Shown: positions 1 to 64,000 of the stretch, piece after piece
Position numbering within the stretch: position 1 is the stretch's first letter
How the letters are laid out: the number at the start of each line of letters is the position of its first letter
Source: Alphaproteobacteria bacterium
Lineage (GTDB): Bacteria; Pseudomonadota; Alphaproteobacteria; SP197
Length of the DNA: 64,000 nt
Assembly (NCBI GenBank): GCA_965228895.1
Contig: OZ245842.1
Location: forward strand, 2,720,001-2,784,000
Direction: 5' to 3'
Notes under the pieces: generated by a model
Databases searched by the model: none
What the model was told of the DNA's origin: nothing
What the model saw: the letters and a program-made list of their open reading frames with translations, nothing else
Program-made: the position numbers and the translations under genes

Positions 1-307
1 CACCTGACGAACCGGTCGTGACAACGACGTGGTCGCTCGGAACACGGACACCGTAAGTATCGTCGTAGTGGCGTACGATGGCCTCACGCAGCGGCCCGAT
101 ACCCAAGGCGACCGTGTAGCCCAGACGTTCATCGTCGATGGCGCGCTGCGCTGCCTGCCGCACCCCGCGGGGCGCCGACGTGCCCGGCTGTCCAACCTCC
201 AGATGCAGGACGTCCCTGCCCGATGCCAGCCTTTCGGCGGCCGCGCGCATCACCTCCATGACATAGAACGGCGGCACGCTGCCACGGCTTGAGACCTTGA
301 TCGCCAT
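1..307 (-). CDS. class I/II PLP-dependent aminotransferase (aspartate aminotransferase-like), 5' part; runs off the window edge
   Basis: Not in the ORF track. Manual translation from ATG at 307 gives MAIKVSSRGSVPPFYVMEVMRAAAERLASGRDVLHLEVGQPGT...LGYTVALGIGPLREAIVRHY...VVVTTGSSG, which has the typical GQP, YT..G...LREAI and VTTGSS motifs. Confidence 0.85.
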   Translation of the reverse strand, partial: MAIKVSSRGSVPPFYVMEVMRAAAERLASGRDVLHLEVGQPGTSAPRGVRQAAQRAIDDERLGYTVALGIGPLREAIVRHYDDTYGVRVPSDHVVVTTGSSG

Positions 308-329
308 GGTCAGCCCCAGTCAGCCCCAG

Positions 330-1934
330 TCAGCCACCGACCGCAAGCCCGAACCCGCGGGGGTCGTTGACGAAGCTGCAGCTCTCGGCGCTGCTGCGCA
401 CACCGCCCGGGCAATAGATCGCGTTGACCCGACCGAGCTCTGGGAACGAGCGCAATTCGTAACCGCGGCCAATCAGGGCATCGAGAACGCTCTGCGGCAA
501 CGACTCCTCGACAATGGCAACATTGGGCAAACCGGGATCGAAGACCCTGGGCGCATCGACGGCTTCGGCCAACGACATGTCCGCCTGCATGATGCCCGCG
601 GCAACCGTCGCCATGACCGGACCCGCGACAATGCCGCCCGACGTCGCGCCGACAAAGATCACGTCTTGCGTATTCTCGTTCACCATCAGCGCCGGCATCA
701 ACGACAAACCATTGCCCCAGCCCTCGCCTGGCCTTGCCGCCAGCACGATACCGGTCCCGGGCGCGACTCGGCCGTTGCCGAACAGGCTGTTCATGGTGAA
801 GACGCAGGTTGCCGCATTGCCGAAAGCGTCGACGACGGCGACACTGGTAGACGCAGGATTTTCCTGTACCGGCGTGGGCGGCGCCGGCAAAGCGTCAAGC
901 GGCGTGGCCGCAGCAGGGTTGTAGCTCGACATCAACAGGTCAACGATCGCCGGATCAGGCGGCGCATTCGGCGCCATGGTCCGCGCGACGGCGGCGCGAA
1001 GCGAGACCGCCGCTTGCAGGTGCGCCCGGGCCGACGGATCCGACTGGGCGAAGACGTTGCCATCGTCGTACATCGACCAAACCCACAAGCTCGTCGCTCC
1101 GGCATCGAAGCCGGGACCGGGAACATTCAGCGGTGCTTCTGCGCCGAAAATGACTTGCGGCACGGCGACGCTGTAGGTCTCGCGCCACGCGGGGCGGAAG
1201 TTACGCATGTCTTCGAGAGTGATTCGGTTGCCGATCGACTGTACGGCATCGACGAACTGCGCGGCGCCCAGACTGGTGTAAAAATCGCCGGCGCCACGCG
1301 TGCGAATATAGGTGAGCATGGCGCTCAGATCGAGTTGGATCAGCTCGTCGCCTTCGCGCAGCGGCGTACCGTCAGGTCGGGCAAAAATGCTACGCGCGGC
1401 CGGGTCCTCGATCAGGGCATCGCCGACCAAGGACAGATCGCGCGCCAGGGCCCGCGAGACCGGATGGCCGAACCGCGCCATGCGCTCGGCCGGCGTGATC
1501 AGGTCGGTCCACGGCAGGACACCCATTTCCGCGTGTAGCGCGGCCATACCGCGCACGGCGCCGGGGATGACGGTGGGCCGGAACTCGCCTTCCGGCGACG
1601 CGGCGGGCATGGCGTCGCGGAAGTCGATCAATCTTGCCTGATTTTCGCCTTGTGTGTAGCCGATACACGCACCACCTGCGGCCAGAGACGAGGCGGCGGG
1701 ATAGGTCACGGCGCTGGCGAAGAAATAGGCGACCGCAGCATCCGCGGCGCTGCCGCCAGCCGCCAAGGTCGAGCGGGCGACAAGAACGGCGCGCGGTTCA
1801 TCACCGGCGACGCCGCCGAAGAAACCCTCGACGATGGGCGTGCCCTCGGTAACGTCATCGTCAAAGCCGTCTAAGGAGTCGCAACCGATGACCGTTGCCG
1901 AGACCAGCAAAACCGCCGCACAATGGCGGACCAT
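330..1934 (-). CDS. gamma-glutamyltransferase family protein, probable lipoprotein
   Basis: GGSAADAAVA, PGAVRG, LPW..LI.PA..A..G and STSVAVVDAFGNA..T.N..FG.G motifs. Start placed at ATG 1934, giving the signal peptide MVRHCAAVLLVSATVIG-C (lipobox-like). Confidence 0.8.
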   Translation of the reverse strand: MVRHCAAVLLVSATVIGCDSLDGFDDDVTEGTPIVEGFFGGVAGDEPRAVLVARSTLAAGGSAADAAVAYFFASAVTYPAASSLAAGGACIGYTQGENQARLIDFRDAMPAASPEGEFRPTVIPGAVRGMAALHAEMGVLPWTDLITPAERMARFGHPVSRALARDLSLVGDALIEDPAARSIFARPDGTPLREGDELIQLDLSAMLTYIRTRGAGDFYTSLGAAQFVDAVQSIGNRITLEDMRNFRPAWRETYSVAVPQVIFGAEAPLNVPGPGFDAGATSLWVWSMYDDGNVFAQSDPSARAHLQAAVSLRAAVARTMAPNAPPDPAIVDLLMSSYNPAAATPLDALPAPPTPVQENPASTSVAVVDAFGNAATCVFTMNSLFGNGRVAPGTGIVLAARPGEGWGNGLSLMPALMVNENTQDVIFVGATSGGIVAGPVMATVAAGIMQADMSLAEAVDAPRVFDPGLPNVAIVEESLPQSVLDALIGRGYELRSFPELGRVNAIYCPGGVRSSAESCSFVNDPRGFGLAVGG

Positions 1935-3315
1935 GCGTGGGATTGTCACAGCATCTGCGAGAGCGTTCCGCATTGTTCTCCTTGCGGTTTTTTCTACCAA
2001 TTTGGTTGTAAGTGCTCTGCCGTGGAGTCCTGCTTACGCCCAGTCCAGGCAGATCTCGATCCTGCGTGATGCAGAAATCGAAGATACCATTCGGGTTTAC
2101 TCTACGCCACTGTTCCAGGCCGCCGGTCTCGATCCCGCCTCAATCAACATCCATCTGGTCAACGACCGGTCGCTGAACGCCTTTGTTTCCAACGGGCGGA
2201 ACATGTTCATCTTCAGCGGTCTATTGATGAGCACCAATGATCCAAATCAAATCATTGGCGTCATCGCCCATGAGACCGGCCACATTGCCGGCGGTCATTT
2301 GGTCAGCGTGCGTGGCGAGATAGAGAAGGCGTCGGCGGCGGCCATTCTGTCGACCATACTGGGCATCGCGGTCGCGGCGGCCACAGGCGAAGGCGCGGCG
2401 GCGGCAGCCGGGTCGACGATCGGCGCGGGCATCGCCCAACGCGAGTTCTTCCGTTACACCCGAACCCAGGAATCGGCGGCCGATCAGGCCGCCCTCTCCT
2501 ATCTCGATGCAACCGGTCAGTCATCCGAAGGGCTCTACGACCTGCTCAAGACCTTCGAGAACCAGGAACTGCTCTCGGCGACCAATCAGGATCCCTATAT
2601 GCGGACCCACCCGCTGACCAGCGATCGCCTGCATGCTGTACGGCACCATCTGGAGGTGTCGCCCTACGCACAAACACCGTCCGGGCCCGACCTGGTGATG
2701 CGCCAAGATCGCATGGTCGCCAAGCTGGTCGGTTTCCTGGAAAGCCTGAGGGTAACCTTGCAGCGCTACCCCGAGAGCGATCAGAGTGTGCCCGCCCGCT
2801 ACGCCCGCTCCATCGGCTATTACCAAGACCGCCAGATGGACAAAGCCGTGCCGTTGATCGACGGCTTGATCGCCGAGGAGCCCGACAACCCCTACTTTCA
2901 CGAACTGAAGGGCCAAATGCTGTTCGAGACCGGGTCCGGTGAGCTGGCGATCGAGAGTTACGCACAATCGGTCGAATTGGCGCCTGACCAGCCCTTGTTG
3001 CAGGTCGGCTATGCCCGGGCCCTGATCGAAAGCGATCAGGAAGCTAATCTGGAGCTTGCCGCCAGCGCGCTGGAGCAGGCGCTGCGCTACGAGGAACGAA
3101 ACGCCAATGCCTGGCGCCTTCTTGGCATCGCTTACGGCCGGCTCGGCCTGGAAGCGCGCTCGGCGATGGCATCTGCAGAATCCGCCTACCTGACGGGCGA
3201 TCACGAACGATCGCAGTTCCTGGCCCAACGCGCGCTGCAGGGCCTTGAGTACGGCACACCGGACTGGCAGCGGGCCAACGACATCCTGAACGCCATCAGC
3301 CCCAGCGACGGTTAG
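1933..3315 (+). CDS. bepA: M48 family metalloprotease with TPR repeats (BepA/YfgC-like)
   Basis: LNAF, HETGH zinc motif, E..AD, THP, C-terminal TPR-like helices; signal peptide ending AYA-Q. Start is uncertain (ATG 1933). Confidence 0.85.
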   Translation: MRGIVTASARAFRIVLLAVFSTNLVVSALPWSPAYAQSRQISILRDAEIEDTIRVYSTPLFQAAGLDPASINIHLVNDRSLNAFVSNGRNMFIFSGLLMSTNDPNQIIGVIAHETGHIAGGHLVSVRGEIEKASAAAILSTILGIAVAAATGEGAAAAAGSTIGAGIAQREFFRYTRTQESAADQAALSYLDATGQSSEGLYDLLKTFENQELLSATNQDPYMRTHPLTSDRLHAVRHHLEVSPYAQTPSGPDLVMRQDRMVAKLVGFLESLRVTLQRYPESDQSVPARYARSIGYYQDRQMDKAVPLIDGLIAEEPDNPYFHELKGQMLFETGSGELAIESYAQSVELAPDQPLLQVGYARALIESDQEANLELAASALEQALRYEERNANAWRLLGIAYGRLGLEARSAMASAESAYLTGDHERSQFLAQRALQGLEYGTPDWQRANDILNAISPSDG

Positions 3316-3377
3316 AGCAAATCCCGCTCTGGAATTCTATCCACCGTTTCACCGGAGGCATGGCCGGCGAGCGCCAA

Positions 3378-3405
3378 TTGCGCGGCTCCTGCCCCATGCT
3401 ATAAA
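3378..3405 (+). promoter_or_regulatory. possible sigma70 promoter for aroQ-accBC
   Basis: TTGCGC-N16-TATAAA upstream of aroQ. Confidence 0.4.
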
Positions 3406-3464
3406 CCTCGCCACCACGGCGTCCGACCGGATGCCGGCCGACCGCGACTGGAACGGAACGGACC

Positions 3465-3914
3465 ATGGCCTCCACGGTGCTCATCCTGAATGGCCCGAAC
3501 CTTAACCTGCTAGGCGACCGCGAGCCCGAAATCTACGGCTACGAGACCTTGGCCGATATTGAAGCGACGGCGCGTGAGCATGGCAAACACGCCGGGCTCA
3601 AGGTCGATTTTCGCCAGTCCAACCACGAAGGCCAGCTTATCGACTGGCTGCATGAGGTGCGTGGCAAGGCGATTGGCGTGATCGTCAACGCAGGCGGGCT
3701 GACCCATACATCGGTTGCCTTGCTCGATGCCTTGAACGCGATGGACATGCCGATCATCGAGGTCCACTTGTCGAACATCCATCGCCGTGACTCGTTCCGC
3801 CGCCATTCCTACGTCGCCCAGGCCGCGACCGGTTCGATTTGCGGTTTCGGGTCCCACGGTTATGTTCTCGCGCTTGACGCCATGGCGCGTTTGATCGAAC
3901 GGAAGGGTGCATGA
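3465..3914 (+). CDS. aroQ: type II 3-dehydroquinate dehydratase
   Basis: [29 protein letters not shown] motifs. Confidence 0.97.
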
Positions 3915-4360
3915 GCAGCAATTTCAAAGTCGATGCCGAGGCCATTCGCGAACTGGCGCATCTGCTCGACGAAACCGGGTTGAACGAAATTGAGATCGAG
4001 GACACCGGACGCCGGCTGAGAGTCGCCCGTGGTCTCACCAGCGTGCCGGCTGCCGCCGCGCCGGCGCCGGTACCGGTCGCGCAGACGTCGGAGGCCAGCG
4101 CGCCGGCACCATCCGACATCGCCGAAGCCGGTGCCGTCGCTTCGCCCATGGTCGGCACCGCCTACCTAGCGCCGGAACCTGGCGCGGCACCTTTCGTCAA
4201 GGTCGGCGACAGTGTCGCGGAAGGCGACACGCTGCTGATCATCGAGGCCATGAAGGTGATGAACCCGATCCGCGCGCCGCACGGCGGCACGGTCGACCGG
4301 GTGCTGATCGAGAATGGCAGCCCGGTCGAATACGGCCAATCTCTGATCATTCTCGCCTGA
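3911..4360 (+). CDS. accB: acetyl-CoA carboxylase biotin carboxyl carrier protein
   Basis: [15 protein letters not shown] biotinylation motif, Ala/Pro linker. Confidence 0.97.
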
Positions 4361-4365
4361 CGGCG

Positions 4366-5709
4366 ATGTTCGAAAAGGTCCTGATCGCCAACCGCGGAGA
4401 GATCGCGCTTCGCATTCACCGTGCGTGCCGCGAAATGGGCATCCGCACCGTCGCCGTTCATTCCGAGATCGACGCCGGGGCCATGCACGTGCGCCTGGCC
4501 GACGAAAGCGTGTGCATCGGACCGGCGGCGGCGTCGGAAAGCTATCTGAACATTCCGGCCATTGTTTCAGCCGCTGAGATCAGCGGCGCCGAGGCGATCC
4601 ATCCCGGCTACGGCTTTCTGTCGGAAAACGCCCGCTTTGCCGAAATCGTCGAGGAACACGGCATCACGTTCATCGGCCCGAACAGCGAGCATATCCGCCT
4701 GATGGGCGACAAGCTCGCCGCGCGTGAAAAGGCTGCGGAACTCGGCCTGCCGTTGGTGCCGGGCTCACCCAAGGCTGTCGAGAACCCGGGCGAAGCCTCC
4801 GAGATCGCCGATGAGATTGGCTATCCGGTCCTTCTAAAAGCGGCAGCCGGCGGTGGCGGACGCGGCATGACCCTGGTCCATGACGCCGACGATCTGGCCA
4901 GCGCCTTTTCGCGCACCCAACACGAGGCCGAGGCGGCGTTCGGCAACGGCGCGCTCTATGTCGAGAAGTATCTGGTCAAGCCGCGCCATATCGAGGTCCA
5001 GATCTGTGGCGACAGCTTCGGCAATGTCGTGCATCTGGGCGAACGGGATTGCTCGGTACAGCGGCGCCATCAAAAGGTCGTCGAAGAGGCTTTGAGCCCC
5101 GCGCTTAACGATGTCGAGCGCGCGCGGCTTGGCGACATGGCGGTCAACGCCATGAAGAAGCTGGGCTACACCAATCTGGGCACCGTCGAGTTCCTCTATA
5201 CCGGTGGTGAGTTCTACTTCATCGAGATGAACACGCGCCTGCAGGTCGAGCACCCGGTGACGGAGCTCGTTACCGGCATCGATCTGGTGCGCGAACAGAT
5301 CCGTCTGGCGACCGGCGCCCCACTCAGCTTCGGTCAGAAGGACGTGCGCTTCGAAGGCCACGCCATCGAATGCCGCATCACGGCCGAAGACCCCGAGACG
5401 TTCATGCCGGCGCCTGGCAAGGTGACCAGCTTCCACGCGCCCGGCGGCATGAGCGTGCGCGTCGATTCAGCACTCTATGCCGGTTACGCCGTACCGCCGA
5501 ACTATGACAGCCTGATCGCCAAGCTGATCGTTCATGGCCGCAACCGTATCGAATGCATGATGCGTTTAAGACGCGCGCTCGAAGAGTTTGTCATCGACGG
5601 TATCGCCACGACGATCCCCCTGCACCAGCGGCTTATGGCCAATCAGGATTTTGCCAATGGCGACTACGACGTCGCATGGCTGGAGCGCCTGCTGGCCGAC
5701 GAAGACTAG
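4366..5709 (+). CDS. accC: acetyl-CoA carboxylase biotin carboxylase subunit
   Basis: LIANRGEIA, HPGYGFLSEN, GGGGRG, ERDCSVQRRHQK, EMNTRLQVEH. Confidence 0.97.
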   Translation: MFEKVLIANRGEIALRIHRACREMGIRTVAVHSEIDAGAMHVRLADESVCIGPAAASESYLNIPAIVSAAEISGAEAIHPGYGFLSENARFAEIVEEHGITFIGPNSEHIRLMGDKLAAREKAAELGLPLVPGSPKAVENPGEASEIADEIGYPVLLKAAAGGGGRGMTLVHDADDLASAFSRTQHEAEAAFGNGALYVEKYLVKPRHIEVQICGDSFGNVVHLGERDCSVQRRHQKVVEEALSPALNDVERARLGDMAVNAMKKLGYTNLGTVEFLYTGGEFYFIEMNTRLQVEHPVTELVTGIDLVREQIRLATGAPLSFGQKDVRFEGHAIECRITAEDPETFMPAPGKVTSFHAPGGMSVRVDSALYAGYAVPPNYDSLIAKLIVHGRNRIECMMRLRRALEEFVIDGIATTIPLHQRLMANQDFANGDYDVAWLERLLADED

Positions 5710-5817
5710 GCCGGCGACAAACCGGGACCCGCCTGCGCGCGACGGCAAGAACCGGATCGCGTCTTGATTTCGCCGCTTCGCGATGCCATCAAATTAGATC
5801 ATGACTCAGGAGGCCAC

Positions 5818-6474
5818 GTGACGGGACTGACGCCGGGCCTGTTGTTGCGCGCCTATGCCGCCGGTGTGTTTCCGATGGCCGAACACCAGGACGACTCCGA
5901 GTTGTTCTGGGTCGACCCCGAACGGCGCGGTGTTATCCCTCTCGACAGCTTCCATGTGCCGCGAAAGCTGAAACGCACGCTCAAGCGCCATGTCTTTGAG
6001 ATCCGCGTTGATACCGTGTTCGACAACGTTGTCGAAGCATGTGCCGAACCGTCGCCAGGGCGCGAGACGACCTGGATCAACCACGCGATTCGCCAAGCCT
6101 ATGGCATGCTGCATCAACTGGGGCACGCTCACAGTGTCGAGGCGTGGCGCGACGGCGATCTTGTCGGTGGCCTCTATGGCGTCAGTCTGGCCGGTGCGTT
6201 CTTTGGCGAGAGCATGTTTTCGCGCACCACAGACGCCAGCAAAGTCGCCTTGGTCCACCTGGTCGAACGCCTGAGAGCCGGCGGCTTCCAGCTCTTGGAT
6301 GCCCAGTTCATGACCGACCATCTGGCACGATTCGGCGCGGTCGAAGTGTCGCGCGCGGCCTATCACCGGCTGCTTAAGGAAGCGATGAAGGTCGAGGCCG
6401 ACTTCTATTCGCTGGATTCGGCCTCAGGATCGGTCCCGGATTCACCTTCCGCGTCTTCCGACACCTCGTCGTAG
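5818..6474 (+). CDS. aat: leucyl/phenylalanyl-tRNA--protein transferase
   Basis: [41 protein letters not shown]; GTG 5818 follows an AGGAGG RBS. Confidence 0.95.
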
Positions 6475-6848
6475 GCGGTCAGCGAACAATCCATCACCCA
6501 GATATCGTAAACCGGGTGCTCCAACGCCGAGACACCCGGGCTCGAGGCGAACATCCAACCGTTGAAAATGCGCCGCCGCTCCTCGTCTTTCATCTCGTCG
6601 ATCTCCAGAAAGGCCGTGCTTTCCGGCGTCTCTTCGGGCGGCGTCTTCTGGCAGCTGCGCGGCGTCACCTCCAGCGTGCCGAAATGGGCGACGCTGCCGA
6701 CGGGTACGGTAAACGACGTGAAACGCGCGGTGACCTTGTCCATGCCGCCCAGCACGACATAGGGATAGGACTCATAGGTCTGCGCGACAGCGCTATGCAC
6801 CGCCATCCAACAAAATCCAACCAGGCAGAAAGAAAGAACGGCCTTCAC
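6405..6848 (-). CDS. DUF2155 domain exported protein
   Basis: L.G.DKVTAR, FGTLEV, C...[35 protein letters not shown]; signal peptide from GTG 6848; usual neighbour of aat and mlaD. Confidence 0.88.
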
Positions 6849-7069
6849 GCGAAGGGTTTCTCCAGCGACGCGACGAGATCGGCCAGGACTTGTCGAACCT
6901 GCTTTTCGTCGCATCCCATGACGACCGCGTCTTCAAGCGCCTCTTGGGCCATCTCGTGAAGCTCTTCCAGGTTTTCGTTCAACAAGGCGAGCTTGTCGAC
7001 ACACGACACCGGCTCACCGTCCGGACCGATCCAAGTTTTTGGCAGGTATTTGTGATCGTTTGTGGGCAT
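6845..7069 (-). CDS. small hypothetical protein (74 aa, helical/acidic)
   Basis: W.GPDG.PVSC..K..LLNENLEEL...QEALEDAVVMGCDE; its stop overlaps the GTG of the DUF2155 gene (GTGA), implying translational coupling. Confidence 0.7.
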   Translation of the reverse strand: MPTNDHKYLPKTWIGPDGEPVSCVDKLALLNENLEELHEMAQEALEDAVVMGCDEKQVRQVLADLVASLEKPFA

Positions 7070-7159
7070 GGTGCTGTCAGCGCTGGGCCGTTTCGATGGC
7101 TGTCGTCCGAATCGAGGTGGCGGACACAGACGCGGATATCGGAGCGACCGGCGTCGCCA

Positions 7160-7624
7160 TCAACCCCCAGTGTCGCCCGACTGGCTGACACCACCAAACA
7201 GCGCGCGGGAAATCAGATCCATGATGTCGACGGCGCCTTGGGTGATCGTGATCTCCCCACCATCGGCCAGGTCGACGTCGGAAAAGCCCGGCTGCAGCGA
7301 GATATAGCTGCCGCCCAATAGACCGTCGGCGGAAATGCTGGCGGACGTGTCGTCAGGCAGTTGGACGTCGTCATCGATGCTCATCGACACGATCGCCTGG
7401 AAGTATTGGGGATCCAGATGCATTTCCTGCACCGAACCGATCTTGATGCCGCTCAGGCGCACATCGGCGCCCGGTTTGAGCGATCCGACCGAAGCAAAGG
7501 CGCCGGTCACCGTGTAGCCGTTGACCCGGGCCACGTCGGACTTGTTGTAGGCGAAGATGAAAAAGCCAATGGCGACGACAACCACCACCGCCCCGACCAG
7601 TGTCTCTATCGCTTTGCCGCCCAT
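7160..7624 (-). CDS. mlaD: outer membrane lipid asymmetry maintenance protein MlaD (MCE domain)
   Basis: ET.VGA.V N-terminal TM segment, L..GADVR.SGIKIG.V, LP.DTSASI...GLLG..YI.L.PG. Confidence 0.92.
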   Translation of the reverse strand: MGGKAIETLVGAVVVVVAIGFFIFAYNKSDVARVNGYTVTGAFASVGSLKPGADVRLSGIKIGSVQEMHLDPQYFQAIVSMSIDDDVQLPDDTSASISADGLLGGSYISLQPGFSDVDLADGGEITITQGAVDIMDLISRALFGGVSQSGDTGG

Positions 7625-7644
7625 AACGCCTTCTCTACCCCCGC

Positions 7645-8004
7645 CTATTCCGGTCGCCAAGCTTCATAGTCGCCGGTTGCGGCCGCACGATGGCCGCCCT
7701 TCAGGATGTGGCCCGGCGGCAGATAGCGCTCCTTGGTCCCGGTCAGATTGGGCAAGTGCTCTTTCTCCCAGGGCTTTTCGGGAAGCGGTGCCTCGCTGGG
7801 CGGTTCCGTCGTGGTGCGATGAAGCCAGGCATGCCAATCCGGCGGCACTTTCGATGCCTCCGGTTTGCCCTTGTAGAGCACCCAGCGCCGGCGCCAGCGG
7901 CCCTCTTTCACGCCCCGTTCCTGATAGTACCGGTTGCCGAACTCGTCGCTGCCGACCAGTTCGCCCTTCATCCAGGTATAGAGTCGTGTCCCGATTGTCG
8001 CCAT
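7645..8004 (-). CDS. NADH:ubiquinone oxidoreductase subunit NDUFA12
   Basis: GELVG.DEFGNRYY, RRWVLY, EASKVPPDWHAWLH, WEKEH.PNLTGT, DYEAW.P. Confidence 0.95.
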   Translation of the reverse strand: MATIGTRLYTWMKGELVGSDEFGNRYYQERGVKEGRWRRRWVLYKGKPEASKVPPDWHAWLHRTTTEPPSEAPLPEKPWEKEHLPNLTGTKERYLPPGHILKGGHRAAATGDYEAWRPE

Positions 8005-8204
8005 ACACCTCTCCAGATCCTGCGACGCCCCACCAAGGGCGGCGCATATTGATCACGTCCGCCACGCGCCGTAAACCCTATCCGGAGTCGAGTCGCGCCA
8101 GTTTGTCGCAACACGGCGATTTCGCGGCTCCCCAGCGACCGGGTAAGGCATTAGATGAAGTATTTTTCGTAACGACTTGCCGGTTCTCGATAACTCGCCC
8201 CCGC

Positions 8205-8375
8205 GTACTATATGTGGTGTACGGCCGATTCTGGACCACATATTTTTGTCACAATCCACCAAATATAGTAGCTCGTCGGAACCTGCCCACAAAATCCGCT
8301 TGACACCACAGGCCTCCAGACTCACCATCACCGCCCGTTGAGGGTTAGGGGATCACCACCTACAAGATGTTGGGT
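8205..8375. promoter_or_regulatory. NrdR boxes and sigma70 promoter of nrdJ
   Basis: Matches to the NrdR consensus acaCwAtATaTwGtgt: gtaCtAtATgTgGtgt (8205-8220), weaker CcAcATaTtt (8236-8245), CcAaATaTaG (8259-8268), CaAgATgTtG (8363-8372). TTGACA at 8300-8305 with CACCAT 17 bp downstream. Confidence 0.75.
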
Positions 8376-8462
8376 GGTCAAGGGTGCCGGGGCATACGCT
8401 CCCAAAACCTGTAGACGGGACTCGATTTCAGTCTACGAACGGCCTTGGAGGTGGGGGCAAGT

Positions 8463-11400
8463 ATGCGTGTTTCGCGCCATTACACACAAGACGGCAACGA
8501 TGCCTATGACGGCATCACATTCCGCAAAGCGACCAGCGAAATTCGTAATCCGGATGGTTCTGTCGTTTTCCAACAACACGATATCAACGTGCCGGCGTCG
8601 TGGTCCCAGGTGGCCTGCGACATCATCGCGCAGAAGTATTTCCGCAAGGCTGGCGTAGCCGAGGAACTGGTCGCCGTCGAAGAGGCGGATGTCCCCAGTT
8701 GGTTGTGGAAGAAGCAGCCGGCCGAGCGTTCCGCTATGACCGGCGAGACCGACGCCTGCCAGGTCTTCGACCGGCTTTCCGGCACCTGGACCTATTGGGG
8801 CTGGAAGGGCGGCTATTTCGACGCCGAAGCGGACGCGCGCGCCTATTTCGACGAGATGCGCTACATGCTGGCGACGCAGATGGCGGCGCCGAACTCACCG
8901 CAGTGGTTCAACACGGGCCTGAACTGGGCTTATGGCATCGAGGGCCCGGCCCAAGGGCACCACTATGTCGACCATCAGTCGGGCGAGCTCACGCGCTCCC
9001 AGAGCGCCTACGAACATCCGCAGCCCCATGCCTGCTTCATTCAGGGCGTCGAAGACGATCTGGTGAACGACAACGGCATCATGGACCTTTGGGTGCGCGA
9101 GGCTCGCCTCTTCAAGTATGGGTCCGGCACCGGCTCCAACTTCTCCAAGCTCAGGGGCGGCGGCGAGAACCTGTCGGGCGGCGGCAAGTCCTCCGGTCTG
9201 ATGAGTTTCCTCAAAGTCGGCGACCGCGCCGCGGGCTCGATCAAATCCGGCGGTACGACGCGGCGCGCGGCCAAGATGGTCGTTGTCGATATCGATCATC
9301 CCGATGTCGAGGACTTCATCGGCTGGAAGATGGTCGAAGAGCAGAAGGTCGCGGCCCTTGTCGCCGGCTCCAAGCTCTGCGAGCGCCACCTGAACGAGGT
9401 CATGAGCGCCTGTCACGTGACGGATCGTCACGATGACGAACGGTTCGATCCGCGCAAGAACAGCTCGCTGAAAAAGGCGGTGCTGGAGGCGCGCCGCGCC
9501 ATGGTCTCGGAGAACTACATCCAGCGTGTCATGCAGTTGGCACGCCAAGGCTTCACCGGTATCGCGTTCCAGTCCTACGACACCGACTGGGATTCCGAAG
9601 CCTACCGCACCGTCAGCGGCCAGAACGCCAACAACAGCGTACGTGTCACCAACGACTTCCTGGATGCGGTCGGCAGCGATGACGATTGGGAACTTGTCCG
9701 CCGCACGGACGGCAAGACCCACAAGATCGTCAAGGCGCGTTATCTGTGGGATCAGATTGCCTATGCCGCATGGTCGTCGGCCGATCCGGGCGTGCAATAC
9801 GACACCACGATCAACGAGTGGCATACCTGCCCTGCTTCGGGCCGGATCAACGCGTCGAACCCGTGTTCGGAGTACATGTTCCTGGACGACACGGCGTGCA
9901 ATCTGGCGTCGTTGAACCTGCTGCGTTTCCGCAAGGACGACGGCAGCTTCGATATTGCGGCATTCGAACACGCGGTACGTCTGTGGACCATCACGCTCGA
10001 AATTTCGGTCATGATGGCGCAGTTCCCGTCGAAGGAAATTGCGCAACGGTCCTATGACTTCCGCACACTGGGCCTCGGCTTCGCCAATGTTGGCGGTCTC
10101 TTGATGGCCGGCGGTTTCAGTTACGACTCGCAAGAGGGTCGGGCGATCTGTGGGGCCATCTCTGCACTGATGACCGGCGTTTCGTACGCCACGAGTGCGG
10201 AGATGGCCCGCGAGCTCGGCGCCTTTCCCCGCTACCGCGAGAACGCCGACGATATGCTGCGCGTCATGCGCAACCATCGTCAGGCAGCACGCGGCGGCCA
10301 GGACAACTATGAAGCGCTGTCGATCACGCCTGTCGCGCTGGATCACGACAGCCTGCCCGACCGCGATCTCGGCGAGGCCGCGATCCGCGCGTGGGAATCC
10401 GCGGTGCGCCTTGGCGAGTACCATGGCTACCGCAACGCCCAAGCCACTGTCGTCGCGCCGACCGGTACCATCGGCCTTGTGATGGATTGCGATACGACGG
10501 GCATCGAGCCGGACTTCGCGCTGGTCAAGTTCAAAAAGCTGTCAGGCGGCGGCTACTTTAAGATCATCAACCGTACGGTCCCCACGGCACTCACACATTT
10601 GGGCTACAGCGAAACCCAAATCGATGAGATAGCGGATTACGCGGTGGGCCACGGTTCGCTGAAAGACGCGCCCGGTATCAACCACGAAACACTGGCGGCC
10701 AAAGGGTTCACGGCCGAGATCCTCGAAACCGTCGAAGCGGCGCTCGGCAACGCGTTCGATATCAAGTTTGTCTTCAACAAGTGGACCTTGGGCGCAGAGT
10801 TCTGCACCGAAATCCTGGAGATCAACGAAGCAGCGCTCGATGATGCCGGCTTTGATCTCCTGAAGGCGATTGGGTTCAGTCAAGACGAGATCGACGCAGC
10901 CAACATCCACTGTTGCGGCGCGATGACGCTTGAAGGTGCGCCGCACCTGAAGGACGAGCACCTGCCGGTTTTCGACTGCGCCAATCCGTGCGGTCGCTTG
11001 GGCAAGCGCTTCCTGTCGACCAACAGCCACATCAACATGATGGCCGCGGCCCAGCCGTTCATTTCCGGCGCCATTTCCAAGACCATCAACATGCCGAACT
11101 CGGCATCGGTCGAGGAATGTCAGGAGGCCTATCTGTTGTCGTGGCGGTTGGGTCTGAAGGCCAACGCGCTCTATCGCGACGGCTCGAAACTGTCGCAGCC
11201 GTTGTCGGCCATCAACCTCGGCGACGACGTCGACGACCTGATGGAAAGCGCCAACCAGAACGAGAAGGTGCATCACGTCGTCGAGCGGATCGTCACCAAG
11301 ATCGTGCATCAAGGCGATCGCGGACAGCGTCTACGCCTCGACAACCGTCGCCGCGGGTATACGCAGAAAGCGGTGGTCGGTGGTCACAAGGTTTACCTGA

Positions 11401-12137
11401 AGACCGGCGAATATGCCGATGGCAGCCTGGGCGAGATCTTCATCGACATGCACAAGGAAGGTGCGGCCTTCCGCAGCCTGATGAACAACTTCGCCATCGC
11501 CGTCTCCATCGGCCTGCAGTATGGCGTGCCGTTGGAAGAGTTCGTCGAGTCCTTCACGTTCACGCGATTCGAACCGTCGGGCATGGTCGAAGGCAACGAG
11601 ACGATCAAGATGTCGACCTCGATCCTGGACTACATCTTCCGCGAACTCGCCATCAGCTATCTGGCGCGCGACGACCTCGCCCATGTCGAGCCGAACGATT
11701 TGACGCCCGACACGGTCGGTCGCGGTGATGCCGCCGAGGAGTTCACCGGCGAAGGCGACAGCGGCATGAACGAAGTCGCCGAACTGCTGCGCCGCATCAC
11801 CAGCAACGGCTATACGCGAGGCCGCCTGCAGGTTTTGGATGGCGGTTTGAAAGAACAGACCAAGGTAACGACCTCCGAAGTGGAGGTTGTCGAGACCGAG
11901 ATGGTCGAAACCGAATCCGCATACGGCAACGTGTCGGTATCGGGAACGTCGGGTGCCGCCATCGCGGCAGTCGAGGTTGTCGATGCGGTTGTCGGCGACC
12001 GGGCCGAGAAGGTCCGCGCCGCGCGTATGCAAGGTTATGAAGGTGATCCGTGCTCAGAATGCGGAAACCTGACCCTGGTCCGCAACGGGACGTGCCTCAA
12101 GTGTGTCACTTGTGGCTCAACGAGCGGTTGCTCGTGA
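8463..12137 (+). CDS. nrdJ: vitamin B12-dependent (class II) ribonucleotide reductase
   Basis: [35 protein letters not shown] catalytic motif, APTGTI, SKTIN, TSCPD-type region, C-terminal C..C/C..C; GGAGGT upstream of ATG 8463. Confidence 0.97.
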
Positions 12138-12160
12138 CGATGCGTCCGGTTGCAGGCACG

Positions 12161-12252
12161 GGTGGCCGACGCCCCTAACGGGGATTCCGCCGGCCACCGC
12201 TCATGGTGTGTCCTCCCTGACTTGGGGCGCGTTTCGGCGCGCCCCTTTTTTT
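12161..12252 (+). ncRNA. suhB/MmgR (alpha-r8)-like small RNA candidate
   Basis: 5' hairpin GGTGGCCG/CGGCCACC, then single-stranded GTGTCCTCCCTGACTTGG (anti-SD) running into a GC terminator and T7. The layout matches my recollection of the Rfam suhB family; not searched. Confidence 0.6.
12224..12252 (+). terminator. rho-independent terminator downstream of nrdJ / the sRNA
   Basis: GGGGCGCG-TTTCGG-CGCGCCCC followed by TTTTTTT. Confidence 0.9.
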
Positions 12253-12334
12253 CATGGCGCCAGGGAGGAAAACAATCCTGACACGCCATCTCGGCTGCGC
12301 CAAATCAAACCAAAAATCGTTTGGTTTCCTGACC

Positions 12335-13471
12335 TTAGTTGGTGAAGCGCGGTGCGACCTGGGTCGCGAAGAGGCGCAGGCTGGACTTCACCTGATCGAA
12401 GGTCAGGCCGGGAACGTTGAGAAACAGCGCCAGATGCTGGCAACCGGTCTCGTCTCGTAACCGCTCGATCTGGCGCGCGACCGTGTCCGGCGTGCCGATC
12501 AAGACGAGATCGTGCTTCAGTTGGAACTCCAGCGCGCCGAGCTCGAGGTCGCCGTCGTCCAGTTCCGCTTCCGACACCGTCGCCTTGCGCATGCGGTAGA
12601 GATTGCCGCTGGCCCACTGGGCCAGACGGTCCAAACCCGGCGCCGTCGCGGCGAGCGCCTCATCATAATCCTCGGCGATATAGGCGACGCGCATAACGGC
12701 GAGACCCTCGCCATAGGCGACCTTCCTGTCCTGTGTCTCGGACGCAACTTCCTGGTAGCGGGTCCAGTTCTCGCGAATGCGGCCCAAGGACAGGAACTGG
12801 CACATGGTGCCGATGCCCAGCCGCGCACAGTATTCGTGGGACAACAAGGATTCCGCCATCGCCCAGATCGGCGGCCTGGGTTTCTGATAGGGACCCGGGA
12901 AGATGCCGATATGCTGCAATTCACCATCCTCGGCGTGATAGTCGGGATCGTGCGCCAAGGGATTGGCTTCCTTCCAACCGGGCGCCGGGAAGGTGTGAAA
13001 GCGACCTTCGTGGCGAAATGCTTTTTGGGTCAGCGCCTTCAAAAGAATATCGACGTTCTCCTCATAGAGTTCGCGATTGAGATCGCGGTCGCGGCGGTCG
13101 CCGGCGGGATGGAAGTTTTTGCACGCCCGGCTGTTGATGCCCGGCGCAATACCGATGTCGACACGCCCCCTGGTCATCTGATCGAGAAACGCGATGTCCT
13201 CCGCCAGCCTGATGGGATGCCAGTCCGGCACGACGTTGCCGCACTGGCCCAGCCGGAGCCGGTCGCTGTAGCGCGCGAGATCGGCGCCCAACAGCAGCGC
13301 GTTCGACCCGGACCGGTACCAGCCGTCCCAGGCAAAGTGATGCTCGGCAAGCCAGACGCCCGTGAAGCCGAGGTCGTCGAGCAACTCCGTCGTTTCGTGC
13401 ATCTCGTCGAACAGCAGCTCCCAGTCATAGGGATCGCCGACGTGGTAAAAGAGCGTGCTGTCGAAGCGCAT
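12335..13471 (-). CDS. LLM class (luciferase-like) flavin-dependent oxidoreductase
   Basis: GF.GVWLAEHHF, HPIRLAEDIAFLD.MT.GR...G, P.QKP.PPIW, GTPD.V..QI, SLRLFA..V.P. Confidence 0.92.
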   Translation of the reverse strand: MRFDSTLFYHVGDPYDWELLFDEMHETTELLDDLGFTGVWLAEHHFAWDGWYRSGSNALLLGADLARYSDRLRLGQCGNVVPDWHPIRLAEDIAFLDQMTRGRVDIGIAPGINSRACKNFHPAGDRRDRDLNRELYEENVDILLKALTQKAFRHEGRFHTFPAPGWKEANPLAHDPDYHAEDGELQHIGIFPGPYQKPRPPIWAMAESLLSHEYCARLGIGTMCQFLSLGRIRENWTRYQEVASETQDRKVAYGEGLAVMRVAYIAEDYDEALAATAPGLDRLAQWASGNLYRMRKATVSEAELDDGDLELGALEFQLKHDLVLIGTPDTVARQIERLRDETGCQHLALFLNVPGLTFDQVKSSLRLFATQVAPRFTN

Positions 13472-13607
13472 GGGTTTTTATCCACCTGTGGAAAACCGCA
13501 GGCAGACTATGGCGGCCTTAGGGCCCCAGCAACCGCTTGGCGCCGAATGTTGCATGCGCGAATGGATTGTGCTGCACTGCACAATATGGTGAAGCCGGAG
13601 ACACTGC

Positions 13608-14468
13608 ATGGAAACGGCAACGACCCTCGATCAGATGAGGGCGCGCCTGCAGGACTGGCGTGCCTCGGGCGAACGCGTCGGCCTTGTGCCGACCATGGGC
13701 GCCCTGCATCCCGGTCATATGTCACTGGTCGACGGGTGCCACGCAGCTGCCGATAGAGTTGTTGTGAGCCTGTTCATCAACCCGCGCCAATTCGGACCCA
13801 ACGAGGATCTCGACGCCTATCCGCGGGATCTGGACAGCGATGCGGCACAACTGGGCGACGCCGGCGTCGACCTGCTCTACGCGCCGACGGGCGACCAGAT
13901 CTATCCGAAGGGATTTGCGACAACCGTTTCTCTCACCGGCCCCGCCGAAGGGCTGGAAAACGAGCACAGGCCCGGTTTCTTCGACGGTGTCGCCACGGTC
14001 GTGACCAAACTCTTCCTGCAAACCCATGCCGACGTCGCCGTGTTTGGCGAAAAGGACTACCAGCAGCTCATCGTCGTCAAACGCTTCGTCAGGGATCTCA
14101 ATCTGGACATCGAGATCCTCGGCATGCCGACCGTGCGTGAGGCCGACGGCCTCGCCTGTTCCTCGCGCAACGCCTATCTCAATGCCGATCAGCGCCGAAT
14201 CGCGCCGCGATTGTGGCAGACGTTATCCACAGCGGGACAAGCGCTTGCCACGGCCGGCTCCCCCGAAGCGGTCGTCGCCGGTGCCAAGCGCGACCTTGAA
14301 GCCAGCTTTGATGAGGTGGAGTATGTCGCGTGGCGTGACGGGGAAACGCTGATGCCCAATCCGGCAGACGATCGGCCAAGCCGTCTGCTGGCGGCGGTCA
14401 AGCTCGGTACGACACGGCTGATCGACAATGTTGCGGTTGCACCAAGGCAAGGCGTGGGGTCGCCATGA
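13608..14468 (+). CDS. panC: pantoate--beta-alanine ligase
   Basis: VPTMGALHPGH, F.NP.QF, RPGFFDGVATVV.KLF, FGEKDYQQ, RE.DGLA.SSRN, RLIDN. Confidence 0.97.
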   Translation: METATTLDQMRARLQDWRASGERVGLVPTMGALHPGHMSLVDGCHAAADRVVVSLFINPRQFGPNEDLDAYPRDLDSDAAQLGDAGVDLLYAPTGDQIYPKGFATTVSLTGPAEGLENEHRPGFFDGVATVVTKLFLQTHADVAVFGEKDYQQLIVVKRFVRDLNLDIEILGMPTVREADGLACSSRNAYLNADQRRIAPRLWQTLSTAGQALATAGSPEAVVAGAKRDLEASFDEVEYVAWRDGETLMPNPADDRPSRLLAAVKLGTTRLIDNVAVAPRQGVGSP

Positions 14469-15325
14469 CAGCAAACCGGGTCAACAAATCTCAGCTTCCG
14501 GTCAACGAGGTACTCGGTCCCAAGGGCGGCGCGCCGATCGTCGGCCTGACCGCCTATACCGCGCCGGTCGCCAAACGGCTCGATCGGCATGTCGATTTCA
14601 TGCTGGTTGGCGATTCGCTCGCCATGGTGCTTTACGGCATGGTGACGACACGCGGTATCGATCTGGAAACGATGATACGCCACGGCCGCGCCGTCGCCGA
14701 ACACGCACACCAGGCGGTGATCGTCGTCGATATGCCGTTCGGCACCTATGAGGACGACCGCGATGTCGCCATGGCGAACGTCAAACGGGTCATGGACGAA
14801 ACCGGCTGCGACGCCGTCAAGATGGAAGGCGGCGCCGACCTGGCGCCGACCGTCGCTGATGTCACGGCAAGCGGCATTCCGGTGATGGGCCATATCGGTC
14901 TGATGCCCCAGCGCGCCAAAGACCGGTCGGGTTTCCGCACCAAAGGTAAGAGTGATTCCGAAGCGCGGCGCATCGTGAAGGACGCCAAGGCCATTGCGAA
15001 CGCCGGCGCGTTTGCCATTGTGGTTGAAGGTGTCGTTGACTCGGTGGCGCAAAACGTCACCGATGCGGTCCACGTGCCGACCATTGGCATCGGCGCTTCG
15101 GCGACCTGCGATGGACAGATCCTGGTCACCGAAGACATGTCGGGCTTGTTCACCGACTTCAAGCCGCGCTTTGTCAAACGCTATGCCGAACTCGGCGACG
15201 CGCTGGAGGCTGCGGTCGTAGCCTATGCGAACGACGTGCGCGAGCGTACGTTTCCCGGCGACGAACACGTCGTCCATGCGCCCAAGACATCGAAACCGAA
15301 GGAAGTCGATCGCGCCAAACGTTAA
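14465..15325 (+). CDS. panB: 3-methyl-2-oxobutanoate hydroxymethyltransferase
   Basis: LTAY, LVGDSL.MV, VVDMPF, VKMEGG, GHIGL.PQ, TIGIGA..CDGQILV. Confidence 0.97.
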   Translation: MTANRVNKSQLPVNEVLGPKGGAPIVGLTAYTAPVAKRLDRHVDFMLVGDSLAMVLYGMVTTRGIDLETMIRHGRAVAEHAHQAVIVVDMPFGTYEDDRDVAMANVKRVMDETGCDAVKMEGGADLAPTVADVTASGIPVMGHIGLMPQRAKDRSGFRTKGKSDSEARRIVKDAKAIANAGAFAIVVEGVVDSVAQNVTDAVHVPTIGIGASATCDGQILVTEDMSGLFTDFKPRFVKRYAELGDALEAAVVAYANDVRERTFPGDEHVVHAPKTSKPKEVDRAKR

Positions 15326-15335
15326 TGGCTTTGCC

Positions 15336-16127
15336 TCACTGCAGGTGCAACGACAAGAACGCCTTCATGCGCATATAGGCGATGGCCGTGACGTCGGGGT
15401 CATAACGCATCAGGTGGCCCTGATAGATGCCGGGCGCGCCTTCCCAATCGAACGCATGGGTGGCGCCGGGGAAGACGACGAGATCGAAACCGTCATCAGC
15501 CCGAACCTCCTGCTTCATCGCTTCGCACAACACCGGCGCGGTCGCCGTATCCTCGCTGCCGACCAGGACAAGCAACGGCGCGTCGAGGTCAGACGCATCG
15601 GACTGGCAGCGTGGATAGAACGCAACCGCCACCTCGAACATGTCGCTTGGCGCGACCTGATTGACGATGCCGCCGGCGATCGACTTCAGGGCCGTCGTGC
15701 CACCATCGGACCATCCGACGACGCCAATACGCTCGGCATCGACGAATGGCTGCGCGGCCAGGTACGCCCGGCCGGCAAACGCATCACTGATTCGCAGGTC
15801 GGCATTCACTGTGGCGTCGGCACTGCCGCACACCGTTTCGATACCCCGCGGTCCAAGACTATCAATGCGAAGGGAGACATAACCCCATCGCTCCAGAAAC
15901 CCCTCTTCCCATTCCCAGGTGAGATCGGTGCCGTTGCAACCGTGCAGCATGACGACGGCAGGAAACGGTCCGTCGCCGTCCGGTTTGTTGAGTTTTGCCT
16001 GCAGCGTCACGGTGGCCCCGGTCTGGTCTGTCACCGGAAACGCGACGATCGTGCTCTCGGCATGCGCCAGCGAGACCGACGACAGGGCGGCGATGCCGAT
16101 CAAAAGGCTGGCGACAACGGCTTTCAT
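15336..16127 (-). CDS. exported dienelactone hydrolase family alpha/beta hydrolase
   Basis: Signal peptide (AHA-E), PFPAVVMLHGC.G, RIGVVGWSDGG, FYP.C, G.ED, HAFD. Confidence 0.85.
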   Translation of the reverse strand: MKAVVASLLIGIAALSSVSLAHAESTIVAFPVTDQTGATVTLQAKLNKPDGDGPFPAVVMLHGCNGTDLTWEWEEGFLERWGYVSLRIDSLGPRGIETVCGSADATVNADLRISDAFAGRAYLAAQPFVDAERIGVVGWSDGGTTALKSIAGGIVNQVAPSDMFEVAVAFYPRCQSDASDLDAPLLVLVGSEDTATAPVLCEAMKQEVRADDGFDLVVFPGATHAFDWEGAPGIYQGHLMRYDPDVTAIAYMRMKAFLSLHLQ

Positions 16128-16236
16128 GGCGACCCAGTCTAACGCGAGATACGGCGCCGACAACGATCGTCTCCGATTAACCGGACCGCAACGCTATCGA
16201 AAGTCTAGCTGCCGCAAGGCGATAGCGCCTTGCCGC

Positions 16237-18042
16237 CTATTCCTGCGCCAGGGTCGCTTCGCGCGCCTTCTTGTCGACGTCCGGCGCCAGGCGGATGTGC
16301 AGCTCGCGCAGTTGATGCATGGAGGCTTCCGACGGTGCGCCCATCATCAGGTCCTGGGCCTGCTGGTTCATTGGGAACAGCGTGACCTCGCGGATGTTCG
16401 GTTCGTCGGCCAACAGCATGACAATGCGGTCGATACCCGGTGCGATACCGCCATGGGGCGGGCAGCCGTATTGGAACGCGTGATAGAGCGCGCCGAACCG
16501 CTCCTCCACATCGGCCGCTGTGTAGCCGGCGATCTCGAACGCCCGCACCATAGTCGCGGGTTCGTGGTTACGGATCGCGCCGCTCGCCAACTCGATACCA
16601 TTGCAGACGATGTCGTACTGGTGCGCCAACACCTCCAGCGGATCTTGGTCGGCCAGCGCCGCGGCGCCGCCTTGCGGCATGGAGAACGGGTTGTGGCTGA
16701 AGTCGATCTTCTTGAGCTGTTCGTCGTAATCGAACATCGGATAGTCGACGATCCAGCAGAAGCGGAACGCGTTTTCATCGACCAGGCCAAGCTCGGCACC
16801 CGTGCGCGTGCGCACCAGACCGGCGATCCGTTCGGCCTCGGCCAATCTCGCGCACGAGAAGAACACGGCGTCGCCATCGCCGACGCCGGTTGCCTGGCGA
16901 ATGGCGTCGAGCTCCGCGTCGCTCAGCAGCTTGGCGATCGGTCCCTTGCCGGCGCCGTCCTGGAAAATGACATAGGCGAGCCCCTTGGCGCCGTTCTCCT
17001 GGGCAAAACCGATCATCTTGTCGAAGAAGCTGCGCGGCTGAGCGCCGGCACCGGGCGCGGGAATGGCGCGCGCGACGGCGCCTTTATGAATCTGTTCGCG
17101 GAAGATCTTGAATTCGCTGTCGCGGAAGATCTCCGTCGCATCAGCGTTTTCGATGGGATTGCGCAAGTCCGGCTTGTCGGTGCCGAAGCGCAGCATGGCG
17201 TCGCGAAAAGCAATGCGTGGGAACGGCATGTCCGTTACCGGCCGGTCGCCGAACTCCGCGAACACGCCGTGCATGACCGGTTCGATTGCGTCGAACACGT
17301 CCTCCTGTGTGACGAAACTCATCTCCATGTCGAGCTGATAGAACTCGCCAGCCGCCCGGTCGGCGCGCGCATCTTCATCGCGGAAACACGGTGCGATCTG
17401 GAAATAGCGGTCGAAGCCCGAGGCCATGACGAGCTGCTTGAAGATCTGGGGCGCCTGGGGCAACGCGTAGAACTGGCCGGGATGCAGGCGGCTCGGCACC
17501 AGAAAGTCCCGCGCGCCTTCCGGGCTGGATGCGGTCAGGATCGGCGTCTGAAACTCGTTGAAACCCTGGTCGACCATGCGCCGGCGGATCGATGCCACGA
17601 CGTTGGCGCGCAGCATGATGTTCCGCTGCATGACTTCGCGTCTGAGGTCGAGGAAGCGGTAGCGCAGGCGAATGTCTTCGGGATAGTCGGCCTCGCCGAA
17701 CACCGGCATCGGCAGCGCTTCGGCTTCCGAGATCACGTCGAAGGCGCGAATACGGACCTCGATATCGCCGGTCCCGAGTTCCGTGTTCACGGTCTCGGCG
17801 CTGCGCTCGACGACCGGCCCCTCGATCGTCACCACGCTTTCCGAACGAACCGCCTCGGCGGCTGGGAAATGTTCGCCATCGGTCTCGATCACGCATTGGG
17901 TCAGGCCATAGTGGTCGCGCAAATCGACGAACAGCAGATTGCCGTGGTCGCGCTTTCTGTGGACCCAGCCCGACAGGCGGACGGTCTCGCCGACGTTGTC
18001 ACGGCGCAATTGGCCGCAGGTATGCGTGCGATAGCGGTGCAT
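16237..18042 (-). CDS. aspS: aspartate--tRNA ligase (probably non-discriminating Asp/Asn)
   Basis: [19 protein letters not shown] (His typical of non-discriminating enzymes), [34 protein letters not shown]. Confidence 0.97.
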
Positions 18043-18217
18043 GGAACGTGTCCGGAAATCTAAAGTGAGGCCGGCCCGGCCGGCAGGGCGCGTAAACCAC
18101 ACGTTGGCCCCCATTTTGTCAAGGACACTTGGCCTCCTGGGCCCTCCTGCGCCCTCCCAGGCATTTCCAGCGGCTTTCCGGTGTTTCCGCCGCGTTCCGG
18201 TGCTATAGAAGGGCTCC

Positions 18218-19378
18218 ATGACAGTTCTTACCGACCCCGCCGAGGTCGCGGCGCTCTGCGCCCGCCTTGGCCAGCACAACATCGTCACCGTCGACACCGA
18301 GTTCATGCGCGAGCGGACCTATTGGCCGATTCTGTGCCTGATCCAGGTCGCCAGCCCCGATGAGGCCGTTGCCATCGACCCAAGGGCCGACGGCATGGAT
18401 CTGGCGCCGCTGTTCGACCTGCTGCGCAACGCCGAGGTTCTCAAGGTGTTTCACGCCGCGCGCCAGGATCTGGAGATTTTCTACCATTTGATGGGCGAAG
18501 TGCCCCACCCGATCTTCGACAGCCAGGTTGCGGCCATGGTATGCGGCTTTGGCGAGCAGGTGAGCTATGAGCAGCTCGCCAAGCGCCTGGCCAATGCCAG
18601 CATCGACAAGGCATCGCGTTTTACTGACTGGTGCCGGCGCCCCCTGACCCAAAAGCAGGTCGACTATGCGCTTGCCGACGTCACACACTTGCGAACCGTC
18701 TATGACAAGCTGTCGCGCCAACTGAAGAAGAACAAACGCACGGACTGGCTGAGCGAGGAAATGGATGTTCTGACCAGCGCGCAAACCTATAAGACCGACG
18801 CCCGCCAGTCCTGGCGGCGCATCAAGATGCGCGGCGCCAAACCCCAGCAACTCGCCATACTTCGCGAACTCGCAGCATGGCGCGAGGAGACGGCGCAAAG
18901 CCGAGACGTGCCGCGCAACCGGATCATGAAAGACGATGCGCTGGCCCAGATCGCGACCCAGCGCCCGACCAGCCGCGAAGAACTCGGCCGCGTCCGCATG
19001 CTGCCCAGCGGGCTGGCCAACAGCGCCGACGGCAAGGCGATCCTGGAGGCCGTCACCAAGGGGCTCGCCGTGCCGCGCGACGAAGCGCCGCGTAAGGACA
19101 GCAACGGCCGGCCCGACAAGGAACCGCCGGCCGGCCTGGTCGATCTGCTGAAGACTCTGATGAAGGCGAAATGCGAACAGGCGGGCGTGGCGCCAAAGCT
19201 GGTCGCCAACATGGCGGACGTGGAGAAGCTCGCCGCCGAGGACAACCCGGACTCGCCCTTGATGAAAGGCTGGCGCTACGAAATCTTCGGCGCCGACGCC
19301 ATGAAACTCAAACGCGGCGAGCTCGCCTTGAGCGCCGACGAAAAGGGCCTGAAGGTCATCGACCTGACGAAGAGCTGA
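18218..19378 (+). CDS. rnd: ribonuclease D
   Basis: [31 protein letters not shown]...Q..YALADV, HRDC domain, GWR..IFG. Confidence 0.96.
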
Positions 19379-19387
19379 GCGCTACCG

Positions 19388-20389
19388 TCAATGCCGGCTC
19401 AAGTAGGCCTCGGCCAGATCGCAGCTGTCGCGCGTGAAGTCATGGCCGATCTCACGCGCGAACGCCAATCGCTGATACTGATAGCCGACCCAGCCAACGA
19501 GCTGCAGGCGGCGTAGCATGATGAGCGTCCAGATCTCCGCCTCGGCATCGGCAGGCACGCTGGCGACACGCCGGTATCCGGCAAGCCAGCTCGCGATCAG
19601 ATCGGGCACGTCGGGCCTTTCCTCCAGGAAACTCAGCGCCGTCGCGAGATCATAGAGGAACCAACCGAAACCCAGATCGTCGAAATCGATGATCGCCGTG
19701 CGATCGCCTTCGACCAGCAGGTTCGCCAGGCGCAGATCCGCGTGGATCAGCCCGAAATGATCGTTGTCGACAGGCAGTGCGCCCAGGCGCTCGCGGACCG
19801 CGCTATCGACGCGCGACAGCAGCGCCAGCGTCTCGCCGGCAACATCGATCCCATCCCGCCAGCTCTGCCAGTTCAGTTTGTCGTCGAGAATGACCTCGGC
19901 GGAGAGCGTCGGGCGATGGAACCCCTCAGGCGGCTGCCAAGCCCGCGCCGCCTGGTGCATTTCCGCCGATATTCCACCGAGTCTCTCGAAACCTTCGACC
20001 AGGTTGTCCTCGTCCGGCTCGCTGCCGGCAATGAAACTGTAGACCACCGCGTGGCGCGGCCGGTCGAGGTCGCTTGCATGCATGGTCTGCACCAGCCTGC
20101 CGTCACGCGCCGGCTTGACCTTGGGCACGACGATGTCGGTGTTGTCGTGCAGGTGCATCAACCAGCGCATCTCCGATGCAATCTGGTCAGGCTCGTGATA
20201 GGTCAGCCGTCCGGAGCTGACACGAACGACATCCTTCTGCCCCGACACCGGATCGTCGACGACATAAACCTTGTTTTCCGACTCACTCAACAAGCGCACC
20301 GTCGTCTTGTCGGAGTAATCGTAGCGGTCGAGAAGATGGGCAGTTTCGCGCGCCAGCGCGGCGATGAGTTCGGCGGTATCTTGAACCAT
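19388..20389 (-). CDS. aminoglycoside phosphotransferase / type II homoserine kinase-like protein
   Basis: SEN.VY.V, GLIHADLRLANLL (Brenner motif), IIDFDD.G.GW..YDLA. Confidence 0.85.
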   Translation of the reverse strand: MVQDTAELIAALARETAHLLDRYDYSDKTTVRLLSESENKVYVVDDPVSGQKDVVRVSSGRLTYHEPDQIASEMRWLMHLHDNTDIVVPKVKPARDGRLVQTMHASDLDRPRHAVVYSFIAGSEPDEDNLVEGFERLGGISAEMHQAARAWQPPEGFHRPTLSAEVILDDKLNWQSWRDGIDVAGETLALLSRVDSAVRERLGALPVDNDHFGLIHADLRLANLLVEGDRTAIIDFDDLGFGWFLYDLATALSFLEERPDVPDLIASWLAGYRRVASVPADAEAEIWTLIMLRRLQLVGWVGYQYQRLAFAREIGHDFTRDSCDLAEAYLSRH

Positions 20390-20396
20390 AGACGCG

Positions 20397-21173
20397 CTAG
20401 AGCGTGCCGCTATAGCTGCCGCCATCCATGACAAGGTTCTGCCCGGTGATGTAGCCGGCGTGCACGCTGCACAGAAAAGCGCAGGCGGCGCCGAACTCGT
20501 CGGCCTCGCCGAAGCGGCCGGCGGGATTGCTTTGGGCTTCGCGCTTCATGGTCGCTTCGAAGTCCTCATCGTTTTGGGCGCGCTTGGTCATGGTCTGGCG
20601 CAGACGGTCGGTGTTGAACGGGCCGGGCAACAGGCCGTTGATGGTGACGTTGTGGCGCACGGTTTCGCGCGACAGCCCGGCGACAAAACCGGTCAGGCCG
20701 GCACGCGCACCGTTGGAGAGGCCGAGGATCGGGATCGGCGATTTGACCGCGGCCGAGGTGATGTTGACAACGCGACCGAACCCGCGATCGATCATGCCGT
20801 CCACCGTTGCCTTGATGAGGAAGATTGCCGACAGCATGTTGGCGTCGAGCGCCTTGATCCAGTCGTCGCGGTCCCAGTCGCGGAAATCACCGGGCGGCGG
20901 ACCGCCCGCATTGTTGACCAGGATGTCCGGCGCGGGACAGGCCTCGAGCAGCGCCTGGCGTCCCTCGTCGGTCGTGGCGTCAGCCGGGACCGGTATCGCG
21001 CGTACGCCTGTCGCCGACGCAACCTCGCGGGCCGTCGCCTCGACGGTCTCGGCCGTGCGTCCGTTGATCACGACATCGACCCCTTCCCTGGCAAGCGCCA
21101 TGGCGCAGCCCTTGCCCAGCCCCTTGCTGGAGGCGCAAACGATGGCCGACTTGCCGGCTAGTCCGAGGTCCAT
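20397..21173 (-). CDS. SDR family oxidoreductase
   Basis: ASSKGLG, DILVNNAGGPPPG, SN..RAGL (atypical active site), PG...TDR. Confidence 0.92.
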   Translation of the reverse strand: MDLGLAGKSAIVCASSKGLGKGCAMALAREGVDVVINGRTAETVEATAREVASATGVRAIPVPADATTDEGRQALLEACPAPDILVNNAGGPPPGDFRDWDRDDWIKALDANMLSAIFLIKATVDGMIDRGFGRVVNITSAAVKSPIPILGLSNGARAGLTGFVAGLSRETVRHNVTINGLLPGPFNTDRLRQTMTKRAQNDEDFEATMKREAQSNPAGRFGEADEFGAACAFLCSVHAGYITGQNLVMDGGSYSGTL

Positions 21174-21868
21174 GCTTCATCTCCCGTGAACGATGCCTGT
21201 TGTTCGAGGACGCGGCGTGCCAGTGGTATGGTGATGTTGCGCCGCTCGGCGAGCGACAGGCTGTCGAGACTTTCGACCAGACTGCCGACAGCGGCGAACG
21301 AACGTTCCATGCGCATGACGAGATAATCAATCACATCATCGGCAACGCGTAGCTGCCGATCGTCGAACAGTTTGACCAGAACGGCCGCCAGGAGACCATC
21401 ATCGGGCGCCGTCACCGCGACAGTCGGTATGGCGGCCAGACGCGACATCAGGTCGGGCAGAGCGATCGTCCAGCGCGCTGGCGCGTCACGCCCGGTCAGC
21501 ATCAAGAAACCGTCTTCTTCGCGAACCAGATTGATGACGTGGAACAAGGCTTCCTCATCGACGCCGCGATCGGAGTCTTCAACCACCAACCGGTGCTCAG
21601 GTCCCAACGCATCGATCACGTTGGCAACCGTCAACGCGCTCGCCGCGATCAGGCGCGCGCCTGACCGGTGCTGCCAGACATGGGCCAGGTGGCTCTTACC
21701 GCTAGCCGCCGGTCCATAGAGCGCCAGCGCCCGGCCCGGCCAGTCGGGCCAGCGGTCGAGCCAAGCGACGGCATCGCGGTTGGCGTCAGCGACGACAAAA
21801 TCCTCGGCGTCGAGCGCATGGCGGTGTTCGAACGAAAGCGGGATCTGGTCGGCCGTCACGGTCGTCAA
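21158..21868 (-). CDS. hda: DnaA regulatory inactivator HdaA
   Basis: QIPLSF clamp-binding motif, F.V..AN..A, WPDWP, GP..SGKSHL, LPDL.SRL, R.ERS. Confidence 0.92.
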   Translation of the reverse strand: MTTVTADQIPLSFEHRHALDAEDFVVADANRDAVAWLDRWPDWPGRALALYGPAASGKSHLAHVWQHRSGARLIAASALTVANVIDALGPEHRLVVEDSDRGVDEEALFHVINLVREEDGFLMLTGRDAPARWTIALPDLMSRLAAIPTVAVTAPDDGLLAAVLVKLFDDRQLRVADDVIDYLVMRMERSFAAVGSLVESLDSLSLAERRNITIPLARRVLEQQASFTGDEAWTSD

Positions 21869-22959
21869 AGTGGGTAGATGAGCCAGATGTCGCCCCGTTC
21901 GACGAGCGCCAGGCCCTGTTGGCGCAAGGTCGACTGCAGTCGTTGAACGTCGCCGAGGTAGCGCAGGTTAACGCGTGCGCTCTTGGCCGACAGGACAATC
22001 GTCTCGACGTCCTGGATGAGCGCCGTGCCCGACAGGACCCGGCGCATCTCCAACCAATTGGCGAGGTCATCGAACGACACGTCGACAACGATCTCATCCT
22101 GGGAATCAGGCGTCAGGAGATTGGCCATCTTCCACGTCTCGTTGACGCTTTCATCGGCAACCATGACGGCGTTCACCAGGTCGCCGGCGCTCAACGACGG
22201 GACAACGCGTGAGCCGAGGATGGGCACCTGCTCACCAATCGCCTCGGTATAGGTGACTAGCGATAGGCTGTTCGAATTGCCCGCCTCGATGGTGGCGACC
22301 AGAACACCTTGAGCGCCGTAGCGTTCGGCCAGCGGCTCCATCAGGGCCCAATTGCCTTGGACCGCGTCTTCGGCATCGAGCGACAGCAGGTCGGAGAGAT
22401 CGCCGAACGGCGCGCGCAGCGCGATTAGACCATGGCCCGGCGGCGCGTTCTGCCATGCTTGCAGCCACACGGCGTCGCCTTCCGACCACAGCAGCGGCGT
22501 ACCGCCGCGCACCAGAACCGGCAGCACCAACAGGGTCGGCCCGGGCGATTCGGCGAACGGAATGTTCTGAACGCTGAGCAGCGAGCGGACAGCTTCCGCA
22601 TTAAAGCGATAGGTTAGGTTTGCGACGTAACGTTCGGAAGATACACGTTCTTCGTCGACACCAAAACTACGCACCAAATCGGTCAACTGGCCCTGGCCAG
22701 CGCTGATCGCACGCTGCTGATCGCCGACCGGCACCAGGCGCTGCATGAGGAACCGCCAGGCCATCTGCTGGCCGTTGGCGAGCGCCGTGTTGCGTGCGGC
22801 GTCGGCGCTGTCGGCGGTTTCGTCGACCATCACGTTGCGGACCACGAAGGCGTCCTGGGCATGCGCCGGAACGAGACCGTTGAGGCCCGCGGCGAACGTT
22901 ACCAATCCTACTGAAACAACAAGGAGCCTGAGGCCCCATCGGCGAGGGTTTTGCCGCAT
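21865..22959 (-). CDS. DUF2066 domain exported protein
   Basis: Signal peptide (AHA-Q), V.VD.TA.SA..AR..A, LV.SF.V..E..S..RY.A.L...FN..AVR..L, P.GDL.D; standard position between purM and hda. The upstream part of the ORF-track frame is antisense to purM. Confidence 0.85.
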
Positions 22960-23028
22960 TGCAAAGACGTTCCCATGACGTATGTTGAGCCGACGATAAC
23001 AGACCGCCGTTCGGGGAGCGAGGCCGCC

Positions 23029-24102
23029 ATGACAGGCCTGACCTATAGGGACGCAGGCGTCGATATTGATGCCGGCGAGAGTGTGGTTGAGGCGATCAAG
23101 CCGCTGGCCCGCGCAACCATGCGTCCGGGCGCCGATGCCGCGCTTGGCGGTTTCGGCGGCGTCTTCGACCCGCGCGCCGCCGGTTTTGAAGACCCCCTTT
23201 TGGTCTCCGGCACCGACAGCGTCGGCACCAAGTTGAAGCTGGCGATCGATGTCGGTGTCCACGACACCGTGGGGATCGATTGCGTCGCCATGTGCGCGAA
23301 TGATGTGCTCGTCCAAGGCGCCGAACCTCTGTTCTTTCTGGACTATATCGGCATCGGCCAGATGGAGGTCGATCTGGCCCGCGACCTCGTTGCCGGTGTG
23401 GCGGAGGGCTGCCGTCAGGCCGGGTGCGCCTTGATCGGCGGTGAGTCCGCCGAACTGCCGGGGCTCTATGCCGCCGGCGATTACGATCTCGTCGGTTTTT
23501 GCTGCGGCGCCGTCGAACGCGATGGCCTGCTGCCACGCGATGACATGGCCGCCGGCGACGTGATCCTGGCTCTGGCGTCCAGCGGCGTGCACTCCAACGG
23601 CTTTTCGCTGGTGCGTAAGGCCATCGCCCTGCGCGGCCTTGATCTGGCCGACGACGCGCCGTTCCAGCCCGGCACCAGCTTAGGGATAGCTCTGCTCGAG
23701 CCGACGCGCATCTACGTCAAGAGCTGCCTTGCTGCGATCAAGGGCGGCGGGGTGAAGGCGCTGTGCCACATCACCGGCGGCGGATTGACCGAAAACATTC
23801 CACGCGTCCTGCCCGATCACCTCAGCGCACACGTGACGGCAGGCTCCTGGCAGGTCCCCGCCGTCTTCCCATGGCTTGCGACCGGCCACCAGGGTTCGGG
23901 TATCACCGCCCAAGAGATGGCCCGCACCTTTAACTGCGGCGTTGGCATGATCGTTATCGCCGCGCCCGAAGACGCCGAGACCGTCGCGACAACCCTTCGC
24001 GATGCCGGAGAGTCGGTGTGGCCGATCGGCGAACTCGTCGCGCGCGATGACGCCGGGCCGTTGACGATCGACAACCTCGACAGCGACTGGCTCAAAGGCT
24101 GA
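23029..24102 (+). CDS. purM: phosphoribosylformylglycinamidine cyclo-ligase
   Basis: [26 protein letters not shown] (usually DGVGTK), [27 protein letters not shown]. Confidence 0.97.
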
Positions 24103-24110
24103 GGCTGGCG

Positions 24111-24755
24111 ATGAAGGTTGCGGTGTTCATTTCCGGGCGCGGCAGCAATCTGCAGGCGCTGATCGACCGCTGCGCGGACGGCACGATCCCCGCCGAGATC
24201 GGCTTGGTCCTGTCGAACCGGCCGGACGCCCAAGGTTTGACGCGGGCCGATCAGGCCGGCATCCCGACCGCCGTTGTCGACCACAAGACGTTCAGTACGC
24301 GTGACGACTTCGATGCGGTGCTCGACCGCACGGCGCGCAAGGCCGGCTGCACGTTCATCTGCCTGGCCGGCTTCATGCGGATCCTGACCGATCGGTTCAC
24401 GCGCAACTGGCGCGACCGCATGATCAACATCCATCCGTCGCTGTTGCCCGCCTTTCCGGGCATCAACTGCCATGCCCGCGCGATTGAAGCCGGCGTACGG
24501 ATCTCCGGCGCGACCGTCCACTTCAGCCGGCCCGAACTGGATGCCGGACCGATCATCGTTCAGGGCGCCGTACCGGTTCTGCCCGACGACGACGAGGACG
24601 CACTCGCGGCGCGGATTCTCGATGTCGAGCACCAGATCTATCCTCTGGCGCTGAAGCTGATTGCCCAAGGCCGCATCACCGTGCGCAACGAGATCGTCCG
24701 GATCGACGACGCCGACTTTGTCGACGGCATCATGATCAATCCGTTGCCGGATTAG
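24111..24755 (+). CDS. purN: phosphoribosylglycinamide formyltransferase
   Basis: ISGRGSNLQAL, LAGFMRIL, INIHPSLLP, GATVH, D.GPII.Q, EH..YP. Confidence 0.97.
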   Translation: MKVAVFISGRGSNLQALIDRCADGTIPAEIGLVLSNRPDAQGLTRADQAGIPTAVVDHKTFSTRDDFDAVLDRTARKAGCTFICLAGFMRILTDRFTRNWRDRMINIHPSLLPAFPGINCHARAIEAGVRISGATVHFSRPELDAGPIIVQGAVPVLPDDDEDALAARILDVEHQIYPLALKLIAQGRITVRNEIVRIDDADFVDGIMINPLPD

Positions 24756-25171
24756 ATCATTTAACGCTTACGCGTAGCCGGTGATGCCAACGAGACCAGA
24801 AATGTACTAGGCGAGCACGTCACGCAGGGCGATAATCGCCGTCGTCAGATCGTCCTTCGGCCGCAGCGTGTTTGTACCCAACCCATGGGACGTGCGCCGG
24901 ACAAACAACATGTCTAGCCCTTGGCTTTCCAGGCACTCCTAAGACGCACCGTCGCCATTCAAAATGCGATCGCGTTGAGTGCAGGGCGACCGCACAAGCA
25001 CACGACCCCACGGTTGCAGGTGCGAGTTTCCAGGCCTACACTTTCAACTATTGCGAGCCCACCGATCCAATGCCACAAATCTCTCATGGGCTAAGGTTGG
25101 TGAACACAGAGTAGCTCTGTGTACGTAGGGCATTTGAACACCTTCTTGACACCGAGATACGGGGGTTAGGC

Positions 25172-26311
25172 ATGGGTGTAAATCAGTGGCTAGATAAAGT
25201 GGTTAGCGAGACCTATGAAGCTGCCTTAGATGGCGCCCGCTGGACTTCAGTCCTTCGCCTAATTGAATCCAAATTTCATGGAGTGAGCGCCACTTACTTT
25301 GTTCTTGATAGACGAAACCATCGAATACGACATTGGTCAGATCGAAACATCGAACAGTCGGGTGTGAAGGAGTATGACGCATACTATGCGTCCATTGATC
25401 CGCGAATACAGTATGCCGAAAAATACAGTTGTTCTGGATCCACTATTTATGATTATCTACATTCGAGCGAAGAGAGTATATCATCAAGTGAATACTACAA
25501 CTGGCTTTCCGAGCGCGACCACCGCTATTACATTGCAGGTATCACCCTACACGATCCGGCTCGCCTAGGCGTCATATCTGTACAGCGCAATGCCAATGGT
25601 GGACACGTCAGCGAGACCGAGATTGCCTTGTTTCGCGAGCTAGTGCCGCATTTTGCTCGAGCGACTCGGATAAGCGACAAAATTGGCTACGTTTCGTTGT
25701 TTGAGAACTCGATGCTGCAGATCATTGATCAGTTGCCATTCGCTGCACTGTTGTTAGATGACCTCGGCAAATGCGTCTACGTGAATCAATTGGGTGAAGC
25801 AGCACTTTCTCGCCATGATGGGTTTAGGATCAGACCAGACGGCAAACTCCAGGCTGCGGACACGCTCAGCGACGAGAGGCTTCAACACGCTGTTGCCCGC
25901 GCAATACGTTACTCGGTCGATCAAACCACCCGTCCGCCAAAGGAAGCGGTCTCTATCCGACGGAACACTTGCCGGAACGCCTACATCGCGTTTGCACTCC
26001 CTCTGATACATCGTGATGGCTTTGGGGGGCTTCGCACTCCAACTGTTCTTGTTCTTCTTAGAGACCCAGACCATGAGTTTCAGGTCGAATGTGATCGTAT
26101 TCAATCAGTCTTCGAGCTGACAGCTGCGGAGGCAAGGGCAGTCTGTGCACTCTGTGGCGGGCAAAGCCAAGGAGCGTACGCTCGAAAGACTGGGCTATCT
26201 ATCGAGACCGTGCGGTCACACGTGAAGAGAGCTCTCGAAAAAACAGATACTCACAAACAGGCTGAACTTGTCGCGTTGATACTACGAACCTTGTCGGGCC
26301 TCCCTAAGTAG
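25172..26311 (+). CDS. LuxR/CsgD-type HTH transcriptional regulator with N-terminal GAF-like and PAS-like sensor domains
   Basis: N-terminal YEAALD..W..L, L.PH..RA, PAS-like A.LLD..G..VYVN..G, C-terminal F.LT.AEA......G.S....A...GLS.ETVRSHVK....KT.T.KQAELV. Confidence 0.9.
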   Translation: MGVNQWLDKVVSETYEAALDGARWTSVLRLIESKFHGVSATYFVLDRRNHRIRHWSDRNIEQSGVKEYDAYYASIDPRIQYAEKYSCSGSTIYDYLHSSEESISSSEYYNWLSERDHRYYIAGITLHDPARLGVISVQRNANGGHVSETEIALFRELVPHFARATRISDKIGYVSLFENSMLQIIDQLPFAALLLDDLGKCVYVNQLGEAALSRHDGFRIRPDGKLQAADTLSDERLQHAVARAIRYSVDQTTRPPKEAVSIRRNTCRNAYIAFALPLIHRDGFGGLRTPTVLVLLRDPDHEFQVECDRIQSVFELTAAEARAVCALCGGQSQGAYARKTGLSIETVRSHVKRALEKTDTHKQAELVALILRTLSGLPK

Positions 26312-26374
26312 TCGAAGCAACTGCCCAACAGTCAGCGCAGTCAATGATTGGTTGGGCGAAGCCGCGAAGTGGCA

Positions 26375-26390
26375 TCACCCGTTTGGGTGA
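26375..26390. promoter_or_regulatory. palindromic operator candidate TCACCC-GTTT-GGGTGA
   Basis: Perfect 6+6 inverted repeat with a 4-bp spacer, between the regulator and the downstream ORF. Confidence 0.5.
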
Positions 26391-26626
26391 CGCGGGCTAC
26401 AGCACCCAATTGATAATCTGCTCAAGTCGACGATGTAGGGTGAGGCTGGAGCAAAAAGCTCGTTGACTGAACGTGTGGCAAGACAGTCGGCGAATCACAG
26501 GTGCAGTGCTAGCGGGATATCGCTACGCCCATACCTCAGCCCGCGCGTCAACCAGACTCAGCTGCATGTCGAAGTGTCAGTTGGGTCTGACGAACAACAG
26601 ATGGCCTCATCGTGACGGAGGGATTG

Positions 26627-27511
26627 ATGGACTGCCTTAGTACACTAGTGACTAGCACTTATCGGGAGGGCTCTGAGTGGAACCGGGACTACAGGCTTTC
26701 TCAGTATGTATCCAAGGAAAGCTATGATCGACTTAAGCAAGACCTTTCAGCAGATGCGATCGTCTATCGCATTCCGCTGGGCGGAAGCTACTCAGATTAC
26801 AAAGCGAAATCTCGACGGATGGTTAGACGTAGCAACGCATCTTTGACTGAGGCACAGGCCCATAACGTCCTGTGGACTGGGCTTGATCAAGACTCGCTAC
26901 CTGCGTTCCAGGCATGTGTGAGGGCTGCAAGTTACGGCCTGTTTCTACATGCCGGCAAAGCGACGGAACAACATGTTGAACTGCTCCTCAGCTACAGACC
27001 AACACCTGAGGGCGACGAAGACCTGAAGCTCAAATGGTCGGGCCCGACTGACGGTCTAGACCTACCTAGCACAATTGACGCACACGGCGAGAACACAATC
27101 ATAATCGACAGGCCCTCGAGCGACGAGGAAGAGCGACTAATCGCCGCAAATGGAGAAGGTGGGATTTCAACCGGGGCGGTGCACATCACTGCCTATCCGC
27201 CTCCACCTCCGGAACTTCCTGTACCAGCTTGGGCTCAAGCTCAAGTTTATCTTGGCGGAGGCTCTCACACACTAGGGGAAGGTTACGAGCTAAGGAACAT
27301 CAGGTATTGGCCCCTCGATCAGCCACATACACACGCTTTCCGTTTTGACGTCTTCGGCTCGAATGGATTACTGAGGTCAGATGTTCCCTATGAGGGCCGC
27401 AACCAACCGCAATGGACGAAAAAGACGATTGAGATTGACGGTTACGTCCTGGAATTTGGATTCTCCCACTGGAATGACTACATGGGGACCCTTCACTACA
27501 GGATGTATTGA
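26627..27511 (+). CDS. hypothetical multidomain protein with a poly-Pro linker
   Basis: 294-codon ORF, GGAGGG RBS before ATG 26627, PPPPPELP linker; no family recognised. Confidence 0.7.
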   Translation: MDCLSTLVTSTYREGSEWNRDYRLSQYVSKESYDRLKQDLSADAIVYRIPLGGSYSDYKAKSRRMVRRSNASLTEAQAHNVLWTGLDQDSLPAFQACVRAASYGLFLHAGKATEQHVELLLSYRPTPEGDEDLKLKWSGPTDGLDLPSTIDAHGENTIIIDRPSSDEEERLIAANGEGGISTGAVHITAYPPPPPELPVPAWAQAQVYLGGGSHTLGEGYELRNIRYWPLDQPHTHAFRFDVFGSNGLLRSDVPYEGRNQPQWTKKTIEIDGYVLEFGFSHWNDYMGTLHYRMY

Positions 27512-27628
27512 AGGACAATCCAGTCGGCTGACGGAGTTTTGGGCGTATTCTGCAGATTGCCGTAGCCATTCTCGCGTCACTTAAGCGGCTACGCAAAGAG
27601 ATGTGCGGTGCAGCAGCCTGTTGCCGGG

Positions 27629-28702
27629 CTATGCGAGGACGTCGCGCAGGGCTTCGATCGCTGTCTGCAGATCGTCTTCCGGCCCCAACGTCACCCGCAG
27701 ACAATCCGGCAGCTTGTAGCCGCCCATCGGCCGAAAAATGACGTCGCGCTGTTTCAGGGCATCAAAGACACCGGCCGCCTGATCGGCTCCGCCGGGAAAC
27801 CGCACGAGTACATAGTTGCCATGACCGGGGACGGGCTCAAGGCCCATCGACGTCACCGCGCCTTCGAACATCGTGCGAAGGCGATTGGTGAGATCGCGGT
27901 GACGGTCGACATGCGCGGTGTCACGGACTGCGGCGTGAGCGGCAGCAAGCGACGGCGCCGTCAGACTGTTGGGCAGTCGCAACCTGTGCACCATGTCAAT
28001 CACGTCCTGCGAGCCATAGGCCCAGCCGATGCGCAGACCGGCCAGGCCGTGCATCTTGGAGAACGTGTGGAGCACCACCGTGCGCGCACTTTCGCGCGCC
28101 AACGCAAGGCCATCGTCGTAGGCGGGGTCATTGACAAACTCGCCATAGGCGGCGTCCAGAACCAGCAACACATGGTCCGGCAGGGCACGTTCCAGTGCGC
28201 GGACCGTCTCGGCCTCCAGCAACGTCCCCGTCGGGTTGTTCGGATTGGCGAGGAACAGGATGCGGGTTTCCGGCGTTACCGCGCGCAGCAGGTGATCTAT
28301 GTCGACGGTCATGCCCGGTTCCTCGGCACGCACCGCACGGCCACCGGCAATGCGTGTGGCGGTATCGAAGAACAGATAGCCGTAGCGGCTGGTCAGAGCT
28401 TCGGTACCGGGCCCAAGATAAGCGAGCGCCAGATAAAGAATCACCTCCATCGATCCGGCTGTGCACACGATACGTTCGGGCTCGATATCGTGGATCTCGC
28501 CGAGCGCGTCGCGCAGAGTTCGCGCGTCAGTATCGGGATAGATCTGCGGCCGCGCCATCGCTTCTCGCGCCGCTTCGATCGCATGGCGGCTGGGCGGGAT
28601 GGCGGCTTCGTTCGACGCCAGTTGGATGGCGCCTGGGTTGCCGATCTCCGGGAGTTCATAAGGCGACAACACCTCGAGATAGGATTGCGCGATAAGCGGC
28701 AT
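27629..28702 (-). CDS. histidinol-phosphate aminotransferase-like (HisC family) PLP enzyme
   Basis: LASNE, YPD, GS.E.I, NPNNPTG, D.AY.EF, TFSK.HGLAGLRIG. Confidence 0.88.
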   Translation of the reverse strand: MPLIAQSYLEVLSPYELPEIGNPGAIQLASNEAAIPPSRHAIEAAREAMARPQIYPDTDARTLRDALGEIHDIEPERIVCTAGSMEVILYLALAYLGPGTEALTSRYGYLFFDTATRIAGGRAVRAEEPGMTVDIDHLLRAVTPETRILFLANPNNPTGTLLEAETVRALERALPDHVLLVLDAAYGEFVNDPAYDDGLALARESARTVVLHTFSKMHGLAGLRIGWAYGSQDVIDMVHRLRLPNSLTAPSLAAAHAAVRDTAHVDRHRDLTNRLRTMFEGAVTSMGLEPVPGHGNYVLVRFPGGADQAAGVFDALKQRDVIFRPMGGYKLPDCLRVTLGPEDDLQTAIEALRDVLA

Positions 28703-29655
28703 CAGTATCCCCTGACTGGATCGACGATGTTGAAACGTTCTTGACCGGCAAGGTGGCGGCCAAGGTTGTCGGCGAAAATGTCGAGCGCCGCTGCTTCCCA
28801 GCCCTCGAACACCGCGCAGCTATGGGGCGTGATGATCACGTTATCCATATCCCAGAACGGCGCGTCTTCGGGCATCGGTTCGGGATCGTAGACGTCCAGC
28901 GCGGCGCCACCGACCTGACCATTTTTTAGCGCACTTTCCAGTGCCACCGCATCAACCACCCCTCCACGCGACACATCGACGAGATAGGCGCCCGGCTTCA
29001 TCGCCGCGAAAGCAGCGGTGTCGATCATGCCGAGGGTTTGTGATGTGCGCGGGACGCACACGGCGACGACATCCGCGCCCGCCAGCGCGCTGTGAAGGTC
29101 GTCGGTGCCATAGACTTCGTCGACATGGGCCATCGGCTGTGGCCTGGCGCGTGTGCCGACCACGCGTATGCCAAGTGCCGACGCCTTCGCGGCAAGCGCC
29201 TGGCCGGTACTGCCCAAGCCGACGATTGCCATCGTCAGGCCGCGCAGGTCGCGAACCGTTCCCGGGCACCATTCGTGGCGTGCCTGGGCACGCATGAAAA
29301 ACGGGAACCGCATAGCAAGCGCAACGACTGAACCAATTGCGTACCAGGCCATGGATTCTGCTGCGACACCGGCGCCGTTGGTGACGGTTAGACGTTCCGG
29401 ATCCCACGCGCCCAGATGATCGGCACCGACGCCGCCGATCGCGATCCAATCCAGGCCGGGCGACGTCTTGAGCGCGTCCGCGGGGTAAGGCCGATCCTCG
29501 AAACGAATGTGGAACTGAACCTGTGGCTGAAGCTCAGCCAGCGTGGCCGGCAACGCGGCGTAGCTGCCGCAGCCGTGAACCTCGATGTCGGGGAACCGGG
29601 CCGCGAGCCGTTCAACGAGCGGCTGCGGATCGGCATCATGAATGAGGACACGCAT
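28702..29655 (-). CDS. D-2-hydroxyacid dehydrogenase (NAD-binding)
   Basis: G.G.DH, GLGSTG Rossmann motif, VSRG.VVD, ALDV..PEP, ITPH. Confidence 0.92.
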   Translation of the reverse strand: MRVLIHDADPQPLVERLAARFPDIEVHGCGSYAALPATLAELQPQVQFHIRFEDRPYPADALKTSPGLDWIAIGGVGADHLGAWDPERLTVTNGAGVAAESMAWYAIGSVVALAMRFPFFMRAQARHEWCPGTVRDLRGLTMAIVGLGSTGQALAAKASALGIRVVGTRARPQPMAHVDEVYGTDDLHSALAGADVVAVCVPRTSQTLGMIDTAAFAAMKPGAYLVDVSRGGVVDAVALESALKNGQVGGAALDVYDPEPMPEDAPFWDMDNVIITPHSCAVFEGWEAAALDIFADNLGRHLAGQERFNIVDPVRGY

Positions 29656-29681
29656 CGTCGCCGCGCCTCCCCGGTTCGGTG

Positions 29682-30104
29682 TCAGCCGACGATTTCGTCG
29701 TCGGAGAAGAAGAACGCGACTTCGCGCGCGGCGTTTTCGGCGGAGTCCGAACCGTGGACCGAATTGGCTTCGATCGATTCGGCGAACTCGGCCCTGATGG
29801 TGCCGGCGTCCGCATCGGCGGGATTGGTGGCGCCCATCACTTCGCGGTTCTTGGTAACGGCGTTGTCGCCTTCGAGCACCTGCACGACGACCGGGCCGGA
29901 GGTCATGAACTCAACCAGCGAACCATAGAACGGACGCTCACGATGAACCTCATAGAACGCCTCGGCCTGCTCGTGGGTCATGGCGATGCGCTTCTGGGCA
30001 ACGATCCTGAGACCGGCGTCTTCCAGCTTGGCGTTGATCTTGCCGGTCAGATTGCGGCGGGTGGCATCCGGTTTGATGATCGAGAGCGTACGTTCGGTGG
30101 CCAT
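29682..30104 (-). CDS. ndk: nucleoside diphosphate kinase
   Basis: [31 protein letters not shown]. Confidence 0.98.
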
Positions 30105-30260
30105 GGTGTGTGGTCTTCTTTCTGGTGAGAACGAGGGGTCACATGAATTTCGCGCGCCTTATAGGGCGTTCGCCTGTCAGCGTCCACCATCCCCACTAAA
30201 GGCCTTTGTCAGTCAGAACGCATCGCCAGCCCGCTCCCGGCGGCTTGAACGGCAAGAGCT

Positions 30261-30734
30261 TTAGCTGCCGGCTTCGCCGCCTGCCTCGGCCTTTTGTTCC
30301 CAGCCGCCCTGATCGGTCTGCTGCCAATAAGTCAAATGATGGCCGCCTTCCTTCAGCGACTTCCAGCGCACCCGCGCCGCGGCCACCGCGGTCTCATCAC
30401 GGCCGTCGAACATATCGATAATGCGCTCGAACGCCGCGGCCTCGCCGGCATCGGCGCCGCCGGTCAGCACAAGGACGGCAGCGCCGTTCGGGTTGGTGAC
30501 GTGATCGGTGAGATAGACCGGCTGGTCTGAGGGATCGCCATCGGCCGCCGTGCCGTGAGGCAGGAACGAGGCGGGATCGTAAGTCCACAAGGCCGCGCTT
30601 AGATGCTCGGCCCGCTCATCGGACTCGGCAACAACCACCGCGCGCATGCCCCGCGAGACCGCCTTTTCCAGCAGTTTGGGCAAGGCCCTCTCCAGAGGTG
30701 TGCGCAGAAGGTGGTAGAAGCCGATCTCGCTCAT
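30261..30734 (-). CDS. holC: DNA polymerase III subunit chi
   Basis: FYHL...LERALPKLLEK, LWT..P.SFLPHG, AR.RWK, YWQQ...GGW; downstream of pepA. Confidence 0.94.
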   Translation of the reverse strand: MSEIGFYHLLRTPLERALPKLLEKAVSRGMRAVVVAESDERAEHLSAALWTYDPASFLPHGTAADGDPSDQPVYLTDHVTNPNGAAVLVLTGGADAGEAAAFERIIDMFDGRDETAVAAARVRWKSLKEGGHHLTYWQQTDQGGWEQKAEAGGEAGS

Positions 30735-30739
30735 CGGTG

Positions 30740-32209
30740 TCAGCTCTCGTACTGATCCTCGACGAAGGTATCGAGCAGGCGCACACCATAACCCGTCGCC
30801 CCCTTGGGCGTCAGCGGCTCGTCCGACTTCACCCAGGCGGTGCCGGCGATATCCAGATGCGCCCAGGGCGTATCGCCGATGAACCGCTCCAACAGAACGG
30901 CACCGGCCGTGCTACCGGCTTCGCGCGCCTTGCCGACATTCTTCATGTCGGCGATGTCGGATTTGATGTCCTTGCTGTAGCGGTCGCCCAGCGGCATGCG
31001 CCACAACTCCTCGCCGACCTTGTCGCCGGCGGCGACCAGCGCATAGGCGAGATCGTCGTTGTTGCTGAACAGGCCGGCCTTGTAGCTGCCCAGCGCGACG
31101 ATGATCGCCCCGGTCAGGGTCGCCAGATCGATGACCTGCTTCGGCTTGAAGGTCTCGACCGCGTAGTGCAGCGCGTCCGCCAGCACCAGCCGGCCCTCCG
31201 CGTCGGTGTTGATGACCTCGATGGTCTGGCCCGACATGGTGGTCACCACATCGCCCGGCCGCTGGGCTGTGCTGGACGGCATGTTCTCGACACAGCCGAT
31301 GATGCCGACCACGTTGGCCTTGGCGCTGCGCGCGGCGAGCGCATGCATCAGGCCGGTGACACAGCCCGCGCCCGCCATGTCGAATTTCATCTCCTCCATG
31401 CCGCCGGCCGGTTTGATCGAGATGCCGCCGGTGTCGAAACACACACCCTTGCCGACCACCGCCAGCCACGGCGCGTCGTTGGACGCGCCTTCCCAGCGCA
31501 TGACCACGAGCTGGGATTCACGGGCGCTGCCCTGGCCGACACCGAGCAGCGCACCCATGCCGAGCTCGGTCATTTTCGCTTCGCCTAAAACTTCAACATC
31601 AACACCTAACGCGCTCAATTCACTTGCTCTTTTGGCGAATTCCTCAGGATAGAGCGTGTTGGCGGGTTCGCTGACGAGGTCGCGCGTCAGCGCCACACCG
31701 GCAGCGAGCGGCTCCAGCCGGGCCAGCCGCGCCTCGCCTGCCTCAGGGTCGGCGCTGACGACGGTCAGGCGCTCCAGGCTGGGCAGATCGTCGTCCTTCA
31801 GCTTGGTGCGGTACTTGTCGAAGCGATAGCTGCGCAGCCGGACACCGTGGGAAAAATCGCCGCCATGGGCTGCCTTGACCGACAACAGCGCCGCGTGCTT
31901 GACGCCGACCCGGTTCAGATGGGCCGCGACATTGCCGCCCAGGCGCTGGCGGCCGAGGTCGGTGATGTCGTCGAAGTCGCCAAGGCCCACGGCAACGATG
32001 CGGCTGGCGCTGATGCCCGCCGGCGCGACGATGTCGAGGATCTGATCACGCTTGCCGGTGAAGCGCCCACTGGCGACCGCCTTGGTGATGGCGCCATCGG
32101 TCAACGCATCGATTTCCTCTGCCCCGGGGCGCAGGACGCGGTTCTCGCTAATGCCGACAATCAGCGCGTCAGCGTCATCGGGAATGGTCGTCGAAAAGGC
32201 AAAGTCCAT
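30740..32209 (-). CDS. pepA: leucyl aminopeptidase (M17)
   Basis: VGKGVCFDTGGISIK, MKFDMAG, NTDAEGRL.LAD, DLATLTGA, WAHLDIAG. Confidence 0.97.
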   Translation of the reverse strand: MDFAFSTTIPDDADALIVGISENRVLRPGAEEIDALTDGAITKAVASGRFTGKRDQILDIVAPAGISASRIVAVGLGDFDDITDLGRQRLGGNVAAHLNRVGVKHAALLSVKAAHGGDFSHGVRLRSYRFDKYRTKLKDDDLPSLERLTVVSADPEAGEARLARLEPLAAGVALTRDLVSEPANTLYPEEFAKRASELSALGVDVEVLGEAKMTELGMGALLGVGQGSARESQLVVMRWEGASNDAPWLAVVGKGVCFDTGGISIKPAGGMEEMKFDMAGAGCVTGLMHALAARSAKANVVGIIGCVENMPSSTAQRPGDVVTTMSGQTIEVINTDAEGRLVLADALHYAVETFKPKQVIDLATLTGAIIVALGSYKAGLFSNNDDLAYALVAAGDKVGEELWRMPLGDRYSKDIKSDIADMKNVGKAREAGSTAGAVLLERFIGDTPWAHLDIAGTAWVKSDEPLTPKGATGYGVRLLDTFVEDQYES

Positions 32210-32344
32210 GGTGTCCTCGATTTGGGTTCGATTGTGTTTCTGTCAGGCAGCAAGGCCGTGGGCGGGTGGCGCCGATACTGGGCGCGCGGTCATTCTACCG
32301 CAAGTCACCATGACGGGAAGTGCCCACGAGACGGCACCCGATCG

Positions 32345-33421
32345 CTATTCGAGGTGGGCCGGCAACCGCTCCGCCAGAAAGGCGCCGATCTTGCGCGATC
32401 CGCTGGGTGTCGTGTGGATGGCGTCATAGAAATCCTGGGTCTCGAACACCAGCTCGCCGGCCAGGTCGATGCAGATCGCGCCGGCATCGCGGCAGAAAGC
32501 GAGCAGGACGTCGTTATAGGCCTGCATCTCCAGAAAGATGCGTCCGGCACCACTGCCCGTCACCTCTTCCAATCCGGCATCGCCAACGCGGACAAGCCCG
32601 ACGGGTTGCGTCACGTAGACCGGTGTCGTGCCGTAGTTTCGCGCGACCTGATCCAGCACACGTAAACGCTCGCCATAGGCGTCGAGAGCGTCTTGGTTCA
32701 GTGTGATCGCGTCCACCGGTTCATAGGCGATTGTCTCGGGATTGGTGTCGACATCGCCATAGACGACATCGATATCGCGGGCCGCAATCCAGCCTTTCAG
32801 ATTCTTGAACGCGCTTGAAAAGATGCTGTGGTTTCGGACGTACGTACTCAGGCGGCGCGACCACGAGGGCGAGGTCAGGCTGTCGGGCTGGGGCACCTGG
32901 CCCGGCGCGACGCCGCGGTCGTTGTGGCCGACATAGATCAGTGCGTATTGCGGTGCGAGATCGGGAATGTTCGGGAACCACAACTCGAAACTCTTGATAT
33001 GACCCATGGACGAATGGCCGTCGACGCCGGCATTGGCGACAACATGGTCATAGCCTTGTGCGCGCAGCCCATCCTCCAGCACATCGGGCCAGGTATCGCC
33101 TTCGGTCGCGGCACGGTCGTTGGTCGTGCTGCCGCCCACGGCCAGAATCGTGATGGCAGATGGCTCACCATGGTCGCCGCGCAGGCCGTACGCATCGCGC
33201 TGATAAATCAGCGGGGTGCCCGCCGGGTAGTACGGGCTGTCGGTCTCCACGCGGTTGGCGTTGATGCCGACATTGAGCGAGCCGAACTCCGGCCCGAAGA
33301 TCCAGCTGCCGAGCACCAGCTCGACAGCGATCAGCAGCACCAGCAGTACGAGGAGATTGATACCGAGCGTCTTGCCCCTACGGCGCCAGCGTGATGGCGG
33401 CTCAGTCGAGTGCGAAGGCAT
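32345..33421 (-). CDS. membrane-anchored SGNH/GDSL hydrolase family protein
   Basis: N-terminal TM helix; GGSTT (Ser), NAGVDG (Gly), G.ND (Asn), DAIH (His) blocks; start uncertain (33421 or 33433). Confidence 0.85.
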   Translation of the reverse strand: MPSHSTEPPSRWRRRGKTLGINLLVLLVLLIAVELVLGSWIFGPEFGSLNVGINANRVETDSPYYPAGTPLIYQRDAYGLRGDHGEPSAITILAVGGSTTNDRAATEGDTWPDVLEDGLRAQGYDHVVANAGVDGHSSMGHIKSFELWFPNIPDLAPQYALIYVGHNDRGVAPGQVPQPDSLTSPSWSRRLSTYVRNHSIFSSAFKNLKGWIAARDIDVVYGDVDTNPETIAYEPVDAITLNQDALDAYGERLRVLDQVARNYGTTPVYVTQPVGLVRVGDAGLEEVTGSGAGRIFLEMQAYNDVLLAFCRDAGAICIDLAGELVFETQDFYDAIHTTPSGSRKIGAFLAERLPAHLE

Positions 33422-35237
33422 CCTTGTACTCAAGCTTGAGGGCAGGATCCTGGTCGTCCTTCAGCAGCATGCAGTTGCCGACGATTAACGCATCGAGCTC
33501 GGTGCCCATGAAACAACGGAAGGCGTCTTCCGGTGTGTTGACGATGGGCTCGCCGCGCACGTTGAAGGATGTGTTGACCAGGACCGGGCAGCCGGTGAGC
33601 GCCTTGAACGCCGTCAGCAGCGCGTGATAGCGCGGATTGGTTTCGGCATGCACGGTCTGAACCCGTGCCGAATAGTCGACATGGGTGACGGCCGGGATTT
33701 CCGAACGTTGGACATTCAGCTTGTCGATGCCGAACAGCGCCTGTTCGTCGTCGCTCATGGCGCGCTGGCGTTCACCTTTCACGTCGGCGACGAGCAGCAT
33801 GTAAGGACTGTCGACATCAATATCGAACCAGTCGGCGACATCCTCGCGCAACACCGACGGCGCGAAGGGACGGAACGACTCCCGGTACTTGACCTTCAGG
33901 TTCAGCGTCTTCTGCATGGTCGGCGAGCGGGGATCGCCCAGGATCGAGCGGCCGCCCAAGGCCCGCGGACCAAATTCCATGCGCCCCTGCATCCAGCCGA
34001 CCGCCTTTTCATCGGCCAGCAGGCGCGCGGTCGTTTCAATGACGTCGGCATCGCCAACGACCTGAAACTTGGCGCCCGCCTCGCCCAACCGCGTCTCGAT
34101 TTCGTCTTGCCCGAAGACCGGGCCCAGATAGGAGCCCTTCATGGCGTCGGTGCCGGGCTGGACCTGGCGCGGCTGACCCTTCAGACCGTAGTAGGTCGCA
34201 AGCGCCGCACCCAAAGCACCGCCGGCGTCGCCGGCCGCGGGTTGGGTCCAGATGTTTTCGAACGCACCGTCCTTGAGCACCTTGCCATTGGCAACGCAGT
34301 TGAGCGCCACGCCACCGGCCAGGCACAGGTTCTTCGATCCCGTCTCCTGGGCCAGCGACCGCGTCATGCGCAAGACCACCTCTTCGGTCACCGCCTGGAT
34401 CGAAGCCGCGAGGTCCATGTGGCGCTGGGTCAGCAACTCGTCGTCACCACGGGCCGGCCCGCCGAACAGGTTTGCGAACTTCTCGTTCGTCATGGTCAGC
34501 CCGGTGCAATAGTCGAAATAGGACTGGTCCAACCGGAAGGTGCCGTCCGGCTTGACGTCCATCAGGTTGTCGAGGATCAGGTCCTTGAAGGTCGGGTCGC
34601 CATAGGGCGCCAGGCCCATCACCTTGTATTCGCCGGAGTTGACCTTGAAGCCGGTGTAATAGGTGAATGCCGAATAGAGCAGACCGAGCGAATGCGGGAA
34701 ATGAAGCTCTTTGACGATCTCAAGCTTGTTGCCCTCGCCCATCGAGACCGATGTCGTCGTCCACTCGCCAACACCGTCCATGGTCAGCACGACGGCATCG
34801 TCGAACGGCGATGGAAAGAAGGCTGATGCCGCATGACTTTGATGATGCTCGGCGAACAGCAGTTTCTTCGCCCAATCGAACTCCTCGTTGTAGGCCTTGA
34901 GCTGCTTGCGCAGCAGATCCTTCAGGAAGAGCTTTTCTTTGAGCCAGACCGGGATCGCCATGCGGAATGATTGGAAGCCGCGCGGCGCGAACGCGACATA
35001 GGTCTCCAGCAGGCGCTCGAACTTCAGAAACGGCTTGTCGTAGAACGTGACGTGGTCGACATCGCCTAGGCCGATGCCGGCCTCTTCCAAGCAATACGCG
35101 ATCGCGTTGTCGGGGAACGCCGCATCGTGCTTCTTGCGCGTAAAACGCTCCTCCTGCGCCGCCGCGACGATGCCGGTCTCGTCGACCAGCGCCGCCGCGC
35201 TGTCGTGATAATAGGCCGAGATGCCGAGAATGCGCAT
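33402..35237 (-). CDS. O-carbamoyltransferase (NodU/CmcH/SxtI family)
   Basis: ILGISAYYHDSAAA, QEERF.RKKHD, EHH.SHA.S, DGVGE, GEYKVMGLAPYG, AGGVALNC, EFGPRALG.RS, K.RESFRPFAP, NTSFN.RGEP. Confidence 0.95.
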   Translation of the reverse strand: MRILGISAYYHDSAAALVDETGIVAAAQEERFTRKKHDAAFPDNAIAYCLEEAGIGLGDVDHVTFYDKPFLKFERLLETYVAFAPRGFQSFRMAIPVWLKEKLFLKDLLRKQLKAYNEEFDWAKKLLFAEHHQSHAASAFFPSPFDDAVVLTMDGVGEWTTTSVSMGEGNKLEIVKELHFPHSLGLLYSAFTYYTGFKVNSGEYKVMGLAPYGDPTFKDLILDNLMDVKPDGTFRLDQSYFDYCTGLTMTNEKFANLFGGPARGDDELLTQRHMDLAASIQAVTEEVVLRMTRSLAQETGSKNLCLAGGVALNCVANGKVLKDGAFENIWTQPAAGDAGGALGAALATYYGLKGQPRQVQPGTDAMKGSYLGPVFGQDEIETRLGEAGAKFQVVGDADVIETTARLLADEKAVGWMQGRMEFGPRALGGRSILGDPRSPTMQKTLNLKVKYRESFRPFAPSVLREDVADWFDIDVDSPYMLLVADVKGERQRAMSDDEQALFGIDKLNVQRSEIPAVTHVDYSARVQTVHAETNPRYHALLTAFKALTGCPVLVNTSFNVRGEPIVNTPEDAFRCFMGTELDALIVGNCMLLKDDQDPALKLEYKDAFALD

Positions 35238-35252
35238 GGGAGCGCGACTGAC

Positions 35253-35669
35253 CTAGAACTGGTTCCGCATGGTGTCCGGGGCCGGGCCCGGCGGCGAGCG
35301 CTCGATCCAATAGCTCGAGGCGTCCTTGTCGAAGCGCAGGCGCAACAGATCCTTGCCCAGCGTGCGCATGACAAGCCCGGTTGGCGTGACCGCAACAAAA
35401 AACATCAGCCCCATGACCACCGGGCTCATGACCTTATGGAGCAGCAGACCGAAGCGAAACCAGAGCTTGTTGAAAGGCCTGAGGCAACGCGGATAAGCGA
35501 ACGAGACGATCACGAACGCCAGCGCGATAGCGAGTGACCACAGACGCACGCCGCCATCGCCCAGAAGCGGAAACAACGCGACAACGATAAAGACCGCAGC
35601 GAACACCAGGCCAAACTGCCGTTCCGAGCCCAGCTTCACATCGCCGGATCGGTTCAGGTCTTCATGCAT
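35253..35669 (-). CDS. SxtJ family membrane protein
   Basis: S.R.FGLVF, P..L.P.NK.W..FG.LL..V.SP..M...FF...TP.G..MR..GKD.L, SYW..R, M.NQF C-terminus; adjacent to the carbamoyltransferase. Confidence 0.85.
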   Translation of the reverse strand: MHEDLNRSGDVKLGSERQFGLVFAAVFIVVALFPLLGDGGVRLWSLAIALAFVIVSFAYPRCLRPFNKLWFRFGLLLHKVMSPVVMGLMFFVAVTPTGLVMRTLGKDLLRLRFDKDASSYWIERSPPGPAPDTMRNQF

Positions 35670-35891
35670 GCGCAGGACTCCGCCTAAGCCTTTGAATCAC
35701 AGATATTTTTTCGCTTCCCTCTGGCCGTGGGCCAGATTTGCACCGTATAACACGCGCCTTGGGGTAAGGAAAACCGGCAAGGTGGCTGCCTGCGGCTGGT
35801 ATGGGGATACGCCACGCTATCGCCGTCTTTGCTCGGCACGACACCCTCGGAACACTGGTTCGGACCGAAGAGCTATGCCTATAGTGCGGTG

Positions 35892-37016
35892 ATGAAAGGC
35901 TTTGTTAGCTATATCTTGCGTCAGTTGGGGTCGACGGTGGTGTTCGTGACCGTCGCGTTGACTGGCGTTGTGTGGCTCAGCCAGTCACTCCGTTTTCTCG
36001 ATTTCATCATTAACAAGGGCCTCTCGTTCATCAGCTTCGCCAAGCTGACGATGCTCCTGATGCCGACCGTGCTGGCCATCATTCTGCCGGTCGCCGCGTT
36101 CTGCGCGGTCATCTACGTCTACAACCGGCTTAACACCGATCGTGAACTGATTGTGCTGCGCGCAGCCGGGTTGAGCCCCTGGGCGCTTGCCATGCCGGCA
36201 CTTGTGATGGCGCTGTGCGTGATGGGCGCCGGCTACACCATCAACCTATACCTGATGCCCGCGGGTTTCCGCACCTTTAAGGACGAGCAATACGTCCTAC
36301 GCGCCGATTACTCCCACATTTTGCTGCAGGAAGGCGTCTTCAACAGCCTGATCGACGGCCTGACCGTCTATGTCCGCGCCCGGAATCCCAATGGCGAGGT
36401 GCTGGGTATCCTGGTCCACGACAGCCGCGAAGAAGGCGCCCCGGTCACCATGATGGCCGAGAGGGGCGCCCTGGTGTCAACGCCGGAAGGACCGCGCTTC
36501 TTGATGATCAACGGCAACCGGCAGGAAGTCTCGACCCAGGGTCAGAACATCCGGATGCTGTTCTTCGACCGCTACACGCTGGATTTGTCCGACCTAACCG
36601 AACCGCCGGCCGATCGCTATCGCGAGCCCAGGGAACGTTATCTGCACGAACTTATCGGACCACCGATCTCGGTGAGTGACGAGGAGAACCGGCCCGAACT
36701 GACCGCAGAGTTCCATCGGCGCTTGATAACGCCGGTCAACGTCATCGCGCTGACCATGATCGGTCTTGCGGCGATGATATCGGGCGAGTTCAACCGACGA
36801 CGACAGTGGCCACGCCTGATGGCCGGCATCTTGTCGGCGGTGCTTTTCATCTCGTTGTCGTTTGCGCTTGGCAACGCCCTGGTTAAGACGCCGGAAATCT
36901 TGCCTGTGTTCTATGCCTATCCTTTCGCGGCCACGGCACTGGCCGCGTTGATGCTTCAGCGCAACCGCATTCCGCGATGGTTGTACCCGCCGCAGCTACG
37001 GCGATCGGAGGCCTGA
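35892..37016 (+). CDS. lptF: LPS export ABC transporter permease LptF
   Basis: YI.RQL, WL.QSLRF.D, D.EL.V.RAAG.S, L.EG.FN, six TM helices. Confidence 0.93.
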   Translation: MKGFVSYILRQLGSTVVFVTVALTGVVWLSQSLRFLDFIINKGLSFISFAKLTMLLMPTVLAIILPVAAFCAVIYVYNRLNTDRELIVLRAAGLSPWALAMPALVMALCVMGAGYTINLYLMPAGFRTFKDEQYVLRADYSHILLQEGVFNSLIDGLTVYVRARNPNGEVLGILVHDSREEGAPVTMMAERGALVSTPEGPRFLMINGNRQEVSTQGQNIRMLFFDRYTLDLSDLTEPPADRYREPRERYLHELIGPPISVSDEENRPELTAEFHRRLITPVNVIALTMIGLAAMISGEFNRRRQWPRLMAGILSAVLFISLSFALGNALVKTPEILPVFYAYPFAATALAALMLQRNRIPRWLYPPQLRRSEA

Positions 37017-37021
37017 AGTCC

Positions 37022-38116
37022 ATGCGGCTCTCCTATCTGCTGTCGCGCTACATCGGACGCCAGTTCCTGATCTCGATCGGGCTTGTCTTCCTGCTCATCA
37101 TGGGCGTCGCGTTTCTGATCGATGCCGTCAACCTGGGCGACCGGGCGGCATCGCGCGAGGGTGCCGGCTTGATCGTGATCATCGAAATGGCGCTGTTGCG
37201 CGTGCCCTACATCGCGCAAAAGGTGCTTCCCTTCGCGGTGCTGTTCGGCACCATGCTGACCTATCTATGGCTGACGCGGACCAATGAACTTGTCGTGTCG
37301 CGCGCTGCCGGCGTTTCGGTCTGGCAGTTTCTGCTGCCCTCCCTGTCGATCGCGCTGTGCCTGGGGATCTTCGTGGTGACGGTTTTCAATCCCCTGTCGT
37401 CCGCCTTTATCTCGCGCTATGAACAGATGGAGGCGCAGTATCTTCGGGGGCAGTCCAGCTTGTTGACGGTTTCGGGCAGCGGCCTCTGGCTGCGCGACGG
37501 CGACGGCGACGAGCAGATGGTGATTCATGCCGAGCGGGTTTCTCAGAGCGGCACCGAGCTGTCTGATGTGATCATTTTCCTGTATGAGGATGTCGACCGT
37601 TTCGCGGAGCGCATCGATGCCAGAGCAGCAACCTTGCATGACGGCTATTGGGAGTTGGACGACGCGCTGGTGACGAGTCCGGAGATGACCGCCGCGTTCG
37701 CGAAGACCTATCGCATCGATACGGAGCTTACGGTCGGTCGCATCCAAGACAGCTTTGCGCCACCCGATACCATGTCGTTCTGGGATCTGCCGGAGTTCAT
37801 CCAATCGCTGGAAAAAGCCGGGTTCTCAGGGCTTAGGCACCGCATCCACTGGCACTCGATCCTTTCGATACCCCTCTTGTTATCGGCAATGGTTCTGGTG
37901 GCGGCCAGTTTCTCACTGCGGCTGACACGGCGCGGCCGTCTTGGGATTTTCGTTCTGGCCGGCCTGATGACGGGTTTCCTACTCTATTTCACGTCGGACG
38001 TATCGCTGGCCCTGGGCATGTCGGGCAGCCTGCCAGCGATCCTCTCGGCCTGGGCGCCGGCAACAATTTTCGCGCTGATAGGCACCGCCCTTTTGTTTCA
38101 CCTGGAGGATGGATGA
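37022..38116 (+). CDS. lptG: LPS export ABC transporter permease LptG
   Basis: LSRYI.RQF, LPFAVLFG, ELVV.RAAGVSVWQF, GLWLR, MSFW.LP.FI, HLEDG C-terminus. Confidence 0.94.
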   Translation: MRLSYLLSRYIGRQFLISIGLVFLLIMGVAFLIDAVNLGDRAASREGAGLIVIIEMALLRVPYIAQKVLPFAVLFGTMLTYLWLTRTNELVVSRAAGVSVWQFLLPSLSIALCLGIFVVTVFNPLSSAFISRYEQMEAQYLRGQSSLLTVSGSGLWLRDGDGDEQMVIHAERVSQSGTELSDVIIFLYEDVDRFAERIDARAATLHDGYWELDDALVTSPEMTAAFAKTYRIDTELTVGRIQDSFAPPDTMSFWDLPEFIQSLEKAGFSGLRHRIHWHSILSIPLLLSAMVLVAASFSLRLTRRGRLGIFVLAGLMTGFLLYFTSDVSLALGMSGSLPAILSAWAPATIFALIGTALLFHLEDG

Positions 38117-40293
38117 CACAGCGCAGGCTTGGGCGCTGCCTGCTAGGTTTCGTTGCCACGCTGTTGTTGTGGCTGCCGCAAGGTGGCCTGGCACAGGACG
38201 ACGGCGGCAGCCTTCTGGACGCCGGCAGCCTGAGCGACAACGTCGTCTTGCAGGCCGACGAGATCCGCTATGACCAGGCGCTACAGATCGTTACGGCCAG
38301 CGGCAACGTCGAGATCGCCAGCGCCGGGCGCATTCTTCAGGCCGATACCATCTCCTACAACCAAAACACCGATATCGTAACGGCGTCCGGCAACATCGTG
38401 CTGCTGGAACCGACCGGCGAAGTGTTCTTCTCCGATTATGTCGAGTTAACCGGCGACTTGAAGAGCGGTGTCATCAGCGGGATACGCATCTTGCTTGACG
38501 ACAACACACGCGTCGCCGCCAACGGCGCGCGGCGCACCGGCGGCGTCGTCACCGAGATGCGCAAGGGCGTCTACAGTCCGTGCGATCTTTGTGAGGACGA
38601 CCCCAACGCCGCACCGCTGTGGCAGGTCAAGGCGGTCAAGATCGTTCATAATCAGGAAACGCGCGACGTCGAATACTACGACACCTTCTTTGAAGTGTTC
38701 GGCGTTCCCATCGGGTACTCGCCCTACTTCCGCCACCCCGACCCGACCGTCAAACGGCGCAGCGGTTTTCTGGCGCCCAGCTACGGCTCGAACAGCAATC
38801 TGGGGCTGATCCTGAACGTCCCCTATTACTTCAACCTGGCGCCCAACCGCGACGCCACGCTGACCACCATGCTGCTGACCAAGGAAGCGCCGGTCTTCCT
38901 GGGCGAGTACCGGGCCTTGACGGGCGCAGGCGGCTACTGGCTCGACGGCGCGTTGACCTATGCCGAAGCGCGCGACAATACCGGCGAGGAACTGGACGGC
39001 AACGAGTTCCGCTATTTCATCAAGGGCGATGGGCAGTGGGACTACGACAGTACGTGGCGCTACGGCTTCGACCTTTACCGTAGCTCCGACGACACGTTCC
39101 TCGATCGCTACAACTTCGACAACGTCGACACGCTGACGTCCGACGTCTACGTCGAGGGTTTCCGCAACCGCTCCTATGCGTCGGCGTCTTCTTACGTCTT
39201 TCAGGGACTGCGCGCGAGCGACGATCAGGATCAGATCCCCGTCGTGCTGCCCTGGCTCGACTATCAGTTGGTAACGAACCCCGCAGCCGATGGCAGCTTC
39301 TTCACGCTCGACGCCAGCGCGCTGGCGCTGACGCGCCAGGAAGGCACCGACACGCAACGCGTCTCCGTCGGCGCCGCGTACGAAATGCCCTATCTTGCCG
39401 ATGACGGTCAACTCCTGACCTTCAGGGCTTCAGTCCGGGGCGACGGCTATAACGTCAACGATGTCGCTGTCGGCAATGGCCAGCCAAACGAGGATGGCTT
39501 TGATGGCCGCATTTGGCCCGTGGCCTCACTTGAATGGCGCTATCCGTTTGTTCGTCAGTCCGGCGGCATTCAGCAGGTCATCGAACCGATCGTCATGGGC
39601 GTCATCAGCCCCAACGGCGGCAATCCATCAGGCATCCCCAACGAAGACAGCCAGGATTTCGAGTTCGACGACATCAACCTGTTCTCGGAGAATCGCTTCC
39701 CCGGCATCGACCGTGTCGAGGGCGGCCCAAGGATCAACTACGGTATTCGCCTGGGGGCTTTCGGCGCCAACGGCGGTCGTACTGAAGTTCTGGTTGGGCA
39801 AGTCTACCGCGCCCGGGTCGACGATACGTTCTCGCCCGGCACGGGTCTGGACTCGCACTTCTCCCACTTTGTCGGCCGTGTACTGGTCAGCCCCAACCAG
39901 TATCTTGATCTGCTCTATCGGTTCCGTATCGACAACGAGAGCTTCGCCGTGCGGCGCAGCGAACTGGGCTTCACCGCAGGTCCCGACTGGCTGCGCGTCA
40001 GCGCGACCTATGTTCGCTTGAAAGACGATCCCAACCTTGTCGTCGACACGACGGAGGAACGTGAGCAGCTCTTCACCAGTGCGATCCTCAACTTTGGCGA
40101 CGGCTGGTCAGCGACCGGCAATTGGCGCGAGGATTTGACCGGCGCCGGCACCATCTCCTACGGCGCCGGTCTGCTCTATGAAAACGAGTGCATCGTCATC
40201 GAGGCCGGCGTCGATCGCAGCTTTACCGAGAATCGCGATGTTCAGCCGGATACGACCTTCCTGGTGACGATCCGCCTGAAGCAACTGGGCTAG
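38113..40293 (+). CDS. lptD: LPS assembly protein LptD
   Basis: AD.I.Y, A.GNV, YSPC..C, P.W...A, DPTVKRRSGFL.P, NEDS..FEFD..NLFS.NRF.G.DR.EGG, Y.NEC. Confidence 0.94.
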   Translation: MTQRRLGRCLLGFVATLLLWLPQGGLAQDDGGSLLDAGSLSDNVVLQADEIRYDQALQIVTASGNVEIASAGRILQADTISYNQNTDIVTASGNIVLLEPTGEVFFSDYVELTGDLKSGVISGIRILLDDNTRVAANGARRTGGVVTEMRKGVYSPCDLCEDDPNAAPLWQVKAVKIVHNQETRDVEYYDTFFEVFGVPIGYSPYFRHPDPTVKRRSGFLAPSYGSNSNLGLILNVPYYFNLAPNRDATLTTMLLTKEAPVFLGEYRALTGAGGYWLDGALTYAEARDNTGEELDGNEFRYFIKGDGQWDYDSTWRYGFDLYRSSDDTFLDRYNFDNVDTLTSDVYVEGFRNRSYASASSYVFQGLRASDDQDQIPVVLPWLDYQLVTNPAADGSFFTLDASALALTRQEGTDTQRVSVGAAYEMPYLADDGQLLTFRASVRGDGYNVNDVAVGNGQPNEDGFDGRIWPVASLEWRYPFVRQSGGIQQVIEPIVMGVISPNGGNPSGIPNEDSQDFEFDDINLFSENRFPGIDRVEGGPRINYGIRLGAFGANGGRTEVLVGQVYRARVDDTFSPGTGLDSHFSHFVGRVLVSPNQYLDLLYRFRIDNESFAVRRSELGFTAGPDWLRVSATYVRLKDDPNLVVDTTEEREQLFTSAILNFGDGWSATGNWREDLTGAGTISYGAGLLYENECIVIEAGVDRSFTENRDVQPDTTFLVTIRLKQLG

Positions 40294-40363
40294 CTTCCGA
40301 TGCCTGCCTTGATTTCACCCAACTTCTTGTAACAAGGTCTGTCCCCGGGAAACGCCATAAACA

Positions 40364-41632
40364 ATGTCCGCGAGCAAAACCTTCATTCGTAGCGTCGCCT
40401 CCATCGTCCTGATTGTGGCCATATCTGTCATGGCGCCGTCCGCGCGTGCGCAGGACTCAATCCGCATCGCGGCGGTCGTCAACGACCACGCAATTTCTGT
40501 TCTGGACGTGTTCGAGCGCATGGCGATCGTCTTCGTGACCGCAAACCTGGAGGACACCCAAGAAATTCGCCAACGCCTGTTTCCCCAGGTGCTGCGCACC
40601 TTGATCGACGAACGCCTGCAGATTCAGGAGGGCGAGCGGATCGGATACACCGTGAGCGAGGGACAACTGACCGCGGCGGCACAGCTTGTTGAGCAATCCC
40701 TTGGTCTGCAACCTGGCCAGCTGGACTCCTATCTGTCATTCAACCGCCTGAGCCGCGATGCGCTGATGAGCGAGCTGGAAGCAGAGATCATGTGGACGCG
40801 TTTGGTTCAAGATCGGATGCGCGACGACAATATTTCCGACGAAGAGGTCACCGAGATTCTGGAGCGCATCGAGGCAAGCTCCAACGAGCGCTCGTTTCTG
40901 TTGGCCGAGATTTTCCTCGCCGTCGACGAGCCAGAACGCGAAGGTGAGATTCTGGCCAATGCGCAACGCCTGGCGGAGGCACTGCGCTCCGGCGCAAGCT
41001 TCTCCGCCATCGCTCGTCAGTTCTCGCAAAGCGCCAGCAGCGCGACCGGCGGCGATCTGGGGTGGATCTTCGAGACCCAGTTGACGGATGAACTGCGCAG
41101 CGTCGTAACGCAAATGCCCGTGGGATCGCTGTCCCAGCCCATTCGCGTCATCGGCGGGTATGCCCTGGTGCTGTTGCGTGACGAACGCGTCGGCTTCGGC
41201 GCCACCGATCCGGATCCACCGATTGTTATGCGCCAGGCGTTGCTGCCGGTCCAGGCAGCGGCGACCGAGGAGGAACTGAGCCTTCAGGCAGCGGAAATCA
41301 AAGAGGCCATTGCCACTTGTGATGATCTGGATACGCTGGCCGCCAGCTTTCCCGCCGCACAATTCAGCCCGCCCATCACGCTGCGCATGAGCGAGTTGCA
41401 GCCGGTTTTCACGGATACAGTGAACAGCCTGCCGACCGGGCAGCCGTCCGAACCGGTCCGCACCGAGCTTGGCTACCACATTGTCCTTGTCTGCGAACGT
41501 TCGGAGTCATCAGGGGGGCTGCCCACGCGTCAGGAAATTCGTCAGACACTTGAAGACGAACAGTTCGACCTGGTCTCGCGCGGCTATCTCCGCGACCTCC
41601 GGCGCCAGGCGTTTGTCGACATCCGCATCTAG
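40364..41632 (+). CDS. surA: SurA-like periplasmic peptidyl-prolyl isomerase/chaperone
   Basis: IAAVVN...IS, LIDE.LQ.QE, F...ARQFS.S.S...GGDLGW, YLRDLRR.A..DIR. Confidence 0.9.
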   Translation: MSASKTFIRSVASIVLIVAISVMAPSARAQDSIRIAAVVNDHAISVLDVFERMAIVFVTANLEDTQEIRQRLFPQVLRTLIDERLQIQEGERIGYTVSEGQLTAAAQLVEQSLGLQPGQLDSYLSFNRLSRDALMSELEAEIMWTRLVQDRMRDDNISDEEVTEILERIEASSNERSFLLAEIFLAVDEPEREGEILANAQRLAEALRSGASFSAIARQFSQSASSATGGDLGWIFETQLTDELRSVVTQMPVGSLSQPIRVIGGYALVLLRDERVGFGATDPDPPIVMRQALLPVQAAATEEELSLQAAEIKEAIATCDDLDTLAASFPAAQFSPPITLRMSELQPVFTDTVNSLPTGQPSEPVRTELGYHIVLVCERSESSGGLPTRQEIRQTLEDEQFDLVSRGYLRDLRRQAFVDIRI

Positions 41633-41656
41633 GGCCCGGATGCGGCGCGCTGGGCT

Positions 41657-42532
41657 GTGAACCCCGACAACCAGACGGCGCTCGACAATCTGCCGCCGCT
41701 TCGCGACGTCATTGCCCGCCACGGCTTGGCGGCGCGCAAGTCGCTGGGGCAAAACTTTCTGCTCGACGAGAACCTGCTGGATCGGATTGCGCGTGCCGCC
41801 GGGCCGCTCAACGACGCGCACGTGGTCGAGGTCGGCCCCGGTCCGGGCGGCCTGACCCGTGCCCTGCTGCGCGCGGGCGCACGCCGCGTCACGGCCATCG
41901 AAAAAGACCGTCGCGCCATCGCCGCGCTCGACGAACTCGCGGCTCTAGCAGGCGGACGCTTGACGATCATGGAAGGCGACGCGCTCGGCACGCCACTGTC
42001 CGGTCTGGCCGACCAGCCGCTGACCGTCGTCGCCAACCTGCCTTTTAACATCGCGACCCCACTGCTGATGTCGTGGCTGGAGGCGGCCGAACCGATTGCC
42101 TCGATGACCTTGATGTTCCAGCGCGAAGTCGCGGCCCGGTTGACCGCCAAGCCACGCACCAAGGACTATGGCCGGCTGGCGGTCGCGGCGCAGTGGCGCT
42201 GTTTGGTCAAGCGATGTTTCGACGTACCGCCGCGCGCCTTCGTGCCCCAACCCAAGGTCGCGGCCAGCGTGGTTCACCTGGATGTCATGGCCGCACCGGT
42301 CTTCCCGGCCGATTCCCGGTGCTTGGCGGCAATCGTCAAGGCGGCCTTTGGCCAGCGCCGGAAAGCCTTGCGCAATGCCTTGGGCGCGCTCGTCGATGAT
42401 CCCTTGAGCCTGCTCGAAACCGCCGACATTGACCCTGGAAGGCGGGCCGAAGAGCTGGAAATTGAGGAATTCGCGCGTTTGGCGCGTGCCTATGAAGCCA
42501 TCGCGCACAAACCGATTGGCGCAGACGGCTAG
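41657..42532 (+). CDS. rsmA: 16S rRNA (adenine1518/1519-N6)-dimethyltransferase
   Basis: LPPLRDVI, KSLGQNFL, EVGPGPGGLT, ANLPFNIAT, MFQREVA.R, AFGQRRK.LR. Confidence 0.97.
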   Translation: MNPDNQTALDNLPPLRDVIARHGLAARKSLGQNFLLDENLLDRIARAAGPLNDAHVVEVGPGPGGLTRALLRAGARRVTAIEKDRRAIAALDELAALAGGRLTIMEGDALGTPLSGLADQPLTVVANLPFNIATPLLMSWLEAAEPIASMTLMFQREVAARLTAKPRTKDYGRLAVAAQWRCLVKRCFDVPPRAFVPQPKVAASVVHLDVMAAPVFPADSRCLAAIVKAAFGQRRKALRNALGALVDDPLSLLETADIDPGRRAEELEIEEFARLARAYEAIAHKPIGADG

Positions 42533-42576
42533 TTGATGTAAATCGCTACCGCTTCTTGACGAAACCGGAAACGGCC

Positions 42577-42678
42577 ATGACCGCCAGCCTTGCCATCGGA
42601 CGACGACGACGACGCGCTCTTCTTGGGCGTGCGGCCGTGCGTCTTGGCGTTGGTGGTATGGCATCCCTTACCGGATGA
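42577..42678 (+). CDS. candidate leader peptide (33 aa, MTASLAIGRRRRRALLGRAAVRLGVGGMASLTG)
   Basis: ATG 42577 to TGA 42676-42678; CGA CGA CGA CGA CGC run; the stop lies in the hairpin loop; no clear RBS. Confidence 0.3.
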   Translation: MTASLAIGRRRRRALLGRAAVRLGVGGMASLTG

Positions 42679-42710
42679 TCACTCCGGCGCGGGTCGATCG
42701 GCAGCCGCTT
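42595..42710 (+). ncRNA. speF-leader-like cis-regulatory RNA
   Basis: ACGACGACGAC run, GGCATCCCTT, hairpin CCGGA-TGATCAC-TCCGG and GCGGGTCGATCGGCAGCCGC, directly upstream of a GNAT gene. These resemble, from memory, the alphaproteobacterial speF leader; not searched. Confidence 0.6.
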
Positions 42711-42750
42711 GGCGTGCTGGCATAGATTCGACGACCCGGAGTTTCAGACC

Positions 42751-43272
42751 TTGTTTCACATTATCGAAGAACGGCTCTCAGACGAGGAAGCCGTAAAGAC
42801 GTTGGCGCGGCTTGCGCTTGGCAACCGGATGACGGACAGCCCGGCGGCACGCCTGCGTGCGGCAAGCGCTCCGGTACCGGGGCTTAGCCTGGTCGCGCTC
42901 GAAAACGACGATCTCGTCGGTACGATTCGGTTCTGGCCGGTGATGATCGGCGCCGGCGTCAAGGCGGTCCAACTGGGTCCGGTTGCGATCGAACCCAGCC
43001 ATCGCGGCCGTGGCATCAGCCGCCTGTTGATCCGCTATGGCCTGGAGCGTGCGCAGGCCCAAGGGCACCGCATCGTCGTCTTGATCGGCGAACACGCGAT
43101 CTATGAACGTTACGGCTTTAGACCCGCCGCGCCACTGGGCATCACGCTTGCCGAATACGAAGACCGCGATCGCCTGCAAGTCCTGGGCCTTGCGCCAGGC
43201 GTTCTTGACGGCCTTCGAGGCTGCGTTCGCCCCGACGACACCTTCGATGCCGACGACCGGCGTTTCGCCTGA
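42751..43272 (+). CDS. GNAT family N-acetyltransferase (YhbS-like)
   Basis: RLR....PVPGLSLVA, LVGTIRFWPV, LGPVAI.P..RGRGI...LI, LIG....YERYGF; TTG 42751 after GGAG. Confidence 0.88.
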   Translation: MFHIIEERLSDEEAVKTLARLALGNRMTDSPAARLRAASAPVPGLSLVALENDDLVGTIRFWPVMIGAGVKAVQLGPVAIEPSHRGRGISRLLIRYGLERAQAQGHRIVVLIGEHAIYERYGFRPAAPLGITLAEYEDRDRLQVLGLAPGVLDGLRGCVRPDDTFDADDRRFA

Positions 43273-43281
43273 GGTTTGTTG

Positions 43282-43932
43282 CTAACCCTCGTCCAGCTCG
43301 CGACTCATCTCGCTGATGAACGCGCCCAGACCGACTTGGCGCTCCCGGCGCAGACGCTCGGCGCGCAGGATGTCGCGGACGCTTTCAACCGACGTGTCGA
43401 GATCCTGGTTGATGACGACGTAGTCGTACTCGCTCCATCGCGACATTTCGTCACTGGCACGGCTCATACGGTGCAACACGACGTCTTCAGGATCGGATGC
43501 GCGGCTGCGCAAACGATCGTGCAATTCGCTCGCAGATGGCGGCAGGACGAAAACTTGCACCAGGTCCGAAGGCATGCGCTCGCGCAGTTGCTGGGCGCCC
43601 TGCCAATCGACATCGAACAGGATGTCCTGGCCGGCAACCAACGCAGCCTCGACCGGCGCGCGTGGCGTGCCATAGCTGTGGCCAAAGACCGTCGCATGTT
43701 CCAGCAAGTCCCCGTTCTTCACCATGGCCGCAAAGGACCCGTCGTCGATAAAATGATAATGCGTTCCGTCTTCCTCGCCGGGCCGCATGGGGCGCGTGGT
43801 GACCGAAACCGAGAGGATCAGATTGTCTTCACTCTCAAGCAGAGCCGCTGCAATCGTGGACTTGCCCGCCCCCGATGGCGATGACAGGACCAGGAGCAAA
43901 CCGCGGCGCTGGACGAGATTACCGTTCATCAT
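43282..43932 (-). CDS. gmk: guanylate kinase
   Basis: RRGLLLVLSSPSGAGKST, SVSVTTR..RPGE.DG..YHF, YGTP, FDVDWQG, EYDYV.IN. Confidence 0.97.
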   Translation of the reverse strand: MMNGNLVQRRGLLLVLSSPSGAGKSTIAAALLESEDNLILSVSVTTRPMRPGEEDGTHYHFIDDGSFAAMVKNGDLLEHATVFGHSYGTPRAPVEAALVAGQDILFDVDWQGAQQLRERMPSDLVQVFVLPPSASELHDRLRSRASDPEDVVLHRMSRASDEMSRWSEYDYVVINQDLDTSVESVRDILRAERLRRERQVGLGAFISEMSRELDEG

Positions 43933-44813
43933 TCGACATTCAGAACCTGTTCGCGCAACCGGTCGATGGCGACCTTCATATCAAGTCCGATCGCCGTCAG
44001 ATCGCTATCGGACGATTTGGAACACAGCGTGTTGGCCTCGCGGAGCAGTTCCTGGCACAGGAAACCAAGGCGCCGACCGGGCGCTTCGTCGCCGCCGAGC
44101 AAGTCGCGAAACGCTGTGATGTGACTGTCAAGTCGATCCAGTTCCTCACGGATATCAGCCTTGGTCGTCAAAAGCGCGATCTCCTGGGCCAGGCGTTCGT
44201 CCGGCACAGGCGTATCATCGCCCAGCAGTTCATCCACCTGCTCGTGCAGGCGATCGCGAATCGCCTGGGGTTGCGCCGCCTCGTGGTCGCGCGCCTGGCT
44301 GACGCCCGACGCGATATCGTCAAGCAGTCCCTCCAGAACCGCCTTGAGGCGGGCGCCTTCGTTGGATCGGGCCTCGACCAGCGAATCCAGCAACTCGGTC
44401 AAAGAGCCGACCATGGCGGCGTGGCGGGCATCGCGTGCTTCTGGATCTTCCGACGTATCGGTCTCCAACACGCCGGGCAACCGCATCAGGCCGTCGACAC
44501 TGGGCGGCGATAACGATTCGCGCTCGGCCAGATCGCGCGCGACCGCCAGCACCGCGTCCAATGCGTCGCGGTTTACCGTCAACGGCACCGCCGCCCGGTT
44601 GGTGTCGATGCTGAGCGAGAGCGAGACATTGCCGCGGTTCAGACGCCCGGTGACCGCTTCGCGGGCTTGCGGCTCCAGCGCATCGTAACCCGACGGCAAA
44701 CGGCAGCGGACGTCCAGGCCCTTGCCGTTCACGGTACGCGCTTCCCAGATCCACGACACCGTACCGTCGCCACCTTCGGCGCGGCCAAATCCTGTCATGC
44801 TTTGCAGTGCCAC
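43929..44813 (-). CDS. YicC/YloC family endoribonuclease
   Basis: SMTGFGR, WE.R.VN.KGLD.R, RL.QE..LL..KADIREELDRL, GRRL.FL.QE..REANTL.SKS, REQV.NVE. Confidence 0.93.
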   Translation of the reverse strand: MALQSMTGFGRAEGGDGTVSWIWEARTVNGKGLDVRCRLPSGYDALEPQAREAVTGRLNRGNVSLSLSIDTNRAAVPLTVNRDALDAVLAVARDLAERESLSPPSVDGLMRLPGVLETDTSEDPEARDARHAAMVGSLTELLDSLVEARSNEGARLKAVLEGLLDDIASGVSQARDHEAAQPQAIRDRLHEQVDELLGDDTPVPDERLAQEIALLTTKADIREELDRLDSHITAFRDLLGGDEAPGRRLGFLCQELLREANTLCSKSSDSDLTAIGLDMKVAIDRLREQVLNVE

Positions 44814-44915
44814 GGCTGTCCCCGTTCGCCGCCGACGGAAGGGTGGGTGCCGGTGAACCGGCGGCACCTGTATATACTCAGGCGCCATGAACCAACAAGG
44901 CCACCAGCCCGTTCT

Positions 44916-45698
44916 ATGCCCGCCATCTTGATCACCGGTGCCAGCAGCGGCATTGGCGCTGCCCTCGCAAGAACCTATGCCGAGCCGGGCACGACCCTAT
45001 TCCTGGGCGGACGCGACATCGACCGCCTGCATGCGGTCGCTGAGAGCTGCAGGCGCGATGGCGCGGCCGTAGAAACCGCCGCCCATGACGTGACCGACCG
45101 CGACGCCATGGCGAACTGGGTACGTGCCTGTGACGACCAAGCCCCGCTGACGCTCGCTATCGCCAATGCCGGCATCTCGGCCGGCACAGGCGGCGCGGGC
45201 GAAGGCGCCGACCAGGCGCGCCATGTCTTCACCGTCAATGTCGACGGCACCATTAACACGCTTATGCCAGCCCTCGACGCGATGCGGCCACGACAAGCCG
45301 GCCAACTCGCCGTCATGGCCTCGCTTGCGGGGTTTCGTGGCTTTCCCGGCGCGCCCGCCTATTGCGGCAGCAAGGCAGCCGTCAAGGTTTGGGGCGAGGC
45401 ACTGCGAGGTTGGGTGGCCGCCGACGGCATTGGCGTCAGTGTCATCTGCCCGGGCTTCATCAAAACGCCCATGAGCGACGGCAATCCCTATCCCATGCCG
45501 TTTCTCATGGAAGCCGACAAGGCCGCGCGGATCATCCGCCGCGGGCTGACACGGAACCGCGCGCGTATCGCGTTCCCCCTGCCCGTCTATCTGGCGGCGC
45601 TTGCCGCCGGCGCCCTGCCGCCAGCCTGGACCGACCGGCTGTTTCGCGGCATGCCCCGCAAACCGTCAGCGCCGATCAAAATTGATCAAGGAGATTAG
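44916..45698 (+). CDS. SDR family oxidoreductase
   Basis: ILITGASSGIG, IANAG, ASLAG, YCGSK catalytic motif, ICPGFIKTPM, MPF. Confidence 0.92.
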   Translation: MPAILITGASSGIGAALARTYAEPGTTLFLGGRDIDRLHAVAESCRRDGAAVETAAHDVTDRDAMANWVRACDDQAPLTLAIANAGISAGTGGAGEGADQARHVFTVNVDGTINTLMPALDAMRPRQAGQLAVMASLAGFRGFPGAPAYCGSKAAVKVWGEALRGWVAADGIGVSVICPGFIKTPMSDGNPYPMPFLMEADKAARIIRRGLTRNRARIAFPLPVYLAALAAGALPPAWTDRLFRGMPRKPSAPIKIDQGD

Positions 45699-45728
45699 GT
45701 TTCTCTATTAATAGATTGTTTTATTTGG

Positions 45729-46793
45729 CTAATTATCTTGATCTCTCAACCATTTTCTATAGGCCGCAACGTTGTCGTTGTGTTCGGGCAGCGTGCGAGC
45801 GAAGGCGTGCCCGCCGGTACCGTCGGCCACAAAATAGAGATCATCGGTGTCCAGCGGGTGCAGGACGGCATAGATCGCATCATAGCCGGGATTGGCAATC
45901 GGACCCGGCGGCAAGCCGGCATAACGATAGGTATTGTAGGCGTCGTCGACTTCCAGATCGTCGTACGTCAACCCGCGGCCAAGGTCGCCATCACCTCCGG
46001 TGAGCGCATAGATGACGGTCGGATCGGACTGCAGCCGCATGTTTCGGGCGAGGCGGTTAAAGAAGACGCCGGCAATATGGGCCCGCTCCTCCGGTACGCC
46101 GGTCTCCTTTTCGACAATTGACGCCAGAATAAGCGCCTCCTCAGGCGATTCGAGGTTCACGTCGGGGTCGCGCCCCTGCCACAGTGCCTCGAGTGTCCCG
46201 GTCATTGCGGACGCCATGCGCTGGACGACGGCGGTGCGGGTATCGCCGAGCTCATAGTGATAGGTCTCGGGCAGCAAAGCGCCTTCGACGGGCTCGCTCT
46301 CGATTTCGCCCGTCAAACCATCGGCGGTGCGAACCAGGTCCAAGACGGCGGCGGTTGTCAGGCCTTCGGGCACGCTGATCTTGCGCACCACGGTACGGCC
46401 CTCTGAAAGGTGATCGACGACCTCATCGAGCGACTGGCCGGGCACGAAGACATATTCGCCGGCCTTCAACTCCCGACCTTCCCCGCGCCACCTTACGCGC
46501 AGCACCATCAGCAATGGATCGTTGATGACACCGGCATCGGCCAGTTGATCGGCGATGTCGTCGACGCCTGCGCCACGCGGGATAACGAGGGTCGTCTCGG
46601 ATTCAAGGGGACCCGGACTGCGGGCCTGCTGGTCGAACCACAGGAAAGCCGCGACCGCACCGACCGCGAGCAATGCCAGAACCGAAAAGAACCCGCCAAC
46701 CAGCCGATTGAAGGCACCGGGCTTGCGAACGGGTTTGGCCGCCGGGCGGCCGTCTCCATTCGCTTGCTGCTGATCGTCGTTGACGGGAGGCAG
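45729..46793 (-). CDS. mltG: endolytic transglycosylase MltG
   Basis: N-terminal TM, LKAGEY, PEGLT, EG.LLPETY, LASIVEKET, LQSDPTVIY, YNTY...GLPPGPIANPG, LYFVADGTGGH.F. Start uncertain; a CTG at 46793 is proposed. Confidence 0.93.
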   Translation of the reverse strand: MPPVNDDQQQANGDGRPAAKPVRKPGAFNRLVGGFFSVLALLAVGAVAAFLWFDQQARSPGPLESETTLVIPRGAGVDDIADQLADAGVINDPLLMVLRVRWRGEGRELKAGEYVFVPGQSLDEVVDHLSEGRTVVRKISVPEGLTTAAVLDLVRTADGLTGEIESEPVEGALLPETYHYELGDTRTAVVQRMASAMTGTLEALWQGRDPDVNLESPEEALILASIVEKETGVPEERAHIAGVFFNRLARNMRLQSDPTVIYALTGGDGDLGRGLTYDDLEVDDAYNTYRYAGLPPGPIANPGYDAIYAVLHPLDTDDLYFVADGTGGHAFARTLPEHNDNVAAYRKWLRDQDN

Positions 46794-46804
46794 GAACTTA
46801 CCCT

Positions 46805-48082
46805 TTAGGGCGCCTTGGCAACCACGAGGCTGGCATTGGTGCCGCCAAATCCGAAGGAGTTGCTCAGCGCGGCGCGAACCGGCCGCTCTTTGGCATTCAA
46901 CGGCACGAGATCTACGCCTTCGCAAGCGTCCGAAGGGTCCTCGAGGTTGAGTGTCGGCGGCACCACGTCGTTCTTCACCGCCATGATCGCATAGATCGCC
47001 TCGACACTGCCGGCGGCGCCCAAGAGGTGGCCGATCGACGACTTGGTCGACGACATCGAAATCTTAGACGCCGCATCCCCGAACAGCCGCTTGACCGCGC
47101 CCAGCTCGATTTCGTCGCCCAGCGGCGTCGATGTACCGTGGGCGTTGACGTAGTCGATGTCATCGGGCGTCAGCGACGCGTTTGCCAGCGCGCTCTTCAT
47201 CGAACGGTAACCGCCGTCGCCGTCATCGGCGGGCGCTGTGATGTGGTGGGCGTCGCCCGACAGGCCGTAGCCGACGACCTCGGCGTAAATCTTGGCGCCC
47301 CGCGCCTTGGCGTGCTCCAGTTCCTCAAGCACGACGATGCCGGCACCCTCGCCCATGACGAAACCATCACGCGCCTTGTCCCAGGGCCGGGACGCGCGCT
47401 CCGGTTCGTCATTGAAATCGGTCGAAAGAGCCCGCGATGCGGCGAAACCGGCGACACCGATCGGGCACACAGCGGCTTCGGCACCGCCAGCGACCATGAT
47501 GTCGGCATCGCCGAACTTGATCAGCCGCGAGGCATCGCCCAGTGCGTGGGCGCCGGTCGAGCATGCTGTGACAACCGCGTGGTTCGGCCCCTTGAAGCCG
47601 TGACGGATCGAGACGTGGCCGGACGCCAGGTTGATCAGGGAGGAGGGAATGAAAAACGGGCTGACCCGCCGTGGACCCCGCTCCTTCAACAGGATCGATG
47701 CCTCGGCAATGGTCTTGAGCCCGCCGATGCCCGAGCCGATCATGACACCGGTGCGGTATCGATCCTCATCTGTCTGGGGCTTCCAGCCAGAGTCCTCCAC
47801 CGCCCGCTGCGCCGCCGCGACAGCCAGGATGATGAAGTCATCCATCTTCCGCTGATCCTTCGTGTCGACGTAGTCGTCGGCGCGAAACGCGTAGGCCTCG
47901 TTACCGGTGGGTGGCTGGCCGGCGATCTTCGCCGCCAGGTCGCTGGTGTCGAAGTTGTCGATACGGCGAATGCCAGACTCGCCGGCAACCAAACGCGACC
48001 AGTTATGCTCCACGCCGTCGCCGAGCGGCGTCACCATGCCCATGCCGGTAACGACGACCCGTCGTTGATCAACGTTATGCAT
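46805..48082 (-). CDS. fabF: 3-oxoacyl-ACP synthase II
   Basis: RRVVVTGMG, GPNHAVVTACSTG, DGFVMGEG, NAHGTSTP, STKS.IGHLLGAAG, SNSFGFGGTN. Confidence 0.97.
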   Translation of the reverse strand: MHNVDQRRVVVTGMGMVTPLGDGVEHNWSRLVAGESGIRRIDNFDTSDLAAKIAGQPPTGNEAYAFRADDYVDTKDQRKMDDFIILAVAAAQRAVEDSGWKPQTDEDRYRTGVMIGSGIGGLKTIAEASILLKERGPRRVSPFFIPSSLINLASGHVSIRHGFKGPNHAVVTACSTGAHALGDASRLIKFGDADIMVAGGAEAAVCPIGVAGFAASRALSTDFNDEPERASRPWDKARDGFVMGEGAGIVVLEELEHAKARGAKIYAEVVGYGLSGDAHHITAPADDGDGGYRSMKSALANASLTPDDIDYVNAHGTSTPLGDEIELGAVKRLFGDAASKISMSSTKSSIGHLLGAAGSVEAIYAIMAVKNDVVPPTLNLEDPSDACEGVDLVPLNAKERPVRAALSNSFGFGGTNASLVVAKAP

Positions 48083-48126
48083 GCGAAGCGGCTCCCGCCG
48101 ACCCGCCGCCCAAAAGCGTCACCGGA

Positions 48127-48363
48127 TCAGTCGGCGTGCTGGTCGATGTAATCGATCGCATCCTTGATGGTGAGGATCTTTTCCGCAGCGTCATCGGGGA
48201 TCTCGACACCGAACTCCTCCTCGAACGCCATCACCAGCTCAACCGTGTCGAGGCTGTCGGCCCCCAAATCGTCAATAAAACTCGCGCTGTCCGTGACCTT
48301 GGCTTCATCGACGCCGAGATGGTCGACGACGATCTTTTTTACGCGATCAGACACATCGCTCAT
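48127..48363 (-). CDS. acpP: acyl carrier protein
   Basis: [21 protein letters not shown]; GGAGG RBS upstream of ATG 48363. Confidence 0.98.
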
Positions 48364-48537
48364 CGGGACACAACCTCCATGATTTCTCAAGAATTTCCGT
48401 GACTTGCGGGTTATGGAAAAGCCCGCCGCATGACTGAAAACCGTTGTCCCCTACCCCCGGGGCGCGTCCATGTAACACACTTTAGTCTGGCATGCGATAG
48501 CTGGAAAAGCCCCTTTTCAGTGGACCAAATCCGCCAA

Positions 48538-49275
48538 TCAGATCATGGCCATGCCACCGTTGACGTGCAGGGTCTGACCGGTGACGTAAGCGGCTTCGTC
48601 GCTGGCCAGATAGACGGCTGCCGCCGCGATGTCGTCAGACGCGCCAAGCCGGCCTGCGGGAATGCGCTCCAGCAGCTTATCGCGGACATCGTCGTTCAAG
48701 GCGTCGGTCATGGCCGTTTCGATGAATCCCGGCGCGATACAGTTGACCGTGATGCCGCGCTCCGCGACCTCCTGGGCGAGTGACTTCGACATGCCGATCA
48801 TGCCGGCCTTGGCGGCGGCGTAGTTGGCCTGACCCGGATTGCCGGTCACCCCGACGATCGACGTGATGCCGACAATGCGGCCATGGCGGCGCTTCAGCAT
48901 GCCGCGCAGGAGCGCTCGGGTCAGGCGAAAGCCGGCCGTCAGATTGACGTCCAGAATGGTCTGCCAATCGTCATCCTTCATCCGCATGGCAAGCGTGTCG
49001 CGGGTGATGCCGGCGTTGTTGATCAAAATGTCAACCTGGCCCATGGCTTCATCGGCGGCCGCCGCCAGCGCCGCCGGCGCCTCAGCCTCGGCAAGGTCGG
49101 CGACCAGCACATGGCACCGCTCGCCGAGCGATCCCGCCAGCTCGTCGAGTGCGTCGCGCCGGCGCCCGGCGATACCGACGGTAGCGCCCTGGGCATGCAA
49201 AGCCCGCGCGATCGCGCCGCCCAGACCGCCGGAAGCGCCGGTCACCAATGCGGTCTTGCCGGAAAGGTCGAACAT
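48538..49275 (-). CDS. fabG: 3-oxoacyl-ACP reductase
   Basis: TGASGGLG, NNAGITRD, GNPGQANYAAAKAG, APGFI.T.MT, GQTLHVNGGM. Confidence 0.97.
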   Translation of the reverse strand: MFDLSGKTALVTGASGGLGGAIARALHAQGATVGIAGRRRDALDELAGSLGERCHVLVADLAEAEAPAALAAAADEAMGQVDILINNAGITRDTLAMRMKDDDWQTILDVNLTAGFRLTRALLRGMLKRRHGRIVGITSIVGVTGNPGQANYAAAKAGMIGMSKSLAQEVAERGITVNCIAPGFIETAMTDALNDDVRDKLLERIPAGRLGASDDIAAAAVYLASDEAAYVTGQTLHVNGGMAMI

Positions 49276-49301
49276 CCGGTCTCTCCCTGGGATAATCCCT
49301 G

Positions 49302-50243
49302 CTAGAACGTTTTCAGGACGGCCTCGACATCGTCGGGCGTCTCGACGGAGACGCCTTTGAGGTCGCGGTCGATTCGGCGGGCAAGCCCGCTCAGCACCTT
49401 ACCGGTCCCCAGCTCGACCAGCGTGTCGACGTCGTGCTCCTTCATCGTCAAGACACCCTCGCGCCAGCGGACGGTCGCGGTGACCTGTTCGACCAACAGG
49501 CGGCGTATGGTTTCCGGCACGCCGACCGGTTCAGCGGTCACATTGGCAACGATCGGGACGGCGGGCGCGGCGATCGTTACCGATTCAAGCGCCTCGGCCA
49601 TGCGATCGGCGGCCGGCTGCATGAGGGGGCAGTGAAAAGGCGCGCTGACCGGCAACATGATCGCGCGTTTGGCGCCCTTCTCCGTCGCCAGTTCGGCAGC
49701 TTTTTCGACCGCCTCCTTGGCGCCGCTAACCACGACCTGGCCGGTCGAATTGTCGTTGGCGACAGCGCAAACGCCAATACCGCCGGCCTCGCCAACCAGT
49801 TCTTGCACGTCATCGAGGTCAAGACCCAGGACCGCCGCCATTGCGCCCTCGCCCACCGGCACAGCCTCCTGCATGGCCTCACCACGCAGGCGCAGCAGGC
49901 GGGCGGTTTCGGCCACCGGCAGCGACCCGGCGGCGACCAGGGCCGAATACTCGCCCAGCGAATGGCCGGCGACCATCGACGCCATTTGGTCGAGCGCCTG
50001 GCCGCCTTCGCTTTCCACCACTCTGAGGACCGCGACCGATGAGGCCATCAGCGCGGGTTGGGTATTGGCGGTCAAGGTCAGATCGGCTTCAGGCCCCTCC
50101 GCCATCAGCCGAAACAGGCGTTGTTCCAGGGCGTCATCGACCTCCTCGAAGACGTGCCGGGCCGCAGGAAATGCCTCGGCCAGCGCCACGCCCATACCGA
50201 CCTTCTGGCTGCCTTGGCCAGGAAACACGAAGGCACGCGTCAT
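49302..50243 (-). CDS. fabD: malonyl-CoA:ACP transacylase
   Basis: FPGQGSQ, T.N.QPA, GHSLGEY, VSAPFH..LM, VRW. Confidence 0.97.
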   Translation of the reverse strand: MTRAFVFPGQGSQKVGMGVALAEAFPAARHVFEEVDDALEQRLFRLMAEGPEADLTLTANTQPALMASSVAVLRVVESEGGQALDQMASMVAGHSLGEYSALVAAGSLPVAETARLLRLRGEAMQEAVPVGEGAMAAVLGLDLDDVQELVGEAGGIGVCAVANDNSTGQVVVSGAKEAVEKAAELATEKGAKRAIMLPVSAPFHCPLMQPAADRMAEALESVTIAAPAVPIVANVTAEPVGVPETIRRLLVEQVTATVRWREGVLTMKEHDVDTLVELGTGKVLSGLARRIDRDLKGVSVETPDDVEAVLKTF

Positions 50244-50307
50244 AAAAAGCCCTTACACTTGTTGGAAACCGCCCGGGAACGCCCCCGCCCGGCGCCTGAA
50301 TCGGCGC

Positions 50308-50370
50308 AGTCAACGGGCTCGACAGGGCCCTGTCAAGCGTGCTTGATCGCCAAGGCAAAATCGCTATAGT
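50308..50370. promoter_or_regulatory. divergent sigma70 promoters for fabD (-) and rpsF (+)
   Basis: Minus strand: TTGACA (50336-50331), 17 bp, TTGACT. Plus strand: TTGATC (50343-50348), 16 bp, TATAGT (50365-50370). Confidence 0.55.
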
Positions 50371-50469
50371 GCGCCGCTCGCTGGCGCAGGCCCCTGGGGC
50401 CAGATCGGCGTGACCGATTGGTGCGCCGGCGTTCGTCTTTTGTCGTTCTAGTTTGAGAGGAAGGGCCCG

Positions 50470-50973
50470 ATGCCTTTCTACGAGAGCACGTTTATCGTGC
50501 GACCCGATGCGTCGCCGCAGCAGGTCGAGACCCTGGCCGAAGAGGTCGAGGGCATGATCAAGGAGCATGGCGGCGCCGTCACCAAGACCGAGATGTGGGG
50601 CCTGAAGTCGCTCGCCTATCGCATGAAGAAGAGCCGCAAGGGCCATTACGTCTTCATGAACGTCGACGCGTCCGGCGATACGATCCATGAGTTGGAGCGG
50701 AACTTCCGCATCAACGAGGATGTCATCCGCTATCTCAACATCCGTGTCGAGGAGCTCGACCCCGAGCCGACCGCGATGATGAAGAGCCGCGCCAGCCGCG
50801 ACGACCGTGGCCCGCGTCGCGACGACCGTGGCCGTGATGATCGCCCCCGTGGCGACCGTGATCGCGACGACCGCCCCCGTGGTGACCGCGACCGGGATGA
50901 CCGGCCGCGCGACGCCAAATCAGACAGTGCTGCCGGCGAGGCCGCAGCCGCACCGAGTGGAGACGAGACATGA
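50470..50973 (+). CDS. rpsF: 30S ribosomal protein S6 with R/D/G-rich repetitive tail
   Basis: [29 protein letters not shown]; tail of RDDR-type repeats. Confidence 0.97.
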
Positions 50974-51230
50974 GCGCCATGCGTCAGCCAGGTCCGCCGC
51001 TGGCACCGCGCCGCCCGTTCTGGCGCCGCCGCAAAACCTGTCCGTTCTCGGGCGATGGCGCGCCGGCGATCGACTACAAGGACGTCAAACTCCTGCAGCG
51101 CTACATCTCCGAGCGCGGCAAGATTGTTCCCAGCCGTATCACCGCCGTTTCCGCGAAGAAACAGCGTGAGTTGGCCAGAGCGATCAAGCGAGCCCGTTTT
51201 CTGGCGCTGTTGCCCTACGTCGGCCAGTAA
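50970..51230 (+). CDS. rpsR: 30S ribosomal protein S18
   Basis: [48 protein letters not shown]. Confidence 0.98.
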
Positions 51231-51258
51231 AGCCGCCGACCGGCACCGGCCGGCCTAA

Positions 51259-52233
51259 ATGATCGCTAATCTCATCGCCGTCGTCGCGGGCATGGTCGCC
51301 GCGACGCTTTATATCGTCGGCTTGTCGTTTTCGGCATGGGGCCTGTTCCTGGTCTTTCTGTCGCCGCTGCCGATTTACATGGCCGGCCTGGGCGCAGGCG
51401 CCGTCGCCAGCGGTGTCGCGGGCGCCGTCGCGGTGATTGCGGCATTCTTGACGTCGGCCGCCGATCCGCTGCTGGGCAGCGTGTTCAGCGTCTTTTTTGT
51501 CCTGCCGGCGTTCCTCTTGTCCCATCTTGCGGTGCAGTCGCGCGAAGACGAGGACGGCAAGACCCATTGGTTCCCGCTCAACGGTTTGCTGCAGGTGCTG
51601 ATCGTTATCGGCCTGCTGTGTGTCGCGCTGGTCTCCATTCTGCTGGGCCTGACCGAGAAAGGCCTGGCGGGCACGATCCGCTTTAACCTGGACCTGCTCG
51701 TCAGCGCGCTCTACGCGGAATCGGAACCGGCGGCATACGCCGATATCGTCGATCAGTGGGACAGCCTGGTATTTGGGGCCGTGATCGCAACGGTCATGGC
51801 CAGCCAAGCCTGTTGCGGCGCCCTGGCCCAGGGTTTGCTGGTGAACACAGGCCGGAATCTTAGGCCCAGCCCCTCATTCTGGCGCCTTGAGATGCCAAAC
51901 TGGACCGCGATTGCCGGCATTTTGTGCCTATTGGTCGCCTTTCTGGCCGAGGACATATTCGGGAGCGCGACATGGGTGCTGTTCGTCACCTATGTCGCGA
52001 CCGGATTTACACTGGTTTTTGTGGTCGGATTCCTGCTACAGGGGCTCGCCGTGATGCACGCGCTGACGCGCGGCCTGTCGTTTCAGTTTCTGATTCTGAC
52101 CGGCGTCTACATGATTGTCGTCGTGTTTCAGCCCTTCGGGGCCCTGACATTCGCCGCCTTAGGGCTGGCAGACCGCTGGGGCAATCTCCGTGAGCGTTTT
52201 GGCCCGGGGCTTGACCTAGAGATGGAGGACTAG
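51259..52233 (+). CDS. DUF2232 (YybS-like) membrane protein
   Basis: Multiple TM helices, PLP...AGL..G, WFP, QGLAVMH, G..D; conserved position between rpsR and rplI. Confidence 0.8.
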   Translation: MIANLIAVVAGMVAATLYIVGLSFSAWGLFLVFLSPLPIYMAGLGAGAVASGVAGAVAVIAAFLTSAADPLLGSVFSVFFVLPAFLLSHLAVQSREDEDGKTHWFPLNGLLQVLIVIGLLCVALVSILLGLTEKGLAGTIRFNLDLLVSALYAESEPAAYADIVDQWDSLVFGAVIATVMASQACCGALAQGLLVNTGRNLRPSPSFWRLEMPNWTAIAGILCLLVAFLAEDIFGSATWVLFVTYVATGFTLVFVVGFLLQGLAVMHALTRGLSFQFLILTGVYMIVVVFQPFGALTFAALGLADRWGNLRERFGPGLDLEMED

Positions 52234-52899
52234 ATGGATATCGTATTGCTGGAGCGTGTCGAGGCGCTCGGAAACATGGGCGACGTGGTCAACGTCAAGC
52301 CCGGCTATGCCCGTAACTTCCTGATCCCGCACGGCAAGGCGCTGCGCGCGACCAAGAACAACATCGCGGAGTTCGAGGCCCGTCGCGCCGAACTGGAAGC
52401 GCGTAACGCGGAACTCAGGTCCGGCGCCGAAAACTCGGCCAGCGATCTGGATGGCGCCCAGGCGATCCTGATCCGCCAGGCAAGCGACAGCTTGCAGCTT
52501 TATGGCTCCGTCAACGCGCGCGATATCGCCAATGCGCTTGCCGAGCAGGGTTACGAGATCAACAAGCGCCAGGTGGTGCTGGAGCACCCGATCAAAAGCC
52601 TGGGCATCCACGAGGTGCGCGTTGCGCTGCATCCAGAGGTCCACGTCACGGTTGTGGCCAATGTCGCGCGCAGCGCCGACGAGGCGGCCATTCAGGCCGA
52701 GACCGGGCGCGCCGTGGGCGCCTTCGAGGAAGAAGAGGCCGAAGAAGCCGCCGCACCGGCGATCGAGGACCTGGTTGAGGCCGAGGTCGCCGAGCAGGTT
52801 CTGGAAGATGTCGCCGAGGCCACGGACGAAGACGTTGATGATGCCTCGGAGGGCGCTGACGAGAGCACGGCTTCCGACGAGGACGAAACCAAGGATTAG
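52234..52899 (+). CDS. rplI: 50S ribosomal protein L9 with acidic tail
   Basis: LLE.V..LG.MGDVV.VKPGYARNFLIP.GKA, LYGSV, PIK.LG, NVARS..EA. Confidence 0.98.
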   Translation: MDIVLLERVEALGNMGDVVNVKPGYARNFLIPHGKALRATKNNIAEFEARRAELEARNAELRSGAENSASDLDGAQAILIRQASDSLQLYGSVNARDIANALAEQGYEINKRQVVLEHPIKSLGIHEVRVALHPEVHVTVVANVARSADEAAIQAETGRAVGAFEEEEAEEAAAPAIEDLVEAEVAEQVLEDVAEATDEDVDDASEGADESTASDEDETKD

Positions 52900-52991
52900 C
52901 TCCACCTCGGTTGCAATCCCATCCATTGTCCGAGTCGCGATGACTGGCTAACATAGTCGCGGGTTAGGTCTTTGTGGGGGATGCGCGCGGC

Positions 52992-54206
52992 ATGTTGCTC
53001 GCCGGCTTCCTTAACCGTCTGATCGATGTCGGCCATTTGCGGATGATCGATTCGCGCGGAAAAACGCATGATTTCGGCACGGTCGGCGCGCAGCCCTCGG
53101 TTACGCTGCGCCTGCATGATGCCGCGCTCGAGCGCAAGCTGCTGATGAATCCCCGGCTCTACGTCGGCGAGGCCTATATGGACGGCACGCTGACCATCGA
53201 GGATGGCGATCTCCGGGACTTCTTCGCCGTGATCGGCGCCAACATGGCGAGGCTCTATCGTGACGACCGCTGGAGCCGCCTTGCCGGCTTCCTGCGCCGC
53301 AACGTGTTGCGGCCGATCCAGCAGCACAATCCCGTCGGCAAGGCGCAGAAGAACGTCGCCCATCACTACGACCTCTCCGACGATCTGTTCGATCTCTTCC
53401 TGGACGAAGACCGGCAGTATTCCTGTGCCTACTTCGAAACGGAGAACAGCACGTTGGAGCAGGCCCAATCCGACAAGAAGCGCCATTTGGCTTCCAAGAT
53501 GCTGTTGCAGCCGGGCCAGAAGGTCCTGGATATCGGCTCGGGCTGGGGCGGCATGGGTATCTATCTGGCCAAGACCGCCGATGTCGATGTCACCGGCGTT
53601 ACGCTCTCGAAGGAGCAGCACGAGGTGTCAAACCGGCGCGCGCAGGAGGCCGGCCTCTCCGACCGCGTGCGGTTTCTGCTGAAAGACTACCGCGACCTCG
53701 ACGAACGGTTCGACCGCATCGTCTCGGTCGGCATGTTCGAGCATGTCGGCGCCGGGCACTATGTCGAGTTCTTCCGCAAGGTCCGCAGCCTCTTGACCGA
53801 TGACGGCGTGTGCGTGCTGCATTCGATCGGACGCTTCAGCGAGCCCGGCAACACGAACCCCTGGCTTCGGAAGTACATCTTCCCGGGCGGTTACACGCCT
53901 GCGCTTTCCGAGGTCATGACGGCGTTCGAACGCACGCACCTCATCTCAACCGACATCGAGATCCTGCGCGTTCACTACGCCGACACGCTGAAACACTGGT
54001 GGCGACGTTTCACGGAGAACCGCGACCGTATTCGCGAACTCTATGACGAACGCTTCTGCCGGATGTGGGAGTTCTACCTGCTGGCCTGCGAGAACGCGTT
54101 CCGCAACGACGACCAGATGGTCTTCCAGCTGCAGTTCTCCAAAAAGCTGATGACCGTGCCCCTGACCCGCGACTACATGGTCGATTGGGAACGCGCCCAC
54201 GGCTAG
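52992..54206 (+). CDS. cfa: cyclopropane-fatty-acyl-phospholipid synthase family SAM methyltransferase
   Basis: GEAYMDG, NVAHHYDLS, QYSCAYF, VLDIGSGWGG, DRIVSVGMFEHVG, KYIFPGG, RMWEFYL. Confidence 0.9.
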   Translation: MLLAGFLNRLIDVGHLRMIDSRGKTHDFGTVGAQPSVTLRLHDAALERKLLMNPRLYVGEAYMDGTLTIEDGDLRDFFAVIGANMARLYRDDRWSRLAGFLRRNVLRPIQQHNPVGKAQKNVAHHYDLSDDLFDLFLDEDRQYSCAYFETENSTLEQAQSDKKRHLASKMLLQPGQKVLDIGSGWGGMGIYLAKTADVDVTGVTLSKEQHEVSNRRAQEAGLSDRVRFLLKDYRDLDERFDRIVSVGMFEHVGAGHYVEFFRKVRSLLTDDGVCVLHSIGRFSEPGNTNPWLRKYIFPGGYTPALSEVMTAFERTHLISTDIEILRVHYADTLKHWWRRFTENRDRIRELYDERFCRMWEFYLLACENAFRNDDQMVFQLQFSKKLMTVPLTRDYMVDWERAHG

Positions 54207-54250
54207 TCGTTTCTTCTTTCGAAAACGAAGGCTGGGACGTCCGTGGGAAG

Positions 54251-54375
54251 CCCCCTCACCCAGCTCCGGCTAGGGCGCTGCCGCGCCCAAGTCTGCACAA
54301 CCATCTCCTTCATTGGGGAGAGGGAAACAAAGACGAGCTCCCTCTCTCCTTGAGGGAGAGGGCCGGGGTGAGGGG
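54251..54375. repeat. alphaproteobacterial REP-like palindromic intergenic element
   Basis: CCCCTCACCC ... GGGTGAGGGG outer inverted repeat with inner CCCTCTC-TCCTTGAGG-GAGAGGG hairpin and a GGGGAGAGGG unit, between convergent genes. Confidence 0.7.
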
Positions 54376-54430
54376 TCGCGCGTCAGCGCGCAGAAAGATC
54401 GACGATCAAAACGGCGCCGTCGGTGAAAAG

Positions 54431-55228
54431 CTAACGCGGCACGGTTCTATCGAGGAAATCCAGCAACAACGTGTTGACCATGTCCGCGCCTTCGGTGGTC
54501 GGCAGGTGCCTGAGGCCCTCAAGGATGATGCATTCCGCACGCGGTATCGCGGCCGCCATGGCTTGCGACATCGCCGGTGTCGAGCCGCGGTCGAGTTCAC
54601 CGGTGGTCACCAAGGTCGGACAGGTGACGGCAGAGAGGCGCCCGGTGAGTTGCGGATCGGCGCCGGCAAAAATCTTGTAGGCCATCAGGAAATCTTCGGG
54701 GTTGTTGGCCTCAAGGCGATCGCGAATCGCCCCGACAGACTCCGGATACTGCTGGCGATAAGACTCTGACAACCAACGCTCAAGTGCCGCATCGATCAGC
54801 GATTGTGTGCCCTCCCGTTCGGCCTGGCGAACCCGCGTGCCGATACCGGCGAGCTGTTCAGCGCTGCGGTCATAGACCCCGTTCATGAGGATCAGCGCGG
54901 TCAATCGGTCGGACGCGGAGAGTGCAAACTTGAGTGACACGAGCACGCCCATCGACAAACCGACCAGCGCGAATCGGTCGAGCTTCAGCGCGTCGCAAAG
55001 CCGCGCGAGTTGGTCGGCGAAGTCGGCGAGTTCGAGCTCCTTGTCGGGCCTGGGCGTTTGGCCGTGACCCAGCATGTCGTAGCGAATCGTTGTGTAGCGC
55101 GGCGCGAGCGCGGGCACCTGCGCGTTCCACATGGTGTGGTCCAGCCCGACGCCATGGATCAGCACGACCGGCGGACCGTCGCCATCGATCGCGACATGAC
55201 TGCCGCCTTCAAACCGTTCTTCGCTCAC
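54431..55228 (-). CDS. alpha/beta fold hydrolase (3-oxoadipate enol-lactonase-like)
   Basis: VLIHGVG, YDMLGHG, GLSMG nucleophile elbow, GELD, terminal His. Confidence 0.88.
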   Translation of the reverse strand: MSEERFEGGSHVAIDGDGPPVVLIHGVGLDHTMWNAQVPALAPRYTTIRYDMLGHGQTPRPDKELELADFADQLARLCDALKLDRFALVGLSMGVLVSLKFALSASDRLTALILMNGVYDRSAEQLAGIGTRVRQAEREGTQSLIDAALERWLSESYRQQYPESVGAIRDRLEANNPEDFLMAYKIFAGADPQLTGRLSAVTCPTLVTTGELDRGSTPAMSQAMAAAIPRAECIILEGLRHLPTTEGADMVNTLLLDFLDRTVPR

Positions 55229-55279
55229 CCACCGCTCCCATCAGGTTCGGCCACAGTGTTGCCGCCGTGGTAAGGTTAC

Positions 55280-55343
55280 TTATCCACACGGCAGGAGGCT
55301 GGCAATCGGAGGCAGGGTGCCGTTCTTAAAATCATTCCCCACA
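55280..55343. promoter_or_regulatory. DnaA boxes upstream of dnaB
   Basis: Perfect TTATCCACA at 55280-55288; TTCCCCACA (2 mismatches) at 55335-55343. Confidence 0.55.
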
Positions 55344-55462
55344 ACACCGGACGGGTCGGCGCGCACGCCAGACGATTTTTTCGTCGGCACACGAAGAGTT
55401 GGCGCGCACTGCCATGCCGCTTTCTGTTAGCTTGATGGGCTCACTCCAGTTCGACAGGCGCC

Positions 55463-56992
55463 ATGGCTCAGACTAGTCCGCATGACCTCTCCGTTGTCGG
55501 CGACGACGACGTTACCTATCGCACGATGCCGCATAACGAGGAGGCCGAACAGGCGTTGCTTGGCGCCATCCTCGTGAACAACGATGCGATGAACCGTGTC
55601 GGCGACTTCCTGCGCGCCGACCACTTTTATCTGCCGGTTCATGGACGGATCTTCGACGCCATCGAACGACTCATCGAGCGTGGTCAAATCGCCAACCCGG
55701 TCACGCTCAAGACCTTCTTCGAACAGGATGAGGCCTTGGTCGATATCGGCGGCGCCGACTATCTGGCGCGCCTGGCAAGCTCCGCCGCGACGATCATCAA
55801 TGCCGCGGAGTACGGACGGCAAATTCACGACCACTACGTCAGGCGCGAACTGATTTCGATCGGAGAAGATGTCGTGAACGACGCCTTCGAAGCCGATGTC
55901 GACAACAGTGCCGACAGCCAGATCGAGAACGCCGAAAAGTCGCTGTTCGATTTGGCGGAGTCCGGTTCCTACAAGCGCGACTTCCGAAGCTTCAAGGAGG
56001 TCGCGGTGGGCGCCCTGGAGATGATGGAAGCGGCCTATCGCCACCAGTCAGGCATGATCGGCATCTCGACCGGTCTACGCGATCTCGATGACCTGTTGGG
56101 TGGCATGCACAAGTCCGATCTGGTCATCCTGGCGGCGCGCCCGGGCATGGGTAAAACCTCGTTCACCATGAACGTCGCGCTGCATGCCGCCAAGCAGTAC
56201 CGGGCCGAAGTTCAGGAAGACGGCACGGCCAAGGTCGTCGACGGTGCCGTCGTCGGTTTCTTTTCGCTGGAGATGTCGGCGGAGCAGCTGGCCACCCGCG
56301 TGCTGTCCGAAGCATCCGGCATTCCTTCCGAGATGCTTCGGCGCGGCCAGATCAACGCGCGCGATTTCGACGCCATCGTGCGGGCCAGCCAGGAACTGTC
56401 GCGCATTCCGCTCTATCTCGACGATACGCCGGCACTCTCGATCCAGGGTCTGAGGACCCGCGCCAGGCGGCTCAAGCGCCAACACGGACTCTCCTTCATC
56501 ATCGTCGACTACCTGCAACTGGTCAGGCCAAGCGCGCGCTCAAACAGCGACAACCGGGTCCAGGAGGTTTCCGAGGTGACCCAGGGCCTGAAAGCGCTGG
56601 CCAAGGAGCTCGATGTGCCGGTCGTCGCCTGCTCCCAGCTGTCGCGCGCGGTCGAGCAGCGGGAGGACAAAAGGCCCCTGCTCTCCGATCTCCGCGAATC
56701 CGGCTCGATCGAGCAAGATGCTGATATCGTTATGTTTCTTTACCGTGAGGACTATTATCTCGCCCGTCAGGAGCCGCAGGCCAAGGTCGGCGAGGACGAG
56801 TCGGACGCCAAATACCGCGAACGGCTTGAACACTGGCAGCAAAGGATGGAAAAGAGGCGCGGCATTACCGAGGTGATCATCGCCAAACAACGCCACGGCG
56901 CCACCGGCGACGTCGAGGTCTACTTTGACGGCGCGACGACCAAGTACACGGATCTGGAGACCCGTTATTCACCTGACGACGGACCACATTGA
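55463..56992 (+). CDS. dnaB: replicative DNA helicase
   Basis: PHN.EAEQALLG, LAARPGMGKT, FSLEMSAEQL, VDYLQL, SQLSR, RP.LSDLRESGSIEQDAD, KQRHG; no intein. Confidence 0.98.
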   Translation: MAQTSPHDLSVVGDDDVTYRTMPHNEEAEQALLGAILVNNDAMNRVGDFLRADHFYLPVHGRIFDAIERLIERGQIANPVTLKTFFEQDEALVDIGGADYLARLASSAATIINAAEYGRQIHDHYVRRELISIGEDVVNDAFEADVDNSADSQIENAEKSLFDLAESGSYKRDFRSFKEVAVGALEMMEAAYRHQSGMIGISTGLRDLDDLLGGMHKSDLVILAARPGMGKTSFTMNVALHAAKQYRAEVQEDGTAKVVDGAVVGFFSLEMSAEQLATRVLSEASGIPSEMLRRGQINARDFDAIVRASQELSRIPLYLDDTPALSIQGLRTRARRLKRQHGLSFIIVDYLQLVRPSARSNSDNRVQEVSEVTQGLKALAKELDVPVVACSQLSRAVEQREDKRPLLSDLRESGSIEQDADIVMFLYREDYYLARQEPQAKVGEDESDAKYRERLEHWQQRMEKRRGITEVIIAKQRHGATGDVEVYFDGATTKYTDLETRYSPDDGPH

Positions 56993-58088
56993 GCGCGCTG
57001 CCACCGAACTGATTATTGACCTGGATGCGCTGGCGGCCAATTGGCGCCAGCTCAACGAGCGTGTGGCCCCGGGCCTGTGCGCCGGCATGGTCAAGGCCAA
57101 TGCGTATGGGCTTGGCCTGAACCGCGTCGCGCCCGCGCTCTATGAGGCCGGCTGCCGCCACTTCTTTACCGCCAACACCTTCGGCGCCATGAAGCTGAAG
57201 AAGCTTCTGCCCGGCTGCCACGCCTTTGTCCTGAACGGCCTGACCGTCGGCACCGACAAGGTGTTTCTCGAAAATGATCTGATCCCGGTTCTCAACGATC
57301 TCGGCCAGATCGAACACTGGTCGGCGACGGCGCGCCGCGAAGAACGCCCGTTGAAGGCCATGATCCACCTGGATACCGGGATGGCGCGCCTGGGCCTGCC
57401 GCCCTATGAGGTCGACACGCTGGTCGAGCAGCCGGACCTCTTGGACGGTATCGACGTCACCTACTACGCCAGCCACCTGGCCTGCGCCGATGAGCACGAC
57501 CACCCCTTGAACAACGAACAGCTCCATGCCTTTCGCGATGCACTTGCCCGGCTGCCGAAGGCGCCGGCGAGCCTGGCCAACTCCTCGGGCATTTTCCTGG
57601 GGTCGGAGTATCACTTCGACCTGTCGCGGCCGGGCTACGCGGTCTATGGCGGCAACCCGACGCCGGGCCGCGAGAACCCGATGCAGCCGGCGGTCAGGCT
57701 CCATGCGCGCATCATCCAGACCCGCGAGATCAAGGCCGGCGACCCCGTCGGCTACGGGGCGACCTATCGCGCCCGCCAGGACCAGCGCATTGCCACCATT
57801 CCGGTCGGCTACGCTGACGGGTATCTGCGCAGCCTGAGCAGCATCGGCGTGGCGCGTGTCGCCGGCCGCGAGGTTCCCCTGGTCGGCCGCGTCTCCATGG
57901 ACCTGGTCACGCTCGATGTCAGCGATATCCCCGAGGCCGACGCCCATGTCGGAACCTGGGTCGACCTGATCTGGGGACCTGATAAGCTGGATCGGTTAGC
58001 GGGTTACGCGGGAACCATAGGTTATGAGTTGTTGACCGCCCTTGGCGGGCGTTACCCCAGGAATTATCTGGGCGGTCCGCGGCAATGA
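56925..58088 (+). CDS. alr: alanine racemase
   Basis: IDL.AL..N, VKANAYGLG (PLP Lys), DTGM.RLG, SHLACAD, RPG..VYG, VGYG, GYADG, GRVSMD, TIGYE; start uncertain. Confidence 0.96.
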   Translation: MTARRPSTRIWRPVIHLTTDHIERAATELIIDLDALAANWRQLNERVAPGLCAGMVKANAYGLGLNRVAPALYEAGCRHFFTANTFGAMKLKKLLPGCHAFVLNGLTVGTDKVFLENDLIPVLNDLGQIEHWSATARREERPLKAMIHLDTGMARLGLPPYEVDTLVEQPDLLDGIDVTYYASHLACADEHDHPLNNEQLHAFRDALARLPKAPASLANSSGIFLGSEYHFDLSRPGYAVYGGNPTPGRENPMQPAVRLHARIIQTREIKAGDPVGYGATYRARQDQRIATIPVGYADGYLRSLSSIGVARVAGREVPLVGRVSMDLVTLDVSDIPEADAHVGTWVDLIWGPDKLDRLAGYAGTIGYELLTALGGRYPRNYLGGPRQ

Positions 58089-58858
58089 ATGTCTTAGCCC
58101 CGATTGGGCGGGGATTCATAGCCTTCCTGGCCGTCGCCGGCCGCCTGACCGAGTTTGCCGCCGCATCGGTGTTCTATAGCCTGACGCCGCCTTTCTACGG
58201 CCGCATGATCGGCCGTCAGATCCTGCAGATCGGCTATTTCTCCCTGCCAGTTGTCGGCCTGACGGCGATCTTCACCGGCATGGTGCTGGCGCTGCAGAGC
58301 TATACCGGCTTTTCCCGGTTCGAAGCCGAGAGCGCCGTGGCGGCCATCGTCGTCCTGTCGATCACACGCGAACTGGGTCCGGTTCTGGCCGGCCTGATGG
58401 TCGCCGGACGGGTCGGCGCAGCCATCGCCGCGGAAATCGGCACCATGCGCGTCACCGAACAAATAGACGCGCTGACCACGCTCTCGACCAACCCCTACCG
58501 CTATCTCGTGGCGCCGCGGATCATCGCCGCTGTCTTAACGATGCCGATCCTGGTCCTGATAGCCGATATCATCGGCGTGCTGGGCGGCTACATCGTCTCG
58601 ATCCACAAGCTGGGCTTCAACCCGACCGTCTACCTGTTCAACACATTCGACATTCTGGAACCGATGGACGTCATCTCCGGCCTGGTCAAGGCCGCCGTCT
58701 TCGGCTTCCTGATTGCGTTGATGGGCTGCTACCACGGCTATCATTCCGAACGCGGCGCGCAAGGCGTGGGCTCGGCGACGACCTATGCGGTGGTGTCCGG
58801 ATCGATCCTGATTCTGACCTTCAACTACATCGTCACGGAGATCTTCTTCTCGCGATGA
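58085..58858 (+). CDS. mlaE: MlaE family ABC transporter permease
   Basis: SLPVV.LT..F.GMVLALQ, RELGPVL..L.VAGRVG....AEIGTMRVTEQIDAL, G..GVG.ATT.AVV. Confidence 0.93.
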   Translation: MNVLAPIGRGFIAFLAVAGRLTEFAAASVFYSLTPPFYGRMIGRQILQIGYFSLPVVGLTAIFTGMVLALQSYTGFSRFEAESAVAAIVVLSITRELGPVLAGLMVAGRVGAAIAAEIGTMRVTEQIDALTTLSTNPYRYLVAPRIIAAVLTMPILVLIADIIGVLGGYIVSIHKLGFNPTVYLFNTFDILEPMDVISGLVKAAVFGFLIALMGCYHGYHSERGAQGVGSATTYAVVSGSILILTFNYIVTEIFFSR

Positions 58859-59634
58859 ACGCCACAGCCAACAAAATCGAAGTGCGCGGGCTGAAGAAGA
58901 GCTTCGGCAGCAAAACCGTGCTGGACGGTATCGACATCGACGTCGCGCCAGGCGAATCGCTGGTCATCATCGGCGGCTCGGGCACGGGCAAATCGGTGAC
59001 CATCAAATGCATCCTGGGTCTGATGCACCCCGATGCCGGCACCATTACGATTGACGGCCAGAACGCCATCGGCCTCCGGCGCCGCGAGCGCGACGCGATG
59101 ATGGGCAAGTTCGGCATGCTGTTTCAAGGTGGCGCCCTCTTTGACAGCATGACGGTGTGGGAGAACGTCGCCTTCTCCTTGATCCAAGGCCATCGCATGC
59201 GCCGCGACGCCGCGCGCGAGGTCGCGCTGGAAAAACTCGCCATGGTCAGGCTCGGCGAAGACGTGGCAAGCCTGCTGCCGGCCGAGCTTTCCGGCGGCAT
59301 GCTCAAACGCGTGGCGCTGGCGCGCGCCATCGCCGGAGAGCCGGAGATCATCTTTTTCGACGAGCCGACCACGGGCCTCGACCCGATCACCGCCGACGTC
59401 ATCAACAACCTGATCGCCGAAACGACATCGGAATTGAAGGTCGCCACGATCTCGATCACCCACGACATGGCGAGCGTGCGCAAGATCGCTGACAAGGTCG
59501 CCATGTTGCACGACGGCAAACTGATCTGGCAGGGACCGGTCGGCGATATCGACGACAGCGGCAATCCCTATGTCGATCAGTTCATCCACGGCCGCGCCAA
59601 GGGTCCGATCCACATGGCGATCCGTCAATCATGA
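58855..59634 (+). CDS. mlaF: MlaF family ABC transporter ATP-binding protein
   Basis: GGSGTGKS, LFQ.GALFDS, LSGGM.KRVALARA, DEPT.GLDP, ITHD. Confidence 0.92.
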   Translation: MNATANKIEVRGLKKSFGSKTVLDGIDIDVAPGESLVIIGGSGTGKSVTIKCILGLMHPDAGTITIDGQNAIGLRRRERDAMMGKFGMLFQGGALFDSMTVWENVAFSLIQGHRMRRDAAREVALEKLAMVRLGEDVASLLPAELSGGMLKRVALARAIAGEPEIIFFDEPTTGLDPITADVINNLIAETTSELKVATISITHDMASVRKIADKVAMLHDGKLIWQGPVGDIDDSGNPYVDQFIHGRAKGPIHMAIRQS

Positions 59635-59654
59635 CGACGTCGGCGACGAGCTGA

Positions 59655-61031
59655 ATGGCCAAACTCGCCAACCAGTTTGTCTGCCAGAATTGCGGCGCGG
59701 CCTATGGCAAGTGGGTCGGGCGTTGCGAATCCTGCGGTGAATGGAACACGGTCGCCGAAGAAGCCGCACCGGCCGGTCAAACGCCGGGCGGACTGAAAGG
59801 CAAGCGCAAGGGCCGCCATATCGCATTCGAGTCGCTGGCCGGTGCCTCGGAACCGCCGCCACGCATGACGACGGGCATCGCCGAGCTTGACCGCGTGTTC
59901 GGCGGTGGCTTGGTCGCCGGCTCGGTCATTCTGCTGGGCGGTGATCCCGGCATCGGCAAATCGACAATCGCCCTGCAGGGCGCCGCCCGGCTGGCGACCC
60001 AGGGCGCGCGCTGCCTTTACCTTTCCGGCGAAGAGGCTATCGATCAGGTGCGCATGCGCGCACGCCGTCTTGACCTGGCCGACGCTCCAGTCGAACTGGC
60101 GGCCGCGACCGACGTACGCAACATCCTGACCAGCCTGGAAGGCGAGCGCGCGGACCTTGTGGTCATCGACTCCATCCAGACCATGTTTCTCGACAGCCTG
60201 GAATCGGCGCCCGGCACCGTCGGCCAGGTGCGTGGCGCCTCCCAGGAGCTGATCCGCCACGCCAAGGCGACCGGTACGGTGGTGATTCTGATCGGCCACG
60301 TGACCAAGGAAGGCCAACTCGCCGGACCCAAGGTGCTGGAGCACATGGTCGACACGGTCCTGTACTTTGAGGGCGAGCGCGGCCATCAATTCCGCATCCT
60401 GCGCGCGGTGAAGAACCGTTTCGGCGCGACCGACGAGATCGGCGTCTTCGAAATGACCGATCACGGATTGGAAGAGGTCGCCAACCCGTCGGCGATGTTC
60501 CTCGACAACCGGGACGACGACGTCGCGGGGTCGGCCGTCTTCGCCGGCATCGAGGGCAGCCGGCCGATGCTGGTCGAGATCCAGGCGCTGGTGGCGCCGT
60601 CGCCGCTGGGCACGCCCCGGCGCGCGGTGGTCGGCTGGGATACAGGCCGCCTGGCCATGGTTTTGGCGGTCCTGGACGCGCGCTGTGGTCTTGCCCTGGG
60701 CGGTCACGATGTCTATTTGAATGTCGCGGGAGGCCTGAGGATTCAGGAGCCTGCGGCCGATCTAGCGGTGGCGGCGGCCCTGATTTCGTCCTATGCAGGC
60801 GCTCCCTTGGCAGCAACGACGGTGCTTTTTGGCGAAATCGGCCTGTCCGGCGAGGTTCGGCCGGTCAGCCAGGCCGCAGCCCGATTGCGGGAAGCCGGCA
60901 AACTGGGTTTCAACCGCGCCATCGTGCCGTCGCGCAGCAAAGGGGCCAAAGCCGGCGCGGCGCTGAAGCTGGAGCCGGTCGAGGAACTGGGCCAATTGGT
61001 CGATCTGATTCGCGGGAGCACACGCGGCTGA
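59655..61031 (+). CDS. radA: DNA repair protein RadA/Sms
   Basis: C..C...W.G.C..C zinc finger, GDPGIGKST, GHVTK.G..AGP, KNRFG, Lon-like C-terminal domain. Confidence 0.97.
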   Translation: MAKLANQFVCQNCGAAYGKWVGRCESCGEWNTVAEEAAPAGQTPGGLKGKRKGRHIAFESLAGASEPPPRMTTGIAELDRVFGGGLVAGSVILLGGDPGIGKSTIALQGAARLATQGARCLYLSGEEAIDQVRMRARRLDLADAPVELAAATDVRNILTSLEGERADLVVIDSIQTMFLDSLESAPGTVGQVRGASQELIRHAKATGTVVILIGHVTKEGQLAGPKVLEHMVDTVLYFEGERGHQFRILRAVKNRFGATDEIGVFEMTDHGLEEVANPSAMFLDNRDDDVAGSAVFAGIEGSRPMLVEIQALVAPSPLGTPRRAVVGWDTGRLAMVLAVLDARCGLALGGHDVYLNVAGGLRIQEPAADLAVAAALISSYAGAPLAATTVLFGEIGLSGEVRPVSQAAARLREAGKLGFNRAIVPSRSKGAKAGAALKLEPVEELGQLVDLIRGSTRG

Positions 61032-61705
61032 TGGAAGACTTGCCGCTGACAATCACCGATTTCGCGGTCCTGGGCATCGTGTTCCTGTCCGGGTTCCTGG
61101 CCTATCTGCGTGGCGCGGTGCGTGAATTCTTCTTTCTGGCGACCTGGGGTGGCGCGATCGCCGCGACGGTCTTCGTCTATGACAAGACCCTGCCGTTCGC
61201 CCAACAGTGGATCGAAGACCCCCTGCTCGCCTCGATCGCCAACGGTGCGGCGCTCTTTGTCATCACGCTCACGATCATGACCATCGTCTCGGCGATGGTC
61301 GTCAAGCGGGCCGAGAACTCCTCGCTGACGGCGCTCGACCGCTCGCTTGGTTTTGTCTTCGGCGTGGTGCGCGGCGTCTTTGTCGTCTGTGTCATCTACC
61401 TGCTCTACACGCTGGCCGCGCCCATTGAAGAGCAGCCGTCATGGCTGAAAAACGCCAAGTTCACGCCGCTGATCGCCGAGGGTGCCGAAATGATGCTGGC
61501 CGTGGTGCCGGAAGACTGGGACCTGCAGGGCGAGCGCGTGATGAACCAATTGAAGGAATCCTCATCCGCCATCGAGCCGGTGGTCGACTACAACGACCTG
61601 GTCAATCCCCAGCCCGGTGAGACAACGGATGGCAATTCCGACGAACCAGGGTATAACGACGACGACCGATCGGCCCTGGACGACGTCATCGACACCGAAC
61701 AATAG
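61031..61705 (+). CDS. cvpA: CvpA family membrane protein
   Basis: D......S......RG.VRE, LDRSLGF.FG..RG; between radA and purF. Confidence 0.9.
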   Translation: MEDLPLTITDFAVLGIVFLSGFLAYLRGAVREFFFLATWGGAIAATVFVYDKTLPFAQQWIEDPLLASIANGAALFVITLTIMTIVSAMVVKRAENSSLTALDRSLGFVFGVVRGVFVVCVIYLLYTLAAPIEEQPSWLKNAKFTPLIAEGAEMMLAVVPEDWDLQGERVMNQLKESSSAIEPVVDYNDLVNPQPGETTDGNSDEPGYNDDDRSALDDVIDTEQ

Positions 61706-61721
61706 GGCGACGACCGAACAC

Positions 61722-63188
61722 GTGACCCGCTTCACCATTGACCATCCCTTTGCCGGCGACAAACTCCGTGAGGAGTGTGGCGTGTTCGGCATCAAGGGCA
61801 ATGAATCCGCCAGCGCCCACACGGCGCTCGGCCTGCATGCCCTGCAGCATCGCGGTCAGGAAGCCGCCGGCATCGTCTCTTTCAACGGCGGCCAGTTTCA
61901 CGTTCAGCGCAGCCTGGGCCTGGTTGCCGACGGGTTTGGCGATCCCAAGGTGATCGATCAGCTCAAGGGTGATTCAGCGATCGGGCACAACCGGTACGCG
62001 ACCACCGGCGATACGATCCTGCGCAATGTGCAGCCGATCTTTGTCGAGACCTCAATGGGCGGTCTGGCGCTGGCCCATAACGGCAACCTGACCAACGCCC
62101 ATCTGCTGCGCCGCGAACTCGTACAAAGGGGCGCACTGTTCCAATCGACCTTGGACACCGAGGTCATCGTACACTTGGTTGCGCTCAGCAGATTCACCAC
62201 GTTGCCTGACCGACTGATCGACGCCTTGAAACAGGTGGTCGGCGCGTATTCGCTCGTCGCGCTCACCGATTCAGCGTTGATCGGCGTGCGCGATCCCATG
62301 GGCGTACGGCCATTGGTCCTGGGCGACCTGCAGGGCGCGCCGGTGCTGGCGTCGGAGACCTGCGCCCTGGATATTCTCGGCGCCGACTGGGTACGCGATA
62401 TCGAACCCGGCGAGATGGTGATCGCCACGGCCGACGGACTCCAATCGCTCAAACCCTTCGAACCGGAGCCCGAACGTTTCTGTATTTTCGAGTACATCTA
62501 CTTCGCCCGGCCCGACAGCATGGTCGAGGAGCGCAACGTCTATGACGCGCGCAAGCACATGGGGCGTGAGCTGGCGCGCGAGAGCGGCGTGCCCGCCGAT
62601 ATCGTCGTGCCGGTTCCGGATTCAGGCGTGCCCGCGGCCCTGGGTTACGCGGAAGAGGCAAGCCTGCCGTTCGACCTCGGCATCATCCGCAACCACTATG
62701 TCGGCCGCACCTTTATCGAGCCGACCGATCATATCCGCCATCTGGGCGTCAAGCTGAAGCACAACGCCAACCGGGGCCAGGTCGCCGGCAAGCGTGTCAT
62801 TCTGATCGATGACTCCATCGTGCGCGGCACGACGTCGACCAAGATCGTCACCATGATGCGGGAAGCCGGCGCGACCGAAGTCCACATGCGGATCGCCAGC
62901 CCGCCGACGACCCATTCGTGTTTCTATGGCGTCGATACGCCGTCGCGTAAAGAGCTGCTCGCCGCGCGCATGGATGTCGAGGAGATGCGATCGTTCATCG
63001 GTGTCGATTCGCTCGCCTTCCTCTCCGTCGACGGTCTTTACCGCGCGGCCGGACAGGCCGGCGGGCGGCTATCGAACCAGCCGCAGTACTGCGATGCCTG
63101 TCTGACCGGCGACTATCCGATCCCGCTCGTCGACCGCGACGGCGGACACGACGCCAACCAGCTTTCCCTGCTGCACGATTACGAGTGA
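61722..63188 (+). CDS. purF: amidophosphoribosyltransferase
   Basis: EECGVFG (propeptide followed by catalytic Cys), LQHRGQE, HNGNL, FEYIYFARPDS, DDSIVRGTT, CFYG.D, C.AC..G.YP. Confidence 0.97.
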   Translation: MTRFTIDHPFAGDKLREECGVFGIKGNESASAHTALGLHALQHRGQEAAGIVSFNGGQFHVQRSLGLVADGFGDPKVIDQLKGDSAIGHNRYATTGDTILRNVQPIFVETSMGGLALAHNGNLTNAHLLRRELVQRGALFQSTLDTEVIVHLVALSRFTTLPDRLIDALKQVVGAYSLVALTDSALIGVRDPMGVRPLVLGDLQGAPVLASETCALDILGADWVRDIEPGEMVIATADGLQSLKPFEPEPERFCIFEYIYFARPDSMVEERNVYDARKHMGRELARESGVPADIVVPVPDSGVPAALGYAEEASLPFDLGIIRNHYVGRTFIEPTDHIRHLGVKLKHNANRGQVAGKRVILIDDSIVRGTTSTKIVTMMREAGATEVHMRIASPPTTHSCFYGVDTPSRKELLAARMDVEEMRSFIGVDSLAFLSVDGLYRAAGQAGGRLSNQPQYCDACLTGDYPIPLVDRDGGHDANQLSLLHDYE

Positions 63189-63192
63189 CGTG

Positions 63193-63927
63193 ATGGCTGA
63201 ACCCGCCGAGGGCCGCCTGGAAGGCGCCGTGGCCCTGGTCACGGGCGCATCACGCGGCATCGGCCGCGCCGTCGCGCGCCGCTTCGCCGCGGAAGGCGCC
63301 CATGTGGTTGCCGTCGCCCGCACCACCGGCGGGCTTGAGGAACTGGACGACGAGGTCCGTGCCGCCGGCGGTCACAGCGCAACCCTGGTGCCGCTCGATC
63401 TCGCCGACTTTGAGGCTATCGACCGACTGGGCGGCGCGCTCTTCGAGCGACACCGCAGGCTCGACGTGCTGGTCGGCAACGCGGCCCAGCTCGGCACACT
63501 CAGCCCGACCGGACACATCGATCCACAGACATGGCAGCAGGTCATGGATATCAACGTCACCGCCAATTGGCGTTTGATCCGCAGCATGGATCCCTTGCTG
63601 CGCCAAGCGCCGGCCGGCCGCGCCATCTTCGTGACCGACGCCATCACCCAGACGACGTCGCCCTATTGGTCGGCTTATGCGACGAGCAAGGCCGCGCTGG
63701 AAACCCTGGCGCTGACCTACGCGTCTGAGGTCACAAAGACGAATGTACGGGTGAACCTGCTGGCGCCGTGCGCCGTTGGCACGGCACTGCGCGCCAAAGC
63801 GTTCCCTAGCGAAAAGCCGGAAACGCTTGCCGCACCCGAGGACGTGACCGATCTCTTCGTCGATCTGGCTGTGCCGTCGTGTAAACACCACGGTGAACGC
63901 CTGTCGATAGAACCAGCGGGTTCCTGA
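63193..63927 (+). CDS. SDR family oxidoreductase (YciK-like)
   Basis: TGASRGIG, ART.GGLEELDD, N.RLIRS.DPLL, YW.AYA.SKA, RA.AFP.E. Confidence 0.88.
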   Translation: MAEPAEGRLEGAVALVTGASRGIGRAVARRFAAEGAHVVAVARTTGGLEELDDEVRAAGGHSATLVPLDLADFEAIDRLGGALFERHRRLDVLVGNAAQLGTLSPTGHIDPQTWQQVMDINVTANWRLIRSMDPLLRQAPAGRAIFVTDAITQTTSPYWSAYATSKAALETLALTYASEVTKTNVRVNLLAPCAVGTALRAKAFPSEKPETLAAPEDVTDLFVDLAVPSCKHHGERLSIEPAGS

Positions 63928-63935
63928 CGCGCAGG

Positions 63936-64000
63936 CTACGTCCGCTCGGCGTACGGGTTTTTGCCGGCCTTGAAGCGGACTCGCAGGGGGACGCCGGGCA
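63936..64000 (-). CDS. der: ribosome biogenesis GTPase Der, C-terminal fragment
   Basis: Manual translation PGVPLRVRFKAGKNPYAERT* resembles the Der C-terminus (PG.P.R.....NPY); only 20 codons are visible. Confidence 0.65.
   Translation of the reverse strand, partial: PGVPLRVRFKAGKNPYAERT

Follow-up and report, generated by a model that had tools for sequence, protein, structure and literature searches.

A conserved upstream reading frame with tandem CGA codons precedes YhbS-like acetyltransferase genes across Alphaproteobacteria

Comparison of orthologous loci revealed a short upstream open reading frame (uORF) with a run of CGA arginine codons before genes of a stand-alone GNAT acetyltransferase, a real, class-wide and apparently undescribed element in Alphaproteobacteria. 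At the sequence level, the start codon, reading frame, codon and spacing of this leader were conserved, and it is very probably a translated control element. The full model, an attenuator that senses the supply of Arg-tRNA and switches expression on when the ribosome stalls, seems on balance probable. The locus came to attention in a 64,000-nucleotide stretch of an alphaproteobacterial genome (the window; coordinates below refer to it). An earlier note on this DNA had proposed ribosome-coupled control by a uORF with tandem CGA codons, and the conservation of the reading frame among orthologues agreed with that proposal.

The leader occupies a 218-bp gap, read from the sequence, between the stop codon of rsmA at 42532 (41657..42532, + strand, TIGR00755) and the TTG start of the GNAT gene at 42751. 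Checks of the sequence, reading frames, genes and domains confirmed the layout that the earlier note had described. A 33-codon uORF runs from the ATG at 42577 to a TGA at 42676-42678 (42577..42678, +), and has counterparts in orthologue loci. Codons 9-12 are CGA (42601-42612) and codon 13 is CGC, which gives a stretch of putative sensor codons at 42601..42615 (+). The TGA lies in the loop of a hairpin (42671..42687, +) with the arms CCGGA (42671-42675) and TCCGG (42683-42687). The GNAT gene, with its start placed by alignment, encodes 173 amino acids (42751..43272, +) and faces the convergent gmk (43282..43932, −, TIGR03263). Both rsmA and gmk lie outside the element. Upstream, surA is followed directly by rsmA at 41629-41657, with no room for pdxA, which usually sits between them.

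Two points were not supported. One was conservation of the hairpin around the uORF stop: its TCCGG arm was altered in the sister genome (L014), where the 3' arm at 42681-42687 was not conserved. Folding predicted that this arm pairs instead with the Shine-Dalgarno region of the GNAT gene, leaving the ribosome-binding site (42736..42742, +; GGAG at 42738-42741) sequestered. In RNA free of ribosomes, a long hairpin at 42574..42662 (+) was predicted to mask both the start of the uORF and its CGA codons; the predicted folding z value of the window's leader was −2.84, and none of 200 shuffles folded equally well. The other was a transcription start 3' of the ATG as the likely case, which a TTGACG at 42556 would imply. 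This hexamer was altered in L014, and a better-conserved −35/−10-like pair, TTGGCG and TAAATC separated by 17 nt (42516..42544, +), speaks against a start 3' of ATG 42577. Both hexamers of this candidate promoter, read from the sequence, were identical in L014, and RNA from it would begin near 42551, about 25 nt 5' of the uORF. The pair was compared with the alphaproteobacterial promoter consensus; it was absent from the output of a sigma-70 scan of the window.

Within the 64-kb window, (CGA)4 was found twice, against 0.06 in shuffles. The other copy (24584-24595, +) probably encodes Asp or Thr within a gene. In a rough gene-calling scan, the window's locus was the sole intergenic ATG-(CGA)4 uORF of its genome. 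A second match to (CGA)3, at 2695645 of the same genome, lay inside a ferredoxin-like gene and was discarded as a false positive of gene calling.

To follow the leader across the class, we collected GNAT-family loci, 30 from 41 relatives and 150 listed out of 189 matches. The 189 matches lie in 174 of 401 class genomes, and 39 weaker ones were left out of the locus set. De-duplication gave 171 loci, of which 2 had no upstream DNA, 16 were directly behind an ornithine decarboxylase (ODC) gene and 153 were stand-alone. The strict leader rule covered the region from 330 to 40 nt upstream and asked for a stop-free ATG at most 13 codons before the run; the wider rule allowed 16 codons. The thresholds were set after the first loci had been seen, and shared descent of the genomes makes the counts look more independent than they are. 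The frame contrast is nevertheless far beyond the effects of post-hoc thresholds or kinship among genomes.

A run of at least three CGA occurred upstream in 79 of the 153 stand-alone loci. The ATG shared the frame of the CGA codons in 70 of these, against 4 for the GAC frame and 4 for the ACG frame; the Asp and Thr frames were thus rejected, and a start codon in frame with conserved tandem cognate codons, as in a leader attenuator, was present in 70 of 79. The ACG frame, also named in the earlier note, is indeed open in the window as far as 42725, but no ATG, GTG or TTG stands ahead of its run. Shuffled sequences gave a mean of 0.08 leaders (maximum 1) against the 70 of 153, the reverse strand gave 0, and any other codon in the same test of the 153 loci gave at most 5. 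When runs of at least two were admitted, 89 of 153 loci had an in-frame ATG, against 3.95 expected; the corresponding counts were 9 for CGC and 6 for CGG. The wider rule raised the 89 leaders of the strict rule to 92 and left 61 of the 153 stand-alone loci with none.

The run was preceded by 6-9 codons in 72 of the 92 leaders and comprised two (20 leaders), three (57), four (13) or five (2) CGA codons. The uORFs were 9-83 codons long, with the stop directly after the run in 15 of 92, and the median distance from run to GNAT start was 146 nt. The next codon was for Arg in 32 leaders, 25 of them with CGT or CGC, which are read by the same tRNA as CGA. Leu immediately preceded the run in 31 leaders. 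Apart from the Arg run, the 92 leader peptides had no conserved residue. Since only the start, the CGA run and the spacing were conserved, the peptide was otherwise free and CGC runs were not enriched, the codon itself is under selection.

Of 68 families, 43 had the leader, as did 62 of 101 genera and, outside the window's own family, 81 of 129 loci; leaders were scattered across the whole protein tree (a quick tree with 59 of 168 inner branches open). Sinorhizobium meliloti and Shinella carry 10-codon uORFs that end in three Arg codons before the stand-alone GNAT copy, in addition to a paralogue linked to odc2. Of the ODC-linked copies, 0 of 16 had a run of at least three CGA with an ATG and 1 of 16 a run of at least two. 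The leader is dispensable where the GNAT gene has another leader. A TA dinucleotide peak 12-14 nt 5' of the uORF ATG (29 counts over three positions; the strict pattern in 13 of 92 leaders) suggests that part of the leader mRNAs are leaderless. In S. meliloti, the leader precedes the stand-alone GNAT at about 2645954 of CP090106.1, minus strand. As a matter of annotation, no gene is listed for this GNAT of strain Ak57 (L218; about 2645586-2646100) in the record, which is 3.7 Mb long and carries the label pSymB, and its reading frame there seems to be shifted close to the 5' end.

The main arginine tRNA has the anticodon ACG, read as ICG, and among the codons that it decodes CGA is the weakest. 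In the window's genome, CGA accounts for 5.8% of Arg codons, and CGC, with 51%, is nine times commoner. The tRNA-Arg set of this genome comprises ACG, CCG, CCT and TCT; without a TCG tRNA, CGA therefore needs inosine wobble. In a his-leader assay in Salmonella, CGA was translated more slowly than CGU and CGC (PMC4046918). A class-wide pattern search for tRNA-Arg matched in 64 of 151 genomes and did not yield a tRNA set for each genome. It found the TCG anticodon in four genomes; the carriers noted were G049:C2:2427883, G228:C2:607070, G060:C6:94881, G032 and G077, and in G049, G228 and G060 it was present besides ACG. A (CGA)2 leader persists in two genomes that have an additional tRNA-Arg(TCG). 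Wobble is therefore no strict requirement, and arginine supply is slightly favoured over wobble efficiency as the signal. Genomes with this tRNA form a natural test set for CGA-based leaders.

We propose that a ribosome starts the short uORF and reaches two to five CGA codons about seven codons in. Because the main Arg tRNA reads CGA less well than its other codons, the time spent on the run would report the supply of Arg-tRNA(ICG), most simply a shortage of arginine. A ribosome held on the run would block its downstream pairing, the leader would refold and the acetyltransferase start would be left more open. A ribosome already past the run would give no such opening. We infer translation of the uORF in vivo, and the same standing applies to arginine as the signal and to the output step. 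A scan of 144 neighbouring ORFs, out of 196 extracted, at E ≤ 1e-12 gave no family of the arg pathway, although it left many ORFs without a family and picked their frames heuristically; it is thus the codons alone that point to arginine.

The controlled protein is a YhbS-like GNAT (PF13527) by profile match and predicted fold. It matched Pfam PF13527 with an E value of 1.4e-13 and the profile comparison with PDB 4RS2 (E. coli YhbS/HqbA) gave 1.6e-26. The structure model had a pLDDT of 95, and its best Foldseek match was again 4RS2 (TM 0.86, 27% identity), followed by AAC(2')-Ia and Eis. The earlier note had suggested a polyamine or amino-acid acetyltransferase, and the link to polyamines is only indirect. 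Paralogues lie directly behind ODC genes in 16 of 171 loci, ODC is the only recurring metabolic neighbour of the family, and a quick tree placed 17 ODC-linked copies in two groups within the leader-bearing part of the family. The conserved surface, however, is basic and argues against polyamines. Conserved basic positions include R36 (170 of 170), R141 (163) and R60 (151), together with R27, K30, R34 and R120, and the acidic ones are E7, E16, D114 and D138; the window's clade lacks R27 and K30. Polyamine and aminoglycoside acetyltransferases have acidic pockets. If the conserved basic residues face the acceptor site, as we assume, an anionic acceptor would fit this surface better than a polyamine.

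The closest solved structure thus belongs to HqbA, for which the acetylation substrate is undefined (PMC10710024). HqbA differs from this family in that its Hfq-binding D98 and E102 are not conserved here (the aligned positions 99 and 103 are acidic in 67 and 30 of 170) and in that the family has extra conserved Arg and Lys residues. Excerpts of PMC10710024 mention no Arg leader for HqbA. Upstream of the stand-alone genes (L039-L194), a divergently oriented gene for a short-chain dehydrogenase or a flavin-reductase-like protein is frequent; other recurrent neighbours are ApaG, rsmA and glutathione transferase genes.

The same uORF might instead respond to decoding quality or to a general slowing of ribosomes, which we consider rather unlikely. 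The signals would be A34-to-I editing or another modification of the tRNA-Arg anticodon loop, or ribosome-targeting antibiotics, and the target of the GNAT would be part of the translation apparatus, an RNA or an inhibitor. Strict use of CGA, not of any Arg codon, and the absence of arg-gene neighbours would suit such a sensor. Rare and common Arg codons worked alike in Salmonella orf34 (PMC6386406), so the strictness may point beyond arginine. The fold neighbours AAC(2')-Ia and Eis are consistent with it, and the basic conserved surface could bind RNA. The RRR peptide fits the macrolide arrest motif R/K-X-R/K, and antibiotic-sensing uORFs exist (PMC12583479, PMC12121999). However, if arrest depended on the peptide, CGC or Lys codons would be in use, and these were not enriched. 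The persistence of leaders in the two genomes with a TCG tRNA and the lack of conservation of HqbA's Hfq-binding acidic pair also argue against a sensor of this kind.

Acetylation of glutamate or a similar anionic acceptor would connect the Arg leader with the odc link. The GNAT would then be a new alphaproteobacterial N-acetylglutamate synthase (NAGS), the leader a class-wide attenuator of the first step of arginine synthesis, and the odc-operon copies would supply ornithine for polyamine synthesis. This idea is tentative, and we think it improbable as it stands. It would account for the Arg leader, the odc link, the basic acceptor surface, the lack of classical ArgA and the co-occurrence with argG. 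ArgJ was present and classical ArgA was not found in the window's genome, and argG occurred in 164 of 174 GNAT-positive against 121 of 227 GNAT-negative genomes. We used argG as the marker instead of argC, since type-2 ArgC straddles the threshold, and the sample included G063 only as a non-matching row. The GNAT was present in only 26 of 94 small argG-positive genomes, so genome size confounds the co-occurrence. Leader loss in argG-negative genomes (1 of 7 keeps it, and that genome is 80% complete) was rejected as support, because small argG-positive genomes are also leaderless (1 of 10 keeps it) and size explains the loss. A GNAT without an argB match in G194 and a sub-cut-off argB match in G333 count mildly against an obligatory arg role. 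The family failed the S-NAGS models (PRK07922/PRK07757), with 18 bits for the window's protein against a cut-off of 180 and a best E value of 1e-4 among 19 members, and the arg-gene clustering typical of S-NAGS was represented by 0 arg families in the 144 neighbouring ORFs. Several unrelated GNATs serve as NAGS, and none of this YhbS-like family is named as one in excerpts of the same papers (PMC1382215, PMC3827942, PMC7311316, PMC13759103).

Returning to the attenuator, we modelled a stalled ribosome as a 30-nt footprint on the run and computed the cost of opening the GNAT start region. The footprint lowered this cost by 1.97 kcal/mol on average in the 89 of 92 leaders that were folded and by a mean of 2.06 kcal/mol in the 85 leaders of at most 300 nt. 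In the latter set, the change was below −1 in 46 leaders and above +1 in 7. With the footprint placed between the start codon and the run, the change was −2.0 to −2.4 kcal/mol; it shrank to −0.6 when the footprint lay 27 nt beyond the run and to about 0 kcal/mol at 36-60 nt beyond. Five spacer shuffles retained an effect of only −0.35 to −0.76 kcal/mol, and the CGA run was paired with a value of 0.69 against 0.55 in the shuffle. At the family level, these computations point to translational attenuation with the stall as the ON state. The direction was computed for the family and not for the window's own leader, where the predicted stall switch was absent in the equilibrium model. There, covering the run changed the opening of the ribosome-binding site by only −0.4 to −0.6 kcal/mol and the Shine-Dalgarno sequence stayed paired to 42681-42687; a ribosome near the stop changed it by about −3 kcal/mol. 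The footprint effect was +2.0, in the opposite direction, in the sister L014 and 0 in L018 and L019.

This weak response of the window's leader would also suit an Arg-codon sensor with Rho-dependent termination or mRNA decay as its output. Such an output has a precedent in Salmonella orf34-speF (PMC6386406), and the spacers are mildly C-rich (C/G of 1.2 in leader loci against 0.99 in leaderless ones). We judge it unlikely. The C bias is weak, the family-wide effect on the ribosome-binding site is centred on the run, and terminator-like sites were found in only 6 of 92 leaders (0.8 in shuffles); the window's leader contained no intrinsic terminator.

It is very unlikely that this lineage retains only a decaying remnant of the leader, or that the CGA repeat is a protein-binding site in RNA or DNA with an incidental ORF. 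Decay has its examples. In L020, TGA replaces the first CGA, and between it and the two CGA codons that are left there is no ATG to restore the frame, a possible inactivation or assembly error. The leader was lost in 12 of 15 genomes of genus g4 of the window's own family (L022-L033), and in L028 and L032 the GNAT gene directly follows rsmA. The clade also lacked a conserved structure, with no consensus among 8 close leaders and a covariation term of +0.3. A binding site, however, would not be expected to produce the 70:4:4 frame bias. Moreover, the sister genome keeps the uORF start, the run (5 CGA) and the stop at the same places, and the leader was identical in a second study's assembly, with 0 listed differences over 42533-42750.

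That the leader is a divergent member of the Rfam speF family, an orphan riboswitch candidate, as the name "speF-like" in the earlier note implied, is vanishingly improbable. No Rfam match reached the gathering score in the window, RF00518 gave no match at 42400-42900 down to an E value of 10, its best match in the genome (E 0.76) lay away from this locus, and the leader failed the score of 37 bits, so divergent membership is refuted at the sensitivity of this model. RF00518 was over the cut-off in 5 of 141 class genomes. The six best matches, real or near-threshold, all precede ODC, a CGA run preceded by an ATG is absent from all of their leaders, and their consensus has no motif in common with the CGA leader. 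The speF element sits before COG0019 genes, and binding of ornithine, lysine or polyamines by its RNA was not found in the described tests (Corbino et al., PMC1273637). The window's leader precedes the GNAT gene and then the convergent gmk, not a COG0019 decarboxylase. Both elements are alphaproteobacterial, and the sole support for membership is that paralogues of the GNAT are frequent in speF/odc operons. All six speF matches (L043-L048) share a short motif before the match, and in L043 an Rfam ar45 match lies just upstream; the odc operon may thus have a single 5' leader of which ar45 forms one half and speF the other.

The nearest described system, by analogy, is Salmonella orf34-speF, in which ribosomes that pause when arginine is low promote expression of the gene downstream (PMC6386406). 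Both have a short uORF with consecutive Arg codons and a link to ornithine metabolism. The orf34/SpeFL leader is gammaproteobacterial, controls a decarboxylase and has a conserved peptide core (DUF2618) with a swappable AGG-CGG, as described in PMC6386406, whereas the CGA leader is alphaproteobacterial, strictly CGA, free of peptide conservation and directed at a GNAT. No HIRRT-type core was present in the 92 leaders, and the window's leader does not precede speF.

The classical leader-peptide attenuators are trpL, hisL, leuL and thrL. They resemble the CGA leader in that about seven codons precede the tandem cognate codons of a short ORF, which is often leaderless and lies 100-200 nt ahead of the gene. 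Unlike them, CGA leaders mostly lack an intrinsic terminator between leader and gene (0 in the window's leader, present in 6 of 92), the target is not a known biosynthetic enzyme, and the predicted output is translational. The trpL attenuator of S. meliloti is described in PMC10117765. Literature searches brought up no account of a CGA leader, and excerpts of that paper and of PMC13285730 (with its supplement), PMC12218461, PMC8632094, PMC11109978 and PMC10385936 make no mention of one; the supplement of PMC10117765 or subscription journals might list one.

The presence of the leader in the model organism S. meliloti makes it directly testable. Defined by one codon and no peptide, it would serve as a clean natural reporter of how CGA is decoded. 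A leader usually reflects the pathway of the gene under its control, so this one also offers a first functional handle on the YhbS-like family, for which E. coli, too, has given no substrate, and directs attention to arginine/ornithine metabolism or tRNA-Arg function. Outside the window, at 579218-579300 (+) of G000:C1, another intergenic uORF carries (CGA)3 five codons past its ATG and lies 261 nt 5' of a gene whose product resembles an M24 peptidase by eye; it may be a second CGA leader or a chance occurrence.
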